Assembly: GCA_964242335.1 (NCBI GenBank)
Contig: CAXTAY010000003.1
Coordinates: 105,069-169,068 of the forward strand
From: an uncultured Acetobacteraceae bacterium
Lineage (GTDB): Bacteria; Pseudomonadota; Alphaproteobacteria; Acetobacterales; Acetobacteraceae
DNA length: 64,000 bases
Direction: 5' to 3'
The position numbers and the translations under genes were made by a program. Shown one piece after another: positions 1 through 64,000 of the stretch. The notes under the pieces were generated by a model. That model saw only the letters and a list, made by a program, of their open reading frames with translations, made no database searches and had not been told where the DNA came from. How positions within the stretch are numbered: the first letter of the stretch is position 1; each line of letters begins with the position of its first letter.

Positions 1-245
1 GCATGAGAGCCTCTAACCGGTTGGGCGCCGTGCCGGACGTCGCCGCATGTAACACCGAACATCGCGCCGAACAGTGCCGGAAGACGCAGGTTAGCCGCTG
101 ATGCCGTACGGTCAATCACGGAGCCGCATCCGCCCGCCTACTGTTCAGCAGGGTGCGCCTGCGCTAGACGACCCTCCTCCATCGCGGTCTGGGAAATCAG
201 GACAGCAGGGTTCATCATGATCGTCTCGTCGCCTTGGCATCGTCG

Positions 246-1484
246 ATGAAAATCCTTTTCGCCTTCGAGAACGTCTTACCCAGTGACGAGGCGGACGCCG
301 AGGTCTTCGTAACGACCGCACGATATCTCGCGCCGCTGTCGTCGCGATCCTGGCTCCACGTGCCGCTGCCGGCCAGCACCGCTCCCGCCGCGGCCGCGGC
401 GCTGGCCGGCTTGCCGATCGTACGTGCCTATGCACCGGTGCGGCCCGCGGCATTGAGACATCTATGCTGCGGGCTGACCCTGGTCATGCGCGCGGAGTAC
501 TGGCAGGCCGACCTCGTCTATACGCGCAACCTCTGGGTCGCCTGGATGGCGATGCTGTTCGGAAAGCCCGTCGCGTTCGATCATTACCGCCCGTGGCCGG
601 ACCAGATCCCACCGCTCCAGCTCTGGATCTATCACCTCATCTGTAACAAGAGGTTTCTGATCAACATCTGTCACTCCGACTATACGAGAAAAAAATACCT
701 GAGCCTCGGCGTTCCGGAGAGCAAGCTGCGCTGCGTCCACAACGGATATGAGCCACAGCGTCTGGTAACGCCGCTCCCGGTGGAAGCCGCCAAGCGGGCG
801 ATCGGCGTGCTCGATGGAAGGAGAACGGTCGTCTATACCGGACGGCTCAATCACAAGAAGGGCCTCGCCCTGGTGATCGAGGCGGCGCGGCGACTACCGG
901 ATCTCGTGTTCATCCTGGTCGGCTCGTACGGCGAGGGCCCGATCGAGACGATGGCAAGCCCGGTCGCCAACGTCAGGATCGTCCGTTGGCAATCGCCGGA
1001 GATGTTGCCCCAGTACATCTTCGCGGCCGATGTCCTGCTGATCCCACCTTCCTGGAAGCCGCTCGCCGCGTTCGGCTCGACGGTGCTGCCGTTGAAGCTG
1101 TTCTTCTACATGGCCTCGGGCCGACCGATCCTCGCCGGCGCCACGCCCGACGTACGAGAGGTCCTGAGACATGACGAGAATGCCTTCCTCTGTATCCCGG
1201 ACTGTCCGGACTCGCTGGTCGACGGGATCACCGCGCTGACGCAGGACACGATGCGCGCGAAGCGGCTCGCCGCGACGGCGCTGTCGGAAAGTCGGGATTT
1301 CACCTGGCAGGCTCGGGCGCACAGGATCGTCGATATCCTCGCCGACCGGCTCCGCTCGGGGTCGTCGGAGCCCGGCCACTGGGGCGCCGTGCAGGGCCGC
1401 ACCTGGATGTGGCAGTCCTGGCGCTGGCTGGTGTATCTGATCCGCGCCAGATCCTGGGTTCTGCCCCCGGCTGAGGCCGACTAG
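246..1484 (+). CDS. Glycosyltransferase, family 4 (GT-B fold)
   Basis: ORF 234..1484. The ATG at 246 gives MKILFAFENV, a typical GT4 N-terminus. The C-terminal half looks like a GT-B donor-binding region (GRLNHKKG...LLIPPSW...KLFFYMASGRPILA). Confidence 0.8.
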   Translation: MKILFAFENVLPSDEADAEVFVTTARYLAPLSSRSWLHVPLPASTAPAAAAALAGLPIVRAYAPVRPAALRHLCCGLTLVMRAEYWQADLVYTRNLWVAWMAMLFGKPVAFDHYRPWPDQIPPLQLWIYHLICNKRFLINICHSDYTRKKYLSLGVPESKLRCVHNGYEPQRLVTPLPVEAAKRAIGVLDGRRTVVYTGRLNHKKGLALVIEAARRLPDLVFILVGSYGEGPIETMASPVANVRIVRWQSPEMLPQYIFAADVLLIPPSWKPLAAFGSTVLPLKLFFYMASGRPILAGATPDVREVLRHDENAFLCIPDCPDSLVDGITALTQDTMRAKRLAATALSESRDFTWQARAHRIVDILADRLRSGSSEPGHWGAVQGRTWMWQSWRWLVYLIRARSWVLPPAEAD

Positions 1485-1523
1485 GGCCGCAACCGGACGC
1501 ATATCCGTCGCGAGCGCCAGCGC

Positions 1524-2963
1524 ATGGACAGCTATCACCGACGTCTCGGCCGCGGCTTCAACTGGCTCGGTGGTGCTACGGTCATCGCCAAGGTCATCGA
1601 CTTCTCGACGATCCTGGTGATGCTGCTTTACCTGACCAAGCAGCAGGTCGGTGTCGCCTCGCTCGTCGTCTCGTTCGGCATGATCATCGAGGCGCTGAAC
1701 GGACTGGGTATCAGCGAGGCACTGATACAGGTCCGGTCGGTGACCCGACTGCAGCTCGACACGTTGTTCTGGTACGTCGTCGGGGCGGCCCTGACGGTGA
1801 GCACGCTCACCCTGCTCGCGGCGCCCTGGATCGAGGCGGCGTACGGCGTATCCGGGATGGCCCGGTATCTTCTCGTCATCGCGGTCAAGCAGCCCCTCGT
1901 CGGCGTCGCGTTGATCCCGCTGGCGATCATGAACAGGGAGCTGCAGTACGGACGCATCGCGACCGTCAACGTGTTCGCGACACTGGCCGCGGCGCTGACC
2001 CGGCTCGGCCTCGCGGCCGCCGGAGCAGGGGCGTGGGCGCTGGTCGTCGGATATTCGGCGAGCGGCCTCTACATACTGATCGGCGCGCTGCTGGCCCGCC
2101 CGTTTCGGCCGCGACTGCGCTGCCAGCTCTCGACCATACGGCCGCTGATCCGCTTCGGGACACGTGCCGTCGCGGCGAACCTGGGCGAGCAGATCTTCAA
2201 GAACATGGACTACCTGTTGATCGGGTGGTTCTACGGTCCGTCACAGCTGGCGGTGTATCGGGTCGCGTTCGATGTCGCCATGGAGCCGGCGATGGCGGTC
2301 GGCACGCTGGTCAGCCGCACGGCCCTGCCGGTGTTCGCGCGCCTCTCGGCGGTCAGGCAGCAGCTCGGGCAGATCTTCACCTGGTCGCTGCGCCGGATCG
2401 CGATCCTGGTCGCGCCGCTGATGGTGGGCCTGATGCTCGTCGCCGACCCGCTGACCGCCCTGCTTCACGACGATCGGGGCAACAGCTACGCCGCCGCGGC
2501 GGTGCCGCTCAAGCTGCTGGCCGCCGCCGCGTTGCTCCGGGTGACGGTGCAGCTCCTGTCGGCCGTCATGATGGGGACGGGGCGACCCGGCATCGCAGCC
2601 GGCCTCTCCTTGACGACGCTGCTGTCGTTGAGCCTGGGCATCCTGGTCGTCGGCTTCACGCTCCCGGCCCAGAGCGGCATCATCGCCGTCGCCGCGATCT
2701 GGTTGGGCATCTATCCGGTCCTGCTGCTCTGGGGATCGCGCTACCTGAGGGTGCATCTGAGCATCGCCGCCGCCGAACTCGCGCATGCCTTCAAGCTGCC
2801 CCTCGTCGGCATCGGCATCATGGTCACGGGCACGGAGGTGATCCGCCACCTGACCGCCGGCAGCGGTCCCAGGATCCAGATCGCCGTCGTCGTGCTGATG
2901 GTGACGCTGACCTATGCCGGCCTGTTCCTGCACGGCCGCCACCGACCCGAACCGGCACCGTGA
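1524..2963 (+). CDS. Polysaccharide/oligosaccharide flippase (MOP superfamily, Wzx-like)
   Basis: ORF 1524..2963, 479 aa. It is hydrophobic throughout with about 12-14 TM-like segments, and the N-terminus (FNWLGGATVIAKVIDFSTILVMLLYLTKQQVG) is typical of polysaccharide biosynthesis (Wzx/RfbX) proteins. Confidence 0.8.
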   Translation: MDSYHRRLGRGFNWLGGATVIAKVIDFSTILVMLLYLTKQQVGVASLVVSFGMIIEALNGLGISEALIQVRSVTRLQLDTLFWYVVGAALTVSTLTLLAAPWIEAAYGVSGMARYLLVIAVKQPLVGVALIPLAIMNRELQYGRIATVNVFATLAAALTRLGLAAAGAGAWALVVGYSASGLYILIGALLARPFRPRLRCQLSTIRPLIRFGTRAVAANLGEQIFKNMDYLLIGWFYGPSQLAVYRVAFDVAMEPAMAVGTLVSRTALPVFARLSAVRQQLGQIFTWSLRRIAILVAPLMVGLMLVADPLTALLHDDRGNSYAAAAVPLKLLAAAALLRVTVQLLSAVMMGTGRPGIAAGLSLTTLLSLSLGILVVGFTLPAQSGIIAVAAIWLGIYPVLLLWGSRYLRVHLSIAAAELAHAFKLPLVGIGIMVTGTEVIRHLTAGSGPRIQIAVVVLMVTLTYAGLFLHGRHRPEPAP

Positions 2964-2982
2964 TCGGCGGCGCAGATCGCGG

Positions 2983-3966
2983 TCAGTGCGCGCCGGCCTT
3001 GGACGGGACCTGACTGCCGCGATAGCGATCGAACATGCTCATCTGGTGCACGCAGCTCAACGTGCAGGTCGGGCTGCAGGACTTCTCGGCGTGAAACTCG
3101 CGGCGGATATCCTCGCGCGTGTAGTCGAGCAACGGAATGCCCGGATAGCCGCGCTGCTGGGAACACCAGTGAACCTTCCCGTCCTCGGCGACGTACAGGT
3201 AGCGCGCACCCGCACGACACTTCCAGTCGTTGGTCTGGCCGTGCATCAGGTTCTTCTGGAACAGCCAGTAGTTCAGGCTGTGCACGATAGACGGCGAGAT
3301 CTTGGTGACCTGCGTGTAGGCCCGCAGCTGCTCCGCACTGAGCGGCCGCAACATGCCGGTGTGATCATGCAGCACCCCGACGGAATGCTGCAGACCATAC
3401 TTGGCCGCGGTCCTCGCCACCGTCACGACGTCCTGGGTGCGCTCGTTGGTGACCCCGAGCACGGAATTCACGTTCACCTTGAAGTGCGCATGCTTCGACA
3501 GCAACTCGAGCTTGTTCTCCACCGAGGCCAGGCTCTTCATCGACACATCATCGGGCTTGAGGTTGTCGATGCTGATCTGCATGCCCTGGAGGCCCGCCGC
3601 GTTGAGCCGCTCGATCCAGTTCCGGGTCAGCCGGAAGCCGTTGGTGATCATGGTGACGATCATGCCATGGTCCCGGGCGGCCCGGATCGCCTGATCGAGG
3701 TCGGGATGAAGCAGCGGCTCTCCGCCGGTGAAGGTGATCGATGCGGTTCTCAGGCCTGCGAGGTGGTCCACCCAGGTGAGGAGGTCCTGCAGCGGCACCG
3801 GCGGCGAGACGCTGTCATACTCGTTGCAGTATCCACATGAGAGATTGCAGCGCCGCGTGACGACGACCTGAGCCAGCAGCGGGTTGTAGCGCGAGCCGAT
3901 CGCACGCGCCAGGAAGCGTGCCCCGGAGACGAGGTTTCCTTTCTGCGCGGAGGTGCTGCTACTCAT
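2983..3966 (-). CDS. Radical SAM protein with a Cys-rich (SPASM/twitch-like) C-terminus
   Basis: This is the C-terminal 327 aa of ORF 2983..4566, starting at the ATG at 3966 (MSSSTSAQKGN). It carries the CxxxCxxC motif VVTRRCNLSCGYCNEY and a GGEPLL SAM-binding motif. C-terminal cysteines are present (WKCRAG...HWCSQQ...KSCSPTCTLSCVH). The upstream 200 aa of the long ORF is Cys/Arg/Ser-rich shadow frame overlapping the next gene. Confidence 0.85.
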   Translation of the reverse strand: MSSSTSAQKGNLVSGARFLARAIGSRYNPLLAQVVVTRRCNLSCGYCNEYDSVSPPVPLQDLLTWVDHLAGLRTASITFTGGEPLLHPDLDQAIRAARDHGMIVTMITNGFRLTRNWIERLNAAGLQGMQISIDNLKPDDVSMKSLASVENKLELLSKHAHFKVNVNSVLGVTNERTQDVVTVARTAAKYGLQHSVGVLHDHTGMLRPLSAEQLRAYTQVTKISPSIVHSLNYWLFQKNLMHGQTNDWKCRAGARYLYVAEDGKVHWCSQQRGYPGIPLLDYTREDIRREFHAEKSCSPTCTLSCVHQMSMFDRYRGSQVPSKAGAH

Positions 3967-4117
3967 CGGTCGTGGATGCTCTGCGGAATGCGGGTGGCTC
4001 TGGTAGCATCTGCGGTGGCCGGAAGGAAGTTCCGCCGCCGACGCGGTCCTGGCCGGCGGTGCATCGGTGCGGCTCGAGCCTCCCGGCCGGATCACTCGGA
4101 CATCGCCGCGGCCGCCC

Positions 4118-5299
4118 TCAATCCCGTGCCTGGAGCTCACGAGGCCGGCATCGTGCACTTCCCCGTCTGCGGCTCGACAGCACGGCGTCGTAGAACGCTT
4201 CCAACTGCTCGCCCTGTCGGCGCAGGTCGAACTGCCGCTCGACGAAAGCCCGCGCCTGCACGCCCATGCGAAGCCGCGTTTCCGGCTGGTCGAGCAGATC
4301 GTTGATGCGCCCGGACAACGCGTCGACGTCACGTTCGGGCACCAGGAATCCAGTGTGGCCGTCGACGACGCCCTCGGGGATGCCGCCGACGCGCGAGGCC
4401 ACCACCGGCACCCCGGTGGCTGCGGCTTCGAGCAGCACCATGCCCAGGCCCTCGACCCTGCCCGTGATCGTGTGCACGCTGGGCAGCACCAGCATCGCGG
4501 CGCCGCGCATCCGGGCGACGACCTGCGCGTGCGGCAGCGCCCCGAGGAACTGCACGCGTGGCTCAAGCTGCAGCGTCTTCGTCAGCGCACGCAGCGAGCG
4601 GCGCAGCGGCCCGTCGCCGATGATGACCAGGTTGAAACCGGGATGCCGCCGTGCGACGGCCGCGAACGCGCGTATCAGATACTGGGTGCCCTTCATGTCC
4701 ACCAGTCGGGCGACGTGGAGCAGCGTCGGCGTCTCCTCGCTCGGATCACGTGGCTGGATCGCCCGGCAATCCACGCCGGTGTAGTGGACGCGGGTCAGTT
4801 CCGCGGGAAACCCCATTGCCAGGACCCGGCTGCGGATGAACGACGAGACGCAGAGGAACAGATCTCCCTCCCGGGCGAGGCGGCGCCGAAACAGCGGGTA
4901 ATTCGCCCAGGCCGGCGAACAGAGCAGGGCGGCGGTCGACAGCGTCGCGTCGAAGCCGTGGAACGTGGTGATCAGCGGCACGCCGAGCCTGCCGGCGAGC
5001 GGCAGCGCATAGACACCATCGACGCCGAAATGGGCATGGATGAGTGACGGCCGGTTCTCTCCCAGCAGCCGCTGATAGGGTCGGGCGGTTCGCGTGACCA
5101 TCTGCCAGCCGATGCGCGGCAGTGACCAGCGGGAGCCGAGATCCTGCAGCGCGAGCGACTGCGCTCCTGCCGGCGGGTCGCCGAAGCGCAGCCTTCCCAG
5201 ATAGAGCGGACGGTGGCGCCGCAGTTGCTGCGCCTGCTGCGTGATGAACGGCTCCGATATCCTGAAAAGGTTCTGACGGAAGATCGCAACCTGACGCAC
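4118..5299 (-). CDS. Glycosyltransferase, family 4 (GT-B fold)
   Basis: ORF 4118..5299, 393 aa, with GT4 hallmarks (HAHFGVDG...; VARLVDMKG...IIGDGPLR...VLPSV...EGLGMVLLEAAATGVPVVASRVGGIPE). Confidence 0.85.
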   Translation of the reverse strand: MRQVAIFRQNLFRISEPFITQQAQQLRRHRPLYLGRLRFGDPPAGAQSLALQDLGSRWSLPRIGWQMVTRTARPYQRLLGENRPSLIHAHFGVDGVYALPLAGRLGVPLITTFHGFDATLSTAALLCSPAWANYPLFRRRLAREGDLFLCVSSFIRSRVLAMGFPAELTRVHYTGVDCRAIQPRDPSEETPTLLHVARLVDMKGTQYLIRAFAAVARRHPGFNLVIIGDGPLRRSLRALTKTLQLEPRVQFLGALPHAQVVARMRGAAMLVLPSVHTITGRVEGLGMVLLEAAATGVPVVASRVGGIPEGVVDGHTGFLVPERDVDALSGRINDLLDQPETRLRMGVQARAFVERQFDLRRQGEQLEAFYDAVLSSRRRGSARCRPRELQARD

Positions 5300-5429
5300 G
5301 CGTGCTCTCTGTCCGCCGCAGCAAGCCGATCGGTCAATACCACGAGGACGATGATGTCAATGACCGACCGCTTCACCCGTCGGTCCGGCGGCGGCCGCAT
5401 CCGAGCCTGACGTCGCCGGGATCCCAGCC

Positions 5430-5446
5430 CGAAACCATTGGTTTCG
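5430..5446. promoter_or_regulatory. Candidate operator palindrome in a divergent promoter region
   Basis: CGAAACCA-T-TGGTTTCG has perfect 8-nt arms and lies in the 281-nt gap between divergent glycosyltransferase genes (5299 minus / 5581 plus). About one such palindrome is expected by chance in 64 kb, so this is weak. Confidence 0.2.
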
Positions 5447-5580
5447 CACGCTTTCGCTAAAGCAAACGGACCCGGGCGCGGTGTCGCCGCCGGTCGGACA
5501 GCGGCCCCGCGATTGGACTTCGAGGGTGCGCTCCTATAGCTTGCCCCTGCCGCATTGCACCGCCATCAGGCCGAAGCTCC

Positions 5581-6549
5581 ATGACGATACCTGCCCGACT
5601 GCATTTCTGCCTGATCGGGACGAGCCTACCCTGGGCCTACGTGTTCGCAGTGCTCTCCGCCGCCGAACGGAGCGGGCTTTCCGAAATCGTGCTTCATCAC
5701 ACGGATCTGATTGAGGATGGCGAAGCGTTGCGTGCGCTGAAAGGCGCACCTCGGGTGTGCCTGTCTCCCGTCGAACCCATGAGCTTCCTGACGCAGACGG
5801 GGCAGATGCTCGGGCTGGGCGACCGGCTGGCGCTGCTCTACCGCGGTCTGGCGAGTCCGGTGATCCGGTCCGATATCCTGCGGGTGGCGATATTGTACGC
5901 CCACGGGGGGATCTATCTCGATCTGGACACCGTGACCGTCGCCTCACTGCTTCCGCTGACCGGAGTGCCGCAGTTCGTCGGTTCCGAGTTCATCGTCTGG
6001 CCGCACTTCGTGCGGATCTCGCGATCGCCCACGTTATGGGCGCGTCATCTCGCCCTCGACCTGCTGCGCAAGGCGCTCCGCAAGATACCCCACGGCTGGC
6101 AGGCATTCAGGAAGATAGAGAGGCTCTACTCCCTGCACGTCAATAATGCGGCGATGGGAGCCGAGGCGAACTCGAGCCTGTTCTCGTCCTACCTGCACGC
6201 GATGCTGGACCTGTCGCCGGAACGTCAGATGCAGCGCTACGCCCTGGGGCCGAAGCTGCTTCAGGAGGTGGTCCAGCACCATCGGCCCGATGACCTGACC
6301 ATCCAGGAGCCGCAGGTATTCTACCCGCTGCCGCCGGAGATCTCCGAGCACTGGTTCCGACCGGTGCGCGTCGTGCGGCTGGACGAGGTGCTGTCGACGC
6401 AGACGCGCGTCGTGCATTGGTATGCGTCGGTTCGCACCAAGCCGCTGGTGGCCCAGATCAGCCCGGGATATGTGAGGCAGCATCGAGAACGGCAATTGTA
6501 CAGCGCGCTGGTATGTTCATGTATTGACGAGCTACCGGAAGCGGCATGA
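5581..6549 (+). CDS. Glycosyltransferase with DXD sugar-binding region (Och1/Sur1-like, Gly_transf_sug type)
   Basis: ORF 5581..6549. The motif SDILRVAILYAHGGIYLDLDTV matches the conserved block (sD.lRy..Ly..GGiYlDlD) of the DXD-containing mannosyltransferase family. Confidence 0.8.
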   Translation: MTIPARLHFCLIGTSLPWAYVFAVLSAAERSGLSEIVLHHTDLIEDGEALRALKGAPRVCLSPVEPMSFLTQTGQMLGLGDRLALLYRGLASPVIRSDILRVAILYAHGGIYLDLDTVTVASLLPLTGVPQFVGSEFIVWPHFVRISRSPTLWARHLALDLLRKALRKIPHGWQAFRKIERLYSLHVNNAAMGAEANSSLFSSYLHAMLDLSPERQMQRYALGPKLLQEVVQHHRPDDLTIQEPQVFYPLPPEISEHWFRPVRVVRLDEVLSTQTRVVHWYASVRTKPLVAQISPGYVRQHRERQLYSALVCSCIDELPEAA

Positions 6550-6592
6550 TCCGCGGCAGATGAATTCGATCAACGGAATAAGGTAAATAGAG

Positions 6593-7738
6593 ATGGTCAA
6601 AGGCAAGATCCGCATCGCGATCGTAGGTGTGGGGAACTGCGCGAGCGCGCTGATCCAGGGCATTCACTACTACACGCCCGAGCGCTGCCGCGAGGGCGTC
6701 GTGGGTTTGATGCACACCGAGATCGGCGGCTATCTGCCGTGCGACATCGAGGTGGTCGCGGCCTTCGACGTCGACGTCCGCAAGGTCGGCTCGGACCTCA
6801 GTCACGCCATCTTCTGCAAGCCGAACTGCACCCGCGTCTTCCAGCGCGACATCCCCAAGGCCGGCGTGACCGTCCGCATGGGGCAGGTGCTGGACGGCAT
6901 TTCCGAGCATATGGGCGACTACGCCGACGACCGCACGCTGATCCGCTCCGAGGCGAGGGAGCTCACCAAGGCGGAGATCGTCGACGAGCTCAGGCAGAGC
7001 GGTGCCGAGATCCTGTTGAACTACGTCCCGGTCGGATCGGAGGAAGCCGCGCGCTTCTACGCGGAGTGCGCGCTCGATGCGGACATCGCGTTCATCAACA
7101 ACATGCCGGTGTTCCTCGCCAGCAACGAGGCGGTCGCGGAGAAGTTCAGGGCACGCAACCTGCCGATCATCGGCGACGATATCAAGTCCCAGCTCGGCGC
7201 CACCATCGCGCACCGCGTGCTGACCGACCTGTTCGCCAAGCGCGGCGTCAAGCTGCTCAGGACCTACCAGCTCAATACCGGCGGCAACACCGACTTCCTC
7301 AACATGAAGAACCAGGAACGCCTGCTGTCGAAGAAGACATCGAAGACCGAGGCGGTGCAGTCGGTGGCCAAGAAGCGTATTGCCGACGACAACATCCATG
7401 TCGGGCCGAGCGACTACGTGCCGTGGCAGAACGACAACAAGGTCTGCTTCCTCAGGATGGAAGGGCATCTGTTCGGCGATACCCCGATGGAGCTGGAACT
7501 CAGGCTCTCGGTGGAAGACTCGCCGAATTCCGCCGGCGTGGTGATCGACATGATCCGGTGCTGCAAGCTGGCGCTGCAGAACGGCGTCGGGGGTGTGCTC
7601 GAGGGTCCCAGCGCCTATTTCTGCAAGCATCCGCCGAGGCAGTTCACCGACGACGAAGCATACAAGATGGTAGAGGCCTTCATACGCACGCACACCGCGG
7701 AGCTCTATCCGATGCTCGAGGTGCCTGCCACCCTATGA
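6593..7738 (+). CDS. ino1: myo-Inositol-1-phosphate (inositol-3-phosphate) synthase
   Basis: ORF 6593..7738, 381 aa, with a Rossmann N-terminus IAIVGVGNCASALIQG plus the NTGGNTDF and SKKTSKTE blocks typical of bacterial/archaeal MIPS. Its stop overlaps the next start (ATGA at 7735-7738). Confidence 0.92.
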   Translation: MVKGKIRIAIVGVGNCASALIQGIHYYTPERCREGVVGLMHTEIGGYLPCDIEVVAAFDVDVRKVGSDLSHAIFCKPNCTRVFQRDIPKAGVTVRMGQVLDGISEHMGDYADDRTLIRSEARELTKAEIVDELRQSGAEILLNYVPVGSEEAARFYAECALDADIAFINNMPVFLASNEAVAEKFRARNLPIIGDDIKSQLGATIAHRVLTDLFAKRGVKLLRTYQLNTGGNTDFLNMKNQERLLSKKTSKTEAVQSVAKKRIADDNIHVGPSDYVPWQNDNKVCFLRMEGHLFGDTPMELELRLSVEDSPNSAGVVIDMIRCCKLALQNGVGGVLEGPSAYFCKHPPRQFTDDEAYKMVEAFIRTHTAELYPMLEVPATL

Positions 7739-8451
7739 AATGCCTCATCGTCGCCGCCGGACAAGGTGCTCGGTTGCGAGAGAAGCTCGAGCTCAAACCG
7801 CTGATCCCGATCAAGGGCATCCCGCTCATCGAGCACGTGATCGATCGCGGCCGCCGGGCCGGCATCGATGAGTTCCTGGTCGTCAGCGGCTACCGGGGAG
7901 AGGAACTGCGCGAGGCGCTCGATGCGTTCTCCACCAGGGAAGGCGTTCCTGTCGGCCATATCATCAACGAGGAGTGGGACCGCTCCAACGGGGTCTCGGT
8001 GCTCAAGGGCAAGCCCTATCTCGACGCGCCCTTCCTGTTGATGATGTGCGATCACATCGTCGATCCGGAGCTGCTCCGCGGCGTGATGGCGGCTCCGATC
8101 GAGCCGGGCACCGTGATCCTGGCGGTCGATTTCAACATCCACAGCTCGATCAACGACCTGGAGGACGTCACGCGCGTGAGATGTTCCTCCAGCCGGATCG
8201 AGCATGTCGGCAAGCTGATCGCCGACTTCAACGGCTTCGACACGGGCGTGTTTCTCTGCACTCCGATCATCTTCGAGGCCCTGGAGCAGAGTCAGGCTGC
8301 CGGAGACGAAAGCATCTCCGGTGCCATGAACGTGCTCGCGCGGTGGGAGAGGGCGCACTTCCTCGACGTGCAGGACAAGCTCTGGATCGACGTCGACGAT
8401 GCGGTCGCCTTCGCCAAGGCCGAGAGGTTGCTCGAGCTGGGACGGCTGTGA
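7735..8451 (+). CDS. Nucleotidyltransferase (candidate CTP:inositol-1-phosphate cytidylyltransferase, IPCT-like)
   Basis: In-frame ATG at 7735 within ORF 6739..8451. The start MKCLIVAAGQGARLREKLELKPLIPIKG is the G-x-G-x-R-(L) NTP-transferase loop. The gene is 238 aa and has 4-nt overlaps with both neighbours. Confidence 0.85.
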   Translation: MKCLIVAAGQGARLREKLELKPLIPIKGIPLIEHVIDRGRRAGIDEFLVVSGYRGEELREALDAFSTREGVPVGHIINEEWDRSNGVSVLKGKPYLDAPFLLMMCDHIVDPELLRGVMAAPIEPGTVILAVDFNIHSSINDLEDVTRVRCSSSRIEHVGKLIADFNGFDTGVFLCTPIIFEALEQSQAAGDESISGAMNVLARWERAHFLDVQDKLWIDVDDAVAFAKAERLLELGRL

Positions 8452-9374
8452 CGCGCGGATCCGGGTCCGCGATCCGCGCGGCGGACGACGCCGAGACGGT
8501 CACGCAGCCGCAGAGCGCCGAGGCGGTCAGGCGGACGTTGGAGATAGAGGAGACCACCAACCGCTACTTCATCCATCCGGTCGCGAACCGGTTGGCACGG
8601 CTCTTCGCGCGCTTGCATGTCCGACCGAACAGCGTGTCCATCGCCGGCATGGCGTTCGGCGTATCCGCCGGCTTCGCCTATTACCACTACCGCGACGTGC
8701 GGTTCGCGATCGGCGGCTTTGCGCTCATGGTCGCCTGGCATGTCATGGATGGTGCCGACGGACAGCTCGCCCGTCTGACGCGGTCCCAGTCGCAATCGGG
8801 CAAGATCCTCGACGGCGTCTGTGACTACGTGACCTTCATCGCCGTCTACCTTGCCCTGGGCCTCGCGCTGAGTGCGCAGTACGGATACCGCGTATGGATC
8901 CTGATCGTGCTCTCCGGCGCCTGCCACGCGGTCCAGTCTGCCGTATACGAGGTGCAGCGGCAGGATTACGATTTCTGGGGCTGGGGGAAGCAATCGGCGC
9001 AGCTGTCGGAGCTTCGGGCGCCGCCGGCGCGGCAGCGGATCGCCGATCGGCTGCATCGGCTCTATGCGAGGGTTCAGCTCGTCGCGGCCGGCCTCGACAG
9101 CCGCTCCCGACGCAGCCTGACGGAGATCCTGGAACGTCAGCCGCAACGGGCGCCATCGATCCGTCGAACGTATCGCGAACGGTTCGCGCCGGCGACGCGA
9201 CACTGGTCGGTGATGTCGGCGAACTATCGTACGCTGGGGATATTCGTCGCCGCCCTGTTCGGTGTGCCGTTGTTCTATTTCTGCTTCGAGATCATCGGGC
9301 TGAGCGCGATCCTGATCGTCCTTCTGCGTCGGCAGCGCGATCGCTACGCGGCGTTCCTGAACGGGATCAGGTGA
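8448..9374 (+). CDS. CDP-alcohol phosphotransferase family membrane protein (DIPPS/PIP-synthase-like)
   Basis: GTG at 8448 (GTGA overlap) within ORF 7974..9374. It has the complete signature DGADGQLAR-x8-GKILDGVCD and multiple hydrophobic helices. Confidence 0.85.
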   Translation: MTRGSGSAIRAADDAETVTQPQSAEAVRRTLEIEETTNRYFIHPVANRLARLFARLHVRPNSVSIAGMAFGVSAGFAYYHYRDVRFAIGGFALMVAWHVMDGADGQLARLTRSQSQSGKILDGVCDYVTFIAVYLALGLALSAQYGYRVWILIVLSGACHAVQSAVYEVQRQDYDFWGWGKQSAQLSELRAPPARQRIADRLHRLYARVQLVAAGLDSRSRRSLTEILERQPQRAPSIRRTYRERFAPATRHWSVMSANYRTLGIFVAALFGVPLFYFCFEIIGLSAILIVLLRRQRDRYAAFLNGIR

Positions 9375-10465
9375 GCCAGGCCGGCCGAAGGCTTGCCGCG
9401 ATGCGCGTTGCGGAACAGGGCGATCGCCGCGACCATCACCAGGATCGAGGGCGTCAGCGCCGTGACCGCGGGGTTCACGTCGAGCAGCAGGCCCAGATGG
9501 CCGATGATCTGCTGGCCCAGCGAGAACACGATGCCGAAGCTCGCGCCGGCTGCGAGATAGGATCCGGCGTTCTGCGTCCGTGCCGATCCGAACACGAACG
9601 GTGCCACGATCATGATCATGGCGATCATCGAGAACGGAAGGCTGGCCTTGGCCCAGAGCTGCTGCTCGTACCGGATCGCCTTCTGGTGCCGGCGCTGCAG
9701 GGTGCGGATGTGCTGGTACAACGCGCTCGGCGGGATGCTCTCCAGGGGAAGCATCAGGAAGCGTATCTCCTGGATCGGCACGAAGCAGTGCCAGGACAGC
9801 GAGGCGAGATGCTCCGTCTTCAGCTGCGATGATTCGACGCGTCTTCTCGACACGTCCCTGAGCAGCCAGACCCCGTCGGGCCGAACATCGGCCTGCTCCG
9901 CATGGATGATGCTCTGCAGGCTCCCGTCCGCCTCGAAACTGTAGAGATCGATATCGATGGGCACCTGACCGCTGCGCAGTCGCTGCACGTTGAGATAGCG
10001 ACGGTCGCTCTGCGCCCAGAAACCGCTGTCGGCGTGGGAAGACGTCGAGGATGACAGGGCAACGGTACGCTGTTCCTGTGCCAGTCGCTGCGCCGGCGGG
10101 ATGACGAACTCCGCGGTCAGGAACAACGCCGTGACGATCGGAAAGATCAGCCTGAGCACCGACCCGACGATGCGGATCTCGGAGACGCCGAGACTCAGCA
10201 TCGCCGTGAGCTCGGAGTTCCTGGCCAGCGCACCGAGCGTAAGCAGGGAGCCCAGCAGCATGGAGACCGGCGTCACCTGCAGCAGCCGGGACGGCGCGGT
10301 CAGCAGCACGTAGAGGAGCGCATCCGTGACGTTGTACTGCCCCTGACCGACATAGGCGAGCTGCTCGACGAACTCCAGCAGGCTGAACAGCCCGGTCAGT
10401 GCCACCGCGACCCAGACGAAGGCCCGGAAGGCGGCGAACTCCACGTAGCGCCTAACCAGGATCAT
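9344..10465 (-). CDS. lptG: LPS export ABC transporter permease LptG
   Basis: ORF 9344..10465, 373 aa. The N-terminus MILVRRYVEFAAFRAF... and the YjgP/YjgQ permease topology fit LptG, and it lies directly downstream of lptF. Confidence 0.85.
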   Translation of the reverse strand: MILVRRYVEFAAFRAFVWVAVALTGLFSLLEFVEQLAYVGQGQYNVTDALLYVLLTAPSRLLQVTPVSMLLGSLLTLGALARNSELTAMLSLGVSEIRIVGSVLRLIFPIVTALFLTAEFVIPPAQRLAQEQRTVALSSSTSSHADSGFWAQSDRRYLNVQRLRSGQVPIDIDLYSFEADGSLQSIIHAEQADVRPDGVWLLRDVSRRRVESSQLKTEHLASLSWHCFVPIQEIRFLMLPLESIPPSALYQHIRTLQRRHQKAIRYEQQLWAKASLPFSMIAMIMIVAPFVFGSARTQNAGSYLAAGASFGIVFSLGQQIIGHLGLLLDVNPAVTALTPSILVMVAAIALFRNAHRGKPSAGLAHLIPFRNAA

Positions 10466-10474
10466 GGCGATCCG

Positions 10475-11704
10475 TCATGTACGCCCACGCCTGAGTGCCA
10501 GTCTCGGTCCATAGGTGGTGGAGAGCAGAAGCAAGGCGAGCAGCCCCGGAGCCCACCAGATACCCGGAAACCGCGGCATCATGCCGTGCTGCACCCAGGT
10601 TCGGGCCGAGGTGCAGAGCAGGTAATAGCCGAAATACACGATGAGCGCGGTGCCGAACCGCGCGTATCTGCCTTGCCGCGGCCTGGTGCGGCTCAGCGGT
10701 ATGCCCAGCATGCCGAGCAGCAGCGTCGACAGCGGCGTCGACAGCCGCCATTGCAGCTCGGCGGTATCTTCAGCGGAACCGGAAGCGGCGAGGTGCGCGC
10801 TGCTCGCGGCGACGGCGCTGTATCCGAGGGGTTCGCGGTCTCGGCCTTCCGGAAACACCGTCAGTCCGTTCGCATGCACCGCCTGATCGGGCTGGGCCCT
10901 GTCGCGGTCTATCTCGTAGATGTAGGCGTCGCTCATATAGACTTCCGGATCGCTGTCCGGCGCGGTCTGCGCGAGCTTGTAGGCGCGCTGGGCATGGATG
11001 ATCTCGGTGCGGTCGCTGTGCCGGAGCTTGACGAAGACGTCGCGCGCCGGGGCGCCGGGCCCGTCACGATGCGCCAGGAAGATCACCCGGGTGCCGTCGC
11101 GCCCGACATAGAAGGAGTTCGCCTCCATCGCGTTGACGTCGAGCAGGGTGCCGGCCTGGCTCGAGAGCTCGTGCAGTCTCTCGTACGCCCAGGGTCTGAC
11201 GATCAGCGACAGGGCGGCGACCACGAGGGCCAGGTAGCCCGACAGGGTCAGCACCGCCCGCATCATCGTCGCCGGCGTCAGGCGCAGGGCGAACATCGCC
11301 GCGAACTCGGACTCGCTGTACAACCTCGCGAACGACAGCATGACCGAGATATAGAGCGAGGCCGGTATCAGCACCTCGAGCGAGATCAGGACCTTCAGGC
11401 CGACCAGTTCCGCGATCGCACTGGCCGGCAGCAGCCCGTCGACCGCGTCGGACAGGAAGCCGCTGGCGCTGTAGCTGGCGAACAGCGCGAGCAGGATGCC
11501 GAGGATGATCGCGAGCGGCTTGCTCAGCTCACGCACCAGGTAGCGGTTGATGATCAAGACCGACGGCCGCCGATCCGCGCCCAGGCGGGGACGGTGCCCG
11601 CGGCGCCGCCGGAGGGCATGATCCTCGCGCTCGAAGAGGCTGTAGCCAAGCTCCGACAGGGCATTCGTGAGTGGTCCCGGCAGTCGTGGGTCCGGATCTA
11701 GCAC
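10475..11704 (-). CDS. lptF: LPS export ABC transporter permease LptF
   Basis: ORF 10475..11704. The conserved start region LIINRYLVRELSKPL is typical of LptF. The true start may be the TTG at 11557, because the 49-aa N-terminal extension from the ATG at 11704 is atypical. Confidence 0.8.
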   Translation of the reverse strand: MLDPDPRLPGPLTNALSELGYSLFEREDHALRRRRGHRPRLGADRRPSVLIINRYLVRELSKPLAIILGILLALFASYSASGFLSDAVDGLLPASAIAELVGLKVLISLEVLIPASLYISVMLSFARLYSESEFAAMFALRLTPATMMRAVLTLSGYLALVVAALSLIVRPWAYERLHELSSQAGTLLDVNAMEANSFYVGRDGTRVIFLAHRDGPGAPARDVFVKLRHSDRTEIIHAQRAYKLAQTAPDSDPEVYMSDAYIYEIDRDRAQPDQAVHANGLTVFPEGRDREPLGYSAVAASSAHLAASGSAEDTAELQWRLSTPLSTLLLGMLGIPLSRTRPRQGRYARFGTALIVYFGYYLLCTSARTWVQHGMMPRFPGIWWAPGLLALLLLSTTYGPRLALRRGRT

Positions 11705-11886
11705 ACCTCGACCCGGAAACCACGTGCGGGCGAAGTATCCGCCGCGGCCTCGGGCAGGGCCGCCGGTCGATCACCTGTCGCCTCGTGGCGGAGGCTGCGC
11801 GACGGGCGGGATCAGCCGCTTGCGCATCGCGTCCCGGCGCACGATGGATGTGCCGTCACTTGAACTCGAATTGCATCGGGGCTGCG

Positions 11887-12969
11887 ATGAAGCACGGTCA
11901 TGATCCCAAACTCCGCCTCGGCCAGTCGTTGCGGCAGGCCTCGAGCTTCTCGCCCGGGCTCACCGACGCGCCGCCGCTGCCGGTGGTGAACTACGCCGCC
12001 CTGAACAGGACGGCGCCGGAGCTGCTGCAGACACCGGCGGGCACGCTGCCGAAGGCCTCGGCGGTGGTGATCACCTGGGCCGAAGCCGAGTGGGCGGCGC
12101 TTCAGCATGTGTTCTGCAGCGGCGGCTCACCGATGCCCTACGCCGATCGGTCGCGCGGCGACTGGCCGGGCTGGGAGAAGTACGCCGCGGACCTGCCGCA
12201 GGGCGCACCGTCCGGTTGGGGATACTGGGGCAGTTATCGCCTGGTGGAACTTGGCAGCAAACCGGTGCTGCTGTTCAAGTCGAACACGCATCTCGACTGG
12301 CCGGGCGCCAGCTTCCTGCGGACGCTGATCGAGCGCCTGGTCTCCGAGGTCGAGCCGGCCCTGATCATGTCCATCGGCACCGCAGGCGGGGCCAACACCA
12401 CGGACCATGTCGGCACGGTGCGCGCGGTGAGTGCCGGAACCCTCTACGAAGCCGGTCAACCGGCGGCTCGCTGGCCGGAGTACAAGAACGGCTGGACGGC
12501 GAGCGACGTGCTGCTGGGAGACTCGAATTTCCACACGCTGCTGTTCCCGGTGCCGACCAGTGCGAGCGCGCTGGACGCGCTGAGTGCCGGGTTCAACCAG
12601 CATTACCGTACCAGCTACACGCTCGACCAGCTCGATCCCGACGGGCTGAACCTGGGCGACGCGGTGCCGCGGATCGACGACCAGACCGGCGGCGCCGCCT
12701 CGCTGCTGACCACGTCCAGCTTCGTGGTCGGCACGACGGCGGGCGACTACCAGGCCTACACGTCGATCGAGATGGACGACGCCGTCATCGGCGAGGCGTG
12801 CGCCGCCAGCGGCACCGCGTTCGCGTTCGTGCGCAACATCTCCGATCCGGTGCAGAACGCTGCACTGCCGGCCGAGGTGCAGGGCAACTGGGGGAGTGCC
12901 GTCTACGACGCCTACGGTTTCTACACCAGCTACAACGGCGCGATCGCCGCCTGGGCGATGCTCGCCTGA
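11887..12969 (+). CDS. Nucleoside phosphorylase-superfamily (PNP/UDP fold) protein, function unknown
   Basis: ATG at 11887 (MKHGHDPKL) within ORF 11671..12969. Blocks resemble the PNP_UDP family (IMSIGTAGG; SIEMDDAVIGEA; FAFVRNISD). Confidence 0.6.
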   Translation: MKHGHDPKLRLGQSLRQASSFSPGLTDAPPLPVVNYAALNRTAPELLQTPAGTLPKASAVVITWAEAEWAALQHVFCSGGSPMPYADRSRGDWPGWEKYAADLPQGAPSGWGYWGSYRLVELGSKPVLLFKSNTHLDWPGASFLRTLIERLVSEVEPALIMSIGTAGGANTTDHVGTVRAVSAGTLYEAGQPAARWPEYKNGWTASDVLLGDSNFHTLLFPVPTSASALDALSAGFNQHYRTSYTLDQLDPDGLNLGDAVPRIDDQTGGAASLLTTSSFVVGTTAGDYQAYTSIEMDDAVIGEACAASGTAFAFVRNISDPVQNAALPAEVQGNWGSAVYDAYGFYTSYNGAIAAWAMLA

Positions 12970-12988
12970 GCCGGGCGAACCTATCCTG

Positions 12989-13873
12989 TCAGGCCAGTTC
13001 CAGGATGGCCTGCGCCCAGTCGCGCGGCGCCTCCTGCGGGACCGCATGGCCGACGCCCGCGAGGACCCGGCGCTCGTAGCGGGCGGAGAAATGCGTCTCG
13101 TGTCCCTCCGAGGTGGAGGCGGGCGCCACGGTGTCGCCGGCGCCGTGGAAGGTGATCGTCGGCACGGAGATCTGCGGTTTGGCGGCGATCGCCTGCTCCA
13201 TCGCGGCGTAGGCGGGATCGCCGGCGGCGTTGCCCATGCGGTGGCGGTAGGAATGGATGACCACGTCGACGAAGTCCGGATTGTCGAAGGCCGCCGCCGA
13301 ACGCTCGTAGCTCGCATCCTCGAAGCGCCACTCGGGTGACCAGAGGCGCCAGAGCAGCTTGCAGAAGGTGTGGCGGTTCTGGTCCAGTCCGTTCCGGCCA
13401 CGCTCGGTCTGGAAGTAGTGCTGATACCACAGGCGATGTTCGGCTTCCGGCGCCAGCGGATCGGAGGCGGCGGCGATATCCTGGACCACGTAGCCGCAGG
13501 CATTGACGAGGCCGGTCACCCGGTCCGGCCGCAGTGCCGCCAGGCAGCAGGCCGACCGGCCGCCCCAGTCGAAGCCGGAGACGATGGCGCGTCCGATGCC
13601 GAGCGCGTCGAGCAGATCCAGGGCATCCTGCGCCAGCGCCGCCTGCTGGCCGGACCGGATCGTCTGTGCCGACCGGAAGTGCGTCGGCCCGTAGCCGCGC
13701 AGGTAGGGGGCGATCACTCGCGAGCCCGCCGCCGCCAGGACGGGTGCCACCTCGGCGAAGGCCTGCGGGTCGTAGGGAAAGCCATGCATGAGCAGCACGG
13801 CCGGTCCGTCCGCGGGTCCCCACGCCTCGTAGGCGATGCGCAGGGTCGCGGTCGCGATGGTGGAGCGGGTCAT
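12989..13873 (-). CDS. Alpha/beta hydrolase (epoxide hydrolase/haloalkane dehalogenase-like)
   Basis: ORF 12989..13873, 294 aa, with HGFP oxyanion motif (LLMHGFPYD) and nucleophile elbow SGFDWGG. Confidence 0.85.
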   Translation of the reverse strand: MTRSTIATATLRIAYEAWGPADGPAVLLMHGFPYDPQAFAEVAPVLAAAGSRVIAPYLRGYGPTHFRSAQTIRSGQQAALAQDALDLLDALGIGRAIVSGFDWGGRSACCLAALRPDRVTGLVNACGYVVQDIAAASDPLAPEAEHRLWYQHYFQTERGRNGLDQNRHTFCKLLWRLWSPEWRFEDASYERSAAAFDNPDFVDVVIHSYRHRMGNAAGDPAYAAMEQAIAAKPQISVPTITFHGAGDTVAPASTSEGHETHFSARYERRVLAGVGHAVPQEAPRDWAQAILELA

Positions 13874-14017
13874 GGTCGATCTTCCCCGGGGCGCGGATGC
13901 CAGCTTCGGCGACGACCGTGCCGCACGCCAATCAACATGCCGCCGCGTCGGCGATTGACGACCCGGCGCCGAAGCCGCGTGATAAAGCGGCGCGGACCAC
14001 CGCCGGGGGACACTTGG

Positions 14018-14542
14018 ATGCAGGGCCGTCTCGTCGCCGGGCTATACGCCGCCATGCCGGCCTGCCTCCTGGCCGCATCGCCGGCTGCCGCCGGACGAGC
14101 TCCCGCGGACGCGCCCGCCGGCATCGTCATCGCGGCCGGTGCGGCGTCGGGCCACCTGGTCACGCCCGCCGAGCTCGCATCGCTTCCGACCGTGCAGGTG
14201 CAGGTCGCGGCCGAACCCGGTCACGGACCGCCGCGCGCCTTCGAGGGTCCGCTGCTCTGGACCGTGCTCGGCCGTGCCGGCGCGGTCGATGCCGGCAGGA
14301 TGCACGACCAGGTGCGGCAGACGGTGCTGGTCACCGGGCGGGACGGCTATACGGCGGTCCTGGCAGTCGGCGAGATCGCGCCGGCGTTCGAGAACAAGCA
14401 GGTCATCGTCGCCGAGCGCGCGGACGGCCAGCCGCTCGGTCCGGAGCATCTGCGCCTCGTCGTTCCGGGAGATCGTCGTGGCGGCCGAGCTGTGCACGAC
14501 CTCGCACGCATCGTCGTCGCTCAACCGGTGGCACCGCGCTAG
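14018..14542 (+). CDS. Secreted molybdopterin-binding-oxidoreductase-like domain protein
   Basis: ATG at 14018 within ORF 13370..14542. It has a signal-peptide-like N-terminus (MQGRLVAGLYAAMPACLLAASPAAA). The body resembles short oxidoreductase molybdopterin-binding domain proteins (GPLLWTVL...VTGRDGYTAVL...LRLVVPGD). Confidence 0.6.
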   Translation: MQGRLVAGLYAAMPACLLAASPAAAGRAPADAPAGIVIAAGAASGHLVTPAELASLPTVQVQVAAEPGHGPPRAFEGPLLWTVLGRAGAVDAGRMHDQVRQTVLVTGRDGYTAVLAVGEIAPAFENKQVIVAERADGQPLGPEHLRLVVPGDRRGGRAVHDLARIVVAQPVAPR

Positions 14543-14600
14543 CTCGCGGCCGCACGTCTCGGACGGCGATCGCTGGTGCGCTTCGGCCGGTGCGGGGCGG

Positions 14601-14897
14601 CTAGCCCTCGTCGGCGGAACAGTCCCTCCACAGCGCCGGCAGCCTGTCGAGGACCTGTGCCCTCTGCTCGACCTCATGCTCGATCACCACGAGGAGGGCG
14701 GTGGCGGCGATCCTGATGATCTCCTCGCCGTCGCAGCCCTCCTCACGCAGTCTCTCGCTATAGCGGGCGGCACCGGCGCGCAGCACCGGGTCGCCGGACG
14801 CGAAGAGGTCCAGGAAGTGACAAAGTGTCTGCATCTGCGACAGACGCCGGTCGTTCGCCGATGCGTCAAGCCCCGTCAGGGTGGATCTGGCGCTCAT
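14601..14897 (-). CDS. Hypothetical protein (98 aa)
   Basis: ORF 14601..14909. The ATG at 14897 is preceded by GAGGGA. The composition is protein-like and no family was recognised. Confidence 0.4.
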   Translation of the reverse strand: MSARSTLTGLDASANDRRLSQMQTLCHFLDLFASGDPVLRAGAARYSERLREEGCDGEEIIRIAATALLVVIEHEVEQRAQVLDRLPALWRDCSADEG

Positions 14898-15182
14898 CGT
14901 CCCTCGCAATCAGGTAACCGCACTGTCGAAATAGCTGATGCACGACTAGATACTAAATCGCAACGGCTTAACCATTCGTTTCTGAAGTATTAACGAGCGA
15001 TCTAAGGCTGTGATTTGTTATTGCAGTGGCGTCGTTTCTCTGCGACCGGCGCTTGCCGCTCGCCCGGCGGCACCGGCCCGGCCTCCCTGCGGTCGCGTCG
15101 GCCGAAGACCATTCTCAACCGCTGGCACACAACCTATAGATCGACCTCCAACGGTCAGCTGCCATTCCTGGACAGGTGCGCG

Positions 15183-16052
15183 ATGCTGCGGACGATCTGG
15201 GCGCTCCTCGAGGACAGCGTCAAAGGCTATATCGAGGACGATGCGCTGTCGCGCGGGGCAGCGATCGCCTACTACACGATCTTCTCGATCGCTCCGATGC
15301 TCGTCATCATCATCGCCATCGTCGGCCTGATCTACGGCCCGCAGGCGGCGCACGGCGCGATCAAGGGAGAGCTGCAGGGCATGATGGGTGCCGATGGCGC
15401 CTACGCGATCCAGACCATGATCGCCTCGGCCAGCAACAGGCACAGCGGCATCGTGGCCACCCTGCTCGGCATCGGCACGCTGCTGGTCACCGCCAGCGGC
15501 GTGTTCGGCGAGATGCAGATCGCCCTCAACGTGATCTGGAACGTCCGGGCGCGCGGCAGATCCTCCACCGTGTCTCGCCTGGTCCGGGCGCGGGCGATCA
15601 GCCTCGGGCTGGTCGCGGCACTCGGCTTCATGCTGGTGATCTCGCTCGCCGTCAGCACCGCCGTCGCCGCCCTCGGCTTCGCGCTGCAGCACAGGCTTCC
15701 CGGCATCGACCTGCTGATCCAGCTGCTGAACTTCCTGGTCTCGTTCGCGATGATCACGGTGCTGTTCGCGGCGATCTACAAGGTGCTGCCCGACCAGTCG
15801 ATCGAGTGGTACGACGTCTGGGTCGGCGCGCTGACCACTGCGCTGCTGTTCACGATCGGCAAGACCGCGATCGGGCTCTATATCGGCAGCAGCCAGGTCG
15901 CGTCCTCCTACGGCGCCGCGGGCGCCCTGGTCATCGTGCTGCTCTGGATCTACTACTCGGCACAGATCTTCCTGTTCGGCGCCGAGTTCACCAAGGCCTT
16001 CGCCAGGCGCCACGGCAGCCATTCCAAGGCCGGCGCGCGAGCGGCCCCGTGA
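15183..16052 (+). CDS. YihY/BrkB family membrane protein
   Basis: ATG at 15183 (MLRTIWALLEDSVKGYIEDDALSRGAAIAYYTIFSIAP) carries the canonical YihY N-terminal block. The rest is multi-TM. Confidence 0.85.
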   Translation: MLRTIWALLEDSVKGYIEDDALSRGAAIAYYTIFSIAPMLVIIIAIVGLIYGPQAAHGAIKGELQGMMGADGAYAIQTMIASASNRHSGIVATLLGIGTLLVTASGVFGEMQIALNVIWNVRARGRSSTVSRLVRARAISLGLVAALGFMLVISLAVSTAVAALGFALQHRLPGIDLLIQLLNFLVSFAMITVLFAAIYKVLPDQSIEWYDVWVGALTTALLFTIGKTAIGLYIGSSQVASSYGAAGALVIVLLWIYYSAQIFLFGAEFTKAFARRHGSHSKAGARAAP

Positions 16053-16080
16053 TCGCCTCGCCCCGGGTCAGGAGCACAGC

Positions 16081-16518
16081 TTGTCCGACGCCTTCGACCT
16101 CGACCGCTTCGTCGCCGCCCAGGAGCCGGTGCTGGCTCAGGTCCAGGCGGAGCTGGAACAGGGACGCAAGCGCAGCCACTGGATGTGGTTCGTCTTCCCG
16201 CAGCTGAGCGGCCTCGGCCACAGCGCGACCGCCCGGTACTACGCGATCGCCTCCAGGCAGGAGGCCGAGGCCTACCTGGCGCACCCGCTGCTGGGGCCGC
16301 GGCTGATCGCCTGCAGCGAGCAGGTCAACCGCATCGAGGGTCGCTCGGTGCAGCAGATCTTCGGCAGCCCGGACGACCTCAAGTTCCGCTCCTCGATGAC
16401 GCTGTTCGCGGCGGTGCGGCCGGAGGCAGCGGCGTTCCGCGGCGCACTGCTCCGTTACTTCGACGGGGTGCCCGACGCGGCGACTCTCGAGAGGCTCGGC
16501 GAGTGCTGGCCGGGGTGA
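16081..16518 (+). CDS. DUF1810 family protein
   Basis: ORF 16081..16518 with a TTG start. The blocks LDRFVAAQ...Y..V..EL..G.K.SHWMWFVFPQL.GLG.S and DDLKFRSSMTLF are characteristic of DUF1810. Confidence 0.8.
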   Translation: MSDAFDLDRFVAAQEPVLAQVQAELEQGRKRSHWMWFVFPQLSGLGHSATARYYAIASRQEAEAYLAHPLLGPRLIACSEQVNRIEGRSVQQIFGSPDDLKFRSSMTLFAAVRPEAAAFRGALLRYFDGVPDAATLERLGECWPG

Positions 16519-16527
16519 CGCAGCACA

Positions 16528-16582
16528 GGCCAGGGCGCCGCCCTGGACCTGCCGGGACCTGAGGCCGCGGACCCCGTCTGGC
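16528..16582 (+). repeat. GC-rich REP-like intergenic repeat, copy A
   Basis: The sequence ggccagggcgccgccctggacctgccgggacctgaggccgcggaccccgtctggc fills the 64-nt gap between convergent DUF1810 and the acyl-CoA ligase. It starts with the hairpin CCAGGGCG-C-CGCCCTGG and matches copy B at about 40 of the first 50 positions. Confidence 0.7.
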
Positions 16583-18247
16583 CTAGGAGGGGACCGTCGC
16601 GCCGCCCGCGCGGGCCAGTTCCTCCTCCTCCAGCAGGGCCTTCTTCGACAGCTTGCCGATGATCGTCTTGGGCAGCACCTCGCGTATGACGATCTCGCTC
16701 GGCAGCTCGATCTTCGAGACATGGTCGCAGAGGAACAGGCGAAGCTCCTCCGGGGTGGCCGCCTGCTCGGGCCGCAGGCTCACGAACGCCTTGGGCTTCT
16801 GGCCACGATGCCGATCCGGCACGCCGATCACCACCGCCTCGGCCACCGCCGGGTGCGTGTACAGCGCCTCCTCCACCACCCTCGGATACACGTTGTAGCC
16901 GCCGCACAGGATCAGGTCCTTGATCCGGTCGACCAGGAACAGGTAGCCGTCCCGATCGAGGTAGCCGACATCGCCGGTGCGGAAATACCCCTCGACGAGC
17001 GCGTCCCGCGTGTCCTGCGGGCGGTTCCAGTAGCCCTTCATCACCTGCGGCCCACGCACCCAGACCTCGCCGCGCTCGCCCTGCGGCATGACCCGGTGCG
17101 GCGGCTCCAGCGCCCGTATCGAGAGCTCGGTATCGACCAGCGCCTGTCCGCAGGAACCGTCCCGCTCCTCCCCGGGCGGCGTCATGGTGACGACCGGCGA
17201 GGTCTCGCTCAGGCCGTAGCCTTCCCGCACCCGGCAGCCGGTCAGCCGCTCGAACTCCGCGCGGATCTCCGCGGGCAGCGGTGCGCCGCCCGAGTTGCAC
17301 AGGCGGAGCGATCGCAGGTGCGACGGGTTCAGTGCCTTGAAGCGCGCGAGCGCACCGAAGATGGTGGGCACGCCGGACATCACGGTCGCCCGCGTGCGCC
17401 GGATCGTCGCGATCAGCTGGCGGATCTCGAAGCGCGGCAGCAGGATCATGCGGCCGCCGATCTCCAGCGTGAGCATCATCACGCAGAGCATGGCGAAGAC
17501 ATGGAACAGCGGCAGCACGCCGATGACGGTGTGCGGTCCGCGGAGCGTGGCGCCCATCCCGATCCGGGTCTGCCTGATGTTGGCCAGAACGTTCGCATGG
17601 GTCAGCATCGCCGCCTTCGGCACGCCGGTGGTGCCGCCGGTGTACTGCATGATCGCGACGTCCTCCCGGGGATCGAGGCGAACCGGACGCAGCGCGCCCG
17701 GAGCCGCGATCAGCTCGCGGAAATCGACGAACAGGCTGCCACGCAGGCCAGAGGCGATCTCGCTCCGGCGCAGCGTGCGGAACAGGATGCGCTTGAACGG
17801 CGGCAGGCCGCCTGCGAAGTCGCAGGTGACGATCCGGCGCACCGCGGCCGCCTGCGCCGCACCCACGCCCTTCCCGCTGATCGCGACCAGGTTCGGCAGC
17901 ACCAGGATCTCGGCGCCGGAATCCTGCAGCAGCGCGGTCAGCTCCTTCTCGACGTAGAGCGGGTTGAGGGCGACGGCGATGCCGCCGGCACGCAGCACCG
18001 CGAAGAACATGGCGACGGCGTAGAGGGTGTTCGGCAGGCAGATCGCCACCCGCGTTCCGGGAACCACCCCCTCGGCCTGCAGGCCGACCGCGGCGCGCTC
18101 GACCACACGACCGAGTTCGGCGTAGGTCGTCCTGCGGCCGAGGAAGTCGATCACGGTTTTGTCGGCATTGCGCGATACCGAGCGGGCGAAGAACTGCGCC
18201 AGACCGTCCGACTCCGCGAGATCCGCGATCACCTCACCGTCGTCCAT
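16583..18247 (-). CDS. Long-chain-fatty-acid--CoA ligase (AMP-binding enzyme)
   Basis: ORF 16583..18307. The ATG at 18247 is preceded by AGGAA. AMP-binding motifs are present (MQYTGGTTGVPKAAMLTH; YGLSETSP; TGDVGYLDRDGYLFLVDRIKD; KLSKK). Confidence 0.9.
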   Translation of the reverse strand: MDDGEVIADLAESDGLAQFFARSVSRNADKTVIDFLGRRTTYAELGRVVERAAVGLQAEGVVPGTRVAICLPNTLYAVAMFFAVLRAGGIAVALNPLYVEKELTALLQDSGAEILVLPNLVAISGKGVGAAQAAAVRRIVTCDFAGGLPPFKRILFRTLRRSEIASGLRGSLFVDFRELIAAPGALRPVRLDPREDVAIMQYTGGTTGVPKAAMLTHANVLANIRQTRIGMGATLRGPHTVIGVLPLFHVFAMLCVMMLTLEIGGRMILLPRFEIRQLIATIRRTRATVMSGVPTIFGALARFKALNPSHLRSLRLCNSGGAPLPAEIRAEFERLTGCRVREGYGLSETSPVVTMTPPGEERDGSCGQALVDTELSIRALEPPHRVMPQGERGEVWVRGPQVMKGYWNRPQDTRDALVEGYFRTGDVGYLDRDGYLFLVDRIKDLILCGGYNVYPRVVEEALYTHPAVAEAVVIGVPDRHRGQKPKAFVSLRPEQAATPEELRLFLCDHVSKIELPSEIVIREVLPKTIIGKLSKKALLEEEELARAGGATVPS

Positions 18248-18325
18248 CTGTGTTTCCTGTCCCTGTCGCTTCGCCGCCGCGAGGATGTCGTGCGCAGGCC
18301 TCGGCACGTCGCGGCAGCCGCCCGC

Positions 18326-19279
18326 TCATCTTCCGTCCGGATCGAGCGGGCGGTCTGCCGTGCCCGACCGGTCGTGCAGCCGATCCGCCGGCTGGAACAC
18401 GCCCATGATCTCCTGATCCGGACGCGGCGCCAGTCCCGCCCGATCCGCCGGCTCGCCCGCCCGGCCGGGAAGGTAGCCGGTGATCCTGTGTCGCGCCCGC
18501 GCGAGATGATCGAGCCAGCCCGTCCGCGCGAGCCGCGGCGACACCGCGCGGGCCGCGTAGTAGCTGCGCGCCAGGGCGTCGTACCGGTCGGTGTCGAACG
18601 GCAGGTACTCGATCACCCCGTCCGGCTGGCTCTCCGGCAGGTACATCCTCTCGAAGAAGCGGCCATAGCCGTAGCGCACCCTGTCGTAGCCGCGCAGCTT
18701 CTCCCGGCGCTGGGCATGGCTGCGGATCACCCACTCGAAATGCACGAAGTAGGCATCGGCCGGCATCCGCGACCAGGCACCGACGAGGAAGCCGTCGGTG
18801 TGCATCACCGGGATGAAGCGCACCCTGTCTGGGCGGAACAGCCGCCAGGCATGGTCGGTCCCGGGCCGCCCGGTGCGGTCCGGCCAGTGCTGCGAACGAC
18901 CATATCGCAGCGGCTCGCCGGGGACGTGCCAGGCCCAGCGGCGCGGGATCGCGACCGACTCGACCTGCGGCGGCGGCTCGGAGCCGCGCAGCCGGTCGAA
19001 CAACGCGTCGGAGGGGATCTCGTCGTCGTGCAGGAACAGCGACCACGGCGTCGCGACGCAGCGCCGCGTGAGGGCGACGGCCGCCTCGGTGCAGGAGAAG
19101 CCCTCCAGCGCCACGACCGGCGAACCGGCCCGTCTCACGATCGCGGCCGTCGAGTCGCGGCTGCGGGAGTCGAGCAGCACCGTGGCGATGAAGCCGTGAC
19201 GACGATAATGCTCCAGGACGCCGCCGATCCAGGCTGAGCTGTCCCTGGTGGGGATGACGACGGTGACCCATGACGTCAT
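18326..19279 (-). CDS. Glycosyltransferase family 2-like protein
   Basis: ATG at 19279 (MTSWVTVVIPTRDSS) within ORF 18326..19354. It has a GT-A N-terminal beta-strand motif and an acidic DDE motif (FLHDDEIP). Confidence 0.7.
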   Translation of the reverse strand: MTSWVTVVIPTRDSSAWIGGVLEHYRRHGFIATVLLDSRSRDSTAAIVRRAGSPVVALEGFSCTEAAVALTRRCVATPWSLFLHDDEIPSDALFDRLRGSEPPPQVESVAIPRRWAWHVPGEPLRYGRSQHWPDRTGRPGTDHAWRLFRPDRVRFIPVMHTDGFLVGAWSRMPADAYFVHFEWVIRSHAQRREKLRGYDRVRYGYGRFFERMYLPESQPDGVIEYLPFDTDRYDALARSYYAARAVSPRLARTGWLDHLARARHRITGYLPGRAGEPADRAGLAPRPDQEIMGVFQPADRLHDRSGTADRPLDPDGR

Positions 19280-19371
19280 GGCCTGTCCAGATGCGTCGCG
19301 ATGATCGTTGGCCGCGATCCTGCCATAGCCGCGCCGCCGCGACAGCCGCCCCACCCCCTATCATTCCGATG

Positions 19372-20241
19372 TCAGTCCCGGCGACACCAGCCGGGCAGGG
19401 CGCCGCCGAGCTGCGCCGTGATCGCGTCGGCCCTCCGCCGCACCCGGTCGCCGAGCAGCGGGATGCGCTCGTCGGAGATGCGCGCCATCGGCCCGGAGAC
19501 GGAGACCGCCGCCACTGCGGCCGCGTTCTCGTTGAAGATGACGGCGGCGATGCAGCGCAAGCCGACGGCGTTCTCCTCGTCGTCGATGGCGTAGCCGCGC
19601 TCGCGTGTCCGGATCAGGTCCTCGCGCAGCGCCGACGTCGTGGTGATCGTCTTGACCGTGACCCGCGGCAGGCCGCGGCGATGCAGGATGCGGGAGAGCT
19701 CGCTGTCCGGCAGCGCCGAGAGCAGCGCCTTGCCGACGCTGGAGCAGTGCAGCGGCACCCTTGCACCGGGACGGGCGAAGGCGCGCATCATCTGCCGGCA
19801 CTCGACCTGCGACAGGTAGATCGCCTCGAACTGGTCCTCGACCGCCAGGTTCACGGTCTCCTCGCTCTCCTCCATCAGCGCGCGCATCTGCGGGCGCGCG
19901 CTGGCCACCAGGCTGCGCGTCTTGAGGAAGGCGTTGCCGGCGACGAAGGCCTGCACGCCCACCGACCACAGCCGCCGCTCGGCATCGAAATGCACGTAGC
20001 GCTCCTGCTCCAGCGTCGTCAGCAGCCGGTGCGCGGTGGAGGGCGACAGCCCGACCTGCTGCGCCACCTCGGTCAGCGTGATGCCCTCGTCGGCGGCCGC
20101 GAGCCGGTTCACGATGGTCAGCGCGCGCACCAGCGACTGCACCTGGTCGGAGCGCTCGACGGCGACGCGGGAGACCGGTTCGCGCCGCGCCGGCGCGACA
20201 CCGGCCGGTTTCGTCGTCCGCGCGATGCCTGCTGTCCGCAC
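19372..20241 (-). CDS. IclR family transcriptional regulator
   Basis: ORF 19372..20241. An HTH ([24 protein letters not shown]) is followed by an IclR effector domain. It is divergent from gcl. Confidence 0.85.
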
Positions 20242-20458
20242 GCCTGCCTCCCCGGTGACCGTTCATCAAGGCTCAAGTTCCGCACTGCAGCAAACCGTCC
20301 CAGCACGAGGCGGCTCATGCGTGGAAAGGCGCAACATACTGAGATCGAACGGCTATACAATCCAGCTTCCGCATCGTGGGAAAGATCCTGCGGATCCTCG
20401 TCAAGTCGCGTGCCGGGGCCGATGCTGCGATCGTCTGATGAGGCGGCGGGAGCGAACG

Positions 20459-22285
<1,827 letters not shown>

Positions 22286-22321
22286 CGCCGCCACGCCATC
22301 GCCGCCGCACCGGAGAGCCAG

Positions 22322-23128
22322 ATGCCCCGCTTCGCCGCCAACCTCACGATGCTGTTCACCGAGCTGCCGCCGCTGCAGCGCTTCGCCGCCGCCGCCGCGG
22401 CCGGCTTCGAGGCGGTCGAGTTCCTGTTCCCCTACGGGTTCGAGGTGTCGCGCATCGCCGAGGCGCTGTCGGCGCACCGGCTGCAGCTGGTGCTGCACAA
22501 CCTCCCTGCCGGAGACTGGGAGGCCGGGGAGCGCGGCATCGCCTGCCACCCGTCGCGGGTCGGCGAGTTCCGCGCCGGGGTGGCGCGCGCGATCGAGTAC
22601 GCGACGGCACTGCGCTGCCCGCGGGTGAACTGCCTCGCCGGCATCGCCCCGCCCGGCGAGAGCCTGGAGCTGGTGCTGAGCACGCTGGTCGAGAACCTGC
22701 GCTTCGCCGCCGGCGAGCTGCGGCGCGCCGGGATCGAGCTGCTGCTCGAGCCCGTCAACACCCGCGACGTGCCCGGCTTCTTCGTCAGCCGCACCGATCA
22801 GGCGCTCGCGGTGCTCGATACGGTGGGTGCGGACAACCTCAGGCTGCAGTTCGACATCTACCACGCCCAGGTGATGGAGGGCGACCTCGCCCGCACCCTG
22901 GAGGCCCGGCTCGGCCGCATCGGCCACCTGCAGGTCGCCGACAATCCCGGCCGGCACGAGCCGGGCACGGGCGAGATCAACTACCCCTACCTGTTCGCCC
23001 GCCTCGACGCGCTCGGCTACGCGGGCTGGATCGGCTGCGAGTACAGGCCCGCCGCGGCGACCGAGGCCGGGCTGGGCTGGCTCTCGTCGTACCTCCCTGC
23101 CGCCGCATCGCCGACACAAACATCCTGA
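22322..23128 (+). CDS. hyi: Hydroxypyruvate isomerase
   Basis: ORF 22322..23128. The start MPRFAANLTMLFTE and the block IGHLQVADNPGRHEPGTGEINY are typical of Hyi. Confidence 0.9.
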   Translation: MPRFAANLTMLFTELPPLQRFAAAAAAGFEAVEFLFPYGFEVSRIAEALSAHRLQLVLHNLPAGDWEAGERGIACHPSRVGEFRAGVARAIEYATALRCPRVNCLAGIAPPGESLELVLSTLVENLRFAAGELRRAGIELLLEPVNTRDVPGFFVSRTDQALAVLDTVGADNLRLQFDIYHAQVMEGDLARTLEARLGRIGHLQVADNPGRHEPGTGEINYPYLFARLDALGYAGWIGCEYRPAAATEAGLGWLSSYLPAAASPTQTS

Positions 23129-23145
23129 ACCGGAGGGTCCGGCAC

Positions 23146-24045
23146 ATGAGCAAGATCGGTTTCATCGGCCTCGGCATCATGGGCCGTCCCATGGCCTCGC
23201 ACCTGCTCGCGGGCGGCCACACCCTGCTGGTGCTGGCCCGCTCGCAGGCGGCGCCGGCGCTGCGCCAGCAGGGGGCGGAGACCTGCGAGACCGCGGCGGA
23301 GCTCGCGCGACGCGCCGAAATCGTGATCACCATGGTCCCCGACACGCCGCAGGTCGAGGCGGTGCTGTTCGGCGAAGACGGCGTGGCGTCGGGGTTGTCG
23401 GCCGGCAAGATCGTCGTCGACATGAGCTCGATCGCGCCGCTCGCGACCAAGCAGATCGCGGGCCGCATCAACGCGCTCGGCTGCGACTATCTCGACGCGC
23501 CGGTCTCCGGCGGCGAGGTCGGCGCCAAGGCGGCCAGCCTGACCATCATGGTCGGCGGGCCGCCACGCGCCTTCGACGCGGTGAAGCCGCTGTTCGAGCT
23601 GATGGGCAAGAACATCACCCTGGTCGGCGGCAACGGCGACGGCCAGACCACCAAGGTCGCCAACCAGATCATCGTGGCGCTGACCATCGAGGCGGTGGCG
23701 GAGGCGCTGCTGTTCGCCTCCAAGGCCGGTGCCGATCCGGCGCGGGTGCGCCAGGCGCTGATGGGCGGTTTCGCCGCCTCGCGCATCCTGGATCTGCACG
23801 GCGAGCGCATGGTCTCGCGCAACTTCGCGCCCGGTTTCCGCATCGAGCTGCACCAGAAGGACCTCGAGCTCGCCCTCTCCGGCGCCCGCGCGCTCGGCGT
23901 CAGCCTGCCGAACACGGCGAGCTGCCAGCAGCTTTTCAACGCCGCCGCGGCGGCCGGCGGCGCCGGCTGGGACCATTCGGCGATGGTGCGGGTGCTGGAG
24001 AAGCTGGCCTGCCACGAGATCGGCGGCGACGCCGCGGCGGCGTAG
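23146..24045 (+). CDS. glxR: 2-Hydroxy-3-oxopropionate (tartronate semialdehyde) reductase
   Basis: ATG at 23146 (MSKIGFIGLGIMGRPMA). It belongs to the 3-hydroxyisobutyrate-dehydrogenase family (DAPVSGG; GDGQTTKVANQI) and sits in the gcl-hyi context. Confidence 0.9.
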   Translation: MSKIGFIGLGIMGRPMASHLLAGGHTLLVLARSQAAPALRQQGAETCETAAELARRAEIVITMVPDTPQVEAVLFGEDGVASGLSAGKIVVDMSSIAPLATKQIAGRINALGCDYLDAPVSGGEVGAKAASLTIMVGGPPRAFDAVKPLFELMGKNITLVGGNGDGQTTKVANQIIVALTIEAVAEALLFASKAGADPARVRQALMGGFAASRILDLHGERMVSRNFAPGFRIELHQKDLELALSGARALGVSLPNTASCQQLFNAAAAAGGAGWDHSAMVRVLEKLACHEIGGDAAAA

Positions 24046-24048
24046 GCG

Positions 24049-25317
24049 ATGTCCGAGCGCGACCTGCTGCTGCGCATGTTCCGGGCCGCCGTCGCCGCCG
24101 CGGCGCCGGAGCTGTGCCTGCCGCCGCACCTGCCGTCGCCGCCCCGGGGGCGCACGGTGGTGGTGGGTGCCGGCAAGGCCGCTGCGGCGATGGCCCACGT
24201 GGTGGAGCGGCACTGGCCGGCGGACCGCGCGCTGTCCGGGCTGGTGGTCACCCGCTACGGGCACGGGGTGGGCCCGCTCGCGCGGATCGAGGTGGTGGAG
24301 GCGAGCCATCCGGTGCCGGACGAAGCGGGCGAGGTCGCGGCCGGCCGCATGCTGCAGCTGGTGCGCGGCCTGGGTCCGGACGACCTGGTGCTGTGCCTGA
24401 TCTCCGGCGGCGGCTCGTCGCTGCTGGCGCTGCCGGCACCGGGGCTGGAGCTCGCCGACAAGCAGGCGGTCAACCGCGCGCTGCTGCGCAGCGGTGCGGG
24501 CATCCACGAGATCAACTGCGTGCGCAAGCACCTGTCGGCGATCAAGGGCGGCCGGCTGGCGCAGGCGGCGGCACCGGCGAGGCTGGTGACGCTGCTGATC
24601 TCGGACGTGCCCGGCGACGACGCCTCGGTGATCGCGTCCGGCCCCACGGTGCCCGACCGCAGCACGCTGGCCGACGCGCGCGCGGTGCTGGCGCGCTGGC
24701 GCATCGAGCCGACGCCGGCGGTGCTGGCGCGGCTGCACGACCCCATGGCGGAGACGCCAAAGCCCGGCGACGCCGTCTTCGCGCACGCGCGGACCGTGAT
24801 GGTGGCGAGCCCGCAGGCGTCGCTGGAGGCGGCCGCGGCGCTGGCCCGCGCGGCCGGCGTCGTGCCGGTGATCCTGGGCGACGCGATCGAGGGGGAGGCG
24901 GCCGAGGTCGCCCGGGTGATGGCCGGCATCGCCCGACAATGCGCGCTGCACGGCCAGCCGGCGGCAGCACCGTGCGTGCTGATCTCCGGCGGCGAGACCA
25001 GCGTCACCGTGCGCGGCGGCGGCCGCGGCGGCCGCAACGCCGAGTTCCTGCTCGGGCTCGCGGTGGCGCTGGACGGCCATCGCGGCATCCACGCGATCGC
25101 CTGCGACACCGACGGCATCGACGGCACCGAGGACAACGCCGGCGCGCTGCTCTCGCCCGACAGCCTGGCGCGGGCGGGCTCGCTCGGCGTGCGGGCCCGC
25201 GACCGGCTCGCGGACAATGACGGCTACGGTTTCTTCTCGGCGCTCGATGACCTGGTGGTCACCGGGCCCACATGCACCAACGTGAACGATTTCCGTGCGA
25301 TCCTGATCCGCACCTGA
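24049..25317 (+). CDS. Glycerate 2-kinase (MOFRL/TtuD-type; often annotated hydroxypyruvate reductase)
   Basis: ORF 24049..25317, 422 aa, with VVGAGKAAAAMA near the N-terminus and the C-terminal MOFRL-like block TDGIDG...NDGY.FF..L.DL..TGPT.TNVND. Confidence 0.85.
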   Translation: MSERDLLLRMFRAAVAAAAPELCLPPHLPSPPRGRTVVVGAGKAAAAMAHVVERHWPADRALSGLVVTRYGHGVGPLARIEVVEASHPVPDEAGEVAAGRMLQLVRGLGPDDLVLCLISGGGSSLLALPAPGLELADKQAVNRALLRSGAGIHEINCVRKHLSAIKGGRLAQAAAPARLVTLLISDVPGDDASVIASGPTVPDRSTLADARAVLARWRIEPTPAVLARLHDPMAETPKPGDAVFAHARTVMVASPQASLEAAAALARAAGVVPVILGDAIEGEAAEVARVMAGIARQCALHGQPAAAPCVLISGGETSVTVRGGGRGGRNAEFLLGLAVALDGHRGIHAIACDTDGIDGTEDNAGALLSPDSLARAGSLGVRARDRLADNDGYGFFSALDDLVVTGPTCTNVNDFRAILIRT

Positions 25318-25362
25318 ACCAACACGAACGCGGCGGGAAACGCCGCGCAGCGGAGGAACATC

Positions 25363-26853
25363 ATGCTGCACATGCCGATACCCGACGAGTCCGTGCTGTC
25401 GCGGCGCGCCGAGATCGTCGCTGCCCTCCGGCGCATCGTCCCGGGCGAGGGGGTGATCGACGCCGAGGAGGAGCGCCGCGTCTACGAGAGCGACGCCCTC
25501 AGCGCCTACCGTACCCTGCCGCTGGTGGTGGTGCTGCCGGAGACCACCGAGCAGGTGGCCCGCATCCTGCGCTACTGCAGCGATGCCGGGGTGAAGGTGG
25601 TGCCGCGCGGCGCCGGCACCTCGCTTTCCGGCGGCGCGCTGCCGCTGGAGGACGGGGTGCTGCTCGGCATGGGCAAGTTCCGGCGCATCCTGGAGGTCGA
25701 CATCGCCAACCGCTGCGTGGTGGTTCAGCCCGGGGTGACCAACCTCGGCATCACCCACGCGGTGCAGGATCGCGGCTTCTACTATGCGCCCGACCCGTCG
25801 AGCCAGATCGCCTGCACCATCGGCGGCAACGTCGCCGAGAACTCGGGCGGCGTGCACTGCCTGAAATACGGGCTGACCACCAACAACGTGATCGGCATCG
25901 AGATGGTGACGATGCAGGGCGAGGTGATCCGGCTCGGCGGCAAGCATCTCGACAGCGCCGGCTACGACCTGCTCGGCGTGATGGTCGGCTCCGAGGGCCT
26001 GCTCGGCGTGGTGACCGAGGTGACGGTGCGCATCCTGCCCAAGCCGCCGGGCGCGCGGGCGCTGCTGATCGGCTTTCCCTCCATCGCCGGTGCCAGCGAG
26101 GCGGTGGCGGCGGTGATCGGCGCCGGCATCATCCCCGGCGGGATGGAGATGATGGACCGGCTGGCGGTGCAGGCCGCGGAGGCGTTCGCGCATGCCGGCT
26201 ACCCGCTCGACGCCGAGGCGCTGCTGATCGTCGAGCTGGATGGCTGCGAGGCGGAGCTGGACCACCTGATCGCCGCGGTGGAGGCGATCGCGGCCGCGCA
26301 CGGCGCCACCACCTGCCGGGTCAGCCGCAGCGAGGAGGAGCGGCTGCTGTTCTGGGCCGGACGCAAGGCGGCGTTCCCCGCCGTCGGCCGGCTGTCGCCC
26401 GACTATTTCTGCATGGACGGCACCATCCCGCGCCGCCGCCTCGGCGACGTGCTCGCGCGCATGAAGCAGATGGAGGGCGAGTACGGCCTGCGCGTCGCCA
26501 ACGTGTTCCATGCCGGCGACGGCAACCTGCACCCGCTGATCCTCTACGACGCCAACCGGGAGGGCGAGCTGGAGCGCGCCGAGGCGTTCGGCAACGACAT
26601 CCTGCGGCTCTGCGTCGAGGTCGGCGGCGTGCTGACCGGCGAGCACGGCGTCGGCGTCGAGAAGCGCGACCTGATGGGCACGATGTTCGACGCAGCCGAC
26701 CTGGACCAGCAGATGCGGCTGAAATGCGCCTTCGATCCGGCCAGCCTGCTCAACCCCGGCAAGGTGTTCCCGCAGCTCTGCCGCTGCGCCGAGCTGGGTC
26801 GCGTGCACGTCCATGCCGGCCAGGTCCGCTTCCCCGAGCTGCCGCGCTTCTAG
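25363..26853 (+). CDS. glcD: Glycolate oxidase subunit GlcD (FAD-linked oxidase)
   Basis: ORF 25363..26853, 496 aa, with an FAD-binding PCMH domain (VVPRGAGTSLSGG) and the C-terminal block GEHGVG..K. Confidence 0.92.
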   Translation: MLHMPIPDESVLSRRAEIVAALRRIVPGEGVIDAEEERRVYESDALSAYRTLPLVVVLPETTEQVARILRYCSDAGVKVVPRGAGTSLSGGALPLEDGVLLGMGKFRRILEVDIANRCVVVQPGVTNLGITHAVQDRGFYYAPDPSSQIACTIGGNVAENSGGVHCLKYGLTTNNVIGIEMVTMQGEVIRLGGKHLDSAGYDLLGVMVGSEGLLGVVTEVTVRILPKPPGARALLIGFPSIAGASEAVAAVIGAGIIPGGMEMMDRLAVQAAEAFAHAGYPLDAEALLIVELDGCEAELDHLIAAVEAIAAAHGATTCRVSRSEEERLLFWAGRKAAFPAVGRLSPDYFCMDGTIPRRRLGDVLARMKQMEGEYGLRVANVFHAGDGNLHPLILYDANREGELERAEAFGNDILRLCVEVGGVLTGEHGVGVEKRDLMGTMFDAADLDQQMRLKCAFDPASLLNPGKVFPQLCRCAELGRVHVHAGQVRFPELPRF

Positions 26854-26882
26854 CTGCCATCCCGTCTTCAGGAGTGCCCGGC

Positions 26883-28130
26883 ATGACCGTGTTCCGACCG
26901 TCCGACGCCGCCGAGCTGCAGCAGGTCGTAGCCTCGGCCGCCGCCGCCTCGCAGCCGCTCGAGATCGTCGGCGGCGGCAGCAAGCGCCGGCTCGGCCGCG
27001 CGGAGCGTCCCGAGCACGCGCTCGAGCTCGGCGCATTGCGCGGCATCGTCGACTACGATCCTGCCGAGCTGGTGCTCACCGTCCGCGCCGCCACGCCGCT
27101 GTCGGAGGTGGCGCTGCAGCTCGCCGCACACCGGCAGATGCTGGCGTTCGAGCCGCCGGACTGGCGCGGCCTGCTGGGCAGCGACGCCGAACCGACCGCC
27201 GAACCGACCGCCGAACCAACCCTGGGCGGCGTGATCGCGTGCAACCTGTCCGGGCCGCGCCGGGTGCGCGCCGGTGCGGCCCGCGACCATCTGCTGGGCT
27301 TCTCGGCGGTGAATGGCTGGGGCGATGCCTGGAAGGCCGGCGGCCGCGTGGTCAAGAACGTCACCGGCTACGACATGTGCAAGCTGCAGGCCGGCGCCTT
27401 CGGCACGCTGTCGGTGCTCACCGAGCTCTCGCTGCGCGTGCTGCCGCGGCCCGAGACCGGCTGCAGCCTGCTGCTGACGGGCCTCGACGACCACGCCGCG
27501 GTCGGAGCCCTGGTCTCCGCCCTGAATTCCGAGCACGAGGTCTCCTCGGCCGCCCACCTGCCGGCCGCGGCGGCGGCCCGCTCGTCGGTGCCGGAGGTGG
27601 CCGAGGCAGCGCAGGGCGCCGCCGTGACCGTGCTGCGGCTCGAGGGGCCGCAGCCCTCGATCGCGTATCGCGCGGCCGCACTGGAGCGCGTGCTCGGCGC
27701 GGCGCATCGCCTGCCGGCGGCGGCGAGCGACGCGCTGTGGGCGGAAATCGGCGCGGCGCACACGCTGCTCGGCGGCGCCGGCATCGTGTGGCGGGTGTGC
27801 CCGACCCCCTCGGCCGCTCCGCAGGTGCTGCACCGGGTGCGCGATGCGCGGCCGGGCACGGAGGCGTTCTACGACTGGGGTGGCGGCCTGCTCTGGCTCG
27901 GACTCGACGCGGGAGCGGCCGGTGCGGACGGCGGCGCGTGCCTGATCCGTGCCGCCCTGCGCGAGGTCGGCGGACACGCGACCCTGATCCGCGCGCCCGA
28001 GGCGATGCGGGCGGCGGTCGCCGTGTTCGAGCCCTCCGAAGGCGCGCTGGAGGCTCTCGCCCGCCGGGTGAAGGGCAGCTTCGACCCCAGGGGCATCCTC
28101 AACCCAGGCCGCATGCAGCAGGGAGACTAG
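26883..28130 (+). CDS. glcE: Glycolate oxidase FAD-binding subunit GlcE
   Basis: ATG at 26883 (MTVFRPSDAAELQQVV) within ORF 25272..28130. GGGSKRRLG and KNVTGYDMCKL are GlcE-like. It lies between glcD and glcF. Confidence 0.88.
   Translation: MTVFRPSDAAELQQVVASAAAASQPLEIVGGGSKRRLGRAERPEHALELGALRGIVDYDPAELVLTVRAATPLSEVALQLAAHRQMLAFEPPDWRGLLGSDAEPTAEPTAEPTLGGVIACNLSGPRRVRAGAARDHLLGFSAVNGWGDAWKAGGRVVKNVTGYDMCKLQAGAFGTLSVLTELSLRVLPRPETGCSLLLTGLDDHAAVGALVSALNSEHEVSSAAHLPAAAAARSSVPEVAEAAQGAAVTVLRLEGPQPSIAYRAAALERVLGAAHRLPAAASDALWAEIGAAHTLLGGAGIVWRVCPTPSAAPQVLHRVRDARPGTEAFYDWGGGLLWLGLDAGAAGADGGACLIRAALREVGGHATLIRAPEAMRAAVAVFEPSEGALEALARRVKGSFDPRGILNPGRMQQGD
27186..27221 (+). repeat. In-frame 12-nt tandem repeat x3 inside glcE (encodes AEPT-AEPT-AEPT)
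   Basis: The sequence gccgaaccgacc gccgaaccgacc gccgaaccaacc has two perfect units and one unit with 1 mismatch. Confidence 0.9.
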
Positions 28131-28134
28131 CATC

Positions 28135-29430
28135 GTGCAGACCCGCTTCACCCCGACCCAGCTCGCCGACCCCGACACCGCGGAGTCCGCCAAGATCCTG
28201 CGTGCCTGCGTGCATTGCGGCTTCTGCACCGCGACCTGCCCGACCTACGCGCTGCTCGGCGACGAGCTCGACAGCCCGCGCGGCCGCATCTACCTGATCA
28301 AGGACATGCTGGAGAACGACCGCCCGGCCACCGAGAAGGTGGTCAAGCACGTCGATCGCTGCCTGTCCTGCCTGAGCTGCATGACCACCTGCCCGTCCGG
28401 GGTGAACTACATGCACCTGGTCGACCATGCCCGGCAGCACATCGAGAAGACCTACGTGCGCCCGTGGCCCGACCGCGCCATGCGCCGCCTGCTGGGCCTG
28501 GTGCTGCCGCGGCCGCTGCTGTTCCGCGCGGCACTGGAGGCGTCGCGGCTCGGCCGGCCGTTCGTCCGCCTCGCACCTCGCCTGATCCCCCGGCCGCTGC
28601 GCGGCCTGCTGGCGCTGGCGCCGGCTCGGGTGCCGCGAAGCTCCCCGGTCGATCGGCCGCAGGTGTTCCCGGCACTCGGCAAGCGGGTCAGACGGGTGGC
28701 GATCCTCAACGGCTGCGCCCAGCGCGTGCTGGCGCCGCAGATCAACGAGGCGACGATCCGGCTGCTGACCCGGCACGGCTGCGAGGTGGTGGTGGCGCGC
28801 GGCGCCGGCTGCTGCGGCGCGCTGACGCATCATCTGGGGCAGGAAGGCAATAACGCCGCCAGCGCCAACATCCTGGCCTGGGACCGGGAGATCCGTGCCG
28901 GCGGCCTCGATGCGATCGTGATCAACGCCTCGGGCTGCGGCACCACGGTCAAGGATTACGGCTTCATGTTCCGCGAGGACCCGGTGCTCGCCGGGCCGGC
29001 GTGCGCCGTCTCGGCCATGGCGCGCGACATCACCGAGCTGATGAGCGAGCTCGGGCTGCGCACGCCGGTGGTCGCGACCGGGCAGCGCGTCGCCTACCAC
29101 AGCGCCTGCTCGCTGCAGCACGGCCAGCAGGTCCGTGCGGAGCCGAAACGGCTGCTCGCCGCGGCCGGCTTCGAGGTGGTCGACGTGCCCGAGGGCCATC
29201 TCTGCTGCGGCTCCGCCGGCACCTACAACCTGCTGCAGCCGGAGATCGCGGGGCAGCTGCGCGACCGCAAGGTGGCAAACATCGAGCGCACCGCCCCCGA
29301 CCTGGTCGCCGCCGGCAACATCGGCTGCATCACCCAGATCGCGTCGGGCAGCAGGCTGCCGGTGATCCACACGGTGGAGCTGCTGGACTGGGCTACCGGC
29401 GGCCCCAGGCCGGAGCGTGTTCCGCACTGA
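28135..29430 (+). CDS. glcF: Glycolate oxidase iron-sulfur subunit GlcF
   Basis: ORF 28135..29430 with a GTG start. It has two 4Fe-4S motifs (CVHCGFCTATCP; CLSCLSCMTTCP) and CCG domains (HLCCGSAG). Confidence 0.9.
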   Translation: MQTRFTPTQLADPDTAESAKILRACVHCGFCTATCPTYALLGDELDSPRGRIYLIKDMLENDRPATEKVVKHVDRCLSCLSCMTTCPSGVNYMHLVDHARQHIEKTYVRPWPDRAMRRLLGLVLPRPLLFRAALEASRLGRPFVRLAPRLIPRPLRGLLALAPARVPRSSPVDRPQVFPALGKRVRRVAILNGCAQRVLAPQINEATIRLLTRHGCEVVVARGAGCCGALTHHLGQEGNNAASANILAWDREIRAGGLDAIVINASGCGTTVKDYGFMFREDPVLAGPACAVSAMARDITELMSELGLRTPVVATGQRVAYHSACSLQHGQQVRAEPKRLLAAAGFEVVDVPEGHLCCGSAGTYNLLQPEIAGQLRDRKVANIERTAPDLVAAGNIGCITQIASGSRLPVIHTVELLDWATGGPRPERVPH

Positions 29431-29498
29431 GAACCATCGCGACATCAACGAGAAACCAACGAGAAACCAACAAGAGACGACGAGCAGGGGAGGAACCG

Positions 29499-31148
29499 AT
29501 GTTCAGGCAACTCTTGACCCCGGTGGGCGACAGCCTCGCGCTGTCGTTCCTGGTCGCCGCGTTGCCGATCGCGCTGGTGCTGGTGATGCTCGGCGTGCTG
29601 CGGCGGCCGGCGTGGCAGGCGTCCCTCGGCGGCCTGCTGCTCGCCTTCGCCATCGCCGTGCTGATCTGGCGCATGCCGCTCCGGCTGGCGCTGGACGCGG
29701 TCGCCGCCGGCGTCACCTTCGCGCTGTGGCCGGTGATGTGGATCGTCTTCAACGCGCTGCTGCTCTACAACATCGCTGTCCTCTCCGGCCGCTTCGATGC
29801 CTTCCGCGACTGGGTGCTGGAGCATCTGCCGAACGACCGACGGGTGGTGCTGGTGGTCATCGGCTTCTGCTTCGGCTGCCTGCTGGAGGGCATCTCCGGC
29901 TTCGGCACCCCGGTCGCCATCACCAGCGCGCTGCTGATCCTGGTCGGATTCCCGCCGATCGAGGCGCTGACCTTCACCCTCATCTTCAACACGGCACCGG
30001 TCGCGTTCGGGGCACTCGGCGCGCCGGTCACCGTGCTCGGCCAGGTCACCGGCCTGCCGGCGGTGACGCTCGGGGCGATGATCGGGCGGCAGCTGCCGTT
30101 CCTGGCGATGCTGCTGCCGTTCTACGTGATGGCGATCTATGGCGGCCTGCGCTCGGTGCGGGCACTCTGGCCGGTGCTGCTGGTCGCCGGCGGCAGCTTC
30201 GCCGTGGCGCAGTTCGTCGCCTCGAACTTCCTCGACTACGCGCTGACCGACGTCCTCTCCTCGCTGGCGGCACTGCTGCTGACGCTGCTGTTCCTGCGCG
30301 TCTGGTCGCCGCGCCCGGATCCCGAGTTCGCCATCCCCGTCTCCGTGGTGCGTCCGGTCGGACGGCTGCTCGGCGCGCGCGCCGTGGGCGCCGACGTGGT
30401 GCACGAGCCGATCCCGGCTTCGGTGCCGGGCTGGCAGGGCTGGATCCCCTGGGTGGTGGTCTCGGCGGTGGTGATCGCCTGGACCCACCTGAAGGTCTTC
30501 GCCTACGGCCAGCGCCTGATCCCGTGGCCGGGCCTGCACAACCAGGTGTTCATCAGCCTCTACGGCAAGCCGTACGCCGCGACCTGGGCGTTCCAACCGC
30601 TCGCGTCCGGCACCGCGATCCTGCTCTCGGCGATCATCACCGCGGCCCTGGTGGGCGTCGGGCCCGGGCGGTTCGCCCACGCGATCGCGCTCACCTGGCG
30701 GCAGAGCCGAATCGCGATCCTGACCGTGGCACTCATCATCGGGCTGGCCTACCTGATGAACTATTCCGGCCTGAACTACACGCTCGGGCTCGGCGTCGCC
30801 TCGGTCGGCATCGTCTTCCCGCTGGTCTCGGCCTTCCTGGGCTGGGTCGCGGTGTTCCTGTCCGGCAGCGACACCTCCGGCAACGCGCTGTTCGGCAACC
30901 TCCAGGTGGTGGCTGCACACCAGCTCGGCCTCAATCCGGTGCTGATCGCTGCCACCAATTCGTCGGGCGGCGTGATGGGCAAGATGATCTCGCCGCAGAA
31001 CATCGCCACCGGCGTCTCGGTGACCAGGCTCAAGGGCCAGGAGGGCGTCGTGTTCGCCCGCACCTTCAAGCACAGCATCGCGCTGACCATCCTCCTCGGG
31101 CTGCTGGTGCTGCTGGAGCAGTACGTCGTGCCTTGGATCATTCCCTAG
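29499..31148 (+). CDS. L-lactate/glycolate permease (LctP family)
   Basis: ATG at 29499, preceded by GGGGAGGAA, within ORF 29001..31148. The 549-aa protein is multi-TM and carries the LctP block CLLEGISGFGTPVAITSALL. Confidence 0.9.
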   Translation: MFRQLLTPVGDSLALSFLVAALPIALVLVMLGVLRRPAWQASLGGLLLAFAIAVLIWRMPLRLALDAVAAGVTFALWPVMWIVFNALLLYNIAVLSGRFDAFRDWVLEHLPNDRRVVLVVIGFCFGCLLEGISGFGTPVAITSALLILVGFPPIEALTFTLIFNTAPVAFGALGAPVTVLGQVTGLPAVTLGAMIGRQLPFLAMLLPFYVMAIYGGLRSVRALWPVLLVAGGSFAVAQFVASNFLDYALTDVLSSLAALLLTLLFLRVWSPRPDPEFAIPVSVVRPVGRLLGARAVGADVVHEPIPASVPGWQGWIPWVVVSAVVIAWTHLKVFAYGQRLIPWPGLHNQVFISLYGKPYAATWAFQPLASGTAILLSAIITAALVGVGPGRFAHAIALTWRQSRIAILTVALIIGLAYLMNYSGLNYTLGLGVASVGIVFPLVSAFLGWVAVFLSGSDTSGNALFGNLQVVAAHQLGLNPVLIAATNSSGGVMGKMISPQNIATGVSVTRLKGQEGVVFARTFKHSIALTILLGLLVLLEQYVVPWIIP

Positions 31149-31161
31149 CGGCGGAGGAGCA

Positions 31162-31210
31162 GGCAAGGGCTCTGCCCTCGACCCACTGGGGCCGGCGGCC
31201 CCAGACGTCG
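31162..31210 (+). repeat. GC-rich REP-like intergenic repeat, copy C
   Basis: The sequence ggcaagggctctgccctcgacccactggggccggcggccccagacgtcg begins 14 nt after the permease stop. It has hairpin 1 with one mismatch and hairpin 2, GGGGCC-GGC-GGCCCC. Confidence 0.7.
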
Positions 31211-31442
31211 ATTTGTAAAGGACGTGTTTCGATGGCTCGGCGATCCACCCTGTGAAGCAGGCGCGGAACCGGGCGCCGGGCTCGCGAACCTGAACCGTCC
31301 GGGCGCACGTTAAAACGCTGCCAATCGACGCTTTCACGTTGCGTTATAGCAATAGAATTGTCATAGCCGTTGCGGTTCCGGTCTAGGCACGCCCCGGACG
31401 ACGTCCAGCTTCCAGGGTGCCGAACCAAGAGCGCGCCGAGCC

Positions 31443-34400
31443 ATGAACCAGATGTCGCAGACCGCAGATCGGTATCCGACGATCGTCGGCGACGTCCCGC
31501 TCTCCCTGGTCTCGCCCGATCCTGCGCCGCCGACCGCGGCTCCGGACGGTTGCCGCGCGGACAGCTTCGCCCTGACCGATGCGTGCACGCAAGCGCTGCG
31601 CTTGCTCTGCCTGCGTGAGCAGGCCGGCTTCGACATGCTGCTGCTGGCCGGCTTCACGGCGCTGCTGCACCGCCGCCTCGCGCAGGACGAGGTTGCCCTC
31701 GCCGGCCTGACCGCGCGGCGTCCGCGACGATCCGGCGACGCGCCGGTCTGGCTCCGCGTCGCCCTGCGCACCGCGCCGTCCGCCGACCTGTCGTTCCGCG
31801 ACCACCTCGCGCAGCTGCGCTGCGCGGTGCGCGACGCGCTCGACCTCCCGGTGCTGTCTCCCGTGCCGGAGGCGGCCGAGCCGGGCGGCCGGCGTCGCCC
31901 GCCCCGCATCTCGTTCCTGATCGCGGGCGGGGAGGCACCATCCGACGGCCCGTTCGTCGCAGCCGGGATCGACCTCCACCTGGAGCCGGAGCAAACGCCG
32001 GAACGCCTCGGCGGCCGGCTGTTCTACCGTCCGGAAATGTTCGAGGCCGACGCGATCCAGGACATGATCGACCAGCTGGTCACGCTGCTGCAGGGCGCTG
32101 CCGACGATCCCGACTGTCCGCTCGGCGCCCTGCCGCTGCTGAGCGAGGCGGCGTCACGCCGGATGCGAACGGAGTGGGACACCGCGCGCCCGCTGCCGGA
32201 GACGACCCTGCACGCAGCCTTCGCGCTTCAGCTGGCACGCACACCCGATGCGCCGGCGGTCGAGTGCGAGGGGCAGGCCTGGAGCTATCGCGAGCTCGAC
32301 CGCAGGTCGCGCCAGCTATCTTCCTGCCTGGTCGCGTCGGGTGCCGGCCCCGGAACGGTGGTGGCGCTGTGCGTCGATCGGTCGCACGACATGGTGGCTG
32401 GGCTGCTCGCGATCCTCAGGACCGGCGCCGCCTATCTACCGCTGGATCCGGCGATGCCGCCGACGCGGCTGGCGCTGATCGCCGAGGATGCTCGCCCCAC
32501 GGTGCTGCTGACGACGAGTGCGCTGCAGGCGAGGCTGCCGGACATCGATGCCCGGATCGTCCTCGCCGAGGAGGCCGATCCTGTCCGGGAAGTCGCGCTC
32601 GCGGCCGATGCCGCGACGGATCCCGCGAGCCTCGCCTACGTCCTCTACACGTCGGGCTCCACCGGGCGGCCGAAGGGCGTCGAGGTGCCGCATCGCGCGG
32701 TCATCAACCTGCTGGCCGCGATGCGGCGCGAACCCGGCTTCGATGTCGCCGACTCGCTGCTCGCGGTGACCACCGTCTCGTTCGACATCGCCGTGCTCGA
32801 GCTGTTCCTGCCGCTGCTGAGCGGCGGCCGCCTGGTGCTGGCCACCCGTGACATCGCCCTCGACCCGAGGCGGCTGGCGGCCCTGCTGCGCCAATCGCGC
32901 TGCACCGTGATGCAGGCAACGCCAGCCACCTGGCGCGGGCTGCTCGAGATCGGGTGGGGCGGCGACCCCGATCTGCGCATCCTCTGCGGCGGCGAGGCGA
33001 TGCCGCGCGATCTCGCCGACAGGCTGCTGCCGCGCTGTGCTGCGCTGTGGAACCTGTACGGACCCACCGAGACCACCATCTGGTCGACGATCCACAGGGT
33101 CTCCCCGGGACCGGATCCGGTTCCCGTCGGCCGGGCGATCGACAACACCCGGACCTACCTGGTGGACCAGCGCGGCGCCCTGGTGCCGGACGGGGTCGTC
33201 GGCGAGCTGCTGATCGGCGGCATCGGCGTGGCGTGCGGCTACCGCGGCAACCCGGCGCTGACCGCGGAACGGTTCTTCGAAAGCCCGTTCGAAGCGAGAG
33301 AGCGCGTCTACCGTACCGGCGACCTGGTCCGGCGCCGCCGCGACGGGGCGATCGAGTGGCTCGCCCGCGCCGACAGCCAGATCAAGATACGCGGCTTCCG
33401 GATCGAGGCACAGGAGATCGAGGGCGTGCTGGAGCGCCATCCGGACGTCCTGTCCGCTGCGGTAAAGGCGTGGCCGGACGCGTCAGGGCAGCTGGCGCTG
33501 GCCGCCTACCTTGTGACACGGACCGGCGCGTTGCCGGAGCTGAAGCCGCTGCGTGCGTTCCTGCGGTGCGAGCTGCCGGACTACATGGTCCCGGCGCGCT
33601 ACCTCCCGCTCGCGGCCCTGCCGCTGACGCCGAGCCGCAAGCTGGATCGCAACGCCCTGCCGAAGCCGGACCAGCCCGCTGCGGGATCGGGCGACTCCGT
33701 TCCCGTCGGCGCGCGCGAGTGCCAGCTGGCCGCGCTGTGGGAGGAGCTTCTCGATCTCCGGGACGTGCGCCGGCACGACAGCTTCTTCGATCTCGGCGGC
33801 GACTCGCTGCAGGCGGTGACCTTGCTCGTGCGGATCGAGGCCCAGTTCGACCGGCGGCTCACCCTGGCCGCGCTGTTCCAGACGCCCACGATCGCCAGCA
33901 TGGCGGCGCTGCTGGACCAGGCCGAGGGCGAGACGGCGCTGCCGCTGGTGGCCGCGATTCAGCCGGAAGGCTCTCGGCCGCCGCTGTTCTGGATCGATGG
34001 CGGTCCGATGTTCCTGCCGCTGTCACGGGCCCTGGGCTCGGATCAGCCCTTCTTTGGCGTGACGCTGAACCCGGCCGAGCTGCAGCAGGTCGGGCCGCAG
34101 CCGGATCTCCAGACCATCGCGCGTCATCTGGTGCGGACCCTGCGCACGCTCCAGCCCGACGGCCCCTATCTCCTCGGCGGCTACTGCGCCGGCGGCGTGC
34201 TGGCCTACGAGGTGGCATCGCAGCTGGCCGATGCCGGCCAGGAGGTGCCCCTGCTGTGCCTGATCGACGCCCAGAACCCGGTCGATTTCCGGCGCATCGG
34301 CAGCCCCATGGTCGAGTTCGCCAGGCTTCGTCACCACCTCGACGCCGCCTTGCGCGCCGGCACCGGGACACGCTGGCGCTACCTCTCCAAGCATGCCGGC

Positions 34401-34736
34401 TCCGCCTACCGGCGCATCCTGTCGCGCGCGCCCTGGCGCTCGGTGATGACCAGCGAGCCCTTCACCCTGGGCGAGATCATGCAGCCTGCCGCCGACGCTC
34501 ATCGGCCGCGGCCGTATGCCGGAACGGTGGCGCTGTTCCAGGCACGGCGTCCGAAGCAGCTGGACCTTCGGCCGGGCTGGGCGAAGGTCGTCACCGGTCC
34601 GCTGCTCTGCCACGAGTTCCCGGGGGCGCACGGCACCATGCTGGAGCATCCGCAGGTGCTCGAGCTCGGCCGGCTGATGGGCGGCTGCCTCGATCGGGTG
34701 AGGCCAGGGCCCTGCCCTGGACCCGCTGGGGCCTGA
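31443..34736 (+). CDS. Single-module non-ribosomal peptide synthetase: truncated C domain - A (glycine code) - T - TE
   Basis: ORF 31443..34736, 1097 aa. A-domain cores are present (LAYVLYTSGSTGRPKGV; NLYGPTETT; YRTGDLVRRRRDGAIEWLARADSQIKIRGFRIE), as is the PCP motif FFDLGGDSLQ. The TE has GGYCAGG and a C-terminal GAHGTML. The first ~240 aa align only with the C-terminal lobe of a condensation domain, and no HHxxxDG motif is present. Confidence 0.9.
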   Translation: MNQMSQTADRYPTIVGDVPLSLVSPDPAPPTAAPDGCRADSFALTDACTQALRLLCLREQAGFDMLLLAGFTALLHRRLAQDEVALAGLTARRPRRSGDAPVWLRVALRTAPSADLSFRDHLAQLRCAVRDALDLPVLSPVPEAAEPGGRRRPPRISFLIAGGEAPSDGPFVAAGIDLHLEPEQTPERLGGRLFYRPEMFEADAIQDMIDQLVTLLQGAADDPDCPLGALPLLSEAASRRMRTEWDTARPLPETTLHAAFALQLARTPDAPAVECEGQAWSYRELDRRSRQLSSCLVASGAGPGTVVALCVDRSHDMVAGLLAILRTGAAYLPLDPAMPPTRLALIAEDARPTVLLTTSALQARLPDIDARIVLAEEADPVREVALAADAATDPASLAYVLYTSGSTGRPKGVEVPHRAVINLLAAMRREPGFDVADSLLAVTTVSFDIAVLELFLPLLSGGRLVLATRDIALDPRRLAALLRQSRCTVMQATPATWRGLLEIGWGGDPDLRILCGGEAMPRDLADRLLPRCAALWNLYGPTETTIWSTIHRVSPGPDPVPVGRAIDNTRTYLVDQRGALVPDGVVGELLIGGIGVACGYRGNPALTAERFFESPFEARERVYRTGDLVRRRRDGAIEWLARADSQIKIRGFRIEAQEIEGVLERHPDVLSAAVKAWPDASGQLALAAYLVTRTGALPELKPLRAFLRCELPDYMVPARYLPLAALPLTPSRKLDRNALPKPDQPAAGSGDSVPVGARECQLAALWEELLDLRDVRRHDSFFDLGGDSLQAVTLLVRIEAQFDRRLTLAALFQTPTIASMAALLDQAEGETALPLVAAIQPEGSRPPLFWIDGGPMFLPLSRALGSDQPFFGVTLNPAELQQVGPQPDLQTIARHLVRTLRTLQPDGPYLLGGYCAGGVLAYEVASQLADAGQEVPLLCLIDAQNPVDFRRIGSPMVEFARLRHHLDAALRAGTGTRWRYLSKHAGSAYRRILSRAPWRSVMTSEPFTLGEIMQPAADAHRPRPYAGTVALFQARRPKQLDLRPGWAKVVTGPLLCHEFPGAHGTMLEHPQVLELGRLMGGCLDRVRPGPCPGPAGA

Positions 34737-34757
34737 GGTCCCGGGCCCCGAGACGGC
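34702..34757 (+). repeat. GC-rich REP-like intergenic repeat, copy B (overlaps the last 11 codons and stop of the NRPS)
   Basis: The sequence ggccagggccctgccctggacccgctggggcctgaggtcccgggccccgagacggc contains the hairpins CCAGGGC-CCT-GCCCTGG and GGGGCC-N10-GGCCCC. It is in the same orientation as copies A and C. Confidence 0.7.
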
Positions 34758-34760
34758 GGG

Positions 34761-36278
34761 TCAAGGCCCGGAGGCTTTGCTCGCGGTCGCACCGACTCCC
34801 AGCCGTTCCTGGACGCCCCAGGATCGCGTGCCGCGCAGGAACGCCAGCCATCCGAGTGCGGCACCGGAATGCCGCAGCAGCTGGAAGCTGAACGGCTCCA
34901 GCAGCGCCGCCAGGATCGCCGGGAGCAGTCCGGTGCCGGGCGTGGCATCGATCCAGCGCCGGTAGACCCGCAGCGACCAGAGGTGGAAGGCGAGGTCGAT
35001 GACGATCTTGACCCCGATCGCCTCGGCGATCAGGCGCACGATGCCGATCTGGCCGGTGGCCAGGTAGCCGAACAGCAGCACCACCCCGGTCAGCCCGTAC
35101 AGCGGCTGCAGCGTGTCGATCGCCTTGACCGGGAGCATGGCGGTGCCGAGCCGGCCGTAGCGCGGGTTGCCGACCATGTGGCGATACCAGAGCTGCGTCT
35201 GGAGGAAGCCGCCGAACCAGCGACGGCGCTGCCGCAGGAAGGCGCCGGCCGTGCTCGGCGCGTCGGTTCGCGCGCGCGCGCTGCCGACGACGCCGGTGTG
35301 CCACACCTCGCCGCGCCGGCCGGCCTGATCGCGCAGGCGGTGGGTCAGCTCGTAATCCTCGACCAGGCAGTCCGGGTCGAAGCCGCCCACGGCGAGCAGC
35401 GCTCGTCGTCGGTAGCAGGCGAACGCGCCTGAGATCAGCAGCAGGCCGCCCACCCGCATCCAGGCGTAGCGCGAGAGGAAATTGCGCACGTACTCGTAGG
35501 TCTGGAACCACTGCAGCAACTGCGCCTGCGACGAGGGACCGCATACCGGCGTCAGCACCCCCGTCGCCGCCACCAGCGCCGGGTCGGCGGCGAAGGCGTC
35601 GCGCATCGCCCGCAGCGCCCCCGGCTCGAGCAGCGTGTCGGCATCGACCGTGAGCACCAGCTCGGTGTCGATCAGGGCGCAGGCGACGTTCAGCGCGCGT
35701 GCCTTGCCGCCGTGCGGCAGGCGCAACCAGCGCAAGGTCGGACAGGCCCTACTCGGCTCGCTCAACGCGCCCGGCGAAGGGACCAGACCGTACCGGTCCT
35801 GCAGCAGGCTCGCCGTCGCATCGTTCGAGCCGTCGTCTGCGATCACGATCGTCTGCGCGGGATGGGTTTGGGCGAGCAGGGCCGCGAGCGTGACCGGCAG
35901 GCTCGCCGCCTCGTTATGCGCGGCCACCAGGACGGCGACCGGCGGCAGCCGGCCCTCCGGGGCGCAGGCCTTGCCCGGGCGCAGCAGCGTCAGCGTCTGC
36001 CAGAACACGAAGGCGAGCAGCAGCGTGTCGTAGACGATGTAGGCGAGGCCGGCGGACCAGGCGAACAACCCGCCGCCGTGGAACGCGCGCGCGACCAGCA
36101 GCACCCAGAGCAGCAGCGCGCCGCCGTGGATCAGGGTGCTGCGCAGCGGCGTCGGCGGCGCATCGAACCGCGGCGAGGTGACCCGCCTGATCTGCGCCAG
36201 CTCCTGCTCGATCGCCGCGGCTTCCATGGGTTCCTCGTGGCGCTTTGCACCGCTGAGCCGGTCGGGCATCGTCCGCAT
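34761..36278 (-). CDS. Membrane-embedded processive glycosyltransferase family 2 (NodC/PgaC/cellulose-synthase-like)
   Basis: ORF 34761..36278, 505 aa. Motifs include VAVLVAAHNEA, IADDGSND, TVDADT, VEDYELT and LRQRRRWFGG (the Q(R/Q)xRW class). TM segments lie at both ends. Confidence 0.8.
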   Translation of the reverse strand: MRTMPDRLSGAKRHEEPMEAAAIEQELAQIRRVTSPRFDAPPTPLRSTLIHGGALLLWVLLVARAFHGGGLFAWSAGLAYIVYDTLLLAFVFWQTLTLLRPGKACAPEGRLPPVAVLVAAHNEAASLPVTLAALLAQTHPAQTIVIADDGSNDATASLLQDRYGLVPSPGALSEPSRACPTLRWLRLPHGGKARALNVACALIDTELVLTVDADTLLEPGALRAMRDAFAADPALVAATGVLTPVCGPSSQAQLLQWFQTYEYVRNFLSRYAWMRVGGLLLISGAFACYRRRALLAVGGFDPDCLVEDYELTHRLRDQAGRRGEVWHTGVVGSARARTDAPSTAGAFLRQRRRWFGGFLQTQLWYRHMVGNPRYGRLGTAMLPVKAIDTLQPLYGLTGVVLLFGYLATGQIGIVRLIAEAIGVKIVIDLAFHLWSLRVYRRWIDATPGTGLLPAILAALLEPFSFQLLRHSGAALGWLAFLRGTRSWGVQERLGVGATASKASGP

Positions 36279-36316
36279 CGCGGCGGTGCGTGGCCGCCAG
36301 GGGAGTGGCGGGTGCC

Positions 36317-36946
36317 ATGGACGTTGTCAATCAAGACACCCGGCGATACACCCGGACCGCGATGCTGCTGCACTGGCTCGTCGCCGTCCTGATCATCGGC
36401 AACGTCGTGCTGGTCTGGGTGATCGGCTGGTTTCCCGATGCGCTGGTGCGGCCGGCCATCGACACCCACAAATCGATCGGCATCACCGTGCTCGGACTGG
36501 TGCTGCTGCGTGTGCTATGGCGGCTGTCGCATCGCCCGCCTCCGCTGCCGCGCTCCTACCCGAGGGTCGAGCGGGTCGGCGCCCAGGCGGCCCACCTGCT
36601 GCTCTACGCCCTCATTCTCGGCCTGCCGATCTCGGGCTGGATCCACGACTCCGCCTTCAAGGATGCGGCGGCCCACCCGCTGCGCCTGTTCGGCCTGGTG
36701 CCGTGGCCGCGCATCGCCCCGATCATGGCGCTCGACCCGATCACCAAGGCACACGTGCATACGGTCTGGTACACGGTGCACAGCTATCTCGGCTACGCGC
36801 TGTACGGGCTGCTGGCGCTGCATGTGCTGGGCGCGCTGAAGCACCAGTTCGTGGACAGGAAGCCGGAGTTCGCCCGTATGCTGCCGCTGCGCCGCGCCCC
36901 GCCGGCGGACCGCATCGCATCCGGCATCGCTCGCGGCGGACCCTGA
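36317..36946 (+). CDS. Cytochrome b561 family protein
   Basis: ATG at 36317 (MDVVNQDTRRYTRTAMLLHWLVAVLII...HKSIGITVLGLVLLRVLWRL). It has 4 TM segments with conserved His residues, like CybB. Confidence 0.85.
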   Translation: MDVVNQDTRRYTRTAMLLHWLVAVLIIGNVVLVWVIGWFPDALVRPAIDTHKSIGITVLGLVLLRVLWRLSHRPPPLPRSYPRVERVGAQAAHLLLYALILGLPISGWIHDSAFKDAAAHPLRLFGLVPWPRIAPIMALDPITKAHVHTVWYTVHSYLGYALYGLLALHVLGALKHQFVDRKPEFARMLPLRRAPPADRIASGIARGGP

Positions 36947-37019
36947 GACGATCCGCGGCCAGACACCCGATCACGAACGCGTCGAGCCGATGACCTGGGC
37001 CATCCGGTGAGCAGGTCGT

Positions 37020-37065
37020 CCGGGTCCGCCCGCGCTTCCGTGCCCGGGTCCGCCCTCGCTTCCGT
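37020..37065 (+). repeat. 24-nt-period tandem duplication in a convergent intergenic region
   Basis: ccgggtccgcccgcgcttccgt (37020-37041), then gc, then ccgggtccgccctcgcttccgt (37044-37065). The two units are 21/22 identical. Confidence 0.85.
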
Positions 37066-37083
37066 CCTGGCGCGGCGTCGACG

Positions 37084-37326
37084 TCAGGAGAGCCGGTCGC
37101 CCTCGATGAGGATGCGCTCGTACAGCGCGTAGGCGGTCTTCACCCGCTCGTAGAACTCTTCCTCCTCGGCATCGTGGAGTGCGTCATCGACCAGGCGCGA
37201 CATGATCACGCCGATCCGCGACAGCTCCGTCTGCTCGAGCGTCCACACTGCCTCGCGCAGCATGCGCAGGCTCTTCTCCCGCCGCCGGGGAAAGGGGATG
37301 ACGTTGAGACCGGTGAAAGCCGACAT
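37084..37326 (-). CDS. Hypothetical protein (80 aa)
   Basis: ORF 37084..37326. The composition is protein-like (acidic, helical). No family was recognised. Confidence 0.4.
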   Translation of the reverse strand: MSAFTGLNVIPFPRRREKSLRMLREAVWTLEQTELSRIGVIMSRLVDDALHDAEEEEFYERVKTAYALYERILIEGDRLS

Positions 37327-37376
37327 GATGCACTTCCTCTCTCAGTGCATCATCGGCCATAGTCGTTGAAAGCTGG

Positions 37377-38192
37377 TTAAGGCTGCGCCTGCGGATAAAT
37401 ATTCTCGCCAGCCGCCTGCCCCGGCGGCTCGACACGCGGCGTGCGGCGTGCGGCGAACCCCGCGAAGGCTGCACGTGCCTCGTGGCTCGCCAGCTGTCGG
37501 TGGAAGATTTCGCTCTCGACCGCCAGCCGTGCGGCGATCGCGTCGCGGTCGCGCATCAGGCGTTTCGTCGCGCGGACCGCCTCCGGCGCCTTCGCGGCGA
37601 GCGCGCACGCCGCCGCCCGCGCGTGCGGCAGCAGTTCCGCCTGCGCGAGCACGCGATTCGCCAGTCCGAGTGTCAGCGCATCGTGCGCCGACAGGCTTTC
37701 GCCCAGCGCGAACATCGCGAAAGCGCGTGCATGACCGATCCGGGCGGGAAGCAGCAGGCTCGACGCCGCCTCCGGCACCAGGGCGAGGTCGACGAACGGC
37801 GTGGAAAGGATCGCGGTCTCGCTCAGGTAGACGAGGTCGCAGTGCAGCAGCAGCGTCGTCCCCACCCCGACCGCAGGCCCTTCGACCGCGGCGACGACCG
37901 GGCGGTCCAGCCGGCTCAGGGCGTCGAGGAACCGGTGGACCTGCAGGTCGGCGCGCTTCAGCTCGCCGCTCGCGATGCGGACGAAGTCGCCCACGTCGTT
38001 TCCCGCCGTGAACGCGCCGCCGTTTCCCGTGATCAGGACGCAGCGCACGGCCTCCTCGGCCGCCGCGCGTTCCAGCGCATCCGCCATCGCGCCGTACATC
38101 GCATTCGTCAGCGCGTTCCGCTTGTCCGGCCGGTCGAGGCAGATCGAGAGCACGCCGTCCTGCAGCGAGACCGCTAGAAAATCCGTCGCCAT
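37377..38192 (-). CDS. Enoyl-CoA hydratase/isomerase family protein
   Basis: ATG at 38192 (MATDFLAVSLQDGVLSICLDRPDKRNAL) within ORF 37377..39095. The crotonase block is AAVEGPAVGVGTTLLLHCD. A TGATG overlap links it to the upstream gene. Confidence 0.88.
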   Translation of the reverse strand: MATDFLAVSLQDGVLSICLDRPDKRNALTNAMYGAMADALERAAAEEAVRCVLITGNGGAFTAGNDVGDFVRIASGELKRADLQVHRFLDALSRLDRPVVAAVEGPAVGVGTTLLLHCDLVYLSETAILSTPFVDLALVPEAASSLLLPARIGHARAFAMFALGESLSAHDALTLGLANRVLAQAELLPHARAAACALAAKAPEAVRATKRLMRDRDAIAARLAVESEIFHRQLASHEARAAFAGFAARRTPRVEPPGQAAGENIYPQAQP

Positions 38193-39190
38193 CAGGACCC
38201 TCGACCCCGCCTCGGTGCGCCCGCCAGGGTCTCGACCATGGCGGCGCGGGCCTGGTCGTATTCGACCGAGAAGCGCTCGATCAGGGCGGAGGCGCCGAGC
38301 ACGCGATCGATCGCCCCGATCCCCTGCCCGCAGCCCCAGATATCCTTCCACGCCTTCGCGGCCCCGAGGTCTCCCGATCCGAAATCCATCTTCGAGGGGT
38401 CCGACACCGGCAGGTTGTCGGGGTCGAGGCCGGCGGCCTGGATCGACGAGCGCAGGTAGTTGCCGTGAACGCCGGTGAAGAGGTTGGTGTAGACGATGTC
38501 GGACGCGCCGCTGGCGACGATCATCGCCTTGTGCGCCTGCACGGCATTCGCCTCCAGCGTCGGGATGAAGGCCGAGCCGATATAGGCGAGATCGGCACCG
38601 AGCGCCTGCGCCGCCAGGATCGACCATCCCGAGGAGATCGCCCCCGAGAGCACCAGGCAGCCGCCAAACCAGGCGCGTATCTCCCGCACCAGCGCGAACG
38701 GCGACAGCGTCCCGGCATGACCACCGGCGCCGGCGGCCACCGCGATCAGCCCGTCCGCTCCCTTCTCCACCGCCTTCCTGGCGAAACGATCGTCGATGAT
38801 GTCGTGCAGCGTCAGGCCGCCCCAGCCATGCACGGCGTCGTTGAGCTCCGCCCTCGCTCCCAGCGAGGTGATGATCAGCGGCACCTTGTGCTTGGCGCAG
38901 AGTGCGATGTCCTGGTCGAGCCGGAGGTTCGACTTGTGCACGATCTGGTTGACCGCGAACGGCGCCGACGGCGCATCCGGGTTGGCGCGGTCGAACGCGG
39001 CCAGCTCCTCGGTGATCCGCGCCAGCCACTCGTCCAGGAGCGAGAGCGGGCGTGCATTCAGCGCCGGAAAGGAGCCGACGATTCCCGCCTTGCACTGCGC
39101 CAGCACGAGGTCCGGATTCGAGATGATGAAGAGCGGCGCAGCGATCACCGGCAGTCGCAGCCGGTCACGCAGCAGGTCGGGCAGGCTCAA
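38192..39190 (-). CDS. Nitronate monooxygenase (2-nitropropane dioxygenase family)
   Basis: ORF 38192..39271. The conserved start LLRDRLRLPVIAAPLF and the block AAGAGGHAG are typical of NMO. I prefer the TTG at 39190 as the start; the ATG at 39271 is the alternative. Confidence 0.85.
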   Translation of the reverse strand: MSLPDLLRDRLRLPVIAAPLFIISNPDLVLAQCKAGIVGSFPALNARPLSLLDEWLARITEELAAFDRANPDAPSAPFAVNQIVHKSNLRLDQDIALCAKHKVPLIITSLGARAELNDAVHGWGGLTLHDIIDDRFARKAVEKGADGLIAVAAGAGGHAGTLSPFALVREIRAWFGGCLVLSGAISSGWSILAAQALGADLAYIGSAFIPTLEANAVQAHKAMIVASGASDIVYTNLFTGVHGNYLRSSIQAAGLDPDNLPVSDPSKMDFGSGDLGAAKAWKDIWGCGQGIGAIDRVLGASALIERFSVEYDQARAAMVETLAGAPRRGRGS

Positions 39191-39433
39191 GCGCGTCGAT
39201 CTCCCCGGATCGGCGGCCCGGAGGCGACCACCCCCGGCACCGCCTTGCAGGCTGCGTGCGCAGCAGAGCATGCGCGCTGCCCGATGTCACCCGGTGCGCG
39301 GACGCCCCTGCGATGGGCATCACACCGTCCCGTTCCGGAACTATGCGTCGCGCTGCCTGTTGCGTCGCGACCATGCTCCCGGACGCCGCCGTCGCCGCGG
39401 CGGAGCGAGCGCGGCGTGAGGACGGAAGCTTCG

Positions 39434-41155
39434 ATGACGAGGCGCGATGCGTTCGGCCTGCTCGCCGGCGGTCTCCTGACCGGGTGCGCGGTCGCCACGC
39501 GGACCGCGGCACCCGCGCCGTTGCAGCGCGGCGCGCTGGCACAATGGTGTCGCGCCTCCGAGGGCACGATCATCGACGCGGATGGAGGCGTATCGGTTTG
39601 GAGGGACCTCAGCGGCCAGGACAATCATCTCACGCAGGCAGTCCCGCGAAACCGGCCGACCATCGCGAGTTCGGCGGTCAACGGTGAGCCGGCACTCTCG
39701 TTCGACGGCGCGGACCAGTTCCTCGACAATCCCTATCTCGGCGAGCCGCGCTGCGAGATCATCGTTGCCCGGCTGCGCCACGGTGCCACCGGTCTGCCCG
39801 TGTTCCACGTCCTGATCGGCGCCGACGGACCCGCCGGCGTGCAGCTCGGCGCCTACTATTTCCAGGCGATGGTCGCGTCGAGCGACTTCGACCGTCGTCT
39901 GGCCTATGTCCGGCCGACCGTGGAGGAGATCGTGAGCCCGCTCGATCAGCGCGATTTCGCGGTGCGGGCGGAGAGCCAGCCGGTCATCGATGCGTGGGGC
40001 ATCTTCGCGGTGCGCAACGACGGCGACACGGTGCGGCTCTACAAGTCCGGCCTGCGGTGCGGGCAGCCGGTGGCGGTCGGCGCGGTCGCCTCGCAGCCGA
40101 TCCTGCGCGCCACCGTCGGGTGCGGCTTCTACGGCAACCAGCCCACCGACTTCGCGCCCATCGACGTCGCCGAGAAGATCAGCTTCAGCGCCGACCTCTC
40201 CGACGCAGAGTTCCTCGATGTGATCGGGTATCTGCGTCGGCGCTACGATCTGGGACTGTCCGCCGGCAGCGGCGATTTCATCTGGCCGGTGTTCCAGGCG
40301 GACGGAGGCGACGAACGCGGCTCGAACGACAATCTGGTGCTGTTGCAGGGCGACGGCGAGACCTTCCGCTACCGCCCGTCGCACTACCTGCCCGCCCGCG
40401 GCGTGTGCGTACGCGATCCCAGCATGGCGGCGTGGAACGGCATGACACTGCTGGCACACACGCTCTGGAGCGCCAGCGGCTCACCCGCCGCCTTCGCGCT
40501 CGCGGTCAGCCGGGATGGCCTGGGCAGCTTCTCGCACCTCGCGACGGTGCAGGTTGGTGCGGCGGTCGCGGACGCGCCGCACGGCCAATGCTGGGCGCCG
40601 GAGTTCGTGCGTAACCGCGACAACTCGACCTACCTGCTGGACGGGCGCCCGGTGGTGCTGTGCAACGTCTCGCCGGGACCGCCGTCGGGGGATAACGAGG
40701 TTGCCGGCATGCGGTACTGCCTGTTCACCCCGTCGGGCGAGGATCTCGCCGCGCCCTGGACGTCGCTCGGCCGGCTGCCTGGCCTGCCACCCAACATCAT
40801 CGACGGGTTCCTACTGTTCGATGCGGTCGAGCAAACCTGGTTCGCGTCGGTGACGCCTTGCAATCCGCCGCAGCGGGTGCGGCTCTACCGGGCGGACAGC
40901 ATGCTCGGCGCCTACCTGCCGCTCGGCGGCGGCGATGCCCTGGGCGATGTGTCCTACGAGGGCACGTCGATCCTTCGCCTCAGCGACGGGTCCGAACGCT
41001 ACTTCCTCGACGCGCGCGGCGGCGGCTACTTCATCTCCGACAACCCGGGCGGCCTGCTGTCCGGCCGGTGGAGCACACCCCGGCCGGTGGTGACGCCGTT
41101 CATGCCGCAGCACGGCACGCCGTTGCCCGCGCCGGCGGACAGCGCCACGTTATGA
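39434..41155 (+). CDS. Tat-signal lipoprotein of unknown function (LamG/ConA-like N-domain plus possible beta-propeller C-domain)
   Basis: ATG at 39434 within ORF 38465..41155. The start MTRRDAFGLLAGGLLTGCAV has a twin-arginine motif and an LTGC lipobox. The N-domain pattern (VWRDLSGQDNHLTQ...NGEPALSFDGADQFL) is LamG-like. The domain assignments are inference. Confidence 0.65.
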   Translation: MTRRDAFGLLAGGLLTGCAVATRTAAPAPLQRGALAQWCRASEGTIIDADGGVSVWRDLSGQDNHLTQAVPRNRPTIASSAVNGEPALSFDGADQFLDNPYLGEPRCEIIVARLRHGATGLPVFHVLIGADGPAGVQLGAYYFQAMVASSDFDRRLAYVRPTVEEIVSPLDQRDFAVRAESQPVIDAWGIFAVRNDGDTVRLYKSGLRCGQPVAVGAVASQPILRATVGCGFYGNQPTDFAPIDVAEKISFSADLSDAEFLDVIGYLRRRYDLGLSAGSGDFIWPVFQADGGDERGSNDNLVLLQGDGETFRYRPSHYLPARGVCVRDPSMAAWNGMTLLAHTLWSASGSPAAFALAVSRDGLGSFSHLATVQVGAAVADAPHGQCWAPEFVRNRDNSTYLLDGRPVVLCNVSPGPPSGDNEVAGMRYCLFTPSGEDLAAPWTSLGRLPGLPPNIIDGFLLFDAVEQTWFASVTPCNPPQRVRLYRADSMLGAYLPLGGGDALGDVSYEGTSILRLSDGSERYFLDARGGGYFISDNPGGLLSGRWSTPRPVVTPFMPQHGTPLPAPADSATL

Positions 41156-41306
41156 GCCCGTCGCGGACGCTGGCCGAGGACGCAGAACCGACGGCTCGCC
41201 GCCGTCATGGCCGTCGGGAGGAAAGCTCTGGTCGCGCGTCGACTGCCCTGCGAGGGTATCGCCGCAGGCGGCCGCGCCATCCTGCCGCCTGATCGGAGAC
41301 CGGAGC

Positions 41307-42293
41307 ATGACCGCCCCCGCCATCGTCACCGTGACCCTCAATCCGGCGATCGACCAGACCGTGCATCTGAAGGAGCTGATCCCCGGCACCGTGCATCGCG
41401 CCCTGCATGCCGAGCAGCAGGCCGGCGGCAAGGGCGTCAACGTCGCGGGCTGCCTGTCGGATTGGCGTCGCTCCGACGAACCGCCGATCATCGCGACCGG
41501 GTTCCTTGGCCGGATCAACGCACCCACCTTCCAGTCCTTCTTCGACAGCAAAGGCATCATCGACCGCTTCGTTCGCCTGCCCGGCCAGACCCGGCGCAAC
41601 ATCAAGCTGCTGGACGAGACGACGGACGATACCACCGACATCAACCTGCCCGGCCTGGTGCCGCAGCCGGCGCATCTCGACGAGCTTCGTGCGCTGCTGG
41701 GCGCGGAGACGCAGCCGGGCAGCACCGTCATACTGTCCGGAAGTCTGCCGCCGGGAGTGCCGGATGCCACCTACAGGGTTCTCGTCGGGCTGCTCAACAG
41801 CCGCGGTGCCCGGGTGGTGCTGGATACCAGCGGTCTGCCGTTCCGCGAGGCGCTCGCGGCTCCTGCCGATGCGCTGCCCTGGGCGATCAAGCCGAACCAG
41901 CAGGAGCTCGAAGAGTGGGCCGGTAAGCCGTTCGGCGATCTGGCGGAGATGGTGCAGGCGGCGCTGATGCTGTGCCGGCGCGGCATCGGGCTCGTGATCG
42001 TGTCGCAGGGCGCCGAGGGCGCGCTGTTCGTCAGCGAACGCAGCGTGCTCCTCGGCCGTCCGCCGCTGCTCAAGGTGACCAGCACCGTCGGCGCGGGCGA
42101 CGCGCTGGTGGCGGGCGCGGTCTCGGCGATGCGGGAGAAGGCGGATCCGGCGCGGCTGGTCCGGATGTCGCTCGCCTTCGCGACCGCGAAACTCGCGCAG
42201 CGCGGCCCGAACCTGCCCAACCGCGATGCCGTGCTGGCGCACATGGAGAGCATGAACATCGAATGGCTGAAGGCCGACGGCGCGCGACCCTAG
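41307..42293 (+). CDS. 1-Phosphofructokinase-family hexose-phosphate kinase (PfkB family)
   Basis: ORF 41307..42293. The start VTLNPAIDQT, plus GGKGVNVA and the C-terminal GAGDALVAG, are FruK/LacC-subfamily hallmarks. Confidence 0.85.
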   Translation: MTAPAIVTVTLNPAIDQTVHLKELIPGTVHRALHAEQQAGGKGVNVAGCLSDWRRSDEPPIIATGFLGRINAPTFQSFFDSKGIIDRFVRLPGQTRRNIKLLDETTDDTTDINLPGLVPQPAHLDELRALLGAETQPGSTVILSGSLPPGVPDATYRVLVGLLNSRGARVVLDTSGLPFREALAAPADALPWAIKPNQQELEEWAGKPFGDLAEMVQAALMLCRRGIGLVIVSQGAEGALFVSERSVLLGRPPLLKVTSTVGAGDALVAGAVSAMREKADPARLVRMSLAFATAKLAQRGPNLPNRDAVLAHMESMNIEWLKADGARP

Positions 42294-42400
42294 CGGACGG
42301 CCGCGCCTCGGGTCGCCACCCGCAGATCCGCATGGTGCGGTGCGCCGCGCGCTGCTAGAGCTTTCGGCATCAGGCAGCGGCGGTCCAGGCGGGCGAAGAC

Positions 42401-42598
42401 GTGAGCGATGATCTGCCGGAGCGGCCCCGGACGAGGCTGAACATTCTTCCGCTCGATGGCCTTGGCGTGGCCGAACTCCACGCCTACATCGGTGATCTGC
42501 AACGCGAGATCGAACGGGCCCACGCCACGATCCGTCGCAAGCAGGATCACCTGGGAGCGGCCGACAGGATCTTTGGAAAGCCTCAGCAGCCTGGATAG
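42401..42598 (+). CDS. DUF1192 family protein
   Basis: ORF 42401..42598 with a GTG start. LPLDGLGVAELHAYIGDLQREIERAHATIRRKQ matches the DUF1192 pattern (L..LSV.EL..RI..L..EI.R). Confidence 0.7.
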   Translation: MSDDLPERPRTRLNILPLDGLGVAELHAYIGDLQREIERAHATIRRKQDHLGAADRIFGKPQQPG

Positions 42599-43154
42599 GC
42601 TCTCGGGCGCGTAGCCGCTCGCGTCGCGACCGACGGATCGCATATCCCCACGGCGCTCGATCAGGCCGCCTACCGCACCTGGGATGGCAGCAACCCTCGC
42701 GCCGGTTTCGTCGGCGGCGATCCGGCTGCGTGACGCGTCTCATCGTGGCGCCGAATACTTAACAACTGAATAAGCATTCTTTAGCCAGACTGAAGGCACA
42801 TCTGTCCCGTCGGGCAGTTAGGGCAACAGTGTCTGGTGCATCGATGTAACAGTTCTGGTCGCTGTCGCGTGATCATCAAGCTTACGTGTGTTTCGGTTTG
42901 TTGCAGTGCAGGAGAGGAACCATCGGGCTCACTCCCCAGGCTAGCCAGGCGGTCCGGATCGGCGATCCGCGAACCGTGTCGGAAAAGACACAGAAGACCA
43001 GGCACGTCATCGGAACCGATCATGCTCCCTACACTGCCGATCCCGATCGGAGTTATACTTGGTGACCGGCCACCCACCTCCGAACCGTTATTGCAGTGGC
43101 GATAGCGGGACGATCGGTGCGATGCGGGCAAACTTGTCCTACAGGAGAATCAGG

Positions 43155-43313
43155 GTGGTTCAGGCAATCGTGGAACAGCTGGCTTTGGTCGGGCTGCTGG
43201 GTCTGCTGGTGAAGCTGACGCTATGGGCGCAACCCGGCGCGGCGGAGGCCAGCGATCTGTGGGAGCGACAGGCGCTGCCCGCACTTCCATCCAACAAGGA
43301 TCAGTCGGAATAG
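43155..43313 (+). CDS. Candidate small hydrophobic protein (52 aa), unsupported by homology
   Basis: GTG at 43155 is preceded by AGGAGA at a 6-nt spacing, inside ORF 43059..43313. It encodes VVQAIVEQLALVGLLGLLVKLTLWAQP... The only evidence is the SD sequence and the hydrophobic segment. Confidence 0.25.
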   Translation: MVQAIVEQLALVGLLGLLVKLTLWAQPGAAEASDLWERQALPALPSNKDQSE

Positions 43314-44031
43314 CGGACGCAGCATGGCCGCCGACGCGCGACGGCCGACTGTCGACGCGTTGACCGGCGGCCGGGTCGCGTGCGGTGCGTACGGCGGTGC
43401 CGGCGCCCCGTCCCTGCGTGATGACGCGCCGACGCCGCAGGGTTCCTCAGCGATCGCATCGGGTGTCGCACGATCCTGGCGGCGGCATGCCTTGGAGATC
43501 CGGCCAGACGCCGCCTCACGCCGTCTGGCAGCGCGTCGGGCGTCGACGGTTTGATCGGACGCGGCCCGTTGCGCCCAGCTCGAACTCCTGAGTGGGCTCG
43601 CGCCGTCCGAAGCGCGCCAGCGGTTCTATGGCCGCACCACCCCGAGGCTGCGAGCACGGAGCCCGCTGGCCACCGTGAGCGTCGACCACGAACGCGTCCG
43701 AGCGTGCGCCGCCGGTCACCGACGTCAAATGCGTCGCGCAGGGCGATCCGACCGGTCCACGGCAAGGCAGCGGTTCCAGGAGGCGCGTGCTGCGCCGGGC
43801 GCACTCCCGCCTATCGGACGCGCCTAGCTCGCGGCATTCGCGCGACGCGAGATCATCTCTGAAAGGTGCCGAAGAACTACTCCGGATCATGGTTCCGGCG
43901 CGTAGTTCACACTTCAGGAGCCGAGGCGACCGGCCACCCACTCGCCGCTTCAGTATCCCACGGAAGCGGTTGAACCGGACGTGTGCCGGGCGTTTAGATG
44001 GCGGCGAACGACCCCGGAGACCGACGATGCG

Positions 44032-44205
44032 CTAGCGGATTGCGGCGATGAACGCGGCCTCGAGCAGGAACGTCCCGATGCTGCCTAGGACCGCGCCCGC
44101 GAACAACGCGATCAGCGTGTTGTAGCTCGACGTGGCATGTCGCCGGCCCGCCTCGCCGTAGGCCGAAATCATCCTACTGTCTTGCGCTGCATCGTAAATA
44201 GACAT
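44032..44205 (-). CDS. Candidate small tail-anchored membrane protein (57 aa), unsupported by homology
   Basis: ATG at 44205 within ORF 44032..44223, with a C-terminal TM segment LIALFAGAVLGSIGTFLLEAAFIAAI. It lies in a low-GC patch downstream of the TonB receptor. Confidence 0.25.
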   Translation of the reverse strand: MSIYDAAQDSRMISAYGEAGRRHATSSYNTLIALFAGAVLGSIGTFLLEAAFIAAIR

Positions 44206-44411
44206 TGTAACGAAATTCCCCAACAGGGACGGCTTGGCTGATTCATCAATACCAGCCTCTTACGTTTCCTATTGACAACTATATTCCCGCCATTCCCTGG
44301 CGAGCATTGAGAATTTGACGATCATGGTATGCAAATTCAGACAAGCTGACGGCCGGTCGCGCGCCGGCACGTCGGCCTGCCACCTCCGATCAGCCTGACC
44401 GGGATGCGCCG

Positions 44412-46799
44412 TCAGAAGCGCTTCATCAGGTTGAGCCCGATGGTCAGCGGACGCAGCGTGTAGCTCTGCACCACCGAGTTGATGATCGGCCGCTGGATGA
44501 TCGTCTTGTTGTCCAGCAGGTTCTGGACGTAGAGCGAACCCTGCCAGCCGCGCACCTCGACGCCGACGCTCGCATTGAGCACGCCGTACGCGGGATCACG
44601 GTAGTTCGGGTCCGTCACCACGAAGCTGCCGTTCGACGGCCCGACCCAGTCATAGTCCGCCTTGATGAAGCCGGTGATGTTGCGGGTGAGCTCGTGGTAG
44701 TAGTCCGCGATCGCGGCCGCACTCCATGATGGGGTGAACAGCACGTTCTCGCCGACCGCGGCGGTCTGCGCGTTGATCGTGCTGGTGATGGTCGCGTGTT
44801 CCGCCCCGACATTGATGCCCAGCGTCAGGCCGGGCAGCAGCGGAGGCCGGTAGCGGGTCTCGACCTCGCCGCCATAGGCCGCCGCGTCACCGACATTGTA
44901 GTTGAAGGCGCCGCCGCAGATCGGGATCGTGATCGTCTGCTGGATGCGCGACCAGTCGATGTAGTAGCCGGCGACGTTGACCGACAGCGTCCGGTTCAGC
45001 AGCAGCGCCTTCGAGCCGGCCTCGTAGCTCCAGAGCTGGTCCGAACCGTAGGTGGTCGGCGCGTCCTGGAAACCGATCTGGTTCAGCCCTTCGACGCAGG
45101 CGATGTTGGTGTTGGGTGTGGTGGCGCCGCCCAGGCGGAAGCCCTTGGCGATCGTCGCATAGACGGTCGCGGTCTTGCCCAGGTCGTAGGTCGCGGTGAA
45201 TTTGGGGGTGGGTGCGGTAAAGCTGGCGGATTGCCGGTACGGCGTCCCGTTGGTGCCGGCATTGCCGAGCTCGAAGAAGCCGGCGCCGGTCTCGGAGAAG
45301 GTCTCGTGCGCCGACACGTAGCGCTCGCCGAACCCGAGATGCAGCCGCGGGGTCAGGTCGTAATTGACCTGGCCGAAGCCCGCGTACTGGGTAATGTCGT
45401 TATGGTCGTAGACCGTCCACACCAGGTCGTTGTTCCACAGTCCGGGGTTGCCGGGCTCGCCGAGCACGGAGTCGTTGATGTTGAAGCCGTAGATCTGCTG
45501 GAAGTCGTTGCTGAACCCCGGGATCGGTTCGTAATCGAGATGGCTCCACTTCTGGTCCGAATAGAAGAAGCCGAGCACCCAGCGCAGCCGCTGATCGTCG
45601 TGCGACGCCAGCCGCACCTCCTGCGTCACGGTCTTGAAGCGGTCGGTGAACAGCACCGGCGACGGCACGTTGGCGAGGATGTTGTCGTTCTGCCGCTGGT
45701 GCTGCGGATAGGCCGGATCGAGGAAGAACTGAGCGATCGCGGCACTGTTGAAGAAGGTGCCGTCCGCCTGCCGGTCCACGTCGCGCTGGAAGAAGCTGGT
45801 GATCGAGGTCAGCTCGGCGAAGCCGAAGATCCCTTTCTTGATCGTGACGCTCGGGATGTACATCTTGTCGCTGATGAATTCGCGCACCTGCTTGTTCTGG
45901 TTGTACAGCCCGAGATCCTCGAAGAAGTTGGGCGAGTCTCCGGTGTATAGGTCCTGGAAGAAGAAGGACGGCGTGATGGTGAAGTCGGGCGTCAGCTGGA
46001 GCCTGCCGGTGATGCGGACGACGCCGGTGCGCTCGTAGTTGGTGCCGCTCTTGCGCGGACCGTCCTCGAGCGTCTCGTTGTCGATCCAGCCGCTGTTGTC
46101 GAGGAACTCGCCGGCGATGCGCAGGGCGAACACGTCCTTGACCACCGGGACGTTGACGGTGACCTGCTGGTCGGTGTTGACGCCGCCGTGCACGGTGCCG
46201 GACACGTCGGAGTTGACGTACGCGCCGTACTTCTCGAGGTCGGGTTGGTTGGTGATGAAGCGGATCGTGCCGCCTTCGGAACTGGCGCCATAAAGGGTGC
46301 CCTGCGGCCCGCGCAGTACCTCGACCCGATCGAGATCGAGGATGCGCGGCTGTGCCGCACCCTGATAGCCGTTCTGCGTGATGATCGGCACCTCATCCAT
46401 GTAGATGCCGACCGTGGGATTGCCGACCGTCGAGCTGACGCCGCGTATCGAGATGTTGTCCTGCCCGGGTCCGTTGTGCGCCGCGAACGAGACGCCCGGC
46501 AACACGCGCGTGATATCCTCGTAACTCTCGATGTGGTGGTCGAGCAGCTCCTTGCCGCTGATCACGCCGACGCTGCCGGGCACCTTGCGGGAGTTCTCGC
46601 TGCGCTTGTTGGCGGTGACGACGACCTCTTCGAGCTGTGCCGGCCGCTTGTAGCCGGACTTGCTCTTGGTCGCCGGTGCGACGCCAGTCGGCGGAACGCC
46701 GATGACGTCCTTGTCCTGAGCCCGCGCGAGGCCCGCGGGGGTGACACAGAGAAGGGTGACCGGGCCGAGAATCCCCAAGGTCCTGCCGAAAAATGCCAA
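44412..46799 (-). CDS. TonB-dependent outer-membrane receptor
   Basis: ORF 44412..46799, 795 aa. It has a signal peptide, a plug domain (VVVTANKRSEN...VPGSVGVISGKEL...ISIRGVSS), a beta-barrel body and a terminal aromatic residue (LMKRF). Confidence 0.92.
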   Translation of the reverse strand: MAFFGRTLGILGPVTLLCVTPAGLARAQDKDVIGVPPTGVAPATKSKSGYKRPAQLEEVVVTANKRSENSRKVPGSVGVISGKELLDHHIESYEDITRVLPGVSFAAHNGPGQDNISIRGVSSTVGNPTVGIYMDEVPIITQNGYQGAAQPRILDLDRVEVLRGPQGTLYGASSEGGTIRFITNQPDLEKYGAYVNSDVSGTVHGGVNTDQQVTVNVPVVKDVFALRIAGEFLDNSGWIDNETLEDGPRKSGTNYERTGVVRITGRLQLTPDFTITPSFFFQDLYTGDSPNFFEDLGLYNQNKQVREFISDKMYIPSVTIKKGIFGFAELTSITSFFQRDVDRQADGTFFNSAAIAQFFLDPAYPQHQRQNDNILANVPSPVLFTDRFKTVTQEVRLASHDDQRLRWVLGFFYSDQKWSHLDYEPIPGFSNDFQQIYGFNINDSVLGEPGNPGLWNNDLVWTVYDHNDITQYAGFGQVNYDLTPRLHLGFGERYVSAHETFSETGAGFFELGNAGTNGTPYRQSASFTAPTPKFTATYDLGKTATVYATIAKGFRLGGATTPNTNIACVEGLNQIGFQDAPTTYGSDQLWSYEAGSKALLLNRTLSVNVAGYYIDWSRIQQTITIPICGGAFNYNVGDAAAYGGEVETRYRPPLLPGLTLGINVGAEHATITSTINAQTAAVGENVLFTPSWSAAAIADYYHELTRNITGFIKADYDWVGPSNGSFVVTDPNYRDPAYGVLNASVGVEVRGWQGSLYVQNLLDNKTIIQRPIINSVVQSYTLRPLTIGLNLMKRF

Positions 46800-47167
46800 A
46801 CGATCCTCCCGTCACGCTGCCTTCGTGTGCGCCAACCTTCGCGATCGCCGTGAGACACCCGTCTCGACTAGAACAGCCTTGCTGTTCTGCTTCAATGGTA
46901 AATTTTAGAAAGACAGAGCTGCCGGAGTCCAGAAAATAGTCATGCTGCACGTAAAGCGGAAGGTCACGGCGGATACGGCCGCCGGAGGCGCTCGCGAAGC
47001 GGATTTTCTGCCTAGGAAAAGAACAGCTTATTTTCGATCCGGCTTTTCCGCGAGGTGCCGTGCGCCGCAGCCGGCTTTCGATTTCCTTCACACCTGGCGA
47101 GGCGCCCGCCCCGTTTATGGCTCGTCGCTTCGAACCGCCCGGTTTCGAAAGCGCCGAAGCTGTGCTG

Positions 47168-48052
47168 TCAGGTGGCGTAGCTCGGGTTGTCGTGGATGAA
47201 CGCGGCGATCCCGCCGGGGCTGGTCAGCCACAGATCGGCGCGATGTGCGGCGATGTGCGCCAGCGCCTGGCGGATGCGCCGCAGCCGGAACGGCTGGCCG
47301 GCGATGAAGCTGTGCAGGATCACGCTCATCACCAGCGGCTGCTGCACCGCATCCTCGGCGAGTTGGTCGAACTGATCGACGATCATGTCGGCGAACTCGC
47401 TGGCGCTCGCCATCCGGCCGATGATCGTCGAACTGTCGTTGATCTCCTGCGAATAGGGGATCGACAGCAGCCGGCCGCGTCGGGTGCGCAGCCAGCAGGG
47501 CTGGTCGTCCATGCACCAGTCCAGCAGGTAGCCATAGCCGGCTTCCTGCAGCGCGTCCGGCGTCGTCGGCGTCTCCGCGATCCACGGGCTAGCCCAGCCG
47601 CGCGGCGCCTGTCCCTCCGCGGTTCGAATCGATCCCGTCACGCCGGCGATGTAGTCGCGCTCCTGCTGCTCCGTCATGCCGGCGATCGTGTCGGAGTTGG
47701 AGCGGCCATGCGCCACGATCTCGCAGCCGCCGGCACGGAACGCGTCCGTCAGTGCCGGCGCCTGGTGGTAGAGTGCGGTGTTGAGCAGGATCGTCGGCGG
47801 CAGGTCGAGCGCCTCCATCGCCTGCATGATCCGCCAGACGCCGACGCGGTTGCCGTACTCGCGCCAGGAGGCGTTCAGCACGTCGTGCGCGTCGCTGCCG
47901 CCCGGGACGAGGTTCTCCGTCATGCCCTCGCCGAACGCGTAGCACTCGACGCCGAGTGCGACGTAGACCGCGAGCCGCTTGCCGCCGGGCCAGCAGAAAT
48001 CCGGCCGGGCGGTGATCGGCCGGTAGCCGTACCGGCCATGGTGCCTGAGCAT
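47168..48052 (-). CDS. Polysaccharide deacetylase-family hydrolase (PuuE/allantoinase-like)
   Basis: ATG at 48052 (MLRHHGRYGYRPITARPDFCWPGGKRLAVYVALGVE) within ORF 47168..48925. The pattern is typical of PuuE-type deacetylase-fold enzymes. A TGATG overlap links it to the upstream gene. Confidence 0.85.
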   Translation of the reverse strand: MLRHHGRYGYRPITARPDFCWPGGKRLAVYVALGVECYAFGEGMTENLVPGGSDAHDVLNASWREYGNRVGVWRIMQAMEALDLPPTILLNTALYHQAPALTDAFRAGGCEIVAHGRSNSDTIAGMTEQQERDYIAGVTGSIRTAEGQAPRGWASPWIAETPTTPDALQEAGYGYLLDWCMDDQPCWLRTRRGRLLSIPYSQEINDSSTIIGRMASASEFADMIVDQFDQLAEDAVQQPLVMSVILHSFIAGQPFRLRRIRQALAHIAAHRADLWLTSPGGIAAFIHDNPSYAT

Positions 48053-49581
48053 CAGCCGATCCTCCCGGCATCGCGCGTCGGGATCCAGCGCGTCATCCCG
48101 ACCTCGGTGCCGGCGGCGCGGAGATACATGGCGCGGTAATGCGCGAGCCAGGGTGCCGCGTCGCGCGCGGCCTGAGCGGCACCGTCCTGTTCGCGGGCGA
48201 CTGCGCGCGCTTCCGCACGCAGCGCCTTCTCGTCGATCGTGCTCAGCGCGCCGTCGCGCATCACCACGTGGCCATCGACCATCGTCAGCCGCACCGAGGA
48301 GCCGTTCTCGCAATAGACCAGCTGGCGGTCGAGGTCGTTGAGCGGGGTGAAGGCGAGCGTGTCGAGGTCGAGCATGATCAGGTCGGCGCGCAGGCCGGGC
48401 GCCACCGCGCCGATGCGCCCGGTCTGGCGCATCGCCCGCGCCCCGCCGGTCACCAGGCAATCGAGCAGCTCCGCCGCACGCGGCCAGCGCTGGTAGTCCG
48501 GATCGGCGACGTTGTGGATCAGCCCGGCCATCTTCGCCACCGCCCAGAGATCGACCGCGTCGTCGGCGATCGCCTCGTCGCTGCCCAGGCAGATCGGGAT
48601 GCCGCGCTCGCGCAGCCGGCGGAACGGCATCACGCCGCTGCCCAGGCGCAGGTTGCTGATCGGATTGTGCGCCACCACCGCGCCGGCCGCGGCGATGGTG
48701 TCGAGATCGTCGTCGTCCATCCAGACCGCGTGGATCACGTTGGTGCGCTCGCTCAGCGCGCCGCGCCGCGCCGTCTCCTGCAGCAGCGAAGCGCCGCGCA
48801 TCTGGCCGAGCACGCGCTGCGTCCGCGTCTCCAGGATATGGATGTAGAAGGGCAGGTCGTGCGCCTGCGACAGCGCCTCCAGCGCACTCAGGTAAGCGTC
48901 CGAGACGCGTTGCGGCGCCGAGCACGACACCGCCGCCATCAGCCGCCCTCCGCAGGCGCCGTGCCAGCGCTCGAGCAGGTGGCGGTAGCGCGCCAGCAAC
49001 TCGTCCGCCTGCGCCGGGGCGGGTGCCTGCAGGCGCTGCCGCAGCGCCGGCGGCACGGCATCGCCCAGGAACGGCAGCTTGCCGATCTCCGGCAGGTCGG
49101 ACTGGTCGAGCGCCACGCGGGCGCGCATCCCGCTATCGGCGTAGGCCTGCAGGATCGCATCGATGACCTCGTCGGTCGGGACCGGGACGAGGAAGGCATC
49201 GTCCTGCACCGCCGTAACCCCGCCCTTCAGCATCTCGGCGCAGCCGAGCAGGGTGCGGACGTACGCCCAGCGCGGCGAGGGCATCAGCCCGGGCAAGCCG
49301 GGGCTCTCGTAGAGCATGAACAGCTCGAGCGGCAGGCTGTCGAGCGAGCCCTTGAGGTGGTTGACCGAGGAGTGGAAGTGGCCGTTGACCAGGCCCGGCA
49401 TCACCAGATGGCCGCGCGCGTCGATCACCTCGACCCCATCTCCCGGGCCGGTGACCGCGATGCTTCCGGCCTGCGCCACCGCGGCGATGACGGCGCCGTC
49501 TACCAGGATGTCGGCCTGCTCGGTCACCGGACGGCCGGGCACGAAGGAGCGCAGCGTGGCACCCCGGAACAGGGTCTTCAT
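48052..49581 (-). CDS. Amidohydrolase-superfamily deaminase/hydrolase
   Basis: ORF 48052..49581, 509 aa, with the metal-binding HxH motif (PGLVNGHFHS) and later HILE, HAVW and GSDE blocks typical of the guanine/cytosine-deaminase-like clade. Confidence 0.88.
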   Translation of the reverse strand: MKTLFRGATLRSFVPGRPVTEQADILVDGAVIAAVAQAGSIAVTGPGDGVEVIDARGHLVMPGLVNGHFHSSVNHLKGSLDSLPLELFMLYESPGLPGLMPSPRWAYVRTLLGCAEMLKGGVTAVQDDAFLVPVPTDEVIDAILQAYADSGMRARVALDQSDLPEIGKLPFLGDAVPPALRQRLQAPAPAQADELLARYRHLLERWHGACGGRLMAAVSCSAPQRVSDAYLSALEALSQAHDLPFYIHILETRTQRVLGQMRGASLLQETARRGALSERTNVIHAVWMDDDDLDTIAAAGAVVAHNPISNLRLGSGVMPFRRLRERGIPICLGSDEAIADDAVDLWAVAKMAGLIHNVADPDYQRWPRAAELLDCLVTGGARAMRQTGRIGAVAPGLRADLIMLDLDTLAFTPLNDLDRQLVYCENGSSVRLTMVDGHVVMRDGALSTIDEKALRAEARAVAREQDGAAQAARDAAPWLAHYRAMYLRAAGTEVGMTRWIPTRDAGRIG

Positions 49582-49721
49582 GCGACGCGCCGTTCGCCCG
49601 GCAGCCGTGGCGCCGTCGCGCAGTCGGCGCGCGTGCTGGTGCTCAGCCCGTCCTCGACCAGGCCGTCAGCCATCTTCAGCGCGACCACCACGCCGTCGAT
49701 CACCGGCACGCCGGGCTCCGG
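49578..49721 (-). pseudogene. Remnant of an Asp/Glu/hydantoin racemase-family gene (C-terminal ~47 codons only)
   Basis: The tail of ORF 49578..49913 reads PGVPVIDGVVVALKMADGLVEDGLSTS, resembling the conserved C-terminus of hydantoin/Asp-Glu racemases. Its stop overlaps the amidohydrolase start (ATGA). The upstream part of the ORF is Arg/Ala-rich with no homology, and the gap is too short for a full gene. Confidence 0.35.
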
Positions 49722-49912
49722 CGGTCGGCTGCACCAGCGACCACACCCCGGCGCTGAGGCTCCTGCGGGCCGGCCGGATCGGGCTCGAGCACCGGCTTGC
49801 ATGGCGGCTGTCCTCCTCTCGCGGCGCCGTTTGCCGAAGCAACAAGCACGCCAAGGGCATGCGACCCGGCTTTCGACCACCGCTTGCGCGAAACCGGTCG
49901 GAGGCTCTCTCA

Positions 49913-50686
49913 CTACGCCATGATGATGTTCAGCCCGGCCTGTTCCAGCGGCCGCAGCGCCGGCGCGGCCGCCCCGGTATCGGTGACCAGCAGCTCCGCA
50001 TCCTGCACCTTCATGATCTTCGCCGTCGCGACGTGGCCGATCTTGCCGTGGTCGGCGACGAACACGACGCGCGAGGCGGCGGCGACGATGGCGTGCTTGA
50101 CCTCCGCCTCCTCCCAGCTCTGCGTGGTGAAGCCTTTCTCTGCATCGACCCCGGAACAGGCAACGAAGGCGACGTCGGCATTGATCTGGCGCAGCAGCGT
50201 GGTGGCGAAGGGCGAGATCAGGCAGCGCTGCGGCTTGGCCACGGTACCGCCGGTGACGATCACCTTCACTCCCATGTGGGTCTCGAGCTCCAGCGCCACG
50301 TCCAGCGCCGGCGTCACCACGGCGACGTCCTGCAGCGTTGCGGGCAGCGCGCGCGCCAATGCCAGGGTGGTGCTGCCGGCGTCGATGATGATGGTCTCGC
50401 CGTCGCGCACCAGGCTCGCCGCCATCTCGCCGATGCGCCGCTTCTCCTCCTCGAAGGCGTTGTGCAGCGGGTGCAGCGAGCGCTGGAACCGGGCCGGCCG
50501 GATCGCGATCGCGCCGCCGCGCAGCCGCCGCAGCACCTGCTGTCGTTCCAGCGCGTCGAGGTCGTTGCGTATGGTCACCACCGACACTCCGAGCGCGTCC
50601 GACAGCGAGGCCACCGTCACCTTGCCCTCGATCCTGAGCCTGTCGATGATCTCCTTCTGGCGGCTGACCGCCCCGAACGCGGTCAT
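49913..50686 (-). CDS. DeoR/GlpR family transcriptional regulator
   Basis: ORF 49913..50686. It has an N-terminal HTH (VTVASLSDALGVSVVTIRNDLDALE) and a DeoR C-terminal sensor domain (IIIDAGSTT...). Confidence 0.9.
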   Translation of the reverse strand: MTAFGAVSRQKEIIDRLRIEGKVTVASLSDALGVSVVTIRNDLDALERQQVLRRLRGGAIAIRPARFQRSLHPLHNAFEEEKRRIGEMAASLVRDGETIIIDAGSTTLALARALPATLQDVAVVTPALDVALELETHMGVKVIVTGGTVAKPQRCLISPFATTLLRQINADVAFVACSGVDAEKGFTTQSWEEAEVKHAIVAAASRVVFVADHGKIGHVATAKIMKVQDAELLVTDTGAAAPALRPLEQAGLNIIMA

Positions 50687-50930
50687 CGGTGCCGCGGCTT
50701 CCGTCCGGACCGGTTTTCGTTCTTCATCGCAAGCACTTCTCTCGGACAGATCTGGCCGAACCGCGGGTGATGTCGTTTTCTGCTAAGCCTTACGCTCGCA
50801 CGGATTTCCATCGTCTTCCAAGCCTGCCAAAGCTCTTCGAAGCGCTTTTGCGACGATGGCTTTCGAAGATAGTCCTTGTCCGCGGCCGAGGGGCGCCGCA
50901 TCGTCGCGTGCCGCCGCGCCGGAGCCCTCG

Positions 50931-52109
50931 ATGAGCGTTGCCCTGACACCGCTGCTGGCGGCGAATTCTCCGCTCGATATGCGTGCGCGTCGCCTGGTCG
51001 CGGCGCTGTTCGCGCGGGAGCAGCAGCTGATGGCGGCGCTGCCCACCGACGAGCCGCGTGACCCGAAGCGCCTGCACCGGGTGATGCTGACCCGCGGCGA
51101 GATGTTCGGCCAGCCGGACGCGATCCGAACGACCTGGTTGCACGAGGACACGTCGGTCGACCGGATCGCGCGCCAGCTGGCCGATGGCGGCCTGAACCGC
51201 GTCTATCTGGTCGGCTGCGGCGACTCGCTCGCGGTGATGATCGGCCTGCGCCTTCTGCTCGAACGTATGCTGGGCGTCCCCTGCGAGCCGGTGCAGGCGC
51301 TCGACTTCGCCTATTATTACGGCACCCTGCTCGGACCGGACACGCTGGTCGTCAGCCTCAGTTCCAGCGGCACCACCACGCGCACGGTGGAGGCGCTGCT
51401 GATCGCGCGCGCGCGCGGCGCCCGCACGCTGGCGCTCAGCAACAATCCCGGCTCCGCGCTGATGGCGGAGTCCGAGCACGGCCTGCTCGTGCACGCGCAG
51501 CGCCGGGGGTGGCCGACCCAGTCGAGCACGGCGGCACTGGCGCTGCTCTGCCGGCTCGCGGTGCGGATCGGCTTGATGCGGCGGCGACCGGAGGCGGCGG
51601 CGCTGGAGCGAGCCCTGAGCGGCCTGCCGGACCGGATGGCCGAGATCCTGCTCAGCCTCGACCCTGTGCTGGCCGGTCTCGCCGAGGCGGAGGCCGGCAA
51701 GACGATCTTCCTGTTCACCGGCGGCGGCCCGGCCTACGCCTCGGCCCTGTTCGGCGCCGTTAAGATGAAGGAATGCGCGCCGGACCATGCCATGGCGATC
51801 CCGCTCGAGGAGTTCCACCACTATAATTCGCAGAAGCCGGGCGACCCCCTGTTCGTGCTTGCCCCGTCCGGACCCTCGGTCGCGCGCGCCCGCGACACCG
51901 CGGAGGAGGGACGCCGCTGGGGCGGCCGCATCTACGGCGTGGTGCACGAGGCGGAGACGGCGCTCGATGCGTGCAGCGACCAGGTGATCCGGCTGCCGGA
52001 CGTGCCCGAGTGCCTGGCGGCGCTCACCCTGACGCTGCCGCTGCAGCTGTTCGCCTATCACGTCGCGATGGCGAAGTTCCGGCGCGCCGGCGCGGCGATC
52101 CCGGCCTGA
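50931..52109 (+). CDS. SIS-domain sugar-phosphate isomerase/deglycase-like protein (GlmS-C/FrlB-like)
   Basis: ORF 50856..52109. I prefer the ATG at 50931 as the start. There are two SIS-like halves (VYLVGCGDSLAV...VVSLSSSGTTTRTVEA; FLFTGGGPAYASALFGAVKMKE). Confidence 0.8.
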   Translation: MSVALTPLLAANSPLDMRARRLVAALFAREQQLMAALPTDEPRDPKRLHRVMLTRGEMFGQPDAIRTTWLHEDTSVDRIARQLADGGLNRVYLVGCGDSLAVMIGLRLLLERMLGVPCEPVQALDFAYYYGTLLGPDTLVVSLSSSGTTTRTVEALLIARARGARTLALSNNPGSALMAESEHGLLVHAQRRGWPTQSSTAALALLCRLAVRIGLMRRRPEAAALERALSGLPDRMAEILLSLDPVLAGLAEAEAGKTIFLFTGGGPAYASALFGAVKMKECAPDHAMAIPLEEFHHYNSQKPGDPLFVLAPSGPSVARARDTAEEGRRWGGRIYGVVHEAETALDACSDQVIRLPDVPECLAALTLTLPLQLFAYHVAMAKFRRAGAAIPA

Positions 52110-52120
52110 GCGAGCGCGGC

Positions 52121-53098
52121 GTGCCGCCGGCGCCGCGCCTGGTCTGCCTGGGCAACCTCAGCCTCGATAATGTGGTACAGCCGGGGATCGCGTCATCAAG
52201 CGGCATGACGCACTCGGCCCGCGCCGGGGGCGATGCGCTCTACGGCGTGCTGGCGGCGCGGCTCGTGCTGCCGGAGACCGCGATGCTGGCGCCGGTCGGT
52301 CGCGACCTGCCGCCCGACATGGCCGCGTTGCTCGCGTCGTACGGCCTCTCGCCGGAGGCAATGCCGCGTCGGGACCGACCGACCCTGCGCAACCGGATCG
52401 TCTATGAGACCCACGACCGGCGGGTCGTCACGCTGCTGTCGGAGGACGCGGACTTCGAGGTCCTGTCGCCGCGCAGCGCCGACATGCCGGAGCACTACTG
52501 GGCGGCGGATGCCTTCATGATCCTGGCGATGACGCTGGAGGCGCAGCGCGACCTGGTGCAAGGCTGCCGCAGCCGGACCCGCGCGCTGGTGGCACTGGAT
52601 CCGCAGGAGGAATATGTCGAGGGCAACGTCGAGGCGATCCTCGATCTGATCACGCGAGTGGACGTGTTCATGCCCAGCCTCGATGAGGTGCGCCGCCTGT
52701 TGGGTCATGCCGAGCCCGCTCGCGCCGCGAGGCAGCTCGCGGCGCGCGGACCCGGCATCGTGGTGGTCAAGATGGGTGCCGAGGGCAGCTTGATTCATCA
52801 GGCTGCGACCGGCCGCGACATCGTCATGCCGGCCTATCCGGTGCGCCCGTTCGACGCCACGGGTGCCGGCGACGCCTACTGCTCGGCGTTCATGGCGGCC
52901 CTGGTGACGATGCCGGGCGATCCGCTGCGCGCCGGCGCGGCGGGTGCGGTGGCGGCCTCCTACGCCGTCGGCGGCTATGGGATCGACGGCCTCGTCGCGG
53001 CGAGTGCCGCCGATCTCGGCGCACGGCTCGAGCACTGGTCCGGCTTCCGGTCGATCCGGGCAAAATGCCCCTGGACGCGTAACACTCCGGAACCCTGA
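52121..53098 (+). CDS. PfkB-family carbohydrate kinase
   Basis: GTG at 52121 within ORF 51971..53098. It has VCLGNLSLDNV at the N-terminus and the C-terminal anion-hole motif DATGAGDAYCSAF. Confidence 0.8.
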   Translation: MPPAPRLVCLGNLSLDNVVQPGIASSSGMTHSARAGGDALYGVLAARLVLPETAMLAPVGRDLPPDMAALLASYGLSPEAMPRRDRPTLRNRIVYETHDRRVVTLLSEDADFEVLSPRSADMPEHYWAADAFMILAMTLEAQRDLVQGCRSRTRALVALDPQEEYVEGNVEAILDLITRVDVFMPSLDEVRRLLGHAEPARAARQLAARGPGIVVVKMGAEGSLIHQAATGRDIVMPAYPVRPFDATGAGDAYCSAFMAALVTMPGDPLRAGAAGAVAASYAVGGYGIDGLVAASAADLGARLEHWSGFRSIRAKCPWTRNTPEP

Positions 53099-53336
53099 AC
53101 GCGCTGCTCGATTACCACCTGCGATGGGCCGGGGTGTTCCCTGGATGACCCTGGCGGAAGCGATCCGGACAGATCGCATCCGTCGCAGTTCCACGCTCAC
53201 CGGATCTCAAGCAATGCACGTGACCAGAGGATGAGTGCGACAGCACATCGACGACGCCGCATCCGGCATCACGAGCAGATCAGCCAACAGGAATCGTCGA
53301 AGCATCTTCAGCCCGGATCCTGACGTGCGTTCAGGC

Positions 53337-54329
53337 ATGGCCGGGACCCTGAGGGCGACGAACATGTCGGTCGTCCCCAGGCTGCTGGCATCGGCATCGC
53401 TGTTGTCGCTCGGCGGATGCTCGCTGGGCCAGTTCTGGGTGCTGCAACCGCGCGGCCCGGTTGCCGAGACCAGCCTGTATTCGCTGCTGGTCGAGACGGC
53501 CGCGATGATGCTGATCATCGGCCCGACGACGCTGCTGATCCTGTGGTGCATCTGGCGCTATCGCAAGGCGAATGCGAGGGGCGCCTACACTCCGGGCTGG
53601 TCGCATTCGCTGTCGATCGAGATCATCTCATGGGGTTTCCCGCTCGCCATCGTGGCGTTCCTGAGTTGCCTCTCGTACTGGGGCACCTTCCGAGTGAACC
53701 CGTTCAGCCCCGGCGTGATGGCGCCGGGCTTGAACCCCGACAACGACAGGAAGCCAGTCGACGTCGAGGTGGTTACCACTGACTGGCAGTGGCTGTTCAT
53801 CTATCCCGATCACCACATCGCTGCGGCGAACGAACTCGTGGTGCCGGTACACACGCCGATCCGCTTCCGCATGACGTCTGCGACGGTCTCGAACGACTTT
53901 TATATCCCGCAGCTCGCCGGCCAGATCGACATCATGCCGGGGATGCTGACCAAGCAGGGCCTGATCGCGAACCAGCCAGGCGTCTACGAAGGGATCGCCG
54001 GCGAGTTCAACGGCCCGGGCTTCTCGTGGATGCAGTTCAAGACACGCGTGGTGTCGCAGGCCGCGTTCGAGCGGTGGACGAGCGACGTGGGAAGATCCTC
54101 CAAGCATCTCGACCAGGCCGAGTTCGATCGGTTCGCGACACCGACGATCAATCGAAGCGGCAAGGCGATCTACTTCTCCGCAGTGGACGACAAGCTGTTC
54201 GGCCACGTCATTCAGGACGTCATGATGGGCAAGATCTATCCCACGCCACCCAACATGACCGAGAAGAAGTCCTCGCAGGCGCCGGGAGGTCGGCAGCCGG
54301 AGAAGGCCGCCGCCTCGTCGTCGCCCTAA
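53337..54329 (+). CDS. cyoA: Cytochrome o ubiquinol oxidase subunit II
   Basis: ATG at 53337 within ORF 53235..54329 (alternative ATG at 53364). It has a lipobox (SLLSLGGCS), two TM segments and a cupredoxin-like domain lacking CuA ligands (VSNDFYIPQLAGQI). Confidence 0.9.
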   Translation: MAGTLRATNMSVVPRLLASASLLSLGGCSLGQFWVLQPRGPVAETSLYSLLVETAAMMLIIGPTTLLILWCIWRYRKANARGAYTPGWSHSLSIEIISWGFPLAIVAFLSCLSYWGTFRVNPFSPGVMAPGLNPDNDRKPVDVEVVTTDWQWLFIYPDHHIAAANELVVPVHTPIRFRMTSATVSNDFYIPQLAGQIDIMPGMLTKQGLIANQPGVYEGIAGEFNGPGFSWMQFKTRVVSQAAFERWTSDVGRSSKHLDQAEFDRFATPTINRSGKAIYFSAVDDKLFGHVIQDVMMGKIYPTPPNMTEKKSSQAPGGRQPEKAAASSSP

Positions 54330-54345
54330 TCAGGAATCGCGCACC

Positions 54346-56448
54346 ATGGTCAATCTGGAAGGTCATTGGAGCCCGCTCCTCGGCCGGCTGACGCTTTCGG
54401 AAATCCCTTACGACAACCCGGTCGTCGGCGGCGCCTTCGTGTTCGCCGTGCTGCTCGGGCTGCTCATCCTGGCGGTGATCACCTATCTCGGTAAGTGGGG
54501 CTATCTCTGGCGCGAGTGGCTAACCACGGTCGACCACAAGCGGATCGGCATCATGTACGTGATCGTCGGCGTCGTGATGCTGTTCCGCGGCTTCGTCGAC
54601 GCGATCATGATGCGCACCCAGCAGATGCTCGCGGCCGGGCCGGCATCGGTCGGCTATCTCGGCGCCGAGCACGGCTACCTGCCGCCGTACCATTACGACC
54701 AGATCTACGGGTCCCACGGGACCATCATGCTGATCTTCGCGGCGACGCCGATCCTGGCCGGCTTCATGAACTACCTGCTGCCGCTGCAGATCGGCGCGCG
54801 CGACATGGCGTTCCCGTACCTGAACGCGGTCGGGCTGTGGATGACGGTGGTCGGCGCCGGGCTGGTGATGCTCTCGCTGTTCGTCGGCGACTTCAGCCAC
54901 GCCGGCTGGAGCGGCCTCGCGCCGCTCACGGAGATGCCGTACAGCCCCGATGTCGGGGTGGATTACTGGAGCTGGGCGCTGCAGATCGGCAGCATCGGCA
55001 CCACGCTCGGCGCGGTCAACATCATCGCGACCATCATCAAGATGCGCGCGCCCGGCATGACCTGGATGCGCCTGCCGATGTTCACCTGGACGGCGCTGAC
55101 CACCAACGTCATCGGGCTGACCGCCTTCCCAGTGCTCGGCGTCGCGATCGGCCTGCTGACCCTCGACCGCTATTTCGGCACCCACTTCTACACGACCGGG
55201 TTCGGCGGCAACTTCATGCTCTACACCGACCTGTTCTGGATCTGGGGCCACCCGGAGGTGTATTTCATCATCCTTCCGGCCTGGGGCATGATGTCGGAGA
55301 TCATCCCGACCTTTTCGGAAAAGCCGCTGTTCGGCTACCCGGTCATGGTCGCGGCGAGCCTGAGCATCGGCTGCATCTCCTGGACCGTCTGGCTGCACCA
55401 TTTCTTCACCATGGGTGCGGGACCGGTCGTCAGCGTGTTCTACAGCGTGTCGACGATGCTGGTGTCGATCCCGACCGGCGTGAAGGTGTTCAACTGGGCC
55501 TTCACCATGTATCGCGGCCGCCTCAGCTTCACGACGCCGATGCTGTGGGCGGTCGCGGCGATCTTCATGCAGCTGATCGGCGGCCTGACCGGCATGATGC
55601 TGGCGATCCCGGCGATCAACTACATGACCCACAACAGCGTGTTCGTCGTGGCCCATTTCCACTGCGTGATCATGGTGACGCTGTTCGCCTCGATCGCCGG
55701 TGCCACGTTCTGGTTTCCCAAGGTATTCGGCTTCAAGCTCGACGAGGCGAGCGGGCAGGTGGTGTTCTGGCTGTTCATCGCCGGCACTTTCACCGTCTTC
55801 ACCGCCATGTTCGCGCTCGGCTTCGCCGGCATGCCGCGGCGCCTCGCCTACATCCCCTACGCGGGCTGGAAGCCGCTGCTGGTGATCGAGGAGTTGGGCG
55901 TCTTCATGTACATCGCCGGCCTCGTCGCGTACGTCTATCAGATCTATGTCAGCGTCCGGAAGCGGGTCGAGAACCGGGTCGACATGGACGCCTGGGGCAC
56001 CACCCGCAGCCTCGAGTGGATGACCCACTCCCCGGTGCCGGCGTACAACTTCGCGCTGATCCCGCACGTCAATGCGCGCGACGAGTGGGCCTGGCGCAAG
56101 GCGAACGGCCTCGGCGGGGTGATGCCGGATCACTACGAGGACATCGAGGTTCCGCTCAACACCATGGTGCCGCTGCTGATCGGGGCCGCCACCGCGGCGT
56201 TCGGATTCGCGATGGTGTGGCGCATCTGGTGGCTCGCGATCATCGCGATGATCGCGGTCGTCGCCATCATCGTCATCCGCTCCTTCGGTGGCAGCACCGG
56301 CACCAAGATCACCGCGGACGAGGTCCGGCGCACCGAGCGTGCGGCGGCGAACTGGCGTCCGCGTCCGAACCCGGGTGGTGGCATGCTGCCAGGCGGCGTG
56401 GTCGCGTTCGGTGCCGAGAAGGCCGCTGATATCGGGCGGCGACGCTGA
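54346..56448 (+). CDS. cyoB: Cytochrome o ubiquinol oxidase subunit I
   Basis: ORF 54346..56448, 700 aa, with haem-copper oxidase subunit I blocks (WLTTVDHKRIGIMY; FWIWGHPEVYFIILP; HNSVFVVAHFH). Confidence 0.95.
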   Translation: MVNLEGHWSPLLGRLTLSEIPYDNPVVGGAFVFAVLLGLLILAVITYLGKWGYLWREWLTTVDHKRIGIMYVIVGVVMLFRGFVDAIMMRTQQMLAAGPASVGYLGAEHGYLPPYHYDQIYGSHGTIMLIFAATPILAGFMNYLLPLQIGARDMAFPYLNAVGLWMTVVGAGLVMLSLFVGDFSHAGWSGLAPLTEMPYSPDVGVDYWSWALQIGSIGTTLGAVNIIATIIKMRAPGMTWMRLPMFTWTALTTNVIGLTAFPVLGVAIGLLTLDRYFGTHFYTTGFGGNFMLYTDLFWIWGHPEVYFIILPAWGMMSEIIPTFSEKPLFGYPVMVAASLSIGCISWTVWLHHFFTMGAGPVVSVFYSVSTMLVSIPTGVKVFNWAFTMYRGRLSFTTPMLWAVAAIFMQLIGGLTGMMLAIPAINYMTHNSVFVVAHFHCVIMVTLFASIAGATFWFPKVFGFKLDEASGQVVFWLFIAGTFTVFTAMFALGFAGMPRRLAYIPYAGWKPLLVIEELGVFMYIAGLVAYVYQIYVSVRKRVENRVDMDAWGTTRSLEWMTHSPVPAYNFALIPHVNARDEWAWRKANGLGGVMPDHYEDIEVPLNTMVPLLIGAATAAFGFAMVWRIWWLAIIAMIAVVAIIVIRSFGGSTGTKITADEVRRTERAAANWRPRPNPGGGMLPGGVVAFGAEKAADIGRRR

Positions 56449-56533
56449 ACACGATGCGCGTCCCGTTGAGGCCTTGCCCCTGGAGGTCGGCCCCCCGGCC
56501 GGCTTCGGTCACATCAAGCCAAGGCCATGCCCG

Positions 56534-57169
56534 ATGAACGCAGCCGTCGATCACGGCCCGGACCCGCGCCACGCGAAGCTGTGGGACGACACCACCCACG
56601 AGCACGACCTGATGAGCACGCGCATGCTCGGCTTCTGGCTATACATGCTGAGCGACTCGCTGATCTTCGCAGCCCTGTTCGCCGCCTATGAGGTTCTCAG
56701 CTACGACACCAGCATCTTCGGTGGTCCGTCGCCGCGCGAGGTGGCGTCACCGATCTATGCCTATGCCGAGACGGTGGCACTGTTCACCAGCGTGCTCGCC
56801 TACGGCATCGCCATGGTCGAGCTCAGGCGCGACCGGCCGCGCGCGCTGATCGCCTGGGTCGCCGTCGCCTTCGTGATCGGCTCCGCCTTCCTGGGCATGG
56901 AATGGCACGAGCTCTCCAGGCTGGCGCAGAGCGGCGCGACGCCGCAGCGCAGCGGCTACCTGTCCATCTTCTTCACCCTGATCGTGGTGCACGGGATACA
57001 CATCGCCTTCGGCCTGCTCTGGATGGTCGTGCTCGGGGGCCAGGTCGCACGCAGCGGCCTCACCTTGCTGGTGACCTACCGGCTGGCCAACCTGAAGATC
57101 TTCTGGCTCTACCAGACGCTGATCTGGACCTTCGTCTACACCTTCGTCTACCTGCGGGGTTCGCTCTGA
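56534..57169 (+). CDS. cyoC: Cytochrome o ubiquinol oxidase subunit III
   Basis: ATG at 56534 within ORF 56288..57169. The region LGFWLYMLSDSLIFAALFAAY and the 5-TM pattern fit CyoC. Confidence 0.9.
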   Translation: MNAAVDHGPDPRHAKLWDDTTHEHDLMSTRMLGFWLYMLSDSLIFAALFAAYEVLSYDTSIFGGPSPREVASPIYAYAETVALFTSVLAYGIAMVELRRDRPRALIAWVAVAFVIGSAFLGMEWHELSRLAQSGATPQRSGYLSIFFTLIVVHGIHIAFGLLWMVVLGGQVARSGLTLLVTYRLANLKIFWLYQTLIWTFVYTFVYLRGSL

Positions 57170-57525
57170 TGGCCGTCGACAACCAGGAGCCTTGGGAACA
57201 TCCCGAGATCAAGCTGGCCAACGAGGGCCAGTACATCATCGGCTACCTCGTCTCGCTGGCCCTGCTGGGCCTGTCGCTGCTGCTGGTCACGACCCACGTG
57301 GCGGCGCCGACGACACTGCTGCTGCTGATCTCGGCGATCGCCCTGGTCACCGTGATGGCGCAGCTCATCCTGCTGTTCCACCTCGACTTCTCCGAGACGC
57401 AGCGTTGGAACTCGCTGACGCTGATGCTGAACGTGCCGCTGCTGATCCTGTCCGTCGGCCTGACCTCGTGGATGTTCCGCGCCCTGTACACCCACGTCAT
57501 GGCGCCCGGCCTGATGCCGCACTAG
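57169..57525 (+). CDS. cyoD: Cytochrome o ubiquinol oxidase subunit IV
   Basis: ATG at 57169 overlaps the cyoC stop (TGATG). The protein is 118 aa with 3 TM segments and carries the CyoD block QLILLFHLD. Confidence 0.85.
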   Translation: MAVDNQEPWEHPEIKLANEGQYIIGYLVSLALLGLSLLLVTTHVAAPTTLLLLISAIALVTVMAQLILLFHLDFSETQRWNSLTLMLNVPLLILSVGLTSWMFRALYTHVMAPGLMPH

Positions 57526-57590
57526 CTTTTCAGCCGATGTTGCGGAGCGCCAGCTTGCCGCCATACTGGGCATCATCAGCCCGGGCCGCG

Positions 57591-57629
57591 CCAGGACCGG
57601 GGTAGCCCCAGACGTCGCCCCAGACGTCG
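57591..57629 (+). repeat. Partial copy of the REP-like repeat with an internal 12-nt tandem duplication
   Basis: The sequence ccaggaccggggtagCCCCAGACGTCGCCCCAGACGTCG shares CCCCAGACGTCG with copy C. The 12-mer is present twice in tandem (57606-57617 and 57618-57629), 15 nt upstream of the DUF47 start. Confidence 0.5.
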
Positions 57630-57643
57630 CGAGGAGGTGCGCG

Positions 57644-58306
57644 ATGAGCGAGCCGGGACGGTCCAACGTGCTGCTGCGCGCCTACCGATCGCTGATGCCC
57701 CGGGATGCTCGCTTCATCGAGTATTTCTGCCAGCACTCGAGGCTGATCGTCGCCGCGGCGCAGTCGTTCCGCGCCCTGATGTCGGGAGACGGCCATCCCG
57801 ATCAGCACGTCGCCGAGATCAACCGGCTGGAGGATGCGGCGGACGGGATCACGCGCGCGACCATCTTCGCGATCCACAGGACCTTCATCACGCCGTTCGA
57901 CCGTTCGCAGATCCTCGATCTGATCACGGCACTCGACGACACCATCGACCTGATGAAGGATACCGGCCGTCGCATGCTCCGCTACGGCGTCGCCTTCACC
58001 CCGGAGATGCAGGCGATGGCGGACTGCGCGGTGCGCGCCTCGACGCTGATCCGCGACGCGATGCCGCTGCTCGGCTCGATCGGCCCCAGCGCCGAGGCGC
58101 TGAGCACGATGTCGGTGGCGGTGCGCGTCATCGAGAGCGAGGCGGACGAGCAGCTCGATCGCGGGCTGCGCATCCTGTTCGCCAGCGACGGCTCCCCCGG
58201 CTACAAGCTCACCGTAGAGAAGGTCTACGACTTGGTGGAGGCGGTGGTCGACCGCTGCGAGGACATCGTCGACGTGATCGACGGCATCGTCGTGGAACAG
58301 GTCTAG
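57644..58306 (+). CDS. DUF47 family protein (PhoU-like, PiT-associated)
   Basis: ORF 57644..58306, preceded by GAGGAGG. The start FIEYFCQHSRLIVAAAQ...LE..AD..T and the position upstream of PiT fit DUF47. Confidence 0.85.
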   Translation: MSEPGRSNVLLRAYRSLMPRDARFIEYFCQHSRLIVAAAQSFRALMSGDGHPDQHVAEINRLEDAADGITRATIFAIHRTFITPFDRSQILDLITALDDTIDLMKDTGRRMLRYGVAFTPEMQAMADCAVRASTLIRDAMPLLGSIGPSAEALSTMSVAVRVIESEADEQLDRGLRILFASDGSPGYKLTVEKVYDLVEAVVDRCEDIVDVIDGIVVEQV

Positions 58307-58316
58307 GCCGGAACCG

Positions 58317-59324
58317 GTGGGCGCCGTCGACAGCACGCCGTTCCTGGTCGGCCTGATCGGCTTCGCGCTGACGTTCGATTTCCTGAACGGCCTGCACGAC
58401 AGCGCCAACTCGATCGCCACCGTGGTCGCCACCCGGGTGCTGCGGCCGCTCACTGCGGTGCTGTGGGCGTCGTTCTTCAACTTCATCGCCTTCGCGGTGT
58501 TCGGGCTGCACGTCGCCGCGACCATCGGCCATGGCGTGATCGCCGCGGCCGCGGTCGATCCCCTGGTGATCTTCGGCGCGCTGGGCGGCGCGATCACCTG
58601 GAACCTGCTCACCTGGTGGCTCGGCATCCCCTCCAGCAGCAGCCACGCCCTGGTCGGCGGGCTGGTGGGGGCAGGGATGGCGAAGGCCGGTCCGGCCGCG
58701 GTGATCTGGGGCGGCCTCGGCACCATCGGGGCGGCGATCATCCTGTCGCCGCTGACCGGCCTGGTGCTGGCGATGACGCTGGTGCTGGCGGTCTCCTGGC
58801 TCGCCGTCCGCTCCACCCCGTTCGCGGTCGACCGCCGCTTCCGCAGGATGCAGTTCGTCTCGTCGGCCCTGCTGAGCCTGGCGCACGGCGGCAACGACGC
58901 CCAGAAGACCATGGGCATCATCACGATCCTGCTCTACTCGCGGCACCTGCTGTCCGGCGGCTTCCACGTGCCGTTCTGGGTGGTGCTGAGCTGCCAGTCG
59001 GCGATGGCGCTGGGCACCCTGTGCGGCGGCTGGCGGATCGTGCGCACGATGGGCTCGCGGATCACGCACCTGACCCCGATGCAGGGCTTCAGCGCTGAGA
59101 CCGGCGGCGCGCTGGCGCTGTTCGGCGCCACCTGGCTCGGCATCCCGGTCTCGACCACCCACACCATCACCGGCTCGATCGTGGGCGTTGGCGCCGCCCG
59201 CCGCGTCTCGGCGGTGCGTTGGGGCGTGGCCAGGAGCATCACCGTCGCCTGGGTGATCACCCTTCCTGCCTCCGCCGCCGTCGCCGCCGCCTGCTACTGG
59301 CTCGGCAGGGTGGCGACGCGGTAG
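58317..59324 (+). CDS. pit: Inorganic phosphate transporter, PiT family
   Basis: ORF 58317..59324 with a GTG start. PiT signatures are FDFLNGLHDSANSIATVV and SLAHGGNDAQKTMGII. Confidence 0.9.
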   Translation: MGAVDSTPFLVGLIGFALTFDFLNGLHDSANSIATVVATRVLRPLTAVLWASFFNFIAFAVFGLHVAATIGHGVIAAAAVDPLVIFGALGGAITWNLLTWWLGIPSSSSHALVGGLVGAGMAKAGPAAVIWGGLGTIGAAIILSPLTGLVLAMTLVLAVSWLAVRSTPFAVDRRFRRMQFVSSALLSLAHGGNDAQKTMGIITILLYSRHLLSGGFHVPFWVVLSCQSAMALGTLCGGWRIVRTMGSRITHLTPMQGFSAETGGALALFGATWLGIPVSTTHTITGSIVGVGAARRVSAVRWGVARSITVAWVITLPASAAVAAACYWLGRVATR

Positions 59325-59411
59325 CTGCAGGCCGATGCGGCGTCGACGCCTAGCCGAACGCCGGTTTCCGGTTCAAGGTATATCGTTCTTGCCCAGGAAG
59401 GAAATCCGTCC

Positions 59412-61331
59412 ATGCCGCAAAGCTCGGCACTCCCCACCTACAGCGCCATCTACGCGTTCGGCGACAGCCTGTCGGACGCCGGCAACGTCTCGATCCTGAC
59501 CGCGACCGTCGGCACCGAGCCGGTCTCGCCGCCCTATGCGCAGGAGAAATACGGCTCGGCCACCGGCAACGTGTTCAGCAACGGCCCGACCTGGGTGCAG
59601 GATCTGTCCGGCGCCCTCGGCCTGGGCACGCTCGCCCCGAGCCTGGCGAACGGCACCGACTTCGCCTATGGCGGTGCCGAGACCGGCTCGACGCCGCAGA
59701 ACAGCGGCAACCCGCAGATCGGCCTGCTCTCGCTTCCGACGCAGCTGCAGCAGTTCCAGGCCAAGGTAACGACGCCGGCGACCAATGCGCTCTACACGAT
59801 CTCGATCGGCGCCAATGACCTGTTCGACGTCCTGGACAGCACCGGCCTGACCGCGCAGCAGCAGACCACCGACGTGGCGGCTGCCGTCACCAACGAGATC
59901 AGCTTCGTCAACCAGCTGGTCGGCGACGGCGCCAAGAACCTGATGGTGATGGACGTGCCCGATCTCGGCAAGACGCCGTCCTATAGCCAGGGCGGCTCGG
60001 CCGCCGAGGCGACGCAGCTTTCCAGCGAGTACGACACGGCCCTGATCAGCCAGCTCGCCGGCATCGCCAGCACGGACTCCGTCCGCATCGACGTGATCAA
60101 CGCCTTCCAGCTGATCGACCAGGCGGTCGCCGATCCGGCCGGCTACGGTCTGACCAACGTCACTTCCCCGGTCTGGACCGGGAACTTCACCAGCGCCAGC
60201 AGCGGCACGCTGGTGTCCAGCGATCCGACGGTGCAGGACCAGTACCTGTTCTTCGACCACGAGCACCCGACCGAGACCGGCCACCAGGCGCTCGCCACCA
60301 CCGCGGAGGACGAGCTCGGCGGCAACGGCGTGGTCGCCCTGCCCACGGGCAACCAGTACTACCAGGCGGCGGCCGGGACCACGGTGCTCACCGGCGGCGG
60401 CAACGACACCGTGAGCGCCACGTCAGGACAGGTCACGGTGATAGGCGGCCCCGGCACCCTGACCTTCGTCGGCGGCACCGGTGCCAGCTCCGTCACCGGC
60501 AGCACCGGGGCGGTGACGATCTTCGGCGGCACCGGCGGCGGCAGCTTCGGCGGCGGTGCCGGCGGCCCCAACATCCTCATCTCCGAAGGTGCCGCCGGCG
60601 CCAACACGACCCTCGTCGGCGGCGCGTCCGGCGACCGGATCTTCGGCTCCGCGGCGGGCAACGACCTGCTGGTCGCCTCGGTCGGGCGAGACTCGATCCT
60701 CGGCGGCGGGGGAAGCACGACGATCGACGGCGGCGCCAGCGCCGGCAGCGTCATCTTCACCGGCGGTGGCGCCACCACCGTCGATGGCGGCGCCGCGGGT
60801 GCCGACACCATCGTCGGCGGCAGCGGGCCCGTGAACGTCGCCGCCGCCGGCGACGCGATATTCGGCACCTCGGGCGCGCTGCAGGTCAGCGGCAGCACGA
60901 CCCGCGCGGATTCGATCATCGGCGGCGCCGGGGCGCTCAGCGTGACCGGCCACGGCGGCAACATGCTGGTGGTCGCGGCGACCAGCACGTCGAACATCAC
61001 CACCGGCAACGGCGCCAGCCTGATCCTGGCCAACTCGGGTGCCAACAGTGTCACCGGCGGCTCCGGCTCGCTGCAGGTGCTGTTCGGCGCGGGCACGGCG
61101 ACGGTGACGGAAGGCTCCGGTGCAGCGATGTTCGACGTGGTGAAGGGGGCGGCGGGCGGAACCGACGTGATCAACGGCTTCAAGACCAGCACCGATCATA
61201 TCCAGCTGTTCGGCTATGCGGCGAGCGACCTGCAGGTGACGACCAGCAACGGCTCGAGCTTCGTCAGCCTGACCGACGGCACCAAGATCGAGGTCGTCGG
61301 CGTGACCGATCTCGGAGGCAGCATCAGCTAG
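59412..61331 (+). CDS. Secreted SGNH/GDSL lipase-esterase with C-terminal glycine-rich repeat domain
   Basis: ORF 59412..61331, 639 aa. Block I is YAFGDSLSDAGN and block V is FFDHEHPTETGH. Residues ~320-590 are degenerate G/A/S/T-rich repeats (GGxG.., IFGG, VTGG), and the tail is typical of type I secretion substrates. Confidence 0.85.
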   Translation: MPQSSALPTYSAIYAFGDSLSDAGNVSILTATVGTEPVSPPYAQEKYGSATGNVFSNGPTWVQDLSGALGLGTLAPSLANGTDFAYGGAETGSTPQNSGNPQIGLLSLPTQLQQFQAKVTTPATNALYTISIGANDLFDVLDSTGLTAQQQTTDVAAAVTNEISFVNQLVGDGAKNLMVMDVPDLGKTPSYSQGGSAAEATQLSSEYDTALISQLAGIASTDSVRIDVINAFQLIDQAVADPAGYGLTNVTSPVWTGNFTSASSGTLVSSDPTVQDQYLFFDHEHPTETGHQALATTAEDELGGNGVVALPTGNQYYQAAAGTTVLTGGGNDTVSATSGQVTVIGGPGTLTFVGGTGASSVTGSTGAVTIFGGTGGGSFGGGAGGPNILISEGAAGANTTLVGGASGDRIFGSAAGNDLLVASVGRDSILGGGGSTTIDGGASAGSVIFTGGGATTVDGGAAGADTIVGGSGPVNVAAAGDAIFGTSGALQVSGSTTRADSIIGGAGALSVTGHGGNMLVVAATSTSNITTGNGASLILANSGANSVTGGSGSLQVLFGAGTATVTEGSGAAMFDVVKGAAGGTDVINGFKTSTDHIQLFGYAASDLQVTTSNGSSFVSLTDGTKIEVVGVTDLGGSIS

Positions 61332-61339
61332 ATGTCGAG

Positions 61340-61371
61340 CTCCGGCACGCGTCGTCGACCGCGTGCCGGAG
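61340..61371 (+). terminator. Candidate intrinsic terminator hairpin after the SGNH lipase gene
   Basis: CTCCGGCACGCG-tcgtcgac-CGCGTGCCGGAG is a perfect 12-bp stem with an 8-nt loop, starting 9 nt after the TAG stop. No U-tract follows, so function is uncertain. Confidence 0.5.
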
Positions 61372-61561
61372 GCTGCCACGCTGACGGGGCACGAAGCGGC
61401 AGGAGCCGTCCTAACCTCACCTTAACGATGTTCTCCTAGCCTGACCGCTGCTCCGGGCGTCTTGAGGCCGATGCGGCAGGGATGGCGATGAAGATACGAT
61501 CTGATCCGGCCCGATCGGCCGGCCAACGGCCCCGGTTCCGCTCCGTCGAGACGGGCCGCGC

Positions 61562-63304
61562 GTGGTGTGCCCTCACGGCCCGTCGGGCCGGCGGAGGGCG
61601 GGATCCCGACGAATCTCGCAGAGACGGCCGAGCATCGTGAGTTCTGCCGGACAGCGCGAAAGGGTCGCGATCCAGTCTCGGGATGCGACCCCGCAGCCCC
61701 GCCAGGTGGACAAGAGCGAGCGCTTCGTCGCCTTCGCCTTCGCCGGCGCGGACATGGTCGTCGAGACAGACGTGGATGGAGTCGTCACCTACGCCGCGGG
61801 TGCGTTCCGCACCAAGTTCGGACGCTCGGCGGACTGGTTCGTCGGGCGCCCGGTCCGGGAGCTGTTCGCGCCGGTGGATCACGAGGCGCTGCATGCGGCA
61901 CTCGCCCTGCTGGTGGAACGCGGTCGCCTGCAGCCGTTGATGATCCGGCTGTCGGACGCCGAGCGGACGCATCTGGCCCTCGCCGGCATCGCCTTGCCGT
62001 CACAGGACGCGCCCCTCAGGCTGAGCCTCAGCCTCGCGCGTCCTCCGGCACCGCTGGCCAGCCTGACCCAGGCTCGCACCCCGCACTCGATGGCGCGTGC
62101 CACGGAGGCGCGCCTGCGTGACGGCACGCCGTGCGATCTCAAGCTGCTCGAGATCAAGGGGCGCGGAAGCACCGTGATCTCGTCGAGCGAGGTGATCGGG
62201 CGCGCGCTCGAGGCCGTGGCACCGGAGGCGGTGGCGAGCGAGATCGCACCGGGCCGGTTCGGCCTGGTGGGATCGGCGGAGTCCGGGGCGGACCTGCTCT
62301 CGATCGCCGGCCTCCTGGAGCAGGTGCTGCGCAAGCAGGGCATCGAGGTCTCCGTCGCCGGCCGCCAGTTGAACCTTTCCATGGAGGGACTGACGCAGAC
62401 CCAGGTGGCGCGCGCGCTGCGCCAGGCACTCAACCTGTTCGCGCGCGGCGGGCCGTCCTCGCTCGACGAGGCAGGTTTCGCCGGCGGTCTCGCCGGCTAT
62501 ATCCGCCGGGCCGGAACACAGGCCGCCGCCTTGCGGCAGACGATCCGGAGCAACCATTTCAAGCTGGTGTTCCAGCCGATCGTCGCCCTGTCCGACCTGT
62601 CGGTGCATCATTTCGAGGCGCTGATCCGGCCCGGCTCGGACGCCGGCAGCGCGTTCCAGGGGCCCCAGGACTTCATCATGCTGGTGGAGACGCTCGGACT
62701 GGCGGACGAGCTGGACCTGGAGGTTGCGCGCCTGGCCTGCGAGGCCGCCAGCACGGCCGAGGCCGTGGTCGCGTTCAACGTCTCGGGACAGTCGGTGCAG
62801 AGCCGCGGCTTCCGCGACCGTCTCGTGCGTCTCCTCTCGACCAGTGCTGCGAGCAAGGCGGGCTTGGTCATCGTCGAGATGACGGAAACTGCGGAGATCG
62901 AGGACATCGAGGAGGCTGCACGAACCGCCGATGCGCTGCGTTCGCTCGGCGTGCCTTTCTGTCTCGACGATTTCGGCGCCGGCGCGATCGATATCCGCCT
63001 GCTGCGAGAGCTCAGGCCCAACATCGTCAAGCTCGACGGATCCTACATCCCGGGGGTCATACAGGGTGGACGGGAGCGGGCGCTGGTTGCCGGGATGGTC
63101 GAGATCGGGCGCGGAGCGGGAGCCGAGATCGTCGCCGAGCGCATCGAGACCAGGGCGGAGGCGGAAGCCCTGCAGGCGCTCGGCGTGCAGTACGGTCAGG
63201 GTTGGCTGTTCGGACGCCCGGTCGCGCTGCCGAGCCGTCCGAGTGGCCCGTCCGCTGCACCCAGGCCACGTCGCCGCGGCGCCCAGAAGGAGGATTGGGG
63301 CTAG
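61562..63304 (+). CDS. EAL-domain cyclic-di-GMP phosphodiesterase with N-terminal PAS-like domain
   Basis: ORF 61562..63304 (GTG at 61562; alternative GTG at 61637). EAL blocks are FEALIRP, VIVEMTE, CLDDFGAG, VKLDG and QGWLFG. The N-terminal part is PAS-like (MVVETDVDGVVTYAAGAF). Confidence 0.85.
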   Translation: MVCPHGPSGRRRAGSRRISQRRPSIVSSAGQRERVAIQSRDATPQPRQVDKSERFVAFAFAGADMVVETDVDGVVTYAAGAFRTKFGRSADWFVGRPVRELFAPVDHEALHAALALLVERGRLQPLMIRLSDAERTHLALAGIALPSQDAPLRLSLSLARPPAPLASLTQARTPHSMARATEARLRDGTPCDLKLLEIKGRGSTVISSSEVIGRALEAVAPEAVASEIAPGRFGLVGSAESGADLLSIAGLLEQVLRKQGIEVSVAGRQLNLSMEGLTQTQVARALRQALNLFARGGPSSLDEAGFAGGLAGYIRRAGTQAAALRQTIRSNHFKLVFQPIVALSDLSVHHFEALIRPGSDAGSAFQGPQDFIMLVETLGLADELDLEVARLACEAASTAEAVVAFNVSGQSVQSRGFRDRLVRLLSTSAASKAGLVIVEMTETAEIEDIEEAARTADALRSLGVPFCLDDFGAGAIDIRLLRELRPNIVKLDGSYIPGVIQGGRERALVAGMVEIGRGAGAEIVAERIETRAEAEALQALGVQYGQGWLFGRPVALPSRPSGPSAAPRPRRRGAQKEDWG

Positions 63305-63315
63305 CGCTCGATCCT

Positions 63316-63336
63316 CCCGGGCCGGATCGGCCCGGG
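63316..63336. terminator. Candidate bidirectional terminator hairpin between convergent genes
   Basis: CCCGGGCCG-gat-CGGCCCGGG is a perfect 9-bp GC stem in the 47-nt gap between the EAL (+) and SDR (-) genes. There is no clear U-tract. Confidence 0.4.
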
Positions 63337-63351
63337 ACGTCGAGTCGGTCG

Positions 63352-64000
63352 CTAGTAGTGCTCCGGCCGGTCGATGTCCGAGATGAGGCCCAACTCCCTC
63401 GGCTCCCAGCCGAGGATCGCCCTGGTCCTCTCGCCGGAGGCGGGACCGTTGCCCGCCACCCACATCGCGAGGCCGCCGAAATGCGCCTCGGCTTCCTCGG
63501 ACGTCAGCGACTTGGCGGGCACCCCGACCTGCCGGCCGATCGCCTCGGCGATCAGCCTGAACGGCACGCCTTGCTCGGCGATGGCGTGGAACGCCTCGTT
63601 CCGCGCGCCCCGTTCGAGAGCGAGGCGGAACACGCGGGCGGCATCCAGTCGATGCACGGAGGGCCAGAGGTTCTGTCCGTCTCCGACATAGGCGGAGACG
63701 TGTCTCTCACGGGCCACGGCCGCGAGCATGGGAACGAAGCCATGACGTTCCCCGGCGCCGTGAGTCGAGCGCGGAAGCCGGGCCACGCAGGCCCGCAACC
63801 CGCGTTCTGCGAGCGCGAACGCCGTCTGCTCCGAGGCGCGCGGAAACGCGGGGATGACGGGCGGCCTGGGCGAGTCCTCTCTGAACGTCTCGCCGACAGG
63901 CAGCAGGCCTACGCCGCTTGTCACGACGATCGGACGGTCCGAACCGGCGAGCACCTCGCCGAAGGTCTCGATCGCCTGACGGTCCTCCTCGCTCAGCTCC
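63352..64000 (-). CDS. SDR-family NAD(P)-dependent epimerase/oxidoreductase (partial; 5' end beyond the window)
   Basis: ORF 63352..63954 stays open to the window edge. The C-terminal substrate domain is typical of extended SDRs (AFHAIAEQGVPFRLIAEAIG...ILGWEP). Confidence 0.75.
   Translation of the reverse strand, partial: ELSEEDRQAIETFGEVLAGSDRPIVVTSGVGLLPVGETFREDSPRPPVIPAFPRASEQTAFALAERGLRACVARLPRSTHGAGERHGFVPMLAAVARERHVSAYVGDGQNLWPSVHRLDAARVFRLALERGARNEAFHAIAEQGVPFRLIAEAIGRQVGVPAKSLTSEEAEAHFGGLAMWVAGNGPASGERTRAILGWEPRELGLISDIDRPEHY

What the first reader, a model, noticed from the sequence alone, without database searches (positions are those of the whole stretch)
31443..34736. Orphan single-module NRPS: C-terminal lobe of a C domain only, A domain with an exact glycine specificity code, T, TE
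Seen in the sequence: I aligned the A domain by hand to the GrsA-PheA numbering. FDIAVLE gives D235, I236, L239. TVMQATPA gives Q278. ILCGGEA gives L299, G301. NLYGPTETTIW gives L322, I330, W331. SRKLDR gives K517. The resulting code is DILQLGLIWK. Established knowledge: this is the canonical glycine code. The N-terminal ~240 aa match only the region of a condensation domain downstream of the active site, and no HHxxxDG motif exists anywhere in the protein. No other NRPS/PKS, MbtH, PPTase or tailoring gene lies nearby. The neighbours are a glycolate permease upstream and a convergent GT2 downstream. Inference: the gene is either a decaying fragment of a larger synthetase or a functional stand-alone Gly-loading/transfer enzyme that uses the half C domain as a docking or structural element.
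Basis: partly seen in the sequence, partly recalled or inferred. Interest (0 to 1): 0.65.

Follow-up and report, generated by a model that had tools for sequence, protein, structure and literature searches.

The report
Orphan glycine-loading NRPS with vestigial half-domain
This is an intact, evolutionarily conserved one-gene enzyme from a lichen-type Acetobacteraceae bacterium that should activate glycine and hand it on through a cysteine thioesterase; it lost the catalytic half of its peptide-bond-forming domain long ago, and the leftover half is slowly decaying, so its product is unknown but it is not a dead gene.

Summary
ORF 31443-34736 (+, 1097 aa) has only the C-terminal lobe of a condensation (C) domain and no HHxxxDG. 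It is followed by an intact A domain with pocket code DILQLGLIWK (Gly type), a T domain and a TE. No NRPS partner, PPTase or MbtH-like gene lies in the 64-kb window.

New findings:
- The gene belongs to a monophyletic clade of at least 11 genes (55-88% identity) that share one in-frame deletion of about 230 aa removing the C-domain N-lobe.
- The clade nests inside a large family of ~1340-aa single-module C-A(Gly)-T-TE enzymes, whose closest characterised relative is A. baumannii AB3403/A1S_0115.
- A, T and TE are under purifying selection (pooled dN/dS about 0.2). The half C domain is 2-3.5 times more relaxed (0.42-0.65) and has lost about 70-85% of its Pfam score. Two lineages have deleted it while keeping A-T-TE.
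- The TE nucleophile is Cys (GYCAG) in all 60 family members. The T-core motif switched from GGHS to GGDS only in the truncated clade.
- The gene sits in at least six unrelated neighbourhoods. Two Lichenicoccus-like genomes share only the gene plus ~220 bp upstream.

Verdict: a functional stand-alone A(Gly)-T-TE(Cys) enzyme with a mostly vestigial half C domain. Its chemistry is unknown. It is a new variant of a known kind, of moderate interest.

The parts
31149..31442 (+). Upstream intergenic region, the presumed own promoter and leader
   Evidence: 294 nt lie between the permease stop and the ATG. In the L002/L253 pair, about 220 bp upstream of the start moves together with the gene. The sigma-70 consensus scan found nothing, so the promoter is not located.
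31443..34736 (+). Whole gene: half-C, A(Gly), T, TE(Cys); 1097 aa plus stop
   Evidence: ORF; domains; an identical protein occurs on a second metagenome contig; an identical or 99.6% identical intact copy occurs in runs X1 and X2.
31443..31481 (+). N-terminal peptide (aa 1-13) retained from the ancestral C-domain N-terminus; the deletion junction lies after about aa 13
   Evidence: MNQMSQTADRYP aligns with M-N..LSDAKR of the full-length relatives, and the ~230-aa gap follows directly. Predicted disordered, pLDDT 25-37.
31482..32177 (+). Remnant of the C-terminal lobe of the condensation domain plus the C-A linker (aa 14-245); no catalytic motif
   Evidence: Aligns to LgrA from residue 968 on and to P0016 residues 266-477. 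Scores 31.8 bits against Pfam Condensation versus 160-172 bits for the same segment in full-length relatives. dN/dS is 0.65 to 0.42 along its length. AF2 predicts a folded lobe for about aa 38-135 and 156-245.
32178..33677 (+). Adenylation domain (aa 246-745) with core motifs intact and pocket code DILQLGLIWK (D448 at nt 32784-32786, K733 at nt 33639-33641)
   Evidence: Pfam AMP-binding 1.5e-84 and TIGR01733 6.2e-126. Motifs A3 YTSGSTGRPKG, A5 NLYGPTE, A7 YRTGD, A8 ARADSQIKIRG and A10 KLDR are present. The code is kept in 10 of 10 clade members. Pooled dN/dS is 0.21.
33678..33932 (+). Thiolation (carrier) domain (aa 746-830); phosphopantetheine site Ser788 in GGDSL (nt 33795-33809)
   Evidence: Pfam PP-binding 1.2e-15. 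GGDS occurs in 10 of 10 truncated-clade members and GGHS in 49 of 50 full-length relatives. Pooled dN/dS is 0.18.
33933..34733 (+). Thioesterase domain (aa 831-1097) with Cys915 (GYCAG, nt 34185-34187), Asp942 (nt 34266-34268) and His1063 (nt 34629-34631)
   Evidence: Pfam Thioesterase 5.1e-20. Cys915 and Gly913/918 are invariant in all 60 sequences and His1063 is nearly invariant (motif table). It aligns with the NocB and AB3403 TE domains, and AB3403 also has GGWCFGG. It is the most conserved domain across the truncated clade as a whole (mean pairwise identity 0.75; pooled dN/dS 0.18).
29499..31148 (+). Neighbour, not part of the system: lactate/glycolate permease, last gene of a glcDEF-permease block
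   Evidence: Pfam Lactate_perm 4.7e-129; gene call. Related Acetobacteraceae genomes have glcDEF, sometimes with the permease, but no NRPS.
34761..36278 (-). Neighbour, probably unrelated: convergent family-2 glycosyltransferase
   Evidence: Pfam GT2 families. It is convergent, with 24 nt between the two gene ends. It is syntenic only in the closest relatives (L001, L087, L171) and absent next to the gene in L002, L253, L085, L086, L088, L089 and L172.

Best explanation
The gene encodes a functional, self-contained A(Gly)-T-TE(Cys) enzyme. It descends from an AB3403-type single-module C-A(Gly)-T-TE synthetase through one ancient in-frame deletion that removed the whole N-terminal lobe of the C domain, including HHxxxDG and the acceptor-carrier docking site. 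What is shown: the deletion is shared and old; A, T and TE are intact and under purifying selection; the leftover C-lobe is under much weaker constraint and can be lost; the gene occurs alone in unrelated neighbourhoods. What is inferred, as the likely mechanism: the A domain adenylates glycine and loads it on the phosphopantetheine arm at Ser788. With no C domain and no upstream donor, the glycyl thioester passes to Cys915 of the TE by transthioesterification. The TE is now the only bond-forming catalyst. It passes the glycyl group to a nucleophile that is not an NRPS intermediate: either an external amine or hydroxyl acceptor, or the amine of a second glycyl-S-T, which would give Gly-Gly or its diketopiperazine. 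The C-lobe remnant, especially its last ~70 residues and the C-A linker, most likely persists for two reasons. The start codon lies upstream of it, so its reading frame has to stay open. It also still packs against the A-domain core.
For: - Shared deletion: seven ~1100-aa relatives lack the same ~230-aa block and keep the first ~13 aa. Two apparently short genes turned out to be artefacts, a scaffold N-gap in L171 and a late start call in L089.
- Monophyly: in a tree built from A-T-TE columns only, the clade is monophyletic and nested in the ~1340-aa family.
- Selection in close pairs: dN/dS is A 0.13-0.25, T 0.11-0.27, TE 0.11-0.22, against 0.46-0.64 for the remnant. Pooled values run 0.65 to 0.42 across the remnant and 0.18-0.21 for A, T and TE.
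- Strain level: in run X2, 9 synonymous against 3 non-synonymous codon changes and no frame-breaking indel.
- Reversed conservation pattern: in full-length relatives the C-lobe is as conserved as the A domain or more so, and the TE is least conserved. In the truncated clade the remnant is least conserved, and the TE is the most conserved domain across the clade as a whole.
- Remnant decay: Pfam score 26-60 bits against 160-172 bits.
- Remnant loss: L088 and L172 lack it but keep A-T-TE, with TE dN/dS 0.17.
- Catalytic motifs and Gly code are intact in 10 of 10 members; the GGHS to GGDS switch is fixed only in this clade; Cys is the TE nucleophile in 60 of 60.
- Autonomy: at least six unrelated neighbourhoods. 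L002 and L253 share only the gene plus ~220 bp upstream.
- Ancestral logic: full-length relatives sit with an A-T loader, a P450 and a PPTase. AB3403 prefers Gly and takes its donor from a free-standing adenylating enzyme and carrier protein (PMC10510592; PMC5376624).
- In ObiF1, a GXCXG TE takes its substrate by transthioesterification (PMC6668435).
Against: - There is no expression or biochemical evidence: no RNA run holds the gene and no promoter was found.
- No PPTase is nearby, so the T domain would depend on a PPTase encoded elsewhere.
- A glycyl-S-T with only a TE could simply be hydrolysed, which would be a futile cycle. The acceptor is not identified, and no conserved neighbour hints at one.
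- NG86 dN/dS in a 70% GC genome is approximate, and the full-length control pairs were saturated.
- The remnant's dN/dS stays below 1 and 9 of 11 lineages keep it, so some function of the remnant is not excluded.
- The AF2 confidence for the remnant comes from an alignment dominated by full-length homologues.
Confidence: 0.68

Rival explanations
1. The half C domain is itself a selected functional element: a scaffold for the A-domain core, or a docking site for a donor carrier protein.
For: It is kept in frame in 9 of 11 lineages across about 45% sequence divergence. Its dN/dS is below 1, at 0.42-0.65, and constraint increases towards the A domain. AF2 predicts a folded lobe, and the model superposes on C-A didomain structures at 3.2-3.6 A rmsd. 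In known structures C and A-core form a stable platform, and the donor-PCP interface lies mainly on the C-terminal lobe (PMC10510592).
Against: Constraint is 2-3.5 times weaker than on A, T and TE. Most of the profile signal is gone, and motifs C5-C7 are degenerate. L088 and L172 removed it entirely and still keep a constrained A-T-TE. No candidate donor carrier lies near the gene in any of the neighbourhoods. The frame has to stay open anyway because the start codon lies upstream, which alone explains retention.
Confidence: 0.22
2. The enzyme is not truly stand-alone. It supplies glycyl-S-T in trans to a C domain or NRPS encoded elsewhere in the genome, or receives from one.
For: The ancestral family already works with a separately encoded loading protein. 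The T domain and TE are intact. Only 64 kb of this genome and +/-10 kb of the others could be inspected, so distant partners cannot be excluded. The change to GGDS at the carrier serine suggests a changed partner.
Against: The N-lobe that docks the module's own carrier at the acceptor site is gone (PMC10510592). The gene has moved as a single-gene unit into unrelated loci, and no NRPS component lies within +/-10 kb in any of at least six neighbourhoods.
Confidence: 0.18
3. It is a non-functional relic, a pseudogene in slow decay from a broken synthetase.
For: It lacks the catalytic half of the C domain, lacks all partner genes and a PPTase nearby, shows no expression evidence, and its N-terminal quarter is clearly eroding.
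Against: No stop codon or frameshift occurs in any of 11 genes; the one apparent break is an assembly N-gap. dN/dS is about 0.1-0.25 over 850 codons in several independent pairs. Every catalytic residue and the specificity code are retained in 10 of 10 members. The TE is more conserved than in the functional ancestors.
Confidence: 0.06

Closest known systems
AB3403 / A1S_0115 of Acinetobacter baumannii (PDB 4ZXH, 4ZXI), a single-module C-A-PCP-TE termination module of the Ac-505 pathway
   Same: It is a single-module NRPS with a Gly-preferring A domain (crystallised with AMP and Gly; Gly was the best of 20 amino acids tested) and a TE with Cys at the nucleophile position (GGWCFGG). It matches by sequence at E 9.9e-132 over query aa 187-948 and is the second-best structural match.
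   Different: AB3403 has a complete, active C domain and sits in an operon with an acyl-AMP ligase, an ACP, a dehydrogenase, an efflux pump and a PPTase. The window gene lacks the N-lobe with HHxxxDG, has no partner genes, and has GGDS rather than GGHS at the carrier serine.
The uncharacterised ~1340-aa alphaproteobacterial C-A(Gly)-T-TE(Cys) family (for example P0031, P0016, P0087 of Faunimonas pinastri; also Sphingomonas pruni) with its A-T, P450, PPTase and luciferase-like monooxygenase cluster
   Same: This is the direct evolutionary source. It is 45-50% identical over 98% of the query, has the same Gly code in 41 of 50 members, the same Cys TE and the same N-terminal peptide.
   Different: These proteins have a full C domain (the C-lobe alone scores 160-172 bits), a GGHS carrier motif, mostly His rather than Asp at the TE position 27 residues after the Cys, and a conserved biosynthetic neighbourhood.
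GXCXG thioesterase domains of ObiF1 (obafluorin) and SulM (sulfazecin)
   Same: Cysteine replaces serine as the TE nucleophile. The substrate reaches it by energy-neutral transthioesterification from the carrier (PMC6668435; PMC11298585 listed).
   Different: Those TEs close strained beta-lactone or beta-lactam rings on beta-substituted residues, and glycine offers no such chemistry. ObiF1 places its catalytic Asp on a different strand, whereas here Asp942 has the canonical nucleophile+27 spacing. No special sequence closeness was seen: ObiF1 ranks below EntF, AB3403 and SrfA-C.
SyrC / CmaE aminoacyl-transferases and the DltA/DltC D-alanylation logic (from my own knowledge, not tested here)
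   Same: These are a functional analogy for the proposed mechanism. An adenylating enzyme loads a small amino acid on a carrier, and an alpha/beta-hydrolase (with an active-site Cys in SyrC and CmaE) or a transferase moves it to a non-peptide acceptor.
   Different: They are separate proteins, not a fused A-T-TE. Homology to them was not examined, and no acceptor is known here.
A-T-TE 'NRPS-like' enzymes (bacterial RalA; fungal TdiA and AtrA type quinone/furanone synthetases; from my own knowledge)
   Same: They share the effective three-domain layout A-T-TE, in which the TE is the only bond-forming catalyst and couples two carrier-bound units.
   Different: Those enzymes activate aryl alpha-keto acids and lack the Asp235 that binds the alpha-amino group. 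The window protein keeps Asp (D448) and Lys (K733) and a Gly-type pocket, and it reached its layout through a recent domain deletion.

Membership tests
Canonical NRPS C-A-T-TE termination module (AB3403 / EntF / SrfA-C type) | Complete condensation domain with both lobes and the HHxxxDG active-site motif | tested here: not met
   Only the C-lobe is present. No HHxxxDG-like string occurs in the protein. A ~230-aa block is missing relative to full-length relatives.
Canonical NRPS C-A-T-TE termination module (AB3403 / EntF / SrfA-C type) | Adenylation domain with core motifs A3, A5, A7, A8 and A10 | tested here: met
Canonical NRPS C-A-T-TE termination module (AB3403 / EntF / SrfA-C type) | Carrier domain with a GGxS phosphopantetheinylation site | tested here: met
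   GGDSL with Ser788. Note the D where relatives have H.
Canonical NRPS C-A-T-TE termination module (AB3403 / EntF / SrfA-C type) | Type I thioesterase with a nucleophile-Asp-His triad | tested here: met
   Cys915, Asp942 and His1063 by alignment. Triad geometry was not checked in the model.
Canonical NRPS C-A-T-TE termination module (AB3403 / EntF / SrfA-C type) | An upstream donor (a carrier-bound acyl or aminoacyl unit) encoded with it | tested here: not met
   None in the 64-kb window, nor within +/-10 kb in at least six other neighbourhoods.
Glycine-activating A domains | Specificity code of the DILQLG[LMV][IV]WK group | tested here: met
   DILQLGLIWK. The group is documented as Gly in PMC12283262 and PMC5466765.
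Glycine-activating A domains | Gly-dependent adenylation activity | not testable with these tools
   This needs an ATP-PPi exchange or hydroxamate assay. The relative AB3403 prefers Gly.
GXCXG (cysteine) thioesterase domains | Cys in place of Ser in the nucleophile elbow | tested here: met
   GYCAG. Cys is invariant in 60 of 60 family members and is also present in AB3403.
GXCXG (cysteine) thioesterase domains | Strained-ring (beta-lactone or beta-lactam) forming release | not testable with these tools
   Chemically implausible for glycine (inference).
A-T-TE NRPS-like alpha-keto-acid enzymes (RalA / TdiA type) | A domain lacking the alpha-amino-binding Asp235 | tested here: not met
   D448 (position 235) and K733 (position 517) are present. 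The defining feature itself is from my own knowledge.
Pseudogene / decaying fragment | Frameshifts, premature stops or neutral evolution (dN/dS near 1) across orthologues | tested here: not met
   None of 11 genes is disrupted. dN/dS is 0.1-0.25 for A, T and TE. Only the half C domain approaches relaxed values.

The most novel reading that the evidence does not exclude
The truncated clade is a previously unrecognised class of single-gene, self-sufficient glycyl-thioester enzymes in lichen-associated Acetobacteraceae. After the C domain was lost, the Cys thioesterase took over as the sole bond-forming catalyst, a case of neofunctionalisation marked by the GGHS to GGDS carrier switch and by tighter TE constraint. 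It would make a new small glycine-derived product, such as Gly-Gly, its diketopiperazine, or a glycyl conjugate of a cellular acceptor. The clade would then also be a natural experiment in how an NRPS module re-purposes itself after domain deletion.
Probability: 0.3. Interest if true: 0.65.

Novelty: new variant of a known kind. Interest (0 to 1): 0.45.

Why it matters
Genome-mining tools usually dismiss partial C domains at the start of orphan NRPS genes as debris. Here the truncation is old, inherited and followed by continued purifying selection on A-T-TE, a fixed change next to the carrier serine, tighter constraint on the Cys-TE and movement of the gene as a unit. That makes it a clean natural example of an NRPS module surviving loss of its condensation function. 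If the enzyme makes a defined glycine-derived product, it would show a minimal A-T-TE(Cys) route for amino-acid transfer or coupling, and it would tell NRPS engineers which part of a C domain an A domain can do without. It also points to the uncharacterised parent family, which has the layout of AB3403 from A. baumannii and is common in soil Alphaproteobacteria. If it only hydrolyses Gly-S-T, the finding is of little consequence.

Tried and rejected
- Upstream start or hidden N-lobe: rejected. The frame closes just upstream, the N-terminal peptide matches relatives, and tblastn finds no N-lobe in any frame.
- LgrA module 2 as a pocket reference: it is the best PDB hit but carries a non-canonical pocket (D-I-A-N-L-C-I-I-Y-K), so its rank reflects overall similarity, not the code.
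- Exact-string literature search for DILQLGLIWK: zero papers. Shorter strings gave two useful papers.
- Apparent variable truncations that would suggest pseudogenes: P0004 (756 aa) is a scaffold N-gap artefact and P0005 (977 aa) is a late start call. Only P0006 and P0010 are really shorter.
- Functional link to the GT2 or to the glc operon: rejected. The GT2 is convergent and syntenic only in the nearest relatives, and related genomes have glcDEF without the NRPS.
- Mobile-element explanation for the relocation: no flanking direct or inverted repeats beyond chance matches. No transposase was noticed in the gene tables.
- dN/dS control in the full-length family: the pairs are saturated (dS 0.6-2.9), so only the identity pattern was used.
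- Expression: no RNA run holds the sequence. The sigma-70 and terminator scan was uninformative.
- First genome scan with the window protein: it found only full-length relatives at or below 51% identity. A later scan with P0008 found the Lichenicoccus orthologue.

Full report
**1. What is in the sequence**

ORF 31443-34736 on the + strand encodes 1097 aa. Pfam and NCBIfam find an adenylation domain (AMP-binding aa 262-600, E 1.5e-84; TIGR01733 E 6.2e-126), AMP-binding_C (658-733), a carrier domain (PP-binding 761-824) and a thioesterase (856-1074). The only condensation-domain signal is aa 177-239 against profile positions 391-453 of 456, at 25 bits, below the gathering score. The best solved-structure match is LgrA, and the alignment starts at LgrA residue 968 for query residue 14, which is after the C-domain active site. 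A full C domain from a relative hits the window only with its residues 266-477, at nt 31560-32144. The protein has no HHxxxDG-like string. The reading frame cannot be extended upstream, and the first 13 residues match the N-termini of relatives.

The pocket residues, read from the A4, A5 and A10 anchors, are D448 I449 L452 Q491 L514 G516 L538 I546 W547 K733 = DILQLGLIWK. This lies within the documented glycine group. DILQLGMIWK is a Gly code, and 83 of 93 catalogued Gly domains vary only at positions 299, 322 and 330 (PMC12283262). DILQLGVI matches Gly in nocamycin (PMC5466765). The exact string was not found in the searchable library; that it is the textbook Gly code is from my memory. One addition: the TE nucleophile is cysteine (GYCAG, Cys915), not serine.

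**2. Orphan status**

I ran tblastn against the window with the partner proteins of the ancestral cluster (A-T loader, P450, PPTase, monooxygenase) and with a full C domain. It finds only the gene itself and a distant AMP-binding ORF at 16583-18307 (26% identity). Six-frame motif scans find no second carrier motif, MbtH core or Sfp-type motif. Upstream lies a glcDEF plus lactate/glycolate-permease block. Downstream lies a convergent GT2, then a cytochrome b, an enoyl-CoA hydratase and a nitronate monooxygenase-like gene. GlcD is up to 89% identical to Acetobacteraceae MAGs and 85% identical to a Lichenicoccus genome, so the organism is an Acetobacteraceae bacterium. Those related genomes have glcDEF, sometimes with the permease, but no NRPS or GT2 beside it.

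**3. The truncation is ancient, shared and derived**

A search of 5.8 billion proteins returned two kinds of relatives. Close ones (55-81% identity) are about 1100 aa. A large set at 45-50% identity is about 1340 aa and has a full Condensation domain. In alignment, the ~1100-aa proteins all lack the same ~230-aa block, which is the entire N-lobe including HHIIFDG. They keep the ancestral first dozen residues, so this was an in-frame internal deletion. A neighbour-joining tree built only from A-T-TE columns recovers the truncated proteins as one clade nested inside the full-length family.

Two apparently shorter members are artefacts. P0004 is split by a run of N in the scaffold. P0005 has an open frame with ATG starts about 400 nt upstream of the called start and keeps the remnant. 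Two members, P0006 (L088) and P0010 (L172), really lack almost the whole remnant: homology starts at query residue ~213, and the upstream gaps are only 323 and 445 nt. L172 still carries the clade's N-terminal MS..RDR peptide, which indicates a second in-frame deletion. With the Lichenicoccus orthologue, that makes 11 genes. Nine have the half C domain and two do not.

**4. Selection**

Nei-Gojobori estimates for close pairs:
- Window vs L001: remnant 0.64, A 0.24, T 0.11, TE 0.22.
- L002 vs L085: remnant 0.56, A 0.19, T 0.18, TE 0.13.
- L002 vs L253: remnant 0.46, A 0.13, T 0.20, TE 0.11.

Pooled over four close pairs, dN/dS falls along the remnant: 0.65 (aa 14-100), 0.51 (101-175), 0.46 (176-212) and 0.42 (213-245). 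It is 0.21, 0.18 and 0.18 for A, T and TE.

In the full-length family, dS is saturated, but the identity pattern is the reverse. The C-lobe is as conserved as the A domain or more so, and the TE is least conserved. In the truncated clade the remnant is least conserved, and the TE is the most conserved domain across the clade as a whole (mean pairwise identity 0.75).

The remnant's match to the Pfam Condensation profile has dropped from 160-172 bits, contiguous over positions 202-456 in full-length relatives, to 26-60 bits in fragments.

At strain level, run X1 holds an identical copy. Run X2 holds a full-length variant with 14 substitutions and no gaps. The 13 listed substitutions make 9 synonymous and 3 non-synonymous codon changes. 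The only indels in other runs are compensating pairs 3-4 nt apart.

**5. Clade-specific changes**

All ten truncated members examined keep a Gly-type code, DILQLG[L/M][I/V]WK. The residue before the carrier serine is Asp (GGDS) in 10 of 10 truncated members and His (GGHS) in 49 of 50 full-length relatives. Cys is the TE nucleophile in all 60. The position 27 residues after it is Asp in all truncated members but mostly His in the parent family. The GGHS to GGDS switch is what one would expect if the carrier no longer has to visit a C-domain acceptor site. This is an inference; the link between this motif and partner domains is from my own knowledge.

**6. Autonomy**

The gene lies in at least six unrelated neighbourhoods:
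- glcDEF/GT2 (window, L001, L087, L171).
- Inside a cobalamin cluster (L002).
- Another locus of a Lichenicoccus chromosome (L253).
- A hopanoid-like region (L085).
- Next to a succinyl-CoA-ligase-like pair (L086, L088).
- Next to PqiAB/MlaD genes (L089), and next to a glycoside hydrolase (L172).

L002 and the Lichenicoccus genome are 88.6% identical over 9 kb of the cob region. That homology stops about 1 kb upstream of the NRPS start. The orthologue sits 1.4 Mb away in the Lichenicoccus chromosome, and only the gene plus ~220 bp upstream is shared between the two loci. No flanking repeats explain the move. No conserved neighbour emerges.

**7. Ancestry and closest known enzyme**

Full-length relatives sit in a compact cluster: an A-T didomain, a P450, the C-A-T-TE gene, an Sfp-type PPTase and a luciferase-like monooxygenase. 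The closest characterised protein with the same layout is AB3403/A1S_0115 of A. baumannii. It is a C-A-PCP-TE module, crystallised with AMP and glycine, with glycine the preferred substrate. A free-standing adenylating enzyme and carrier protein feed it, and it is required for the acyl-Gly compound Ac-505 (PMC10510592; PMC5376624). Its TE also reads GGWCFGG. The AlphaFold model (mean pLDDT 82.9) matches EntF, AB3403, SrfA-C and ObiF1 best. Its half-C plus A-core superposes on Txo1 C-A didomains at 3.2-3.6 A rmsd. Residues 1-34 and 138-151 are predicted disordered and the rest of the remnant folded, but the alignment behind the model is dominated by full-length sequences.

**8. Interpretation**

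The data rule out a recent pseudogene and make a conserved docking function for the half C domain unlikely. The most economical reading is a functional A(Gly)-T-TE(Cys) enzyme whose N-terminal quarter is a vestige. The vestige persists because translation starts upstream of it and because its last ~70 residues and the linker still pack on the A-domain core.

The mechanism is inferred. Glycine is adenylated and loaded on Ser788. It then moves to Cys915 by transthioesterification, as described for the GXCXG TE of ObiF1 (PMC6668435). It is finally released to a nucleophile other than an NRPS intermediate: an external acceptor, or a second glycyl unit. I cannot tell which, and hydrolysis alone would be futile.

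The main alternatives are a partner encoded far away in the genome, which I could not test beyond +/-10 kb, and a residual structural role for the remnant.

**9. Novelty and score**

Partial C domains and single-module NRPSs are well known, and Gly codes and Cys-TEs are documented. Three things are new here. The truncated architecture defines a conserved, mobile, selected clade in lichen-type Acetobacteraceae. Its origin is a defined parent family. Domain loss was followed by signs of re-adaptation in T and TE. I rate it a new variant of a known kind, with interest 0.45. It would rise to about 0.65 if a specific TE-made glycine product is found (probability about 0.3).

Noticed in passing
L003 546-5268 and L004 3327-12418 (relatives, not in the window): The ~1340-aa full-length relatives sit in a conserved, apparently uncharacterised cluster: an A-T didomain (622 aa), a P450, C-A(Gly)-T-TE(Cys), an Sfp-type PPTase and a luciferase-like monooxygenase. 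The cluster is widespread in soil Alphaproteobacteria (Stellaceae, Pseudolabrys, Faunimonas pinastri, Sphingomonas pruni). It has the same logic as the A. baumannii Ac-505 operon.
   Followed up: partly
window 34185-34187 (Cys915); alignment A2: The thioesterase nucleophile is Cys (GxCxG) in all 60 family members and in AB3403 (GGWCFGG). The residue 27 positions later, where SrfTE-type enzymes have the catalytic Asp, is His in most full-length members and Asp in every truncated one.
   Followed up: partly
window 34761-36278 (-): A convergent family-2 glycosyltransferase (weak PgaC/IcaA-like, 505-aa ORF, called as 488 aa) ends 24 nt from the NRPS stop. In L087 the two genes overlap at their 3' ends. 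It is syntenic only in the closest relatives.
   Followed up: partly
window 25363-31148 (+): A glycolate oxidase glcD-glcE-glcF block is followed by a lactate/glycolate permease. L001, which is otherwise syntenic, lacks the permease.
   Followed up: partly
window 16583-18307 (-): A second AMP-binding (acyl-CoA-ligase-like) ORF of 574 aa, about 26% identical to the NRPS A domain. It has no carrier domain and is probably ordinary fatty-acid or acid-CoA metabolism.
   Followed up: no
L002 8978-13345 vs L253 9789-13338 and L173: Between two Lichenicoccus-like genomes (about 88% DNA identity) the NRPS gene with ~220 bp of upstream DNA lies at different chromosomal places, and synteny breaks close to the unit's edge. 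No repeats or transposase explain the relocation.
   Followed up: partly
L010 1553-5505 and L020 9284-13287: Two full-length-family genes in MAGs have interrupted reading frames: the ORFs end after 560 and 404 aa although homology continues. These are either real pseudogenes or assembly errors.
   Followed up: no
L171 about 1960-1970: The 756-aa 'short' homologue P0004 is an artefact of a 10-N scaffold gap inside the A domain. The gene is otherwise collinear with the window gene.
   Followed up: yes
PDB 6mfz/6mfy residues about 1411-1715 (LgrA module 2): The glycine module of LgrA, the best PDB hit overall, reads D-I-A-N-L-C-I-I-Y-K at the ten pocket positions in this alignment. It does not carry the canonical Gly code.
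   Followed up: no
L253 11186-11227: Three perfect tandem copies of a 12-nt unit (GGCATCATTCCG) lie inside the variable loop between A-domain motifs A2 and A3 of the Lichenicoccus orthologue. They encode a GIIP repeat.
   Followed up: no
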